Part shown: positions 1 through 32,000 of the stretch, one piece after another
Numbering within the stretch: position 1 is the first letter of the stretch
How the letters are laid out: each line of letters begins with the position of its first letter
Assembly (NCBI GenBank): GCA_963697745.1
Contig: CAVOPD010000018.1
Coordinates: forward strand, 229,515-261,514
Source of the DNA: an uncultured Acidobacteriota bacterium
GTDB taxonomy: Bacteria; Acidobacteriota; Vicinamibacteria; Vicinamibacterales; CAVVIG01
Reading direction: 5' to 3'
DNA: 32,000 bases
The notes under the pieces: model-generated
What the model saw: only the letters and a program-made list of their open reading frames with translations
Told to the model about the DNA's origin: nothing
The model's database searches: none
Translations under genes and position numbers: made by a program

Positions 1-212
1 GCATCCTGGGGATTCAGGGTCTCGAGGACGAGATCGTCTTCTGGGCCGAGACCGAGAATCCCGAGACCCTGATGATCACCGAGAAGATCACCATGAAGCT
101 GGCCGACGGGGAAGCGAAGATGCGCTTCGCCGACAGCTGGGTGCTGCGGGACGGCAAGATTGCCATTCATTTCGCCGGCATGGTGCAGCATCCCGACGGG
201 TCGCTCGCCTAG
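1..212 (+). CDS. 3' end of a SnoaL/NTF2-like small protein (5'-truncated by window edge)
   Basis: Open frame from nt 3 to TAG 210-212: ...DEIVFWAETENPETLMITEKITMKLADGEAKMRFADSWVLRDGKIAIHFAGMVQHPDGSLA*. The C-terminal pattern (DxW..RDGKIAIHF.G) parallels the C-terminus of the intact SnoaL-like ORF at 3240-3620 (GDAWNMRNGQIAIHYGF). It is absent from the ORF track because it has no start in the window. Confidence 0.45.
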   Translation, partial: ILGIQGLEDEIVFWAETENPETLMITEKITMKLADGEAKMRFADSWVLRDGKIAIHFAGMVQHPDGSLA

Positions 213-234
213 GTCCGCATTTCAGGGGCACAAC

Positions 235-822
235 ATGGCAGACAAGAAGAAGATCGGCATCCTGATCGAAGGCGACTTCTACGAGAAGGAAATTTTCTAT
301 TACGAGCACCGGTTTGCCGAGGAGGGATACGAAGTGCACTGGCTCACCCGCCTCTGGGGTCAGCCGGCACTGACCTTCTCCGGCCATGAGTACAAGGTGC
401 CATTCGAGGTACGCGAGACCTTCGAGAACATGTCCGACGAGGAGCTGCGCAGCTACGATGCGATCATCGTGCCCTCGGCCTTCGTATCGGATCGTCTCCG
501 CTACACGGAAGACATGAACAAGCTTCCGCCGGCGACCGTGTTCGTGAATCGCGCGTTCGCGGAGCCGACGATCCTGAAGGGGATCATCTGTCACGGGATG
601 TGGCTGATCTCCTCGACCCCGCAACTCGTGAAGGGGCGTCCGGTGGTAGGGCACGTGAACCTCATCGGCGACATCCGCAACATGGGGGCGATCTACACGG
701 ACAAGGACGTCGTCGTGGACGGCGACCTCGTTACCGCGCGCACCGGCGGCCACTGCCATCTGTTCGCGCGCAAGATCATCGACATGCTGTCCGCGGGATT
801 CCCGGCGGCGGCGAGCGTCTGA
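235..822 (+). CDS. DJ-1/PfpI family (type 1 glutamine amidotransferase-like) protein
   Basis: ATG at 235 inside the 160..822 ORF gives MADKKKIGILIEGDFYEKEI.... Family-typical layout with the nucleophile-elbow Cys in GIICHGMW, then VVVDGDLVTARTGGH. Intact frame, 22 nt after the upstream stop. Confidence 0.85.
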   Translation: MADKKKIGILIEGDFYEKEIFYYEHRFAEEGYEVHWLTRLWGQPALTFSGHEYKVPFEVRETFENMSDEELRSYDAIIVPSAFVSDRLRYTEDMNKLPPATVFVNRAFAEPTILKGIICHGMWLISSTPQLVKGRPVVGHVNLIGDIRNMGAIYTDKDVVVDGDLVTARTGGHCHLFARKIIDMLSAGFPAAASV

Positions 823-837
823 CAGCTGGGGGAGTGA

Positions 838-1258
838 ATGGCCAGTCTCGCGTTTCACCACATCGCGATTTCGTGCGGCGATCTCAAGACCACGGAAGCG
901 TTCTACACGAAGCACTTCGGCTTCACGCGCGCGCGGGCCATCCCGCTCGGCGGCGCAAATGAGATCGTCTTCCTGAAGAACGGGCAGGCCTACCTCGAGC
1001 TGTTCCAGGCCGAGGGCGAGCGTCCATCGCCAGCAGTGTCGGCCGACGGCCCTCATTATCCGGGCTGGAGGCACATCGCCTTCAGAGTCGACGACGTGGA
1101 TGCGACGCTGGCGGCGATGGGGCAGCGAGGCCAGGCTGACGCTCGGTCCCCTGGGTTTTGACGCGTTCATTCCCGGATGGCGTACGGCATGGATCGCCGA
1201 TCCCGACGGGAACATCGTCGAGATCAGTCAGGGGTTCGTCGACCAGGAGACCGCGTGA
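838..1258 (+). pseudogene. VOC/glyoxalase-bleomycin-resistance family protein, one frameshift as assembled
   Basis: ATG 838 gives MASLAFHHIAISCGDLKTTEAFYTKHFGF...WRHIAFRVDDVDATLAAMG (ORF 838..1161). The family-typical C-terminus LTLGPLGFDAFIPGWRTAWIADPDGNIVEISQGFVDQETA* continues in a different frame to TGA 1256-1258. There is a single frame change near 1125-1145. Confidence 0.7.
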
Positions 1259-3025
1259 GCACACTGACCAACGTGATTCGCGCAACGGTGTGCGCGACCG
1301 CGACGCTGCTGCTCATCCCGGTCGCGTCAGCGCAGGCCGGCGACGGCACCGACCCGGTGACCGGCACGCTGACGACATCAGCCAGCGCTGCGGCCGGCAC
1401 CACGATCCGGATACCGCCAGCGCCACGAACACGGATACCACGAACACGGATACCGGCAGCGCCGCGAAGGCCGAGACGGCCGACGTGGCGAAAGCGGAGA
1501 CGGCCGGCGCGCGAGTGCGGCGGCCAGCGGCCGGCCGCAGGGCGACCGTCGCAGGCGCCGGCCACGCCGCCGAGCAGCTGGCCTCCGCAGCAGTACAACG
1601 ATCGCCGCTTCGAAGAGAACTGGACGCCGCCGGATTGGTCGGACCCGCACAAGGGATCGCGCGACGTCTTCGACAGCATCAAGGTGCTCAAGCTGAACGA
1701 CTCCGGCTCCGTGTGGGTCGGCTTCGGCGGTCAGGCTCGCGGACGACTGGCGCGTCAGAGCACCGTCACGTTTGGCGGCCCCGGCGATTTCGAGCCGACG
1801 ATGTGGACGTGGCGCTTTCGCGGGTATGGCGACATTCACTTCGGCAAGCACTTCCGCGCCTACACCGAAGGCATCTACTCGCACACGTCGATCAACGAGA
1901 ATCGTCTGGGCACCTTCAACGGTGCGCCGAACCTGAATGGCGACGTGCTCAACGCCTTCGGCGAGTTCAAGGGGAATCCCGGGAAGGGACTCGAGGTCGG
2001 TTTGTGGGGTGGCCGCCGTGAACTCCTGTTCGGACACGAACGGATGGTCTCGCCTGGCAACTGGCTGCTGAACCGTCACACCTACGACGGCGGTGGCGGG
2101 TGGATCGGCAGCGGCGAGAAGCGGCTTGAAGGGTTCGTCGTGCGCCCGCGCATTCCGGTGCCCGACTTCTGGAGCGACAAGGACGACGAGACGACGTTCT
2201 GGGGCGTGGAATACAACACCACCGGCACTCGCACGCCCGAACTGATCTTCGGGGACATCAAGGTGCACGGCCGTCCCCAGAAGTTCACGTTCCAGCCGTA
2301 CGTGCTCGGGATTCACCGCAAGGACGTGACCTTCGTGCAGGCGACCGCCGACGAGGAGCGCTACACGTTCGGCGCCCTGGCGTTTGGCGATCTGGGCGGC
2401 ACCGGCTTCGACTTCGAGGTCGAGAACATGTACCAGTACGGCAAGTACGACACGCACTACGAGAAGGGCAACATCCACGCGTTCTCGTCGACGACCGAGC
2501 TCGGATACCGTTTCATGAAAGCGCCGTACTTCCCGCGGGTGCTCGCCACCTTCGATTACGCGAGCGGTGACGGCGACCAGAACGACGCGAAGCTCGGCAC
2601 GTTCGATCCGCTGTATCCCCTGGCGTACGTGTTCTTCGGGTTCCACGCGGCGTTCGAGCGCAAGAACCTGATGGTCCCTGGCGCGCACCTCGAAGCGGTG
2701 CTTCACAAGAACACCTACTTCCGCGCGAACTACCTGCCGGGGCTGTTCCGCGCCCAGACCGAAGACGGTGTCTACAACTCGTTCGGGGACATCACGCGGC
2801 GTCCCGAGCCGCAGTCGAAGGGCGGGACACACGGTCGACCTGCAGACGGCGTCGCGCACCATCGGCCACCAGCTGGATTTCGGCGTCGCCTGGCTGCCGA
2901 CGCACCACCTCCTGTTCTACGGGACCTACCTGCGATTCTGGCCGGGGCAGTTCTACCACGACACGCAGACCGCGCCGGTTGACCCGATGAACGGCGTCAT
3001 GGTGCTCACGCAGTTCAATTTCTGA
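1255..3025 (+). pseudogene. alginate-export-like outer-membrane beta-barrel porin, frameshifted near its 3' end as assembled
   Basis: GTG 1255 overlaps the VOC stop (GCGTGA). Signal peptide VSTLTNVIRATVCATATLLLIPVASAQA. Beta-rich body with WVGFGGQARGRL and ELLFGHERMVSPGNWLLNRHTYDGG, which resembles the alginate_exp-type G.qRL....W.N..RtfDG pattern from memory. The frame of ORF 1177..2982 switches near 2805-2830 to the frame of ORF 2768..3025, ending ...VMVLTQFNF* with the terminal Phe typical of OM barrels. The frame of the linker at 1390-1600 is also ambiguous. Confidence 0.6.
1402..1454. repeat. short tandem repeat inside the porin N-terminal linker
   Basis: acgaacacggatacc occurs twice in exact tandem (1425-1439, 1440-1454), with a diverged copy acgatccggatacc at 1402-1415. 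A second nearby duplication is gccgagacggccgac / gcggagacggccggc. Confidence 0.6.
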
Positions 3026-3173
3026 GAACGAGTTGTCGCGAAGCGTCCGGCACAGACGCGAAGGTCGGAGGCCGGGAACGGTCACGGGTCGCAACCGGCC
3101 TCCTACCGCGACGTTCCAGACTTCCCGCCCGACCCTCCAGACCCTCCCGACATTCCGCATCCACCAACAACAA

Positions 3174-3205
3174 AAGGCCGGCACCCGGTGAGGGATGCCG
3201 GCCTT
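3174..3205 (-). terminator. intrinsic terminator hairpin between convergent genes
   Basis: aaGGCCGGCAcccggtgagggaTGCCGGCCtt: perfect 8-bp GC stem (10 bp counting the flanking AA/TT). On the minus strand it is followed by TTTTGTTGTTGG, downstream of the minus-strand gene ending at 3240. On the plus strand there is no T tract. Confidence 0.6.
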
Positions 3206-3239
3206 CGTCGGCTGGTTGCGCCCGCCGCGTGACTGAGCG

Positions 3240-3620
3240 TCAGCCGAGCTTGTGGCAGAAGCCGTAGTGGATGGCGATCTGGCCGTTCCGCATGTTCCAC
3301 GCGTCGCCCACGACCCAGCGGCCGGTGTTCGACGTGAAGATCGCCTGGAACGTGATCGAATTGTCCGTTTCGGCGAAGTCGTAGAGCGACTCGATGTTGA
3401 TCGAGCCCTGCGCCGCTATGTAGATGTGAAAGAACTTCTTCAGTTCCTCGCGCCCGCGCAGGATGTGTGCAGGCGGCTTTCCCGGGATGATGTCCCACGG
3501 CGAGATGTGCAGGCAGTCTTCCGTGTACTGCGTGTCGATCATCTCGTCGAGCTTGCCGGCACCGATGAGCGCCATGTGATCGTCGAAGAACTTCCGGCCC
3601 GGTGTGATGGTAGTGGCCAC
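3240..3620 (-). CDS. SnoaL-like / NTF2-fold small protein
   Basis: GTG at 3618-3620 preceded by GGAGGAGCAC. 126 aa: VATTITPGRKFFDDHMALIGAGKLDEMIDTQYTEDC...FTSNTGRWVVGDAWNMRNGQIAIHYGFCHKLG*. It forms the 3' part of the composite 921-aa ORF 3240..6005. Intact. Confidence 0.7.
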   Translation of the reverse strand: MATTITPGRKFFDDHMALIGAGKLDEMIDTQYTEDCLHISPWDIIPGKPPAHILRGREELKKFFHIYIAAQGSINIESLYDFAETDNSITFQAIFTSNTGRWVVGDAWNMRNGQIAIHYGFCHKLG

Positions 3621-3694
3621 GTGCTCCTCCTGTCGCGAATGGGTGGATGGGCGGCGGGAACGCCCCGTCGCCCGTGCTGTAAGCGTCTGAGTGG

Positions 3695-4547
3695 TTATCC
3701 CGCGATTGATTTCACCGCGCGCAGCACGGCCCGTGCAGTCAGCACGCGAACGAGATGGGTGCGGTAGACCGTGGACCCGAACAGGTCCGAGCGTACCGTC
3801 TGTCCCTCGGCCGCACCGGCCGCCGCCGCCTTCACCGACGCGTCCGACGGCTTCTTGCCCTGGAGCGCCTGCTCCACGCGACGCCAGGCGCACTCCTCGT
3901 CCGGTGGCGCCGACCAGGCCGATCCGGACCGCGCCGATCGAGCCGCTGGCGTCCAGCGTCACGGACGCCGCCACACCGACCAGTGGCGACAGCGTTGCCG
4001 GGTGGCGCTGCGTTTCGTACACCACCGTGCTCTTCGCTACGGGCGGCGGCAGGATGACCGCGGTAATCACCTCCGCGCGTTCGAGGCCGGCGGCCAGAAG
4101 ATCCTCGACCGCGACGTTTCGCGAACCCGCCGCGCCGGTGATCTCGACCGAGGCGCCGAGCGCAATGAGCAGCGCGGCGAGGTCGGTGTCGCCCGAGGTC
4201 GAACCGGCGAGGCTGCCGCCGATCGTGGCGCGATTTCTCGTCTGCGCATCGCCCGTCAACAGGACCGCTGCGGCCAGCGCCGGATAGCTCTTGCGCACGG
4301 CGTCGCTGGCGGCAAGCGCCCGCAGCGTCGTCATCGCGCCGATCTTCAAGCCGCCTCCGGCGGGTTCGATGGACGACAGCCCGGGAACCTTCCTGAGATC
4401 GACCAGCATCGACGAGGCGATCCTGGCGCGGGACGGCCCGACCAGCAGGCCGCTTCCGCCCGCGAGGACGCGTGCGGAGGGGTTCGCCGTAAGCAGCGCG
4501 ACGGCGTCGGAGAGACTGAGCGGAGCGGCGTATCCAGCAGATGTCAT
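3695..4547 (-). pseudogene. FAD-binding medium subunit (CoxM/XdhB-like) of a molybdenum hydroxylase, one frameshift as assembled
   Basis: ATG 4547: MTSAGYAAPLSLSDAVALLTANPSARVLAGGSGLLV...IGGSLAG...VILPPP. The C-terminus continues in ORF 3695..3877 (..EQALQGKKPSDASVKAAAAGAAEGQTVRSDLFGSTVYRTHLVRVLTARAVLRAVKSIAG*). The frame changes near 3878-3900. The start lies 2 nt after the large-subunit stop. Confidence 0.8.
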
Positions 4548-4549
4548 GG

Positions 4550-6937
4550 CTACCTCTGCATCACCTGCCAGATTTTCTCTGGCGTGACGGGAATGTCGAT
4601 GTGCTGCACGCCGATGTCCGACAGTGCGTCGCAGATGGCGTTCACGATGGCCGGCGCGACGGCCGGCTGACAGACGTCGCCGGCGCCCTTGGCGCCCATG
4701 CCGTTGATCGGCGTCGGCGTCACCGTGCGTTCGAGATCGGAAGTGCGGGCAGTCGCTCGCGCGCGGACCGCATAGGTGCGTCAGGTCGCGCGTCAGCAGG
4801 TTGCCGTCGTCGTCGTAGACGACCTGTTCCATCAGCGCTGGCCCGAAGCCGAACGCGACGCTGCCGTGCATCTGTCCTTCGACGATGCGCGAGTTGCCGA
4901 CGATTGCCGACGTCGTCCACGCACGACGTATTCGACGACGTCGACTTCGCCGGTCTCGTTCGTCGATTTCGACGAGTCGCCACGTGCGAGCCGAAGGGAA
5001 AGTTGAAATCGGACGGGTTGAAGTACTCCGTCGCCTCGAGACCCGGCTCGACACCGGGCGGCAGATCCCACGCGAACCAGAGCCAGGAGGCGATGTCCTG
5101 CAGCGATCTTGCTCTGCGCCGGATCCTTCTTGAGCGACACCTTGCCGTCCTCGAAGACCACGTCGTCTTCCGAGGCCTTCAGCATGTAGGCGCCGACCTT
5201 CAGCGCCTTGGCCTTGATCACCTGCGCGGCCTGATAGATGACGGCGCCCTCGACGCTGAACGTGCGGCTGCCGTAGCTGCCCTGTCCGAAGGGCACGCCG
5301 TCGCGTGTCGGAGTGCCGGATCTCGACGCGATCCACCCGACGCCGAGTTCCTGCGCGATGATCTGCGAGAAGGTCGTCGGTCTGCCCCTGGCCGTGCGGC
5401 TGGCTGCCGGTACGACCGTGACGTCGCCCGTCTGGTGGACGCGCACGCACCGCGCTGGCCCACGTGCTGCCGATCAGGCCTTCGCGACCCATGCGCGGCG
5501 AGGGACCGACGCCGGCGATCGCACATGTAGGAGCCGATGCCCAGGCCGAGGCGCTTGCCGCGCGGCCGCGCGCTTCCTTCTTCATGTCGGCCAGCTTGTC
5601 GTACCGGCCATTTCCAGCGCGCGATCGAGCGCCGGCACGTAGTTGCCGGTGTCGTAGGTCCAGCCCGAGCCCGTTCTCGTACGGGAACTGCTCCGGGCGG
5701 ACCATGTTCTTGCGGCGCACGTCGGCGGGCGACATGCCAATCTCCCGCGCGAACGCCTCGAGCAGGCGCTCGATGAGGAGCATCGCTTCCATGCGGCCGG
5801 CGCCGCGGGCCGGTCCGAGCGACACCGTGTTGGCGAAGGCGAGGTTAGCCTCGTAGAACGGATGCGGAATCGCGTACGCGCCGGTGACGCTGCGGCCGGT
5901 CAGCACGAGCGGCGCGCCGGGACCGTTGCTCGCGGAGTAGGCGCCGAGGTCGACGTTGTTGGTGCACCGACAGCGCGGTGATCGTGCCGTCCTTCTTGCC
6001 CGCAAGCGTCGCGTGCTGCTGCTGTCCGCGGCTGTGGACCGTCGTGACCGACAGCCCTTCGCGCGTGTCCACCCACTTGACCGGCCGTCCGACTTCCTTC
6101 GCGAGGAAGAGCATCAGCGGCGCGTCCTGATACAGGTAGCCCTTCGAGCCGTAGGCGCCGCCGATCGCCGGCACGATGACCCGCAGCTTGTTGTAGGGGA
6201 TGCCCATGACCAGGTTGCAGATCATGAAGCGGTTGCCGTGCGGGAATCTGGGTGTTCGTGTAGAGCGTGTACTCGCCGGTGCGCCCGTCGTACTTGCGCC
6301 ATCGTGGCGCGCGTCTCGAGCGGCTGATGGAGCTGGCGCGGGATCGTGATGTCGAGCTGGACCTTGACGTCGGCGCTCGTCGATCGCCTTCTGCGGTCGC
6401 GGCCTTGTCGCCGTACGTCCACGTGCGCGCACAGGTTGCCGGGCACCGTCTCGTGCAGCTGCGGCGCGCCGGGTTCAGCGCGTCCTCGGCGCGCGCCACC
6501 GACGGCAGCGCTTCGTAGTCGACTTTGATTGCCGGCAGCGCCGCGTACGCCTGGTCGCGCGTCTCGGCGACGACCGCGGCCACCCACTCGCCGACGTAGC
6601 GGACCTTGTCGGTGGCCAGCTGCCGTCTGCGATCCGGGCAGCCCGTACGGGTGTGGCGCGAAGTGGCTCTCGACACCGGCCGGCTTCCAGATGCAGACCA
6701 TCGGCACATCATCTTGCCCGCGAGGTCCGCACCGGTGAAGACGCGGACCACGCCCGGCATCTTCGGCCGCGGCGGAGGTGTCGATGCTCTTGATGCGTGC
6801 GTGCGGATGGGGCTGTGCAGGATGGCGACGTACGTCGTCCCCGGCAGGGTGATGTCGGCGGTGAACTTCGATTCGCCGCGAAGGAACTCGGGGTCTTCGC
6901 GACGCTGGATGCGGATGCCCAGGATTCGATTCGCCAT
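4550..6937 (-). pseudogene. molybdopterin-binding large subunit (xanthine dehydrogenase / CoxL family), heavily frameshifted as assembled
   Basis: ATG 6937 with GGAGGA upstream: MANRILGIRIQRREDPEFLRGESKFTADITLPGTTYVAILHSP.... Recognisable family segments are scattered over all three minus frames. Examples: HARIKSIDTSAAAE; MPGVVRVFTGADLAGK; LATDKVRYVGEWVAAVVAETRDQAYAALPAIKVDYEALP; IPRQLHQPLETRATMA; GEYTLYTNTQIP; HGNRFMICNLVMGIPYNKLRVIVPAIGGAYGSKG...GRPVKWVDTREG; LGPARGAGRMEAMLLIERLLEAFAREIGMSPADVRRKN; GSQPHGQGQT; FSQIIAQELGV; GQGSYGSRTFSVEGAVIYQAA; VEIDE/TGEVDVVEYVV; IVEGQMHGSVAFGFGPALMEQVVYDDDGNLLT. The last frame ends PEKIWQVMQR* with TAG at 4550-4552. I trace at least 15 frame changes. Confidence 0.85.
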
Positions 6938-6965
6938 GGTGATCGTCGTCCTCCGTGAAAGCGCG

Positions 6966-7461
6966 TTAAATGAGGGTCTGGACGGCGCGGACGACGTTCT
7001 GGTAGACGCCGCAGCGGCAGATGATGCCGTCCATCGACTGGCGGATCTCGTGCTCGCTCGGCTTCGGCGTTGGGCTGAGCAGATCGGTCAGCGACAGGAC
7101 CATCGCCGGCGTGCAGAACCCGCACTGGACGCCGTGCACGTTCCACAGCGCCGTCTGCAGCGGCGTGAGCGATCCGTTGGTCGCGAGCGCCTTCGATGGT
7201 CGTGACTTGCGCGCCGTCGGCCTGCGCCGCGAGCACCGTGCAGCCCTTGACCGACACGCCGTCGAGCGAGGATCGTGCAGGCGCCGCACTGGCCCGTTCT
7301 CGCAGCCGACCTTGGTCCCCGTCAGCCCGAGCGTCGTCACGCAGGAAGTTGACGAGCAGGCGGTGCGCCGGCACCGTGGCCTGGTGAACCTGACCGTTGA
7401 CCGTGATGGACACGGGAACGGCTTCAGCATCTGTGGCGGTGATATTCAGTGTCCCGATCAT
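6966..7461 (-). pseudogene. [2Fe-2S]-binding small subunit (CoxS/XdhC-type) of the same hydroxylase, about 4 frameshifts as assembled
   Basis: ATG 7461. The protein is reconstructed by hopping between minus-strand frames in the order first, second, third, first, second. Segments: MIGTLNITATDAEAVPVSITVNGQVHQATVPAHRLLVNFLRDD; LGLTGTKVGCENG; QCGACTIL; LDGVSVKGCTVLAAQADGAQVTTIEG; LATNGSLTPLQTALWNVHGVQCGFCTPAMVLSLTDLL...DGIICRCGVYQNVVRAVQTLI* (TAA 6966-6968). Both Cys clusters of the family are visible. Confidence 0.85.
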
Positions 7462-7470
7462 TGAATCCGC

Positions 7471-8667
7471 CTAGTTGCTGCGGAACTGGAGGATCCAGCT
7501 CCGGATTTCCGAGATCGTGAAGAGGCGCAGTTCGTCCCAGGTCTCCTCGGGCACCAGGTCCGGCGTGGGACGAGGCCCCGGCTCGATTCGTTGCCGATGT
7601 AGACGCGGTCGCCGCTCACGATGATGCCGGAGGGCTGAAAGCAGCCCTTCCGGTGCGCCGCCGCGCGACATCCCTTCGAAGGTGCCGATCTTTGCGACGA
7701 TCATGACCGCTCCGATCGATGGCGACCACGCGATCGTTCTGACCCGAAGCGACCCAGAGGATGCCGTTGTCGTCGAAGTCGATGTTGTCCGGACCGTTCA
7801 TGCCCTGGCCGCGGGCGAACACCTCGAGGAAGCCGGGTTGGCAGGCCGCCCGGGCAATTGCTGAGCAGCATGCGGTAGATCGTGTCCGAACTCATGTTCG
7901 CCATGTACAGCGCCCGGCCGTCGAGCGAGAACGCGACACCGTTGACGCCGAATTCCGGGAACCCGCCGATCTGCACGTCCAGTTCGCGGCGCGTGTCGCG
8001 GTCGAACCATACGCCTGACGCGCCGGTGCGTGGGTCGAACACAAAGATGCGGCCGTTCCGGAACTTGTCGGAGAAGACGAAGCTCGGACCCGCGCCGTTG
8101 TCAGAGATGTAGACGCGACCGTCGGGACCGATGTCGTTGGCGTTGAGCGCGCAGAACGACTCCGGCGGCGCGCCGATTCCGAAGGCGGCGAGGAACCCGC
8201 CACAGATGTCGTAGACCACCGGCTGGCTGGTCGGCAGTCAGCGGCAGGTCGTACCGCATCATGTCGCCGTTCAGCACGTCGTTGACGAACAGGTATTGCT
8301 TGTCTGGACACCGGCGGCTTGGGTTGTGGCAGGACGTGACCATCCCGAGCGGCGCGCGGCCACTGGGTATCCGCACGCGTGACCTTCAGACGCCCGGCTG
8401 GGTCGCAGACGTAGATGAAGTTGCTGTCGAAATTCGTCTCGAACGTCGCGGCGTAGACGTTCCCGTCGACGTCCGCGGTCAGCCCTTCAGGATGACCGAT
8501 GGCGAGAATCTCGCCGGGATTATTCGGATCGGGACCGGACGCTGCCGGCAGAATCGCGAACGTGCGGACGTCGCCGTCCTGGTCCGTCGCCTGCGCGTGA
8601 ACTGCGGGGGCAGCAGCAGACCGAGGACAACGGTCGCGAACAGGACTGTCGAAGTCGATTTCCACAT
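7471..8667 (-). pseudogene. secreted SMP-30/gluconolactonase/LRE-like (six-bladed propeller) protein, multiple frameshifts as assembled
   Basis: ATG 8667: MWKSTSTVLFATVVLGLLLPP (signal peptide). Propeller-type segments then appear in alternating minus frames: AILPAASGPDPNNPGEILAIGHPEGLTADVDGNVYAATFETNFDSNFIYVCDPAGRL; PLGMVTSCHN...LFVNDVLNGDMMRYDL; VVYDICGGFLAAFGIGAPPESFCALNANDIGPDGRVYISDNGAGPSFVFSD...GVNGVAFSLDGRALYMANMSSDTIYRM; FARGQGMNGPDNIDFDDNGILWVASGQNDRVVAID. It ends at 7471, 9 nt before the small-subunit start. Confidence 0.55.
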
Positions 8668-9054
8668 GATCGGGGTTCTCTGCGCCTCGGGTGTCGCACG
8701 GCCAGTCTGGACGCGCATCGTGCGGCGCGCCTTCACGTGTATCGGTCGATTGTCCGCGCACCGTGCTGATTGGCGAGCGGTCAGGACCGCATCGGCGGGT
8801 GTGACCATTGACCTCTTGAGGGACGACGGATTCGAGCAGCCATTTCTATCACAGAACCGCCCGTCCTCCCCGCGGCGTCGGTGGCTCACAACGCACCAGA
8901 CAATTGTGGCGGCCGCGTCGGTGACGCTGCTCGCGTCCGATAACGTACGACCTGTCGCGGGCTCGTCAGCGCCCGAAACGGTTGCGATCTCCGCTTGACG
9001 CAACCGCCCGTCCGGCATAGAGTGACCGCACATTTTCTCCACGAAGGAGCCCTC

Positions 9055-10686
9055 ATGGCCTCACAGAACACAACGACTTCGACTACATCGTCATTGGCAG
9101 CGGCATCGGCGGCTGCGTGGTGGCGAGCCGCCTCTCGGAGAATCCCGCTGTCCGGGTGCTGCTGCTCGAAGCCGGGCCGAGAAGACAACGATTCCGATAT
9201 CCACGCGACCGAACTGACGTCGCTGTTCGCGGTCTGGAGCAAGCCGCAGTTCGACTGGGGACTGAGCACGGTGGAGGAACCCGGACTCGACGGCCGCAAG
9301 ATGCCGATCATCCAGGGCAAGGTCGCCGGCGGCGGCTCGTCGCTGCATGGCCGCATCTTCATCCGCGGCCATCGCCGCGACTTCGATCACTGGAATTACA
9401 TGGGCAACGAAGGCTGGGCGCTTCGACCAGGTGCTCCCGTACTTCAAGAAACTCGAAGACTACATGGGGCCCGCCGTCCGACTACCGCGGCGTCGGCGGG
9501 CCGATGCCAGTCATGGATCTGCCCGAGAACGTCGCAGCGTCGCGTCGCAGGCGTTCGTCGTCGGGCGTGAAGCGAACTCGGGTTCGAGAGCGACTGGGAC
9601 TTCAACGGCGCCGAAGCAGGAAGGTGGCGCCGGCTTCATCCAGACCACGACGACCACGGGACTTCAAGCGCGCGAGCGCGTTACCGCCGTACATCGATCC
9701 GCACGTCGGCAGGCGGAAGAACCTGACGGTTCAGTTCGAAAGCTTCGCGACGAGGCTCCTGTTCGAAGGCAAACGCGCCGTCGGCGTGGAGTACCTGCGC
9801 AACGGGAAGTCGGCCCAGGTGCGCGCGACGTCCGAAGTGGTGGTCAGCATGGGACCGCTGAACACACCGAAGCTGTTGATGCAGTCGGGCATCGGCCCGG
9901 CCGATCAGCTGAAGCAGTTCGATATTCCGGTGCTCGCCAACCTCACCGGACGTCGGCGAGAACCTGCAGGATCATCTGAACGTGCGGATGTGCTGGGCGT
10001 CGCCGGTGCAGCAGCAGATCCCGATGGTCATCTGCGAGAGCTCGATGTTCACGTTCACGCGCGACGGCGTGCCGAATGCCTCGCCCGACCTGCAGCTCTT
10101 CTTCGGCGGCTTCGCGTTCCCGGGCCTCGGCGCCGACTTCAACAAGGGCTTCGCGCTGGTGCCAGTCGTCTGTCGTCCGCAGAGCGTCGGTCGTGTGTGG
10201 CTGAAATCGGCGAATCCGACGGACTCGCTCAACATCCAGACCAACTACCTGACCGCCGACTACGACATGAAGGTGCTGCTCGCCGGCATCTGCGCCTGGG
10301 CCGCGAGATCGTGGCCGACCAAGGCGTTCGACGACATCCGCGGCGCCGAACTGATTCCGGGACCGAGATCGGCGACGATGAGCAGAAGCTGCGGAAGTAC
10401 GTCCGCGACACGTGCATCACCGACTGGCACCCGTCCGGCACCTGCGCACATGGGGCTGAGCAGCGAGGCGGTCGTGGATTCGCGTCTGCGCGTCTACGGC
10501 GTGGACGGCCTGCGCGTGGTGGACGCGTCCGTGATGCCGTCGGTCGTCAGCGGCAACCTTCAGGCGTCGATCTTCATGATCGGTGAGAAGGCGGCGGACA
10601 TGATCAAGGAGGATGCCGCCGGAATCACGAGACCGCCGGTGTTCCATCACGAGATGCACGCCCACATTCAGGCGGCGGGGGTGTAG
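9055..10686 (+). pseudogene. GMC family (choline-dehydrogenase-like) FAD oxidoreductase, at least 10 frameshifts as assembled
   Basis: ATG 9055 with GAAGGAG at 9043-9049. Family blocks are spread over three plus frames: DFDYIVIGSGIGGCVVASRLSENPAVRVLLLEAGP (FAD GxGxxG); IHATELTSLFAVWSKPQFDWGLSTVEEPGLDGRKMPIIQGKVAGGGSSLHGRIFIRGHRRDFDHWNYMGNEGWA; FDQVLPYFKKLEDY; DYRGVGGPMPV; KQEGGAGFIQTTT; NLTVQFESFATRLLFEGKRAVGVEYLRNGK...VVVSMGPLNTPKLLMQSGIGP; VGENLQDHL; [18 protein letters not shown]; [20 protein letters not shown]; [48 protein letters not shown]. Stop TAG 10684-10686. Confidence 0.85.
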
Positions 10687-10702
10687 AAGGAATACAAACG
10701 CG

Positions 10703-10860
10703 TAATGCACGGAATGCACGAATGCCGGAATGCACGAACGCACGAATGCACGAATGCGGAAGAACGCGGACAGACGCTGGAATGCGCGAAGGCAAGACCA
10801 AGACGAGGTCAGAAGGCAGAAAGACAGGAACGCAGGAAGCCGACAGGCAAGGCACGGCAG
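10703..10860. repeat. degenerate ~8-nt tandem repeat (GAATGCAC-like) grading into a T-poor purine-rich tract
   Basis: taatgcac g gaatgcac gaatgcc g gaatgcac gaacgcac gaatgcac gaatgcg gaagaacgcg gacagacgc..., followed by gaaggcaagaccaagacgaggtcagaaggcagaaagacaggaacgcaggaagccgacaggcaaggcacggcag. Only about 3 T in the last ~115 nt of the plus strand. Confidence 0.6.
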
Positions 10861-10861
10861 A

Positions 10862-10900
10862 AGGGCAGGGGTGCTTCGCACCGCCTGCCCTCTCTTTTTA
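10862..10900 (+). terminator. probable intrinsic terminator ~180 nt downstream of the GMC gene
   Basis: AGGGCAGG-GGTGC ttc GCACCgCCTGCCCT (13-bp stem with a 1-nt bulge), followed by CTCTTTTTATCTGCTTTCC. Confidence 0.55.
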
Positions 10901-10944
10901 TCTGCTTTCCTTGTGCTTCTTGGTTACTTTGGCTAGCTCATGGC

Positions 10945-11009
10945 TACGCCCATAGCCCATACGCGCCATCGCCCATCGCCCATCGCCTGAAGGCCTGAGG
11001 CCTGAAGCC
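10945..11009. repeat. two adjacent short tandem repeats (CGCCCAT-like heptamers, then TGARGCC x3)
   Basis: ctacgcccat agcccat acgcgccat cgcccat cgcccat cgcc, then tgaaggcc tgaggcc tgaagcc. Lies immediately 3' of the stop of the NmrA-like gene on the opposite strand. Confidence 0.6.
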
Positions 11010-11019
11010 CGGAGTCCTC

Positions 11020-11868
11020 CTACTGGAACGCGGCGATATTCGACTGCACCCACTGCGCGAAGGTGCGCGGTTCCTTGCCAGTGAGCTGCTTGACGCCGTC
11101 GGCTGGTTCGATGCGGCCCATCGGGCGAATCCCCTGAATGAAGTCCATCATCGCGTCGACGTCCTGCACGGGCCAGCCCATGCCGAGCATGGAGTCGCGG
11201 GCGGCGCTGTCCGGGACGTTCACGTAGGTGAGCGGCCGGCCGAGTGCGGCCGCAATGGCCTGGACCTGCTGATCGGTGGTGATGGCGGCCGGACCACTGA
11301 GATCGTAGGCCTTGCCCTCGTGACCAGGGGTGGTCAGCACGACTGCCGCTGCCGCGGCAATATCGGTCGGATCGATGACCGGCAGCGCCGTCTCGCCGAG
11401 CGCACCGTAAACCGTGTTCTGCGCTTTTATGGTCGGGGTCCAGCCGAGCGCGTTGGTGGCAAAGGCGGCGTTCCGCAGGAACACGTACGGGAGGCCCGAG
11501 GCTTCGAGGCGTTCCTCACCGGCGCGGTGCCAACGTCCCATTTCGACCGCCTTCCACTGAGCCCCGGCGATGGAGTGCTTCACGACCAGTTCGAGTCTGG
11601 CTTCTTTCGCCGCGTCGATGGCGTTGGCTTCATGCTTCGGCAAATCGTGCCCGGCCGACAGCAGGTACATCTTCGAGACGCCCCGCATCGCCTGCCGCAG
11701 GGAATCGACATCATTGAAGTCGCCCTCGGCGACCTCCACTTCGGAACCAAACTTCGTGCGCTCGCCTTTGCGTGTGAACGCGCGCACCGACTGTCCAAGC
11801 TCGGCCAGTCGCTGCACCAGCCGGGATCCGACGTTACCGGTGGATCCCGTCACAAGAATCTTCGACAT
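11020..11868 (-). CDS. NmrA-like / atypical SDR NAD(P)-binding protein
   Basis: ATG 11868, preceded by GAGGAGGGGTTG (the track's 11871 start is that TTG). MSKILVTGSTGNVGSRLVQRLAELGQSVRAFTR... with the Rossmann motif GSTGNVG and GKAYDLSGPAAIT. Intact frame to TAG 11020-11022. Confidence 0.8.
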   Translation of the reverse strand: MSKILVTGSTGNVGSRLVQRLAELGQSVRAFTRKGERTKFGSEVEVAEGDFNDVDSLRQAMRGVSKMYLLSAGHDLPKHEANAIDAAKEARLELVVKHSIAGAQWKAVEMGRWHRAGEERLEASGLPYVFLRNAAFATNALGWTPTIKAQNTVYGALGETALPVIDPTDIAAAAAVVLTTPGHEGKAYDLSGPAAITTDQQVQAIAAALGRPLTYVNVPDSAARDSMLGMGWPVQDVDAMMDFIQGIRPMGRIEPADGVKQLTGKEPRTFAQWVQSNIAAFQ

Positions 11869-12236
11869 CAACCCCTCCTCGGAAATGCCGCGTCACGGGA
11901 GGCGCGCAACTCGACAATTCTGTCGCGCGCCACGATCAACGGCCGTCCGAGAATACCCCACGTATGTTGCGCGGCTGTCACGTCGGAACAAATTCACTTC
12001 GTGCTAAAGTCCAACTTCGCTTTAGCCGAAACAGACGGTGCTTCGCCTGCGCGCGTAACGGGTCGAAGAACGAAACGTTCGAGCACTGCCGTCGCGCCGC
12101 TCGGTCTATGTCCACTCTTCAGCCTCGAGGACTCCCCGCGACGCGTAACCCGATGTTCTGACGCGAATCACCCTGATGGCGTCGTGGCGTCTCCGACGCG
12201 CGAGTACGGATCGACGATGGTGGGAGAACACAAGGA

Positions 12237-14394
<2,158 letters not shown>

Positions 14395-14431
14395 TCCGCA
14401 TCGCAGCTACAGCACAAGGAGCGTCAACACT

Positions 14432-16664
14432 ATGGACGTGAAGAATTCGCTTTCGGACACGACAGTAGGAACAGGGTTCGCGTTCTCGGACACGATTGCC
14501 GGGTACGTCTCCGGCGTTGATACAGACCGCAACGGATTCCGCGTCACCACGTCGGACGGCCGGGAATTCCCGGTCCGGTTCTCGGCCGCCTGCTACGCGG
14601 AACTCGCGCGCAACCTCGGGCGAGTCGTACATCGACTGCACGGGCCAGATGCGCGACATGCTGCAGCCCGGGCCGCTTCCTCTACGCCTACGGCGTGTTC
14701 TATCCCGACGTGGCGCAGGGGCTCGAAGCCGAGCACGTCATCTTCGTCGGCCGCGGCCCGACCGAGTTCGTGTTCGAGAAGCCGGACTGGTGGGTCCACC
14801 AGATCCAGGAACTCGGCAACTTCTACTTCCGCGCGCAGTTCGGCGACGGTCCCGTCGACTATCGGAACTACCGCACGATGCTGGACCTCTATGGGCGCAA
14901 GATCGAGGCGACGCGGCAGGAAACCGACACCATCTCGCGCCTGATCTTCGGCTTCGCCTCCGCCTACCTGCTCACCGGCGACGAGCGGTTCCTGACCGCG
15001 GCCGAAAAGGGCAGCGACTACCTGCGCGAGCACTTCTGTGCGGTCGACACGGCGGAGGACACCTGCTACTGGTACCACGCGGTGGACTTCGCCGAAGCCA
15101 AGGGACGGAAGGTGCTCGGCTCGAAGATGGCCGAGATTCCCGGCATGCGTCGTTCCGGCCAGGCCTCCTCGCGCGAGCGGAAGATGCTGTCGTCGGAGTT
15201 CGGCGACGACTGGGATGCCATCCCCGCCTACGAGCAGATCTACGCGCTCGCCGGCCCCACGCAGACCTACCGCATCACCGGCGATCCGAAGATCCGCAAG
15301 GACATCGATCGCACGCTGAACATGTTCAACAAGTACTACCGCGACTACGAACAGGGCGGCTACTTCTCGCACATCGACCCGGTCACCTTCAATCCGAAGG
15401 CCGATTCGCTGGGCCGCAACCGCGGTCGCAAGAACTGGAACTCGGTGGGCGACCACGCGCCCGCGTACCTGATCAACCTGGTGCTCGCCACCGGCGAGGC
15501 GGCAGCACGAGGAGATGCTGATCGACACGGCGACCACGATCGCGACCAGGCTTCCCCGATTACGACAACAGCGCCTTCGTCCAGGAGAAGTTCCACGAGG
15601 ACTGGAGCCCCGACCGCGAATGGGGCTGGCAGCAGAACCGCGCGGTGGTGGGCCACAACCTGAAGATCGCGTGGAACCTGATGCGCATCCAGCATCTCAA
15701 GGCGGACGATCGCTACGTCGCGCTGGCGGAGAAGATCGCCGGGCTGATGCCCAAGCACGGCGGCGATCCGCAGCGCGGCGGCTGGTACGACGTCGTGGAG
15801 CGCGCGCTCCCGCCTGGACAGAGCGTGCACCGCTTCGCGTTCCACGATCGCAAGGCGTGGTGGCAGCAGGAGCAGGGCATCCTCGCGTACCTGATCCTCC
15901 ACGGCTCGCTCAAGAAGCCGGAGTACCTGAAGCACGCGCGCGAGTCGTCGGCGTTCTACAGCACGTTCTTCCTCGATCACGATTCGGGCGCGGTGTACTT
16001 CAACGTGCTCGCCAACGGCATGCCGTACCTGCTCGGCACCGAGCGGAACAAGGGCAGCCACTCGATGAGCGGTTACCACTCGTTCGAGCTGTGCTACCTG
16101 GCGGCGGTGTACACCAACCTGCTGATCACCAAGCAGCCGCTCGACATGCACTTCAAGCCGAAGCCGGGCGCGTTCAAGGACAACATCCTGCGCGTCGCGC
16201 CGGACATCCTGCCCAAGGGCAGCATCAAGATCGAGTCGGTCACCGTGGACGGCAAGGACTACACGGATTTCGACGCCGATGCGCTCACCGTCACCATCCC
16301 GCAGGCGGACGAGGCGGTGAAGATCGTCGTCCGCATCGCGCCGACCGAGGGTCTGTCGCACTTCTCGGCTCACGTCAAGGTGGACAAGAACGTGGCGACG
16401 CTCACGCTCGTCGGTGATGCCGACCACGTGTCGTTGCCGTACCTCCAGTCGGCGCTGCAGGAAGTGATCGCCGCGCAGCCCAACTCGCTGGTCATTCGCG
16501 CCAAGGATCTCAAGACGTTGTCGCCGGCCGCCGTACGCGCGCTCATCTTCGGCAAGCAGAAGCTGCGGACGGATGAGGACGTCGAGGTGATCGGCGCCAA
16601 CCAGACGGTGAAGGACGCGCTGAACGCGAGCGAGTTCGGCGAAAGCATCAGCTTCTCCAAGTAG
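14432..16664 (+). pseudogene. AGE-superfamily (N-acylglucosamine 2-epimerase-like, alpha/alpha6 barrel) protein with beta-sandwich and STAS-like C-terminal extension, about 4 frameshifts as assembled
   Basis: ATG 14432. Plus-strand frames run a, b, c, a, b (a = frame of ORF 14432, b = frame of ORFs 14496 and 15645, c = frame of ORF 14695). Changes lie near 14630, 14680, 15505 and 15560. Segments: ..AELARNLG; ESYIDCTGQMRDMLQPG; RFLYAYGVFYPDVAQG...TDTISRLIFGFASAYLLTGDERFL...GGYFSHIDP...WNSVGDHAPAYLINLVLATGE; EMLIDTATTIATR; FPDYDNSAFVQEKFHEDW...VVGHNLKIAWNLMRI...GGWYDVV...KAWWQQEQGILAYL...KGSHSMSGYHSFELCYLAAV. The last ~100 aa (VATLTLVGDADHVSLPYLQSALQEVIAAQPNSLVIRAKDLKTLSPAAVRALIFGKQKL..DVEVIGANQTVKDAL) look STAS/anti-sigma-antagonist-like. 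Confidence 0.7.
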
Positions 16665-16690
16665 CCGTCGCCGACGTTTCAACGCGACAC

Positions 16691-16730
16691 GAAGGCCGCC
16701 GGGCGCCAGCCGGCGGCCTTCTTTCGTTTC
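16691..16730 (+). terminator. intrinsic terminator after the AGE-like gene
   Basis: GAAGGCCGCCGG gcgccag CCGGCGGCCTTC: perfect 12-bp stem, followed by TTTCGTTTC. Confidence 0.75.
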
Positions 16731-16731
16731 G

Positions 16732-18192
16732 ATGCGCTATGATCTGAAACGCTTCCCTTTCCAGATGGCGCACGACGTATTCATCAGCTACGCATCCAGA
16801 GACAAGGTCGCCGCGGATGCAATCTGCGACGGCCTCGAGCGACGCGGTATCCGGTGCTGGATCGCGCCGCGCGATATCGTCCCCGGGGTCCCGTGGGCGG
16901 AGTCGATCATCGACGCCATCGAAGGATCGGGCGTGATGCTCCTCATCTTCAGCGATGCGTCGAACAAATCGGTGCAGGTGCAGCGCGAGGTCGAGCGGGC
17001 CGTGCACAAGGCGGTCGCCCTCGTCCCGCTGCGCATCGAGAACGTGATGCCGACGCGGACGATGGAGTATTTCATCAGCTCGCAGCACTGGTTCGACGCC
17101 ATCCAGCCGCCGATCGAGCAGCACCTCGAACGCCTGGTTCAGGGGATCACGGCACACCTGGTGCGCCGCTCCAGCAATGCACCATCGGTGTCACCGGCGC
17201 CCGCAGCCAGCGGGCCGGCCGCTGCAGTTCCCGAGAGGCCCGCCGCTCCGGTGTCCGGCGCCGTCGCCCCGCCGATACCGGTGCCCGCGTCTACGCCGAC
17301 CTCCGCGCCGGCGCCGACCCCGCCCCTGCCGATCTGCCGCCGGATGAACCGTTCGTCATCGGAAGCTACGAACTGGGGCGGGTCATCGCCACCGGGCGGT
17401 TCGGCAGCGTGGTCTACGCCGGCACGCATCGGCTGCTCGGGAGTCCAGTGGCGGTTCGGGTGTACCGGCCGACCGAAAAGGACAACAAGGAAGCCGTTCG
17501 CGCCAGATTTCTGCGTGAGGCGCGGGCGCTGCAGGTGGTCCATCCGAACATCATCCACGTCCGCGACTTCGGCGAGACCAGCGAGTTGATGTACGTGGTG
17601 ACCGATCTGCTGGCGGGAGTCAGCCTCGGGGAACTGGTGCGCACTGGACGGGCGCCTCGCGATCGACAAGCTGAATCAGTTCGTCAGGGAACTGAGCGAC
17701 GCCACCGCTGCCGTTCACGCGCACGGCGGGTTCATCTCGGGACTGCACCCGGAAATCGTGCGTGTGGTTCGGGAGAAAACCGAGCGCCTGGCGATCTCGT
17801 CAGCCGGCATTGGCGGCATGCAGGATCTGCTCGCCACCATGAACGAGGCGACGTTGCGCGGCCAGGTCGCGCCGAACGAGTTGTCCTACGTCGCGCCGGA
17901 ACTGCTCATGGGCAACGCCGCCGATCAGCGCGCCGATGTCTTCACGATCGGCGCGTTGATGTACTACATGGCCACGGGCCGGCCCCCATACGTGGCGGAG
18001 TCGTTCCCGCAATTGCTCGGACGGATGCTCAGCACCAAGCCACCCGACGTGGGCGTCGAGCGGCCCGACCTGGGTGCCGAGGGTGCCGCCACGATCATGC
18101 GCTGCATCACCGCGGACGCGCAGCTGCGGTTCGAAACCGCGGCCGACGTGTCAAAGGCGTGGCTCACGGCCGTCCCCACGGCTGCGCCGTAG
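16732..18192 (+). pseudogene. TIR domain - Pro/Ala-rich linker - degenerate Ser/Thr protein-kinase-like domain fusion, two compensating frameshifts as assembled
   Basis: TIR: (MRYDLKRFPFQ)MAHDVFISYASRDKVAADAICDGLERRGIRCWIAPRDIVPG..WAESIIDAIEGSGVMLLIFSDASNKSVQVQREVERAV. The linker is SPAPAASGPAAAVPERPAAP.... The kinase N-lobe sits in a second frame from ~17320 to ~17650 (YELGRVIATGRFGSVVYAG..VAVRVY...FLREARALQVVHPNIIHVRDFGE..MYVVTDLLAG). The C-lobe returns to the first frame (LNQFVRELSDATAAVHAHGGFISGLHPEIVRV...LAISSAGIGG...SYVAPELLMG...DVFTIGALMYYMATGRPPY), ending at TAG 18190-18192. Alternative start ATG 16765. Confidence 0.75.
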
Positions 18193-18236
18193 TCATCAGT
18201 CACAAGTTATCAGTCGCAAGTCGCAAGGCAACAGCC

Positions 18237-18280
18237 GCGCACGTGTGCCCTCCTGCATTTCGTGCGCTTCTGCGCTTTCT
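18237..18280 (+). terminator. weak candidate terminator in the convergent intergenic gap
   Basis: GCGCACG (18237-18243) pairs with CGTGCGC (18261-18267) across a 17-nt loop, followed by TTCTGCGCTTTCT. The large loop makes this weak. Confidence 0.3.
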
Positions 18281-18296
18281 GCCTTGACTGCGGTTC

Positions 18297-20168
18297 TTAC
18301 CCAGAGTGCGGTACTTCGAGCGGGCGCTCGCGGTGCAGCAGCACCCAGTCGCCATTTTCCTCGAGCGCTTCCTGGCCAAGCTCCCGCAGCAGGGCCGACG
18401 CCTGCTCCATGTCGCCGCGCGTCAACTGTTCGGCCAGGTGGGACTGCGCGGCATCGAACAGTTCACTCATTCGACTGAACTGCTTCGCGTGCTCCGACCG
18501 CGCCATCTGCTGGTTGTAGCCGTGACGAAGGCCCGCGGTGACCGCAAGTGTCACGATGGCAATCATGATCACGCCGTGAACCCACGGGTCCTCCACCCAG
18601 TGCTTGACCGCCTCGAGTTCGTGCACCGGAACGAGCAGCGGCACCGTCAGCACGAGCGCCAGCAACAGCGCCAGGGCGACGCTCGATCGCACCAGCCACT
18701 CGATTTTCCCCTCCTCGGCTTCGAGCGTGGCCTGTTCACGCCTCGCCTTCGACGCCAGGTAGTTGCGCTGCTCGCTGACCCAGTGGCTGGCCACGTACTC
18801 GAGCCGTGCGGGACTGGGCGCCACCTGTGCCTCGCGCAATTCGTAGGCCTGTGACTCCGCGTCCCAGGCCCGCAGGGCGTTCCGGATCCATTCCAGGGCA
18901 CCGCGCTGCTTGCGCAGGTAGTGGTCCACGACCTTCTCCGACACGCCCGCAACGTGCCAGAAGAACTGGATGCGCAGCGCCTCGGCCAGGGCGCGGTAGT
19001 CCTGGTGCTTGTTCTGGTAGTCCTGTTCCTTGACATCGCGGTGGATCCAGTAGCTCGCGACGATCGACGATCCGAGGAACAGCAGCAGCAGCCAGGGCAA
19101 CGCGAGCAGCCGTTCGCCAAGCGACGGGTGCTCGGGCAGGTGCGCGTGAGGCAGTGAATGAAACAGATTGAAGAACAGTGCCGAGATGAACACCCATCCG
19201 AACAGCTTGCGCGACGCTGCGCGGGTGTTGCCCGCGAAATGGAGTGCGAGCGTGTCGGCGACGGCGTAGTGCTCGAGGGTGATTCGTGCGGAATGCGGCA
19301 GTGACAGGATGGCGTCGGTCAGCGTGCTTTCGCTGACCTGCAGCAGCTGCGCCTTGCTCGTGGCGCGGCTCGCCGCCATTTCATCGTGGAAGTGGAGCGC
19401 GTCCTCGTTGAACTGATCCATCCAGTCCTGCAGTTCCTGGAACGATGCCGCCGACTGTCGCGTCGGCAGCAGCAGCGTGCAGGTCAGCGCCTGCGGCGGC
19501 ACCGGTTCGCCGATGCGCGGGGTCACGATGTGATACACGGGTCCACTGCTGGAGAAACTCAGCGGACTGCCAGTCGGCTCGTACCCTGTTGGAATGCCTT
19601 CGAGCCGGAACCGCACCACTTCTCCGGTGCCGCCGACCTTGTCGGCGCGCCCCGATCCGTTGACGCCGTCCCACAGTGCGAGGAACACCTGGCTCTGGCG
19701 GGCAATCAGGGCGCCCACCTGCGCATACTGCCGGTTCCTCTGCTCCCCATGCTGCGCGATCCCGTCGTCGGTGTTGCCCGACATGAGCGGCAGGACGTAG
19801 GAGCTCTCCGCGACGGCCAGCATGCGCCTGAACTCGTCGCGCGACGCATCGCTCGAGAAGTCCTGCTCGTAGAGGTGATGCTCGAGCGGTAACGGAACGA
19901 CGAGGCGGACCCCGAGTTCGAGCGCCACGCGCGCGACCAGGCGATCGCTCCCCTCAGCCAGCGGCGACAGGAGCAGCAGCGACGTATGCGGATGTGATTC
20001 GCGCACGTCGGCAAGCAGCCGTCTCACGATTCCTTCCAGGGGCGGCAGGTCTTCCGGCCGGATATCCCGGTGTCCGGTGACGCCGATGACAATCGGCAGC
20101 GGTCCTGGCGTCATCCCGCTGGACGACGCGGCGGCGCTTTTTCGGGCGAGCGTGTTCATGCACCCCAT
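18297..20168 (-). CDS. SLOG-type (SMF/DprA-LOG-like) nucleotide-binding domain fused to two 2TM hairpins (SLATT-like); function unknown
   Basis: Intact 623-aa ORF. N-terminal Rossmannoid signatures: PIVIGVTGHRD (res 25-35), LSPLAEGSDRLVARVALELG (res 68-86, DprA-like G.D..A) and ALWDG...KVGGTGEVV (res 164-185, LOG-like GGxGT.E). Hydrophobic hairpin 1 is LFGWVFISALFFNLFHSL...LLALPWLLLLFLGSSIVASYWI (res ~321-375, nt ~19044-19208). Hairpin 2 is WLVRSSVALALLLALVLTVPLLV...VHGVIMIAIVTLAVTAGL (res ~490-547, nt ~18528-18701). Each is preceded by an amphipathic helix (e.g. WVSEQRNYLASKARREQ). The start is 21 nt downstream of the K+ channel stop. Confidence is high for the CDS itself and lower for the domain call. 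Confidence 0.65.
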   Translation of the reverse strand: MGCMNTLARKSAAASSSGMTPGPLPIVIGVTGHRDIRPEDLPPLEGIVRRLLADVRESHPHTSLLLLSPLAEGSDRLVARVALELGVRLVVPLPLEHHLYEQDFSSDASRDEFRRMLAVAESSYVLPLMSGNTDDGIAQHGEQRNRQYAQVGALIARQSQVFLALWDGVNGSGRADKVGGTGEVVRFRLEGIPTGYEPTGSPLSFSSSGPVYHIVTPRIGEPVPPQALTCTLLLPTRQSAASFQELQDWMDQFNEDALHFHDEMAASRATSKAQLLQVSESTLTDAILSLPHSARITLEHYAVADTLALHFAGNTRAASRKLFGWVFISALFFNLFHSLPHAHLPEHPSLGERLLALPWLLLLFLGSSIVASYWIHRDVKEQDYQNKHQDYRALAEALRIQFFWHVAGVSEKVVDHYLRKQRGALEWIRNALRAWDAESQAYELREAQVAPSPARLEYVASHWVSEQRNYLASKARREQATLEAEEGKIEWLVRSSVALALLLALVLTVPLLVPVHELEAVKHWVEDPWVHGVIMIAIVTLAVTAGLRHGYNQQMARSEHAKQFSRMSELFDAAQSHLAEQLTRGDMEQASALLRELGQEALEENGDWVLLHRERPLEVPHSG

Positions 20169-20189
20169 GCGGAGCAGTGTGCTGGGTGC

Positions 20190-21917
20190 TCATGCGTTGT
20201 TGTATCGGTGCGCGGTAAAACCGGCGCGATTGAGGAAAAACGGCAATTGCCGCACGGAACTCCTGTTCATTTCCCGGGCCGCTTCATCGAGCTGCCCCCA
20301 CGGAACGAGGTTCGGGTTGGTCTTCTTCTGCGGATCGCGCGGTCCTGGCGTCCAGCCGAGGGCGCGCCTTTCAGCGAGCCACCTCTCGTGTTCCATTTCG
20401 GCCAGTCGCTCGATTTCTTCAGGGGTGAACGCAAACGAGTCCGCATCGAGCGCGGTCAACGGCACGATGTGGCAGCCGGCGATCTCGAGCTTGGTGGCGA
20501 TATGGTCCGCTTGCGTGCGGCTCGACTCCTTGAGCTCGATCGGCAGATCGTCCCACGGAACCGCCGCGGGATTGCCCTCGATCGACGCATGCGTGAGGTA
20601 ATCCTGGTGCAGCGCTCTCGCGAGAACCTCGTTCGTTCCGCGGAGCACGAACTCGGGCCGGCAGGCCTGTTCGAGCAGGCTGAACACCCGCAGCTGCGGC
20701 AGACCTCGATTGCCATTCGGACCCACCGCGCGCAGCAGCGCCGCCAGGCCGGCTTCCCGGTTCATCCGCACCACCACCGGCACACCGAATCGTCCGAGGT
20801 GGTTCAGGAGCAGGAGCGCGGTCGACAAGGCGAGGCCTTCGTCCTCGAGGCACACATACGCATAGGTGACGACGCACTGGCCCGACTCATCGAAAAGAAA
20901 AGCCGCGCGCTGGAACTCGGTCGAGTGCAGATCGATCGATGCCGCGTGCATCGTGGCCAGCGCATCGAGCTCGGGATGGCGATGATGCAGGTCGAGAGTG
21001 ACCTGCTCGGTGGCCGCGTCCACCAGCGTAATCGGGATCGGCGGTCTCGTCGCGCCTTCGACATCCTGCCACTGACGCACCATGTGGCGGATCAGGTGCT
21101 GGCTCAGAGGACCAGCGCCGACGATCAGGACGTGCGGCGGCGAACTGCGCTCGCGCTGTTGTGCGGTGAAGGGCGAGTATTTCGCCAGCAGGGCCCGTGC
21201 GCCAAGCTCGGTCACATTGAAGAACTCGAGACGGAATCCATCTCGCGTACCGACGTCCCAGCTGCGTAGCGCGTACCACAGATGCGGGTCCTGGATTTGC
21301 GTCGAACAGGAGAGGCTCTGACCTCGCTGCCGCGACAGCGCCCGCGCCTGGGCGGCAATCTCGACGTTGTTCGCGTCGGTGCCCGCGACGACGACCAGGT
21401 GCTTTGCGCGATCGAGACGGGCGCGCCGCAGCACTTCGACGCGCGAGGCGTCGCCAACCAGGACGGCGGCTCCCGCCTCACGGGCCGCGGCAATGTGCGG
21501 ATTCTCCTCTGTCTTTTCGATGGCCAGCACCTGGTACCCGTCGCGTCGGAACGCCTGCGTAAGGAGCACGCCCATCGCGCCGAGGCCGCAAATCACCACG
21601 TGACCGTTGACGCGCCTGATTTTCAGCGCGTCGAGCCGATCGAACTTCACCAGGTATGCGGCCACCGCCGCGGTGAACAGGCCGAGCGCTCCGATTCCGC
21701 TGAACATCAGGAACGCCCCGAAGACGCGTCCCATCGGCGTGATCGGGAAGTAGTCGCCATAACCAACAGTGGTGACGGTGACGACCGCCCACCAGAGCGC
21801 GTCACCGAAGCTGTCGATGTTCGGGTTACGTCCGAATTCAGCGGCGTAAAAGCCGACGGCGCCCGTCAGGACGACGAGCGCGACAAGACCAAGGACGTAG
21901 GCAAGATACGACCGCAT
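20190..21917 (-). CDS. 2TM K+ channel - RCK/TrkA-N - second Rossmann-like domain - tandem RyR-like repeats
   Basis: Intact 575-aa ORF. TM1, pore helix, selectivity filter TVGYGD (TVGYG at nt 21756-21770) and TM2. RCK: HVVICGLGAMGVLLTQAF (GxGxxG). Second Rossmann-like domain: HVLIVGAGPLSQHL. The C-terminus IERLAEMEHERWLAERRALGWTPGPRDPQKKTNPNLVPWGQLDEAAREMNRSSVRQLPFFLNRAGF fits the RyR-domain pattern (LA..HE.W......GW..G......K..P.LVP...L.E......R..V..LP..L...G). It is preceded by a more divergent copy (LARALHQDYL...VPWDDLPIELKESSRTQADHIATKLEIAG). Confidence 0.85.
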   Translation of the reverse strand: MRSYLAYVLGLVALVVLTGAVGFYAAEFGRNPNIDSFGDALWWAVVTVTTVGYGDYFPITPMGRVFGAFLMFSGIGALGLFTAAVAAYLVKFDRLDALKIRRVNGHVVICGLGAMGVLLTQAFRRDGYQVLAIEKTEENPHIAAAREAGAAVLVGDASRVEVLRRARLDRAKHLVVVAGTDANNVEIAAQARALSRQRGQSLSCSTQIQDPHLWYALRSWDVGTRDGFRLEFFNVTELGARALLAKYSPFTAQQRERSSPPHVLIVGAGPLSQHLIRHMVRQWQDVEGATRPPIPITLVDAATEQVTLDLHHRHPELDALATMHAASIDLHSTEFQRAAFLFDESGQCVVTYAYVCLEDEGLALSTALLLLNHLGRFGVPVVVRMNREAGLAALLRAVGPNGNRGLPQLRVFSLLEQACRPEFVLRGTNEVLARALHQDYLTHASIEGNPAAVPWDDLPIELKESSRTQADHIATKLEIAGCHIVPLTALDADSFAFTPEEIERLAEMEHERWLAERRALGWTPGPRDPQKKTNPNLVPWGQLDEAAREMNRSSVRQLPFFLNRAGFTAHRYNNA

Positions 21918-21950
21918 GAAGCGATGAGTCCTCGCGGACAGCCAGTGCCG

Positions 21951-21970
21951 CGCGGGCGATCGCGCCCGCG
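21951..21970 (-). other. GC hairpin in the 60-nt gpmA / K+-channel spacer (possible attenuator or processing site)
   Basis: CGCGGGCG atcg CGCCCGCG: perfect 8-bp stem. No U tract follows on the minus strand, so it is not a canonical intrinsic terminator. Confidence 0.35.
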
Positions 21971-21977
21971 TGGGGGT

Positions 21978-22724
21978 TCAGCGTGCGGCTGCCTGCTGCT
22001 TGACCCGTTCGGCTGCTGCGGCCGCTGCGGCCGCGTCACCCAGGTAGTAGTGGCGCAGCGGCTTGAGGTCGGCATCCAGTTCGTAGACCAGCGGGATGCC
22101 GGTCGGGATGTTCAGTTCGACGATGTCGGCTTCGGAGATGTTGTCGAGGTACTTGACCAGAGCGCGCAGGCTGTTGCCATGCGCCGCGACAATCACCCGT
22201 CGTCCACTCCTGATTGTCGGCGCGATGGTCCCGTGCCAATACGGCAGGAATCGGGCGACCGTGTCTTTCAGCGATTCGGTGAGCGGAAGGTTTGCCGCAT
22301 CGAGTCCAGCGTACCGCGGATCCCGCGACGGATGCCGCTCATCGTCGAGCGTGAGCGGCGGTGGCGGGGTGTCGTAGCTGCGACGCCAGATCTTGATCTG
22401 CGCCTCGCCGTGCTGGGCCGCTGTTTCGGCCTTGTTCAGCCCCTGCAGCGCGCCATAATGGCGTTCGTTGAGGCGCCAGTCCTTCTCGACCGGCAGCCAC
22501 ATCTGGTCGAGGGCGTCGAGCGTGATCCACAACGTCCGGATGGCCCGCTTCAGGACAGAGACGTAGGCCTGGTCGAAGACGTAGTTGCCTTCCTTGAGCA
22601 ATCGGCCAGCCTCGGCCGCCTCTTCTCGCCCCTTGTCGGAGAGATCGACGTCGGTCCAGCCGGTAAACCGGTTCTCCCGGTTCCAGGTGCTTTCACCATG
22701 ACGGAGCAGAACGAGTGTGTACAT
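21978..22724 (-). CDS. gpmA: 2,3-bisphosphoglycerate-dependent phosphoglycerate mutase
   Basis: [32 protein letters not shown]...[16 protein letters not shown]...[16 protein letters not shown]. Intact, with AGGAG upstream. Confidence 0.95.
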
Positions 22725-22742
22725 GTCGGGCGCTCCTGAGAG

Positions 22743-25332
<2,590 letters not shown>

Positions 25333-25339
25333 AACCGCT

Positions 25340-25967
25340 TCAGCTCCTTCGGAGGATGACGCGCGCCGGCGCGCCGTCGGCGCCAACCACCGCGAGCGGC
25401 AGGCAGAACATCTCGAAGGTCCCGGGCTCGACGTCGCGAAGGTTGAGGCCCTCGATCACGATGGTGCCGGCTCCGAGCAGCACGTGATGCGCGGGTGCAC
25501 CGGGCGTTTTGTACTGTTCGACCGACAGGTAGTCCACACCAAGGACCTTCACTCCGCGGTCGACCAGGAACCGGGCCGCGCCCTCGGTGACGCCAATGAA
25601 ATCCTGATGAAACTCCGGCGTGCCCCAGAGACGGGAATTATGGGTCTTGAGCAGCAGGCGTACGTCCTCGCGCAGATCGAAGCCGGCCAGGTCCTCGGCG
25701 GTCACGCTCCGCCGTGGTCGTGAGTTCCACGACCCGCGCGCGGCCGCACAGCATTTCGAGCGGCAGGCTCTCCACACCGCCACCTTCGTCGAAGAAGTGA
25801 CGAGGCGCATCGACGTGCGTTCCCGAGTGCGCGCTCATGTGCAGCGTCGATACATTCGAGCTGTCGCCGTTGGCCCGCCGTTTGATGGCCTCGAGGCGGA
25901 ACGGCGTGTTTCCCGGGTAGGTGGCCAGGTTCGAATCGATAGGGACGCTGATGTCGATGAGTTTCAT
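25340..25967 (-). pseudogene. cyclase-family protein (kynurenine formamidase-like), one frameshift as assembled
   Basis: ATG 25967: MKLIDISVPIDSNLATYPGNTPF...STLHMSAHSGTHVDAPRHFFDEG (HxGTHxDxPxH motif). After ~25705-25720 the protein continues in the frame of ORF 25340..25810: VTAEDLAGFDLREDVRLLLKT...GVDYLSVE...HHVLLGAGTIVIEGLNL. Confidence 0.75.
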
Positions 25968-26046
25968 GTGAGGCAGCGGCGGGGAACGTCCCTATAGCAT
26001 AAGCAAACCGGTCGCTTTTCGGGCGAAATACTACCGTGGAGGTGGT

Positions 26047-26076
26047 TTGACTTGGGTTTGGCGAGCCGCCTATGAT
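26047..26076 (+). promoter_or_regulatory. sigma70-like promoter candidate for the secreted-protein/OM-barrel pair
   Basis: TTGACT (26047-26052), an 18-nt spacer, then TATGAT (26071-26076). This is ~40 nt upstream of the RBS GGAGAG (26106-26111) and ATG 26119. Confidence 0.4.
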
Positions 26077-26118
26077 TGGCTGTTTTCGTGTTATCGACTT
26101 CTTATGGAGAGACCATTT

Positions 26119-27174
26119 ATGGTGAACTGGCGTCCAGCCCTCGCCCTCGCTTCTGTGGCCCTCCTTCTCACCTCGTCCGGCGTGGTTGCACAACCCAAGG
26201 ATGCGCCGAAGGAACAGGGGCGTAAGCTCACCAATGACGAGAAGAAGGACCTGACCGCCATCTCGACGATGTTGTCGGGGATGACTGCCGGGCAGGCAGC
26301 GCCGAACGACCTGTCGCTCACGTGGCTCGGGAATGACCTGCTGAAGGCACAGGGTAATAAAGAGTACGTGCCGTTCACGGTTACGATCGACCCGTCGAAG
26401 CTGTCCTCCAACAAGCTGTCGTTCTATTGGCGCGTCGTTTCCACCGATGCGCCCGCTGCAGATCCGAACGCGAAGAAGGACGACAAGGACAAGGACAAGG
26501 CTCCGCAGTATGCCTTCGAGAACCTGCACGCCCTGAACTTGCAGAGCGGGCAGACGGGCCCGATGCGAATCAGCCGCTCCTTCGTAGTCGGCGCCGGAAA
26601 CTACGACGTATTCATCGTCGCCAAGGAGCCGGATCCGAAGAAGAAGAGCGACCCGCCCGCGAAGACCTCCATCATCAAGCAGTCGATCACCGTCCCGGAT
26701 CTGTGGAACGGCGAGCTCAGCACCAGTTCAGTCATTCTGGCCGAGCGGATCGACCCGTTGGCCGCTCCGCTGACGCCTGCGCAGCAGGAAGAGCGACCGT
26801 ACGCCCTCGGCAATATGGAAATCCTGCCGTCGGCGAGCACCAAGTTGTCCAAGAAGAATGAGTTGTCGGTGTTCCTGCTGATTTACAACGCGAAGCTGGA
26901 CACGGCGACAAGTGCACCGGACGTAACGGTCGAGTACAACTTCTACACGGTCCAGAACGGTGCCGAGAAGTTCTTCAACAAGACCAATCCGCAGGCGCTC
27001 AACGCGCAGACTCTCCCGGCCGGGTTCGATCCGGCGGCGGGCATGACCAACGGTCAGACGGTGCCGTTGGCGTCGTTCCCGGAAGGCGATTACCGCCTCG
27101 AAATCAAGATCACCGACAAGCTGGCCACAAAGTCGCTGACCCGCGACGTGAAATTCTCGGTCGCGGGCTCGTAA
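26119..27174 (+). CDS. secreted hypothetical protein (signal peptide, Lys/Asp-rich linker, beta-rich C-terminal half)
   Basis: ATG 26119 has GGAGAG 7 nt upstream; ATG 26104 is the alternative start. MVNWRPALALASVALLLTSSGVVAQP.... Contains KKDDKDKDK. Ends ...FPEGDYRLEIKITDKLATKSLTRDVKFSVAGS*. Intact. I cannot name a family with confidence. Confidence 0.7.
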   Translation: MVNWRPALALASVALLLTSSGVVAQPKDAPKEQGRKLTNDEKKDLTAISTMLSGMTAGQAAPNDLSLTWLGNDLLKAQGNKEYVPFTVTIDPSKLSSNKLSFYWRVVSTDAPAADPNAKKDDKDKDKAPQYAFENLHALNLQSGQTGPMRISRSFVVGAGNYDVFIVAKEPDPKKKSDPPAKTSIIKQSITVPDLWNGELSTSSVILAERIDPLAAPLTPAQQEERPYALGNMEILPSASTKLSKKNELSVFLLIYNAKLDTATSAPDVTVEYNFYTVQNGAEKFFNKTNPQALNAQTLPAGFDPAAGMTNGQTVPLASFPEGDYRLEIKITDKLATKSLTRDVKFSVAGS

Positions 27175-27214
27175 ACGAAGGTCGGCGGGGGACGATCCCC
27201 GCGGTTTGAGAAAC

Positions 27215-29176
27215 ATGACGGGTGCAACCAGCCTTCTGGCGTCGGCGGCGGTCGGCGGCCTTTTGGTTGCGGGATTACCGGCGATCGCGGGGGCGCAGCA
27301 GGGCGCGTCACGTGCGGCCGCGTCCCCTGTCGTACGCGGTTCGTCCGCGGCGCCCGGTTCCATTTCCGGGGTCGTCCGGGACGAACGCGGTCTGCCAGTC
27401 GCAAACGTCGTGGTGTCGGCGCTCGGTGCCGTCACCACGGTCGCCGTTACGGGTCCGACCGGTCGCTTCGAGTTCGGCACGCTCACACCGGGACCGTACC
27501 TGGTCAGGGCCCACCTGGGAGGCTTTGTTGCCCCCAGAGCACAGATGGTCCAGGTGCGACCCAGCGCTCAGGCTGTGTCCAGCATTGCGCTGCGACGCGA
27601 AGGCGCCATGCCAGTGCTCGCGGCAGGACTTGGCCTGACGCAACTCGGGGTCCCTTCGGCACCACCTGACGGGGTCGAGTCTGGCCCGGCCACCTCAGAC
27701 GCTGCCGCGACGGCGAACGCGGCCCCGCCGGTGGCGTCATCCGGCACGGATAACGACAACGACGACCATACCGAAACCGCCTGGCGGATTCGTCACGCCC
27801 GCAAGAGCGTGCTGAAGGATGCCACGCTTCCAGAAGACCTGCTCACAGATCCTGACCCCGGCTCCCTCTGGCCGTCCATGTTCGGCCAGACCGCGAACGC
27901 GGCAAGCCGCTTTGCGACCTTGTTCGCTGACGCGCCGATTTCAGGTCAGCTGAACCTGCTGACATCGGGCTCCTTCGACACACCGCAGCAGCTGTTCTCG
28001 ACCGACTCGGCGCCGCGAAGCATCGCCAATGTCCGGCTCGGCGCGCCGGCCGGAGATGGCGCCGACTGGACGGTCGCTGGCGCCCTGACGCAGGCGGATA
28101 TCTCGTCATGGGTGGTCGCCGGTTCGTACACGATGCGTGCGCCGGCCACACACCGGTACGATCTCGGACTCAGCTACAGCACCCAGCGCTACGACGGCGG
28201 CAACCCGCTTGCGGTGCGCGACGTGACCGATGGAAGTAGAAACGTCGGGACTGTATACGCATACGACAGCTACACACTGTCACCGGAAGCGACCGTTGCG
28301 TTCGGCGCCGAGTACGGCCGGTACGATTACCTGAGTCGCGGTTCGCTCATCAGCCCGCGTGTCGCCCTCACGCTCTCGCCGGCCGCCGACACTCGGCTGA
28401 CCGCTTCGGTATCGCGGCGTTCACTTGCTCCGGGAGCCGAAGAGTTTTTGCCGCCGGGAGACGCCGGAATCTGGCTGCCCCCGCAGCGCACGTTCTCGTC
28501 GCTCGATCCGCGCCAGGGCTTCAAAGCCGAACACGCCGCAAGCATCGCCGGTGGAGTCGAGCACGATTTCGGCGGGTCGACGCTGGCGGTCCGGGCGTTC
28601 CGGCAGCACGTCGATGACCAGCTCGTGACGGTGTTCGGCGGGAACGTCCCAGGCCAGCCAACAGCCAACGTCGGTCATTACCTGGTCGGCAACACGGGCG
28701 ACATCGATGCAGGCGGGGTCAGCGCCGAATTCCGGGCAGTCATTGCCAGCCGGGTGCACGGTTCGGTGCGCTATTCGGTGGCTCGTGCCCGCATTCTCGA
28801 AGCCGGTGGCGACTACGTGATGCTGCTCGCCCCGGTAACGGCCCGTCCCGGCACCGACACCCTGCAGGACGTGACGGCACGTTTCGAAACAGACGTGCCG
28901 GAAACAGCCACGCGAGTAACGGTTCTCTACAGGCTGAGCAACGGATTCGCGCAACCAGCCAACCGTGGAGAGCAGGGGCCCGCAATCGACGGCCGCTTCG
29001 ATGTACAGGTTCGACAGTCGCTGCCGTTCATGAACTTCAGCAATGCCCGCTGGGAAATGCTCCTTGCCGTGCGCAACTTCTTCCGCGACGGCACGTGCGA
29101 CCAGTCGATTTACGACGAGCTGTTCGTGGTCCGGCCGCCAAAGCGGGTGGTAGGTGGCGTAACGCTGCACTTCTGA
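27215..29176 (+). CDS. outer-membrane beta-barrel protein with N-terminal carboxypeptidase-regulatory-like (CarboxypepD_reg) domain
   Basis: ATG 27215 (the track start at 27206 is TTG). MTGATSLLASAAVGGLLVAGLPAIAGAQQ is a signal peptide. GSISGVVRDERGLPVANVVVSALGAVTTVAVTGPTGRFEFGTLTPGPYLVRAHLGGF is the typical CarboxypepD_reg pattern. A long region of alternating aromatic/hydrophilic beta-strands ends ...VVGGVTLHF* with a terminal Phe. Confidence 0.65.
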   Translation: MTGATSLLASAAVGGLLVAGLPAIAGAQQGASRAAASPVVRGSSAAPGSISGVVRDERGLPVANVVVSALGAVTTVAVTGPTGRFEFGTLTPGPYLVRAHLGGFVAPRAQMVQVRPSAQAVSSIALRREGAMPVLAAGLGLTQLGVPSAPPDGVESGPATSDAAATANAAPPVASSGTDNDNDDHTETAWRIRHARKSVLKDATLPEDLLTDPDPGSLWPSMFGQTANAASRFATLFADAPISGQLNLLTSGSFDTPQQLFSTDSAPRSIANVRLGAPAGDGADWTVAGALTQADISSWVVAGSYTMRAPATHRYDLGLSYSTQRYDGGNPLAVRDVTDGSRNVGTVYAYDSYTLSPEATVAFGAEYGRYDYLSRGSLISPRVALTLSPAADTRLTASVSRRSLAPGAEEFLPPGDAGIWLPPQRTFSSLDPRQGFKAEHAASIAGGVEHDFGGSTLAVRAFRQHVDDQLVTVFGGNVPGQPTANVGHYLVGNTGDIDAGGVSAEFRAVIASRVHGSVRYSVARARILEAGGDYVMLLAPVTARPGTDTLQDVTARFETDVPETATRVTVLYRLSNGFAQPANRGEQGPAIDGRFDVQVRQSLPFMNFSNARWEMLLAVRNFFRDGTCDQSIYDELFVVRPPKRVVGGVTLHF

Positions 29177-29366
29177 ACCCGGCCGCTTTCTGAGGCGTAC
29201 GTCCATTTAATTGGATAGATCCGCCGGAAAGTTGAATACAGCGTCCTTCCGGCCATTTTCACGCTGAAATCACGTCCCACCGGCGACACGGTCGGTCATA
29301 CGATGTCACCATCGTCCAGTGTGTGTTGAGTGCGTTCACAAACCACACGGGCCACAGTTGACCGGC

Positions 29367-32000
29367 ATGCCACACCTTTCCAGCACGACGGACATCGACG
29401 AGCCGCTTCCGCGCTCGACCGGCGTCATCCGTCCATCGCGGCCAGAGTCGCTGGTGCGGACGTGGGCGAGGCCTGTCCTGGTGGTTGCGATCGTGGCGGT
29501 GCTCGTTGGCCTTGGCATCGCCAACGTGGTGATGCGCGCGCGCTGGCATGAGGTCGAGGATGGCGTCCTGTGGGGGGCGAGGTCTCAGGGAGTCACCGCG
29601 ATAGAGGTGGCGGCCGACTCGCCCGCTGCCGACTCGGGCGTGAGACCGGGAGACGTGCTGCTGGCGGTGAACGGCGTTCCGATCGAGTCGCCAGCCGATG
29701 TTGTCGAGTACCAGCACAGTCGCTCCGCCGGGACCCGGCTCTCGTACACGCTGCTGCGGATCGGCAGCCGTGAGGCATTGTCGGTGTCGCTCGCCGAAGC
29801 GGCACGCCCGGCGTCGATGTATTTCGTGCTCGCGGCCGTCGGCCTGTTCACACTGATTGTTGGCGCGTCGGTACGCCTTCGTCGCCCGCGCGATCAGGCG
29901 ACGCTGCACTTCTTCTGGCTGTGCGTCGCGTTCTTCGGGGCGTTCACGTTCTCCTTCAACGGCCCATTCGACAGGCTCGACTGGACGTTCTATTGGGGCG
30001 ATGCGGTGTCGATGGCCTTGCTGCCGCCGCTGCTCCTGCATTTCACGCTGGTTTTTCCGGAACGGCCGTTCAAGCGGGGCCTTCCGCGGCGCCCATACGG
30101 TCTGCTCGCCGCCATGTACGCGCCCGCCGGCATTCTGGCCGCCAGCCGGGTCATGGCGATTGCCGGGGCGGGGTCGAACGGCGAACTGCTCTCGCGCACC
30201 CTGGACAGGTTGGACCGGTTCGAGCCGGTGTACCTTCTCGTCTGCGCGGTGGCCGCCGTGGTGGTTCTGGCGCGGGGCTTTGGCGAGATCACTTCGCTGA
30301 CCGGACGCCGTCAGCTGCGCTGGATCGCGTGGGGCTCAGTGCTCGGCATCGGCCCGTACGCGCTCTTCTACGCCCTGCCGTGGGCGTTCGGCGCGAATCC
30401 GCCGCTTGCGCTGCAGCTCACGGCGATTCCGCTTGGCCTCGTCCCTCTCGCGTTTGCGTCGGCGATCGTCCGCTATCGCCTGCGAGACGTCGAAGTCATC
30501 ATCAAGCGCGGTCTTGCCTACACGGCATTTCTTGCGGCCAGCGGACTGCTGTATCTCGCGATGAGGAAGACGGTCGGCTTCTTCTTCGAGAATGATGCCG
30601 ACCCGCACAACTGGATCGTCGCCGCCCTCGCGACCACGGTGGTGGTACTGCTTGCACAGCCGGTGAAAGAGGCCGTACAGAATGCGCTGGATCGCGTGTT
30701 CTACCGGGACCGCTACGACTACCGGCGCGCACTGGTCGGCTTCGCCCGCGACCTGAACAGCGATCTGGATGTCGTTCGACTCAGTCAGCGGCTGGTCGCG
30801 CGTGTCGTCGAAACGCTGGTCGTCGATCAGATGTCGCTGATGCTGGCGGACGAACGGTACGGCGACTTCAGGGCGATCGGCGACTTCGGGTTTCACCAGC
30901 CGGTGCCCCGCCTCGCGCGGTCATCGTCGTTTCTGCCGCGGCTCGATACGAACCACACGATTGCGCTGGACGATCCGATTGCCGCAGCGCGGTTCGCTGC
31001 CGAGGAAGTCGAGTTCTGGCGCGATCACGGCATCTACTACTTCGTCCCGTGCGTGTTCGAGGGGGCGGCGATAGCGGTGCTCGCGCTCGGCCGCAAGGAA
31101 TCCGACGAGCCGTTCAACAGCGAGGATCTCGCCCTGCTCACCGCCGTTGCCGGGCAGGTCGCGACCGCCATCGAAAACGGCCGGCTCTATCGGCAGCTTC
31201 ACCTGAAGGCCGAGGAGTTGGGCCGCATGCGGGAGTTCAACGAGAACATCCTGGAATCGCTCGACGATGGCCTTGCCGTCTTCGATGAAGACGAGCTGAT
31301 TGTCCGCTGGAACCACGCGCTCGAGGCGTTCTACGGAGTCACGCGGGCCGATGCCGTCGGTGCCCGACTGTCAGACGTCTTCGACGCGGAGTTCGTCGAG
31401 GCCCTTCGCGCGGCGCGCGATGAGAACCCGCTCGGCACCACGCTGTTCAAGGTTCCGCTGGTCAGCCGTGCGGGCGATGACGATGACGAACCTGCGGCAC
31501 AGCGGCTGATGGTGAACGCCACGGTCGTTCCACTTCAGACGAATGCCGGCTCCGATGCGGTGGAGGGGAGCATCCTGCTGCTCGAGAACATCACCGACCG
31601 AGTCCGTCTCGAGGAACAGCTGCAGATCTCCGAGAAGATGGCGTCCATCGGCCTGCTCGCCGCCGGCGTCGCGCACGAAGTGAACACGCCGCTGACCGGC
31701 ATCTCGAGCTACACGCAGATGCTGCTCGAGAACGCCGATCCGTCCGATCCGAAGACGCAGATTCTGGAAAAGATCGAGCGCCAGACCTTCCGCGCCGCGA
31801 AGATCGTCAATGGCCTGCTGACGTTGTCGCGGCCGGGGACGTCGGGAGGCGATCGGTCGCCGGTTGACCTGAATGGCGTGATCAATGACGTCTACTCGCT
31901 TCTCGAACATCAGTTCGAGGCCGGGCGCATCAAGGTGCGCCGGGAACTCGCGCAGGAGCCGCTGCTGGTCTACGGCATCGAACACCAGTTGCAGCAGGTC
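29367..32000 (+). CDS. sensor histidine kinase: TM - PDZ - multi-TM region - GAF - PAS - HisKA (3'-truncated by window edge)
   Basis: My own translation from ATG 29367 is stop-free to the window end (878 codons); it is absent from the ORF track because it has no stop in the window. TM helix RPVLVVAIVAVLVGLGIANVV. PDZ-like GVTAIEVAADSPAADSGVRPGDVLLAVNGVPIESPADVV. About 7 hydrophobic helices. GAF-like region ...YYFVPCVFEGAAIAVLALGRKESDEPFNSEDLALLTAVAGQVATAIENGRLY. PAS-like FNENILESLDDGLAVFDEDELIVRWNHALEAFYGVTRADAVG. H-box EKMASIGLLAAGVAHEVNTPL, with the His codon at 31674-31676. Confidence 0.85.
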   Translation, partial: MPHLSSTTDIDEPLPRSTGVIRPSRPESLVRTWARPVLVVAIVAVLVGLGIANVVMRARWHEVEDGVLWGARSQGVTAIEVAADSPAADSGVRPGDVLLAVNGVPIESPADVVEYQHSRSAGTRLSYTLLRIGSREALSVSLAEAARPASMYFVLAAVGLFTLIVGASVRLRRPRDQATLHFFWLCVAFFGAFTFSFNGPFDRLDWTFYWGDAVSMALLPPLLLHFTLVFPERPFKRGLPRRPYGLLAAMYAPAGILAASRVMAIAGAGSNGELLSRTLDRLDRFEPVYLLVCAVAAVVVLARGFGEITSLTGRRQLRWIAWGSVLGIGPYALFYALPWAFGANPPLALQLTAIPLGLVPLAFASAIVRYRLRDVEVIIKRGLAYTAFLAASGLLYLAMRKTVGFFFENDADPHNWIVAALATTVVVLLAQPVKEAVQNALDRVFYRDRYDYRRALVGFARDLNSDLDVVRLSQRLVARVVETLVVDQMSLMLADERYGDFRAIGDFGFHQPVPRLARSSSFLPRLDTNHTIALDDPIAAARFAAEEVEFWRDHGIYYFVPCVFEGAAIAVLALGRKESDEPFNSEDLALLTAVAGQVATAIENGRLYRQLHLKAEELGRMREFNENILESLDDGLAVFDEDELIVRWNHALEAFYGVTRADAVGARLSDVFDAEFVEALRAARDENPLGTTLFKVPLVSRAGDDDDEPAAQRLMVNATVVPLQTNAGSDAVEGSILLLENITDRVRLEEQLQISEKMASIGLLAAGVAHEVNTPLTGISSYTQMLLENADPSDPKTQILEKIERQTFRAAKIVNGLLTLSRPGTSGGDRSPVDLNGVINDVYSLLEHQFEAGRIKVRRELAQEPLLVYGIEHQLQQV

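Follow-up and report, generated by a model that had tools for sequence, protein, structure and literature searches.

Three neighbouring genes in the genome of a soil acidobacterium are described here, located within a window of 32,000 nucleotides, the whole stretch of DNA that was analysed. A TIR-pseudokinase gene lies on the forward strand (16732-18192), and the reverse strand carries genes for a SLOG-4TM protein (18297-20168) and for a K+ channel that carries RCK and RyR domains in tandem (20190-21917). An earlier note on this DNA had proposed these three open reading frames and their domains, and both the positions and the domain content were confirmed (Table 1); the profile searches suggested there for TIR_2, Ion_trans_2, TrkA_N and RyR each returned a match in the window proteins. 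Re-measurement of the distance between the stop codon of the channel gene and the start of the SLOG-4TM gene on the same strand again gave 21 nt.

Table 1. Coordinates of domains and other features at the locus.
Feature	Position (window)	Strand	Evidence or remark
Terminator-like GC-rich hairpin	16691..16721	+	Between upstream epimerase-like gene and TIR gene
TIR domain	16732..17160	+	Pfam TIR_2, E = 9e-24; Glu86 codon 16987-16989
Pseudokinase N-lobe	~17307..17696	+	Frame differs from TIR; Pkinase profile positions 1-100
Pseudokinase C-lobe	17629..18192	+	TIR frame again; runs to stop codon
C-terminal cytoplasmic helix and tail (ENGDWVLLHRERPLEVPHSG) of SLOG-4TM	18297..18401	-	Near-invariant
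2TM hairpin 2	18513..18686, aa ~495-552	-	Comes after conserved W-x-x-x-Q-x-x-Y helix
2TM hairpin 1	19041..19217, aa ~318-376	-	Hydrophobic helices (sequence, model); DUF4231/SLATT_3 in homologues
SLOG domain, cytoplasmic	19464..20105, aa ~22-235	-	AF2 model, Foldseek, YAcAr in homologues
C-terminal tandem RyR (Repeat12-like)	20199..20627, aa ~431-573	-	Pfam RyR, E = 7e-13
Tandem RCK/Rossmann domains	20628..21608, aa ~104-430	-	TrkA_N, E = 3e-18
2TM K+ pore, TVGYGD selectivity filter	21633..21917, aa 1-95	-	Ion_trans_2, E = 4e-18

The TIR-pseudokinase gene and its frameshifts

The hairpin in front of the TIR gene has a 12-bp stem, in which 10 pairs are GC, and a T-rich tail behind it, which suggests, as far as can be judged from the sequence, that the gene forms its own transcription unit. 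It is convergent with the other two genes in the window, as previously pointed out. The use of this orientation as an argument against a functional connection is weakened because a co-directional order of TIR gene, HAMP protein gene, channel gene and SLOG-4TM gene is present in two other loci (L071 and L165).

The TIR_2 profile matched residues 16-135 of the open reading frame 16732-17589 with 84.7 bits (cut-off 28), and Met12 at position 16765 is likely to be the true start. Glu86 within the motif QREVERAV corresponds to the invariant TIR glutamate. It is kept across the aligned TIR domains that adjoin the homologues and is aligned with the glutamate of the TIR domain of oyster TIR-STING, in agreement with the proposal that a candidate catalytic residue is retained. 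Comparison with the PADLOC and NCBIfam models resulted in just weak ThsB/ThcB4 matches of the TIR protein, far below the cut-off, and in no match of the SLOG-4TM protein.

A tblastn search with the intact orthologue of a relative (L002, 471 aa) assigned its residues 174-306 to frame 3 and the remainder to frame 1. Given that the N-lobe of the kinase is thus out of frame and the C-lobe (17629-18180) back in the TIR frame, the two frameshifts reported for the gene as assembled are confirmed. The orthologue contains VAVR for VAIK, HGG for HRD and SAG for DFG; without the VAIK lysine and the aspartates of HRD and DFG, the kinase fused to the TIR domain is degenerate, as had been assumed. Due to the two frameshifts with their in-frame stops, and to the loss of the entire TIR gene in another relative (L034), the module in the present genome might be considered a decaying relic, in which the TIR-pseudokinase is truly frameshifted and produces no signal, while the channel and the 4TM protein act independently or are idle. 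We regard this as unlikely. The adjoining conserved metabolic genes at 12237-14394 and 14456-16658 are likewise broken into three frame pieces, and the recurrence of this pattern points to a locally error-prone assembly. Moreover, close relatives (L001-L003, L081) carry an intact gene encoding 471-529 aa, and the out-of-frame segment still exhibits 72% protein identity to the orthologue. Both frameshifts are therefore probably assembly errors.

Fold and conservation of the two membrane proteins

A Pfam search with the SLOG-4TM protein by itself yielded a sub-threshold YAcAr match (E = 0.038, 14.3 bits versus a cut-off of 28.2), and the same profile matched 19 of 40 homologues (best E-value 5.5e-5). 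The AlphaFold2 model of the protein (pLDDT 90.9) was most similar in a Foldseek search of the PDB to DprA, ShosA, TRPM4 and TM1055/LOG, with probabilities mostly of 0.97-1.0 (TRPM4, 0.63); ThsA was absent from the top 50 fold matches. The domain is marked by the motifs GVTGHRD, SPLAEGSDRL, ALWDG and GGT, and residues T31, G32, H33, R34, S68, G73, D75, W166, G168, G179 and T181 are invariant in the 40 homologues. Model, fold search and family-wide Pfam matches hence back the SLOG fold predicted by the earlier note for residues ~20-235.

The four transmembrane helices, described before as two 2TM hairpins, are apparent in both sequence and model. DUF4231 matched 24 and SLATT_3 matched 7 of the 40 homologues (best E-values between 1e-5 and 2e-4), and neither DUF4231 nor SLATT profiles from Pfam matched the protein of the window itself. 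An hhalign comparison of the hairpin-2 region with a genuine SLATT_1 neighbour protein was weak (E = 0.003, probability 10%). The layout is SLATT-like, with two 2TM hairpins, each preceded by a long helix, behind a SLOG domain and with TIR genes adjoining. Ten residues of the C-terminus, namely G598, E600, L602, W608, L611, H612, R613, R615, P616 and P620, are invariant across the same 40 homologues.

The channel protein combines a 2TM pore, a TVGYG filter and RCK domains and thus belongs to the RCK-gated K+ channels of the GsuK/MthK type; the profile matches also agree with the earlier description of a TVGYGD channel with RCK and tandem RyR-like repeats. The TVGYGD filter is kept in 9 orthologues, and the first RCK domain holds the dinucleotide-binding motif ICGLGxxG (GxGxxG). 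The closest Foldseek match to the AF2 model (pLDDT 88.1) was GsuK (E = 7.5e-13), the multi-ligand-gated K+ channel of Geobacter sulfurreducens, the structure of which has been solved with NAD and ADP bound. Both proteins have a 2TM K+ pore and two RCK domains per subunit, but GsuK is devoid of a RyR domain and of a known TIR partner, in contrast to the window channel with its RyR domain and nearby TIR gene. The Pfam RyR profile (PF02026) reached 49.1 bits (cut-off 27.4), and a phmmer search of the PDB with this region identified Repeat12 of the animal receptors RyR3, RyR1 and RyR2 with E-values from 7e-18 (RyR3) to 1e-16. In the H-x-x-W motif, H510 is invariant and W513 is kept in 90% or more of the 40 homologues compared.

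Gene linkage across genomes and known TIR systems

The linkage of the SLOG-4TM gene was assessed in 79 species-representative genomes carrying a homologue, sampled from a family of more than 3,000 clusters. A TIR gene was present in 38 of these 79 loci, a co-occurrence of TIR and effector gene that corresponds to the conserved neighbourhood of Thoeris, and in 32 of the 54 loci flanked by 3 kb or more on each side. Most TIR ORFs (29/42) begin no more than 500 bp from the SLOG-4TM gene, and only five were located more than 3 kb away across ~576 kb of flank, resulting in a roughly 40-fold enrichment at close range. The linked loci span more than ten bacterial phyla, and the partner TIRs across these phyla constitute a single subfamily with 50-64% identity to the TIR of the window. 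RyR-domain ORFs were found in 15 of the 79 loci, with 14 of 17 ORFs starting within 500 bp, and occur in three architectures, namely as channel-RCK-RyR proteins, as small standalone RyR proteins and as large proteins with a C-terminal RyR domain. Reciprocally, flanks of 2 kb or more were available for 22 metagenome loci of channel/RCK-RyR relatives, and in 14 of them a TIR or SLOG gene lies no more than 2 kb away. On the long contigs examined, a TIR gene directly adjoins the RyR protein gene of the channel/RCK-RyR relatives in four of four cases. The TIRs beside such relatives belong to the same subfamily (40-58% identity). Neither a TIR nor a RyR gene is nearby in 21 of the 54 well-flanked SLOG-4TM loci, and the TIR gene is missing from the close relative L034. 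The adjacency of TIR, SLOG-4TM and RyR genes is not due to chance, and the linkage anticipated by the earlier note is indeed recurrent. Neither of the two outcomes named there as refutations, a failure to support the SLOG fold and a lack of recurrent linkage, has thus come about.

This recruitment of RyR, a cADPR-isomer binder, and SLOG to the same TIR subfamily is left unexplained if no dedicated cyclic signal exists, and if the TIR domain is a plain NADase whose activity is noticed, as a drop of NAD+ or a rise of linear ADPR, by the SLOG domain and/or by the RCK domains with their GsuK-like NAD/ADP sites. It is true that many bacterial TIRs are NAD-depleting effectors, that the crystal structure of GsuK holds NAD and ADP in the RCK domain, and that the GxGxxG motif is retained in the first RCK domain of the window channel. 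Known TIRs that are paired with separate ligand-sensing effectors, however, are signal synthases, and we judge a plain NADase to be distinctly improbable here.

A '4TM SLOG' ('SLOG and 4TM') protein has been predicted as a Thoeris effector in the bioRxiv preprint of Yirmiya et al. 2025 (Tables S1/S2; 10.64898/2025.12.03.692087), and the idea of such a relay is thus not entirely new. The likeness, drawn from domain architecture only, is the two-gene logic of a TIR gene beside a gene for a SLOG and four-TM protein. In contrast to the window locus, this class comprises a handful of entries, the TIRs of which all fall into cluster 2691454909 (Nitrospira/Streptomyces type), unrelated to the TIR subfamily of the window, and a RyR or channel partner is not mentioned. 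Two 'SLOG and 4TM' representatives conferred no phage defence in E. coli (10.64898/2025.12.03.692087).

In type I Thoeris, 3'cADPR is sensed by SLOG. A TIR-made signal read by a SLOG domain would be the feature in common with the locus described here, whereas the output of type I is the SIR2 NADase ThsA (SIR2-SLOG) instead of a 4TM membrane domain, and its TIR protein ThsB is small and standalone in contrast to the large sensor fusions found on the TIRs in our loci. Type VII Thoeris combines a TIR protein with the SLATT effector ThsH and responds to canonical cADPR (10.64898/2025.12.03.692087). By analogy, a membrane-spanning SLATT-type effector activated by a TIR product may be shared, but the ligand pockets of ThsH are reported to lie between SLATT protomers, whereas the protein of the window has a separate N-terminal SLOG domain and two hairpins with weakly detectable SLATT homology. 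The effector of type X is an ion channel (10.64898/2025.12.03.692087), likewise partnered with a TIR gene; its TIRs belong to a type II-like cluster (2598792572), and neither the paper nor the tables consulted mention a RyR domain. The earlier statement that no named system contains this trio therefore has to be narrowed in view of the predicted '4TM SLOG' class, the SLATT-based type VII and the channel-based type X. The literature searched contained no example of TIR genes linked to a cellular ion channel with a RyR domain.

The earlier note did no more than list the RyR repeats. According to two 2026 preprints, RyR-domain proteins of phages, RyDEP and RyR Tad, bind or cleave 2'cADPR, 3'cADPR and cADPR via an H-x-x-W pocket (PMC13232231; 10.64898/2026.06.04.730250). 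They share the Pfam RyR/Repeat12-like fold and the conserved H-x-x-W ligand motif with the window channel, but are small, soluble viral counter-defence proteins, whereas the domain here forms the C-terminus of cellular ion channel or RCK proteins encoded beside TIR genes. Since such phage proteins hydrolyse or sequester cADPR isomers, the RyR domain, and possibly the SLOG domain, could be host counterparts that degrade or buffer the signal and set a threshold instead of acting as gating sensors. Standalone RyR proteins of 95-144 aa without an obvious effector part, present in seven host loci, would fit this explanation. We doubt that it applies to the window, where the RyR domain is covalently joined to the pore and the RCK gating ring, the usual place of a ligand sensor. 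In addition, by an approximate mapping the positions of the phage His/Asp pair appear as Asn, which is also the residue in repeat 2 of the animal Repeat12. The Asn at the (H/N)-P position, where the phage binders have His, counts against the relay proposed below as well, although this residue too agrees with repeat 2 of the animal domain.

Genomic setting and the proposed relay

In the window and in most of eight other annotated loci, a small sample, the neighbours are housekeeping or regulatory genes and classical defence genes are mostly absent; inspection of these neighbours revealed no enrichment typical of a defence island, in line with the earlier remark that the channel/SLOG pair sits at the tail of a housekeeping-looking array. 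An immune role is not established because most of the eight annotated loci are free of classical defence genes. A general second-messenger pathway, in which the same relay would have the TIR domain as the output of environmental or envelope receptors and would reversibly tune ion flux and membrane potential, is to be weighed against abortive infection. The partner TIRs of other loci are fused to a TM helix and an extracytoplasmic domain or to TPR, WD40, CHASE2 or STAND modules. The frequent order of N-terminal TIR, linker, single TM helix and extracytoplasmic domain, together with one CHASE2-TIR and recurrent Tll0287/HAMP and cyclase genes, is consistent with such receptors. A general pathway would also fit the selective TVGYGD filter, the high conservation of the SLOG-4TM family (35-45% identity across phyla), and the neighbours upstream of the TIR gene that are common to Vicinamibacterales relatives (isoamylase and epimerase-like genes, and glgC in L001), with housekeeping genes such as recA elsewhere. 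The family is also missing from PADLOC and nearly missing from viral contigs, with one partial homologue only among 2.9 million. On the other hand, proteins of the SLATT type and fusions of TIR with STAND, TPR or WD40 modules are characteristic of conflict systems, genes for caspase, CHAT and TIR-STAND proteins flank the module in L165, the only such locus among the annotated ones, DUF4062-NACHT-TPR genes lie beside it in five loci, and the occurrence among relatives is patchy, with L034 lacking the TIR gene. A general pathway is possible but the less likely reading, and we lean slightly toward a conflict or immune role over another stress or environmental response.

Domain identities, folds, conservation and two-way gene linkage are what was observed here, whereas catalysis by the TIR domain, the nature of the signal, its binding by the SLOG and RyR/RCK domains, and gating are inferred. 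A Thoeris-like nucleotide relay with membrane proteins as outputs, and thus the earlier suggestion that a TIR-derived nucleotide acts on the SLOG-4TM protein and/or the K+ channel, is the explanation we favour, by a modest measure. Upon triggering of the sensor part, the cytoplasmic TIR domain with its catalytic-type glutamate would convert NAD+ to a small molecule derived from ADP-ribose. In the 4TM protein, the cytoplasmic SLOG domain would sense this signal, and the two SLATT-like hairpins may then assemble or open and render the membrane leaky. The GsuK-like channel encoded upstream of the SLOG-4TM gene would also read the signal, through its two RCK domains and its C-terminal RyR Repeat12-like domain, resulting in K+ flux and a shift of the membrane potential. 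The relay of a soil bacterium would in this way make use of the same RyR domain that is found in the calcium-release channels of animals.

The proteins of the module

All three open reading frames described in the earlier note, encoding a TIR-kinase, a SLOG-4TM and a channel-RCK-RyR protein, are present in the window, and the SLOG fold it had suggested for the second was borne out by structure prediction. Taken alone, the SLOG-4TM protein matches the SLOG family YAcAr weakly (E = 0.038); over 40 homologues the weak Pfam matches are consistent, with YAcAr in 19, SLATT_3 in 7 and DUF4231, which we take to be grouped with the SLATT families, in 24. The AlphaFold2 model (pLDDT 90.9, pTM 0.89) has members of the SLOG superfamily as its top PDB fold matches (DprA, ShosA, TRPM4, TM1055 and LOG). 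C-terminal to the SLOG domain lie two 2TM hairpins, both with a long helix in front, and the protein ends in a nearly invariant tail. Its invariant residues (T31, G32, H33, R34, S68, G73, D75, W166, G168, G179 and T181) lie, judged from sequence position, close to or at the ends of strands, the usual ligand site in Rossmann-like domains. Given that the glutamate of the LOG motif PGGxGTxxE is not conserved, the motif here being GGT-x-x-x-V, a role as a LOG-type hydrolase is unlikely and the domain is more likely to be a sensor.

The SLOG-4TM family is large and nameless and has no curated family. At 90% clustering, scores were obtained for more than 1,235 proteins; in a 50%-identity library, the number of clusters was 3,075 for E <= 1e-30 and rose to 7,593 for E <= 1e-10. 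A profile search of PDB sequences with the family gave no significant match, no PADLOC or NCBIfam model covers the protein, and hhalign comparison with a genuine SLATT_1 neighbour yielded a weak match. Longer family members, among which TIR/SLOG-4TM fusions were sought, had no additional domains by Pfam. A more divergent SLOG + 4TM protein was observed in L166 (L-numbers denote homologous loci in other genomes and metagenomes), with similar proteins in L085, L087 and L109; the family profile matches its SLOG part alone and its tail is similar (...RKPLVLPG), and the architecture therefore reaches past the core family. In L167, the SLOG-4TM gene downstream of the channel exists only as two fragments, by pseudogene formation or assembly error.

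The channel gene ends 21 nt before the start of the SLOG-4TM gene, the gap reported earlier. The best fold match of its model (pLDDT 88.1) is GsuK, a K+ channel whose subunits each contain two RCK domains. A tandem RyR domain forms the C-terminal 140 residues and matches Repeat12 of animal ryanodine receptors (E = 7e-18); an H-x-x-W motif is kept in the channel family, where 40 homologues all have H510 and at least 90% of them have W513. Most channel relatives have a degenerate selectivity filter (e.g. LQSGG) in place of TVGYG.

The remaining gene encodes, as proposed before, a TIR domain (TIR_2, E = 9e-24) with a candidate catalytic glutamate, fused to a degenerate kinase. E86, the glutamate used by TIR NADases, is retained, is conserved in an alignment of the TIR domains found beside homologues and is the aligned partner of the corresponding residue in the TIR domain of oyster TIR-STING. 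In the intact 471-aa orthologue L002, VAIK reads VAVR, HRD reads HGG and DFG reads SAG; the lysine and both aspartates are thus lost, and the kinase-like domain is a pseudokinase. The frameshifts pointed out in the earlier note are real as far as the assembled window is concerned: about 290 nt of the kinase N-lobe lie in another frame, and the TIR frame has stop codons there. They are probably assembly errors, because the two conserved metabolic genes just upstream are each likewise broken into three frame pieces and because the gene is unbroken in close relatives (471-529 aa); they may instead reflect true decay. An open reading frame elsewhere in the window combines Mo-cofactor and FAD domains in an odd order and, together with the two split genes, points to an error-prone assembly stretch or to local gene decay.

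Coordinates and composition of the features discussed, in the window and in the compared loci
Feature	Locus and coordinates	Strand	Remarks
TIR-pseudokinase gene	window:16732-18192	+	N-terminal TIR_2, then Ser/Thr-kinase-like region
Kinase N-lobe in another frame	window:17307-17696		
SLOG-4TM gene	window:18297-20168	-	623 aa
Channel gene	window:20190-21917	-	TVGYGD pore, TrkA_N, RyR
Isoamylase/GlgX-like gene	window:12237-14394		three frame pieces
GlcNAc-2-epimerase-like gene	window:14456-16658		three frame pieces
ORF with Mo-cofactor and FAD domains	window:3240-6005		
Isoamylase and epimerase-like genes	L165:788-4944; L166:13134-15743		
Divergent SLOG + 4TM gene	L166:9141-11129		~660 aa
SLOG-4TM fragments	L167:8730-9838		
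TIR -> RCK-RyR	L168:5811-8737		next to recA, recX, rny
CHASE2-TIR -> RCK-RyR	L169:5212-8845		
Locus composition	L166		channel, divergent SLOG-4TM, TIR+DUF8082
Locus composition	L167		small RyR, two TIR genes, HAMP protein, channel, SLOG-4TM fragments
Small standalone RyR genes	L015:7188-7622; L021:6548-6835; L039:1015-1314; L045:5557-5955; L061:7163-7498; L072:9778-10155; L167:3648-3938		95-144 aa
Tll0287-like/HAMP protein genes	L009:35-919; L071:5203-6069; L079:6456-7253; L165:7183-8070; L166:12070-12960; L167:6053-6922		~290 aa
TPR-S/MAP3K_TRAF_bd/Guanylate_cyc genes	L010:1713-3569; L161:7918-9876; L163:7957-9921		
K+ channel-like gene	L024:9846-10724; L036:9789-10655		~290 aa; DUF4062-NACHT-TPR gene upstream

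Linkage of TIR, SLOG-4TM and RyR genes

A set of 79 SLOG-4TM loci showed the recurrent linkage to TIR and RyR genes that the earlier note proposed to look for. The loci were drawn from species-representative genomes, with Acidobacteriota, Verrucomicrobiota, Armatimonadota, Eremiobacterota, Chloroflexota, Planctomycetota, Bacillota, Pseudomonadota, Gemmatimonadota and Ignavibacteriota among the phyla covered. By iterative profile search, TIR domains were detected in the ORFs of 38 loci. Most TIR ORFs (29/42) begin within 500 bp of the SLOG-4TM gene and just five lie more than 3 kb away, in a zone of about 576 kb of sequence. Of the 54 loci whose flanks reach 3 kb or more in both directions, 32 carry a TIR no farther than 3 kb away. 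This distance distribution rules out a chance adjacency. The partner TIRs belong mostly to one subfamily (MAHDVFISY...CWIAPRD...REVERAV), with 50-64% identity to the window's TIR across phyla; their C-terminal variants include a pseudokinase, a single TM helix with an extracytoplasmic domain, TM+TPR, TM+WD40 and STAND ATPases. DUF4062-NACHT-TPR genes occur in five further SLOG-4TM loci. The convergent orientation of the TIR gene described earlier holds for the window but is not general, since L071 and L165 have the co-directional order TIR, HAMP protein, channel, SLOG-4TM.

Of the 79 loci, 15 contained RyR-domain ORFs, 17 in total, and 14 of these begin at most 500 bp from the SLOG-4TM gene. 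Channel-RCK-RyR genes account for eight of the 17, immediately upstream and in the same orientation; another six encode small standalone RyR proteins and three encode large proteins with a C-terminal RyR. In a reciprocal sample of 80 metagenome loci of channel relatives, many of them on short contigs, TIR ORFs were found in 25 and SLOG ORFs in 11, and where at least 2 kb was available on both sides, a TIR or SLOG gene lay within 2 kb in 14 of 22 loci. About 20 TIRs from these loci share 40-58% identity with that of the window, and in each of the four long contigs whose gene calls were inspected (L166, L167, L168 and L169), a TIR gene adjoins the RyR protein.

Several other arrangements were observed. 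L168 and L169 carry two-gene modules without SLOG-4TM, in which the gene after the TIR codes for a protein of the architecture 2TM(degenerate filter)-RCK-RCK-RyR. The small standalone RyR proteins, whose genes lie next to SLOG-4TM or TIR genes in bacterial loci, may be host equivalents of the cADPR sponges or glycosidases of phages. Two Ignavibacteriota loci without TIR have a shorter, different K+ channel-like gene immediately downstream of SLOG-4TM. In loci of the Blastocatellia type, the gene just upstream of SLOG-4TM, in the same orientation, codes for a TPR-S/MAP3K_TRAF_bd/Guanylate_cyc protein, and a gene for a Pkinase+TIR_2 protein of about 900-1000 aa lies convergently downstream; the Guanylate_cyc protein adds a second type of nucleotide-making enzyme to these loci. 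Six loci carry, immediately before the channel gene or, in L079, before SLOG-4TM, a gene for a Tll0287-like/HAMP protein that lacks an output domain and may serve as an accessory sensor; the window has no such gene.

Genomic context and purpose

The absence of an obvious defence island, remarked on earlier, agrees with the gene content of the window, which includes metabolic genes (eno, gpmA, glgC, an isoamylase-like gene, Mo-enzymes and a TonB receptor). Searches around the window locus for tRNAs, Rfam families, meaningful repeats and mobile-element boundaries were negative, and no sigma-70-like promoter was detected. Isoamylase and epimerase-like genes also flank the module in distant MAGs, one of them labelled Devosiaceae, so that the window, L165 and L166 share a conserved association with glycogen-type metabolism genes. 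L003 (CALQBJ020000001.1), titled a Bifidobacterium breve MAG, carries a locus with 76% protein identity to the GC-rich Vicinamibacterales locus of the window, and its bin is probably mislabelled or contaminated.

The module may serve either immunity or physiological signalling. Environmental signalling fits at least as well as a classical defence system, in view of the receptor-like TIR architectures (TM, CHASE2), HAMP proteins and cyclases nearby. Against defence speak the metabolic surroundings in the window, the predominance of housekeeping or regulatory genes in other annotated loci, and the recurrence of isoamylase, epimerase-like and glgC neighbours among Vicinamibacterales relatives (60-80% protein identity). 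The same holds for the single partial homologue among 2.9 million viral contigs, the module thus not being phage-borne, and for the two published 'SLOG and 4TM' candidates tested in E. coli, neither of which gave protection (10.64898/2025.12.03.692087). L165 is the exception that favours defence, as caspase, CHAT and TIR-STAND genes follow its module.

A possible TIR relay with ion-channel output

Judging from domains and gene linkage, we consider a Thoeris-like relay to be, on balance, the probable mechanism of the three-gene module. The TIR enzyme would make an NAD-derived signal, and nucleotide-sensing proteins with membrane outputs would respond to it; in the window, one TIR product would have two receivers, RyR in the channel and SLOG in the 4TM protein. 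Such a pair of receivers is plausible because of literature precedents and the conserved H-x-x-W motif of the channel family. Each element of the relay has been described elsewhere: 3'cADPR is sensed by SLOG in type I Thoeris, canonical cADPR elicits the response of SLATT effectors in type VII, type X has an ion channel as its effector, and two-effector operons exist (10.64898/2025.12.03.692087). [quoted passage not shown] Another option is that NAD+ or ADPR is sensed by the GsuK-like RCK domains; GsuK was crystallised with NAD and ADP. More tentatively, we propose that the GsuK-type channel might be gated through its Repeat12-like RyR domain by an ADP-ribose-derived signal of the neighbouring TIR, and might form, with SLOG-4TM and receptor-like TIRs (TM, CHASE2, pseudokinase), a widespread second-messenger pathway for membrane ion flux that is not necessarily limited to phage defence.

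TIR signalling with membrane effectors is already known. The closest known system, compared by description only, is a Thoeris class with '4TM SLOG' effectors predicted by Yirmiya et al. (10.64898/2025.12.03.692087); it comprises a handful of entries from one TIR cluster, unrelated to the window's TIR subfamily. The accessible part of its tables contains neither the window-type TIR motifs nor a mention of RyR. A Nitrospira TIR domain from Table S1 retrieved six relatives, the exact protein not among them, and on the one usable contig no SLOG gene lay beside the TIR. In the literature searched, no paper was found that describes an RyR-domain channel or RCK protein of cellular origin in association with TIR genes. 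What appears to be new is the size and breadth of the SLOG-4TM family, a dedicated TIR subfamily with receptor-like fusions as its partner and, above all, the RyR-domain ion channel as a TIR partner.

If the relay is true, it would give a function to a very large membrane-protein family (~3,000 clusters at 50% identity, E <= 1e-30), and TIR signalling would gain ion-channel outputs in Acidobacteriota, Eremiobacterota, Armatimonadota and Verrucomicrobiota, which are among the phyla poorly represented in defence-system surveys. It would also provide a simple bacterial channel with an RyR Repeat12-type domain next to a probable ligand-making enzyme, and a cellular channel with a phage-type RyR domain would permit direct electrophysiological testing. 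The direct action of cADPR-type molecules on ryanodine receptors is an old, long-debated question, and RyR gating of the channel, if true, would be a prokaryotic, directly testable version of this link.

What the first reader, a model, noticed from the sequence alone, without database searches (positions are those of the whole stretch)
18297..20168. 623-aa SLOG-like domain fused to two 2TM hairpins and long helical spacers
The sequence shows an intact ORF whose first ~190 residues carry the three glycine- and acid-rich loops characteristic of the SMF/DprA-LOG (SLOG) Rossmannoid fold. After a ~130-residue helical region comes a 2TM hairpin (res ~321-375). A ~110-residue charged helical segment (QDYQNKHQDYRALAEALRIQFFWHV..., WVSEQRNYLASKARREQATLEAEEGK) follows, then a second 2TM hairpin (res ~490-547) and a ~75-residue helical tail. 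A duplicated SLATT-like unit behind a single SLOG sensor is not an architecture I can place in a characterised family. By analogy with TRPM (SLOG plus channel) it may itself be a ligand-gated pore.
Basis: partly seen in the sequence, partly recalled or inferred. Interest (0 to 1): 0.75.

Follow-up and report, generated by a model that had tools for sequence, protein, structure and literature searches.

The report
TIR-linked SLOG sensor with four-helix membrane module
This gene encodes an uncharacterised but widespread membrane protein with a nucleotide-sensing SLOG domain. It usually sits next to a TIR signal-making enzyme, and here also next to a potassium channel with a ryanodine-receptor-type domain, so it is probably the membrane output of a bacterial ADP-ribose-signal pathway.

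Summary
Window 18297-20168 (-) is an intact 623-aa ORF. It has an N-terminal SLOG domain (best fold match YpsA, E 2.5e-7), a helical linker, two 2TM hairpins and a conserved C-terminal helix. Hairpin 1 is SLATT/DUF4231-like. Hairpin 2 could not be shown to be a SLATT duplicate, because reversed-sequence controls scored as well.

The protein belongs to a large unnamed family: at least 1,235 clusters, 202 species hits and 10 or more phyla.

- A TIR gene with a conserved catalytic Glu lies within 3.7 kb in 38 of 82 loci, and directly adjacent in 27.
- In the window it is a TIR-kinase gene that is frameshifted in this assembly.
- A K+ channel-RCK-RyR gene lies immediately upstream here and in five phyla.
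- In the reverse test, relatives of that channel carry a TIR gene in 27 of 80 loci and this SLOG subtype in 15 of 80.
- Two 2026 preprints show that phage RyR domains bind cADPR isomers.

Best reading: a Thoeris-like effector gated by an ADP-ribose signal, working with the RyR channel.

A 2025 preprint already lists 'SLOG and 4TM' as an unvalidated Thoeris effector; two systems gave no defence in E. coli. I rate this a new variant of a known kind, with moderately high interest.

The parts
18297..20168 (-). Complete ORF of 623 aa: SLOG domain, helical linker, 2TM hairpin 1 (SLATT/DUF4231-like), cytoplasmic helical segment, 2TM hairpin 2, conserved C-terminal helix.
   Evidence: ORF call; GC3 0.84; at least 1,235 homologues, nearly all full length; AF2 model pLDDT 89.7, pTM 0.88.
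19464..20099 (-). SLOG domain (residues 24-235), YpsA-like. Invariant loops are GVTGHR, SPLAEGxDR and WDG...GGT.
   Evidence: Foldseek of the domain-only model: YpsA 2nx2 E 2.5e-7, TM 0.53/0.64. All 12 hits with E<=1e-3 are SLOG-superfamily proteins, and BcThsA SLOG-3'cADPR 7uxs_B scores E 6.5e-3. Pfam YAcAr matches 15 of 32 members, best E 5.5e-5, below the gathering score. Invariant columns.
19206..19463 (-). Helical linker (residues 236-321) between the SLOG domain and the membrane. The last helix runs directly into TM1.
   Evidence: DSSP on the AF2 model: helices 240-259, 265-276, 280-288 and 292-338.
19053..19205 (-). 2TM hairpin 1 (TM1 residues 322-340, TM2 354-372), the core of the SLATT/DUF4231-like unit. 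The periplasmic loop HSLPHAHLPEHPS is His-rich.
   Evidence: Hydropathy. DUF4231/SLATT_3 hits in homologues map here (P0039 scores 26.3 bits against a GA of 24.7). Loop composition.
18681..19052 (-). Cytoplasmic helical segment (residues 373-496) containing the most conserved family motif, DYQNKxQDYRALAExLRxQFFW...YLRKQRxxLxWI.
   Evidence: Invariant columns D390 Y391 R392 L394 A395 E396 R399 Q401 W404 L418 L425 W427. Helices 384-407, 426-447 and 453-512. The same WLDYRTLAEQFR motif follows TM2 in the distant Caballeronia homologue.
18528..18680 (-). 2TM hairpin 2 (TM3 residues 497-515, TM4 529-547). It has the same topology as hairpin 1, but homology to SLATT is not demonstrated.
   Evidence: Hydropathy. 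hhalign of unit 1 against unit 2 gives P = 0.002, no better than reversed controls.
18300..18527 (-). Cytoplasmic C-terminal helices (residues 548-623) ending in the near-invariant motif ELGxEALEENGDWVLLHRERPLEVPxxG.
   Evidence: Invariant columns G598 E600 A601 L602 W608 L611 H612 R613 R615 P616 P620. Helices 551-584 and 587-613.
20190..21917 (-). Upstream gene, separated by a 21-nt gap: a K+ channel (2TM P-loop, filter TVGYGD) with an RCK/TrkA_N domain, a second Rossmann-like region and a C-terminal RyR (PF02026) domain. Probable operon partner.
   Evidence: Pfam: Ion_trans_2 4e-18, TrkA_N 3e-18, RyR 7e-13. An ortholog lies immediately upstream (4-nt overlap) or adjacent in 13 non-redundant loci from five phyla.
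20214..20414 (-). RyR (Repeat12-type) domain of the channel (residues 502-568), a candidate site for binding ADP-ribose-derived signals.
   Evidence: Pfam RyR 49.1 bits against a GA of 27.4. The HERW motif is invariant in orthologs. Phage PF02026 proteins bind or cleave 2'/3'cADPR and cADPR (PMC13232231; bioRxiv 10.64898/2026.06.04.730250).
16765..18192 (+). Convergent downstream gene ending about 105 nt from the target's stop: TIR_2 domain plus Ser/Thr protein kinase. It is broken by two frameshifts in this assembly.
   Evidence: Pfam TIR_2 9e-24 and Pkinase fragments in three frames. tblastn with the intact 459-aa ortholog of L006 gives 73-79% identity in frames 1, 3, 1. The intact ortholog has TIR_2 plus Pkinase.

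Best explanation
The ORF encodes the membrane output protein of a TIR-based (Thoeris-like) nucleotide-signalling module.

Proposed mechanism, with each step marked as shown or inferred:
1. A neighbouring TIR protein cleaves NAD+ and makes an ADP-ribose-derived signal, such as a cADPR isomer. Here the TIR is fused to a Ser/Thr kinase; elsewhere it is fused to TPR, WD40 or STAND modules. Inferred from Thoeris precedent; the catalytic Glu is shown to be conserved.
2. The cytoplasmic YpsA-like SLOG domain of this protein binds that signal. The fold is shown; binding is inferred from the ThsA SLOG-3'cADPR precedent.
3. The change passes through the helix that continues into TM1 and through the strongly conserved juxtamembrane helices. 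It reaches a four-helix membrane module made of a SLATT/DUF4231-like hairpin and a second hairpin.
4. That module then oligomerises or opens and dissipates the ion gradient. Inferred from the predicted and partly tested role of SLATT effectors in CBASS and type VII Thoeris.
5. In this lineage the protein is co-expressed with a K+ channel carrying RCK and RyR domains. That RyR domain belongs to a fold family now known to bind cADPR isomers. The same signal would therefore act on two membrane proteins, possibly as a complex, causing K+ efflux, depolarisation and growth arrest or altered physiology.
For: - SLOG fold: domain-only model against the PDB, YpsA E 2.5e-7, with all top hits in the SLOG superfamily including ThsA SLOG-3'cADPR. 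The full-length model gives the same set.
- SLATT-like first hairpin.
- 4TM topology with all soluble parts cytoplasmic.
- TIR linkage: my TIR HMM finds a TIR gene in 38 of 82 non-redundant family loci. All first copies lie within 3.7 kb although 8 kb per side was scanned, and 27 are directly adjacent. Pfam independently finds TIR_2 in 11 of 71 immediate upstream and 14 of 71 immediate downstream genes.
- The putative catalytic Glu is conserved in 96% of these TIR domains.
- Distant relatives repeat the link. The Caballeronia plasmid SLOG-DUF4231-4TM protein lies next to TIR and WD40 genes. A 162-aa homologue of this SLOG sits in a TIR-caspase operon on B. subtilis pBS72.
- RyR-channel linkage: found in 13 loci from Acidobacteriota, Verrucomicrobiota, Armatimonadota, Nitrospirota and Desulfobacterota, mostly with a 4-nt gene overlap.
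- Reverse test: of 80 metagenomic loci encoding relatives of the RCK-RyR channel, 27 carry a TIR gene and 15 carry a SLOG of exactly this subtype.
- Literature: SLOG binds 3'cADPR in type I Thoeris, a SLATT effector responds to cADPR in type VII, an ion-channel effector defines type X, and 'SLOG and 4TM' is listed as a candidate effector (10.64898/2025.12.03.692087). RyR-domain proteins bind or cleave cADPR isomers.
Against: - No ligand binding, pore activity or phenotype was tested here.
- The only published tests of 'SLOG and 4TM' systems (Streptomyces sp. GKU 895 and Ca. Nitrospira nitrosa) gave no phage defence in E. coli. I could not retrieve those effectors to check whether they belong to this family.
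- 44 of 82 loci show no TIR within 8 kb. In Ignavibacteria/Kapaibacteria the gene sits among housekeeping genes.
- The window locus is syntenic among Vicinamibacterales and is flanked by enolase, GlgC and isoamylase, not defence genes. PADLOC finds nothing.
- In 11 metagenomic loci the same SLOG subtype is a free-standing 160-245-aa protein beside the channel. A SLOG with no effector domain suggests an accessory or enzymatic role rather than a sensor-effector one.
- The membrane helices carry few conserved polar residues (only H531), so a selective pore is unlikely.
- The window's TIR-kinase gene is frameshifted.
Confidence: 0.5

Rival explanations
1. The protein is an accessory subunit and does not form a pore itself. 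It is a membrane-tethered partner of the RyR-domain P-loop channel. Its SLOG domain senses, buffers or chemically processes the TIR product, for example by cleaving an N-glycosidic bond. This would tune channel gating, and the 4TM module would dock it onto the channel in the membrane.
For: - The channel gene and this gene overlap by 4 nt in most channel-linked loci, which suggests translational coupling and matched stoichiometry.
- In 11 of 80 channel loci the same SLOG subtype is a free-standing small protein with no effector domain, next to or overlapping the channel gene.
- A free-standing homologue also accompanies a TIR-caspase pair on pBS72.
- The most conserved parts of the family are cytoplasmic helices rather than membrane-embedded polar residues.
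- The SLOG superfamily includes N-glycosidases such as LOG (PMC9503650).
Against: - About 80% of family loci have no RyR channel nearby, yet the 4TM module and its motifs are conserved in all of them. The module therefore probably has a function of its own.
- The first hairpin matches SLATT/DUF4231, a domain repeatedly found as a stand-alone effector.
- The acidic residue after GGT that LOG enzymes use is not conserved here; the motif varies as GGTGE, GGTSR and GGTSQ.
Confidence: 0.25
2. The module serves physiological signalling rather than phage defence. A TIR-kinase converts an internal or environmental cue into an NAD+-derived second messenger. That messenger regulates K+ flux and membrane potential through the RyR channel and the SLOG-4TM protein as part of normal physiology.
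For: - The locus is vertically inherited and syntenic in Vicinamibacterales. The gene order GlgC, enolase, His-phosphatase, channel, SLOG-4TM, TIR-kinase, epimerase/STAS, isoamylase is kept at 64-77% protein identity.
- There are no PADLOC hits and no plasmid or phage copies of the full-length family.
- Sequence conservation across phyla is unusually high for a defence effector, with 42% mean column identity and many invariant residues.
- The TIR partner is fused to a Ser/Thr kinase.
- The published 'SLOG and 4TM' systems gave no defence.
Against: - The distribution is patchy: 202 hits among 185,579 species representatives, spread over 10 or more phyla.
- Other TIR partners carry STAND, AAA_35, nSTAND1, TPR and WD40 modules.
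- Distant homologues occur on a plasmid and in a TIR-caspase operon.
- All three features are typical of conflict systems.
- Lack of defence in E. coli is weak evidence for systems taken from distant phyla.
Confidence: 0.3
3. The SLOG domain is a membrane-anchored enzyme, a LOG-like nucleotide or nucleoside N-glycosidase unrelated to TIR signalling. The hydrophobic segments simply anchor it to the membrane.
For: LOG and TM1055 are among the fold matches, and the GGT loop resembles the LOG PGGxGT motif.
Against: - The best fold match is YpsA, and the nearest Pfam family is YAcAr in the YpsA-like, non-LOG clade.
- The LOG catalytic Glu after GGxGT is not conserved.
- A plain anchor would not need about 390 conserved residues with invariant cytoplasmic motifs.
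- This reading leaves the TIR and RyR linkage unexplained.
Confidence: 0.07

Closest known systems
'SLOG and 4TM' candidate Thoeris effector (Yirmiya et al., bioRxiv 10.64898/2025.12.03.692087, Tables S1/S2)
   Same: Same stated architecture (SLOG plus four TM helices) and the same context, a gene next to a TIR gene. It was proposed as an effector that responds to a TIR-made signal.
   Different: - That class rests on only five TIRs of one TIR cluster. Those TIR domains are not close to any TIR in my loci.
- The two tested systems gave no defence.
- I could not obtain the effector sequences, so family identity is untested.
- The preprint does not mention a RyR-channel partner, a kinase-fused TIR or the wide distribution in Acidobacteriota and other soil phyla.
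Type VII Thoeris effector ThsH (SLATT domain; signal canonical cADPR)
   Same: TIR-associated membrane effector with a SLATT/DUF4231-type 2TM hairpin. It is predicted to oligomerise in the membrane on signal binding.
   Different: ThsH has no SLOG domain and binds the signal in pockets between SLATT protomers. The protein here adds an N-terminal SLOG domain, a second hairpin and a conserved C-terminal helix.
Type I Thoeris effector ThsA (SIR2-SLOG)
   Same: A SLOG domain serves as the receptor for a TIR-made cADPR isomer. The ThsA SLOG domain is a fold match (7uxs_B, E 6.5e-3, prob 0.97).
   Different: The output domain of ThsA is a soluble SIR2 NADase, not a membrane module. This SLOG is closer to YpsA than to ThsA.
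Type X Thoeris (TIR plus ion-channel effector ThsK) and phage RyR-domain proteins (RyDEP, RyR Tad)
   Same: The neighbouring gene is an ion channel in a TIR context. Its C-terminal PF02026 domain has the fold that binds 2'cADPR, 3'cADPR and cADPR in phage proteins.
   Different: - Whether ThsK carries a RyR domain is not stated in the preprint.
- The phage proteins are soluble sponges or glycosidases, not channel domains.
- In the window's clade, two of the six ligand-contact positions appear substituted (H to N, D to N). This is my own motif matching without a direct alignment to RyR Tad.
TRPM channels (SLOG/MHR1-2 domain plus 6TM cation channel)
   Same: An N-terminal SLOG domain is coupled to a membrane ion-flux module. 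TRPM4 and TRPM8 are fold matches for the SLOG domain.
   Different: There is no 6TM P-loop channel in this polypeptide. The P-loop channel is a separate neighbouring gene. The resemblance is one of logic, not of family.

Membership tests
SLOG superfamily (YpsA-like clade) | Rossmannoid three-layer alpha/beta fold superposable on solved SLOG proteins | tested here: met
   The domain-only AF2 model (pLDDT 89.7) was searched against the PDB. YpsA 2nx2 scores E 2.5e-7 with TM 0.53/0.64. All 12 hits with E<=1e-3 are YpsA, DprA, ShosA or MoCo carrier protein. LOG, TM1055, TRPM4 and ThsA SLOG follow.
SLOG superfamily (YpsA-like clade) | Conserved Gly-rich and acidic nucleotide-binding loops after strands 1, 2 and 4/5 | tested here: met
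   Invariant G29 T31 G32 H33 R34; S68 L70 G73 D75; W166 G168 G179 T181 in 32 sequences.
SLOG superfamily (YpsA-like clade) | Match to a curated SLOG Pfam model at its gathering score | tested here: not met
   YAcAr (PF10686) scores E 0.038 and 14.3 bits for the query against a GA of 28.2. The best family member reaches E 5.5e-5, and 15 of 32 members match weakly. The family is therefore a distinct SLOG subfamily that no curated model covers.
SLOG superfamily (YpsA-like clade) | Binding of a nucleotide or ADPR-derived ligand | not testable with these tools
   Needs biochemistry or ligand-aware modelling.
SLATT / DUF4231 (SMODS- and SLOG-associating 2TM effector) | Profile match to PF14015 or PF181xx over a helix-2TM-helix unit (unit 1, residues about 285-405) | tested here: inconclusive
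   The query itself has no hit with E<=1. DUF4231 matches 19 of 32 homologues, with P0039 at 26.3 bits above the GA of 24.7. SLATT_3 matches 8 of 32, all mapping to unit 1. The distant Caballeronia homologue scores 30.9 bits.
SLATT / DUF4231 (SMODS- and SLOG-associating 2TM effector) | Second hairpin (residues about 455-585) is a homologous SLATT unit, i.e. a duplication | tested here: not met
   Only faint hits fall on unit 2: SLATT_1 in 2 of 32 members (E >= 0.034) and SLATT_6 in 1 of 32. The one SLATT_1 hit I could map, in P0089 (E 0.054), lies on the helix preceding TM3. hhalign of unit 1 against unit 2 gives P = 0.002, but reversed-sequence controls give 0.0007-0.001.
SLATT / DUF4231 (SMODS- and SLOG-associating 2TM effector) | Genomic association with a nucleotide-signal-generating enzyme | tested here: met
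   A TIR gene occurs in 38 of 82 loci and is adjacent in 27.
Thoeris (TIR signalling defence system) | TIR-domain gene adjacent to the effector gene, with a catalytic Glu | tested here: met
   The window's TIR-kinase gene ends about 105 nt from the target, although it is frameshifted. TIR adjacency across the family is shown. The Glu is conserved in 96% of 45 TIRs.
Thoeris (TIR signalling defence system) | Location in defence islands, or similarity to catalogued defence proteins | tested here: not met
   PADLOC gives no significant hit for the target or the channel. The window neighbours are enolase, GlgC, His-phosphatase and isoamylase, in a syntenic chromosomal locus.
Thoeris (TIR signalling defence system) | Protection against phage that depends on the TIR signal and the effector | not testable with these tools
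   The two published 'SLOG and 4TM' systems gave no defence in E. coli. Their identity with this family is unverified.
TRPM-type SLOG-gated channel | SLOG domain and a 6TM P-loop cation channel in one polypeptide | tested here: not met
   The protein has only four hydrophobic segments and no Ion_trans hit. The TRPM4/8 match is confined to the SLOG domain.
PF02026 RyR (Repeat12) ADPR-signal-binding domain (neighbouring channel) | Pfam RyR match above the gathering score | tested here: met
   49.1 bits against a GA of 27.4, at residues 502-568 of the 575-aa channel.
PF02026 RyR (Repeat12) ADPR-signal-binding domain (neighbouring channel) | Ligand-contact residues reported for RyR Tad (H129/W132, K147/H154, K170/D171) conserved | tested here: inconclusive
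   Positions were matched by motif only, not by a direct alignment to RyR Tad. HERW is invariant and the Lys is present. The window's clade has KKTNPNLVPW (apparent H to N) and MNR (apparent D to N). The small free-standing RyR ORFs in L030, L041, L054 and L059 carry what look like all six residues.

The most novel reading that the evidence does not exclude
The window holds a bacterial three-part ion-flux module. A TIR enzyme makes an ADP-ribose-derived messenger. Two different receptor domains read it: a RyR Repeat12-type domain fused to a P-loop K+ channel, and a SLOG domain fused to a SLATT-like four-helix membrane module. These are the same two ligand-sensing domain types that eukaryotes carry on the cADPR/ADPR-linked channels RyR and TRPM2. 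The module would then be a prokaryotic antecedent that links both eukaryotic channel families to TIR-made signals. In this lineage it may be used for kinase-controlled physiological signalling rather than phage defence.
Probability: 0.3. Interest if true: 0.85.

Novelty: new variant of a known kind. Interest (0 to 1): 0.62.

Why it matters
If the mechanism holds, three things follow.

1. Thoeris-type signalling would gain a large effector family. The family spans hundreds of species in soil and sediment phyla that are barely sampled by E. coli- and Bacillus-centred screens.

2. It would give the first cellular, non-phage setting in which a RyR-type domain sits on an ion channel beside a TIR enzyme. 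The long-debated link between cADPR and ryanodine receptors could then be tested in a simple bacterial system.

3. It offers a natural case in which one messenger may control two membrane proteins. That is useful for understanding how SLOG and SLATT modules gate membrane permeability.

If the module proves to be physiological rather than defensive, it would show that bacterial TIR signalling is not restricted to immunity.

Tried and rejected
1. Sequence search of the family profile against PDB sequences found nothing meaningful (best E 0.6).
2. PADLOC and NCBIfam gave no hits for the target.
3. The internal-duplication test of the two hairpins looked suggestive at first (P = 0.05 with 32 sequences, P = 0.002 with 197). 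I rejected it after reversed-sequence controls scored as well or better.
4. I tried to identify the published 'SLOG and 4TM' effectors through their TIR sequences. The Nitrospira TIR query returned only 55-64% relatives, and the one with a usable contig had no SLOG neighbour. The Streptomyces TIR query returned nothing. Neither TIR is close to any TIR in my loci.
5. The longer homologues (670-740 aa) that seemed to cover only about 45% of the query are not domain-swapped variants, judging from the one I aligned. In P0085 the two matching halves are separated by an expanded His-rich insert in the periplasmic TM1-TM2 loop.
6. No phage copies exist, and plasmids carry only distant partial homologues.
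7. Rfam and promoter scans around the operon found nothing relevant.
8. The exact-sequence look-up found no record for the window's own protein, so the source organism is inferred only from relatives that are 76-77% identical, from Acidobacteriota/Vicinamibacterales.
9. The Burroughs et al. 2015 paper that defined SLOG and SLATT is not held in the library. Statements about it rest on later papers that cite it and on the Pfam names.


Full report
**Observation.** Its codon-position GC pattern (0.70/0.43/0.84) is that of the real genes in this 65% GC window.

Hydropathy analysis finds four membrane-length hydrophobic segments at residues 322-340, 354-372, 497-515 and 529-547. They appear both in the query and in the family average. 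The two connecting loops are 13 residues long and acidic or His-rich. Lys and Arg flank the opposite ends, so the predicted topology is N-in/C-in with every soluble part in the cytoplasm.

An AlphaFold2 model built on 32 homologues is confident (pLDDT 89.7, pTM 0.88). It shows:
- an alpha/beta domain at residues 25-233;
- a helical linker whose last helix (292-338) runs into TM1;
- long cytoplasmic helices between the hairpins;
- two C-terminal helices.

**A large, conserved, unnamed family.** A protein search returned at least 1,235 homologous 90%-identity clusters, nearly all full length. Where a source names them, they are called 'hypothetical protein'. A scan of one genome per GTDB species found 202 relatives. 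The best 80 cover query residues of about 22-620. They come from Acidobacteriota, Verrucomicrobiota, Armatimonadota, Ignavibacteriota/Bacteroidota, Chloroflexota, Planctomycetota, Eremiobacterota, Nitrospirota, Desulfobacterota and large sulfur Gammaproteobacteria.

Conservation is strong, with 42% mean column identity. The invariant blocks are:
- three SLOG loops (GxTGHR; SxLAxGxDR; WDG...GGT);
- a juxtamembrane block, DYQNKxQDYRALAExLRxQFFW...YLRKQRxxLxWI;
- a C-terminal block, ELGxEALEENGDWVLLHRERPLEVP.

The closest relatives (76-77% identity) are Acidobacteriota/Vicinamibacterales MAGs, which is the likely origin of the window.

**Domain identities.**

*SLOG domain.* Pfam gives the query only a sub-threshold YAcAr (YspA/cpYpsA-related SLOG) hit. 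Fifteen of 32 family members match weakly, the best at E 5.5e-5. The fold test is clear. A model of residues 18-236 alone (pLDDT 89.7) has YpsA 2nx2 as its best PDB match (E 2.5e-7, TM 0.53/0.64). DprA, ShosA, MoCo carrier protein, LOG, TM1055, TRPM4/TRPM8 and the B. cereus ThsA SLOG domain bound to 3'cADPR follow. The full-length model retrieves the same set. The Glu that LOG enzymes use after the GGxGT motif is not conserved, so a sensor role is more likely than a LOG-like enzyme.

*First hairpin.* Together with its flanking helices it is SLATT/DUF4231-like. DUF4231 matches 19 of 32 members, one above Pfam's cut-off, and SLATT_3 matches 8 of 32. All matches fall on residues of about 285-385.

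*Second hairpin.* I could not show that it is a duplicate. Profile-profile comparison reached P = 0.002 with a 197-sequence alignment. Reversed-sequence controls reached 0.0007-0.001, so the score reflects hairpin composition and not homology. It remains a second 2TM hairpin with the same topology.

**Gene context.** This is the main new evidence.

*TIR genes.* I clustered all ORFs in the flanks of the 82 non-redundant family loci and scanned the immediate neighbours with Pfam.
- TIR_2 is the commonest neighbouring domain: 11 of 71 immediately upstream genes and 14 of 71 immediately downstream genes.
- A TIR HMM built from these neighbours finds a TIR gene in 38 of 82 loci.
- In every one of those loci the nearest TIR lies within 3.7 kb, although 8 kb per side was scanned. 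It is directly adjacent in 27.
- The Glu at the position of the TIR NADase catalytic residue is conserved in 96% of these TIRs. The role of that residue is established knowledge about TIR NADases.
- The TIR partners are multidomain proteins: TIR-Ser/Thr kinase, C-terminal TIRs, and TIRs that accompany AAA_35/TPR or nSTAND1 NTPases.

In the window the partner is a TIR-kinase gene at about 16765-18192 (+), convergent with the target. It is 73-79% identical to the intact 459-aa ortholog of locus L006 but is read in frames 1, 3, 1. The neighbouring epimerase/STAS gene is also frameshifted, so assembly indel errors are the likelier cause.

*RyR-domain channel.* The second recurrent partner is the gene 21 nt upstream (20190-21917, -). 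It encodes a K+ channel with a TVGYGD filter, an RCK/TrkA_N domain, a second Rossmann-like region and a C-terminal RyR (PF02026) domain.
- Orthologs lie immediately upstream, usually overlapping by 4 nt, in 12 non-redundant loci from Acidobacteriota, Verrucomicrobiota, Armatimonadota and Nitrospirota.
- In a Desulfobacterota locus, L066, a channel relative lies 5 nt downstream. My pore HMM did not match it.
- Ten of these 13 loci also contain a TIR gene.
- Small free-standing RyR-domain ORFs occur in four loci, and an AAA-RyR protein in another.

*Reverse test.* I fetched 80 metagenomic loci encoding relatives of the RCK-RyR channel.
- Twenty-seven contain a TIR gene, often 4-80 nt away.
- Fifteen contain a SLOG of exactly this subtype (E 1e-35 to 1e-41 for the free-standing ones).
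- Four of those 15 loci carry a full-length SLOG-4TM gene. A fifth, L100, has both a full-length copy and a shorter SLOG ORF.
- In the other ten loci the SLOG is a free-standing 160-245-aa protein adjacent to or overlapping the channel gene. Counting L100's short ORF, there are 11 such ORFs.
- Only 8 of the 80 matched my K+-pore HMM. Of the ten relatives I examined, most keep a 2TM P-loop-like region with TLESG in place of T[VI]GYGD, and others are STAND NTPase-RyR proteins.

*Distant relatives.* These repeat the theme. A Caballeronia plasmid encodes a 577-aa 'DUF4231 domain-containing protein' with a homologous SLOG domain (35% identity), the same WLDYRTLAE motif, three clear hydrophobic segments and a likely fourth. 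It lies beside TIR and WD40 genes. B. subtilis plasmid pBS72 has a TIR-caspase operon followed by a 162-aa homologue of this SLOG.

**Literature.** Yirmiya et al. (bioRxiv 10.64898/2025.12.03.692087, December 2025) define 11 validated Thoeris types and about 18 further putative ones.
- In type I, a SLOG domain binds 3'cADPR.
- In type VII, a SLATT effector responds to canonical cADPR.
- In type X, the effector is an ion channel and the signal is unknown.
- Table S2 lists 'SLOG and 4TM' effectors from Streptomyces sp. GKU 895 and Ca. Nitrospira nitrosa. Both were tested in E. coli with the result 'No' defence.
- Table S1 holds only five TIRs of that class.

I could not retrieve those effectors, so whether they belong to this family is untested.

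Two preprints from 2026 show that phage PF02026 RyR-domain proteins bind or cleave 2'cADPR and 3'cADPR. One of them also binds canonical cADPR with sub-micromolar affinity, and both report ligand contacts shared with animal RyR Repeat12 (PMC13232231; 10.64898/2026.06.04.730250).

By motif matching, without a direct alignment to RyR Tad, the channel's RyR domain keeps the invariant HERW motif and the Lys. In the window's clade two of the six contact positions appear substituted (H to N, D to N). The small free-standing RyR ORFs look canonical at all six.

Neither preprint on phage RyR domains, nor any paper found with my search terms, describes a bacterial TIR / RyR-channel / SLOG-4TM module.

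**Interpretation.** The best-supported reading is a Thoeris-like pathway. The TIR protein makes an ADP-ribose-derived signal. The SLOG domain binds it. The signal is passed through the helix that runs into TM1 and the conserved juxtamembrane helices to a SLATT-like four-helix membrane module, which then compromises the ion barrier. In this lineage the RyR-domain K+ channel is a second receiver of the same signal, or a physical partner.

What is shown:
- the fold;
- the topology;
- the SLATT-like first unit;
- the statistical gene linkage in both directions;
- conservation of the TIR catalytic residue.

What is inferred: ligand identity, ligand binding, oligomerisation and pore formation.

Three observations limit confidence to about 0.5:
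- Free-standing SLOG proteins of the same subtype sit beside channels, which favours an accessory or processing role.
- The locus is syntenic and set among housekeeping genes with no defence-catalogue hits, which favours physiological signalling.
- The published 'SLOG and 4TM' tests were negative.

**Novelty.** The general logic (TIR signal, SLOG or SLATT receptor, membrane effector) is known, and the architecture has been listed as a candidate. New here are:
- the size and phylogenetic breadth of the family;
- its reciprocal linkage with RyR-domain P-loop channels;
- the kinase-fused TIR partner;
- the conserved chromosomal setting.

I therefore rate it a new variant of a known kind, with moderately high interest. 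The interest comes mainly from the module placing a RyR-type domain and a SLOG domain, the sensor types of eukaryotic RyR and TRPM channels, next to a TIR enzyme in bacteria.

Noticed in passing
window 16732-18290 (+) and 14496-16664 (+): Relative to intact orthologs, the TIR-kinase gene is read in frames 1, 3, 1 and the GlcNAc-2-epimerase/STAS gene in frames 1, 3, 1, 2 (L006 459 aa; L001 737 aa). Several frameshifted genes side by side suggest indel errors in the assembly rather than true pseudogenes.
   Followed up: partly
window 19092-19142 (-), residues 343-359 region; homologues P0080, P0085, P0087: The periplasmic loop between TM1 and TM2 is His-rich (FNLFHSLPHAHLPEHPS). In 670-740-aa homologues such as P0085 it expands to roughly 100 residues of His/Ala/Pro-rich repeats. 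It could be a metal- or pH-sensing element on the outer face.
   Followed up: partly
L041 5864-6166, L054 5557-5955, L030 6548-6835, L059 9989-10273: Small free-standing RyR-domain ORFs (94-132 aa) lie next to the channel or the SLOG-4TM gene. They carry the canonical H..W, K..HP and EKEYDR motifs. They resemble phage RyDEP/RyR Tad and could be host-encoded buffers or degraders of the signal.
   Followed up: partly
L096, L115, L125, L129, L138, L140, L146, L153, L163 (metagenome loci): Free-standing 160-245-aa SLOG proteins of the same GVTGHR/LAEGADR/WDG..GGT subtype sit adjacent to or overlap RyR-domain genes (2TM P-loop-RCK-RyR or STAND-RyR). In the 2TM P-loop relatives I examined, the filter reads TLESG instead of T[VI]GYGD. 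TIR genes are often nearby.
   Followed up: partly
L088 2629-4483 (B. subtilis plasmid pBS72): A TIR gene, a caspase-family gene and a 162-aa hypothetical protein homologous to this SLOG domain (24% identity, E 7e-6) form one operon. It looks like a type IV Thoeris system with an extra SLOG gene.
   Followed up: no
L087 1-10570 (Caballeronia sp. SBC2 plasmid pSBC2-4): A distant SLOG-DUF4231 homologue (577 aa; three clear hydrophobic segments and a likely fourth) lies upstream of a TIR protein and a WD40 protein, and near a TPR-cyclase. A TPR-S/MAP3K_TRAF_bd/guanylate-cyclase gene also precedes the family member in L002/L003.
   Followed up: partly
L048, L050, L057, L058, L069 (Terriglobia): These loci share a conserved same-strand arrangement. 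An AAA_35+TPR NTPase gene (about 1,027 aa) sits 19-22 nt upstream of the SLOG-4TM gene, and in four of the five loci a TIR protein (660-730 aa) precedes it. This is a STAND-type variant of the system.
   Followed up: partly
window 16691-16721 (+): A strong terminator-like hairpin (12 pairs, 10 G-C, T-rich tail) sits between the epimerase/STAS gene and the TIR-kinase gene, so the TIR-kinase is probably transcribed on its own.
   Followed up: no
window 21978-25386 (-): Histidine phosphatase (PGM-like), enolase and GlgC-like nucleotidyltransferase genes lie upstream of the channel on the same strand, and isoamylase lies on the other side. This carbohydrate-metabolism neighbourhood is syntenic in Vicinamibacterales relatives L006-L010.
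   Followed up: partly
A3 downstream set: Papain-family cysteine protease (Peptidase_C1) genes are the immediate downstream neighbour in 5 of 71 family loci. I did not establish which clade they belong to or whether the linkage is meaningful.
   Followed up: no
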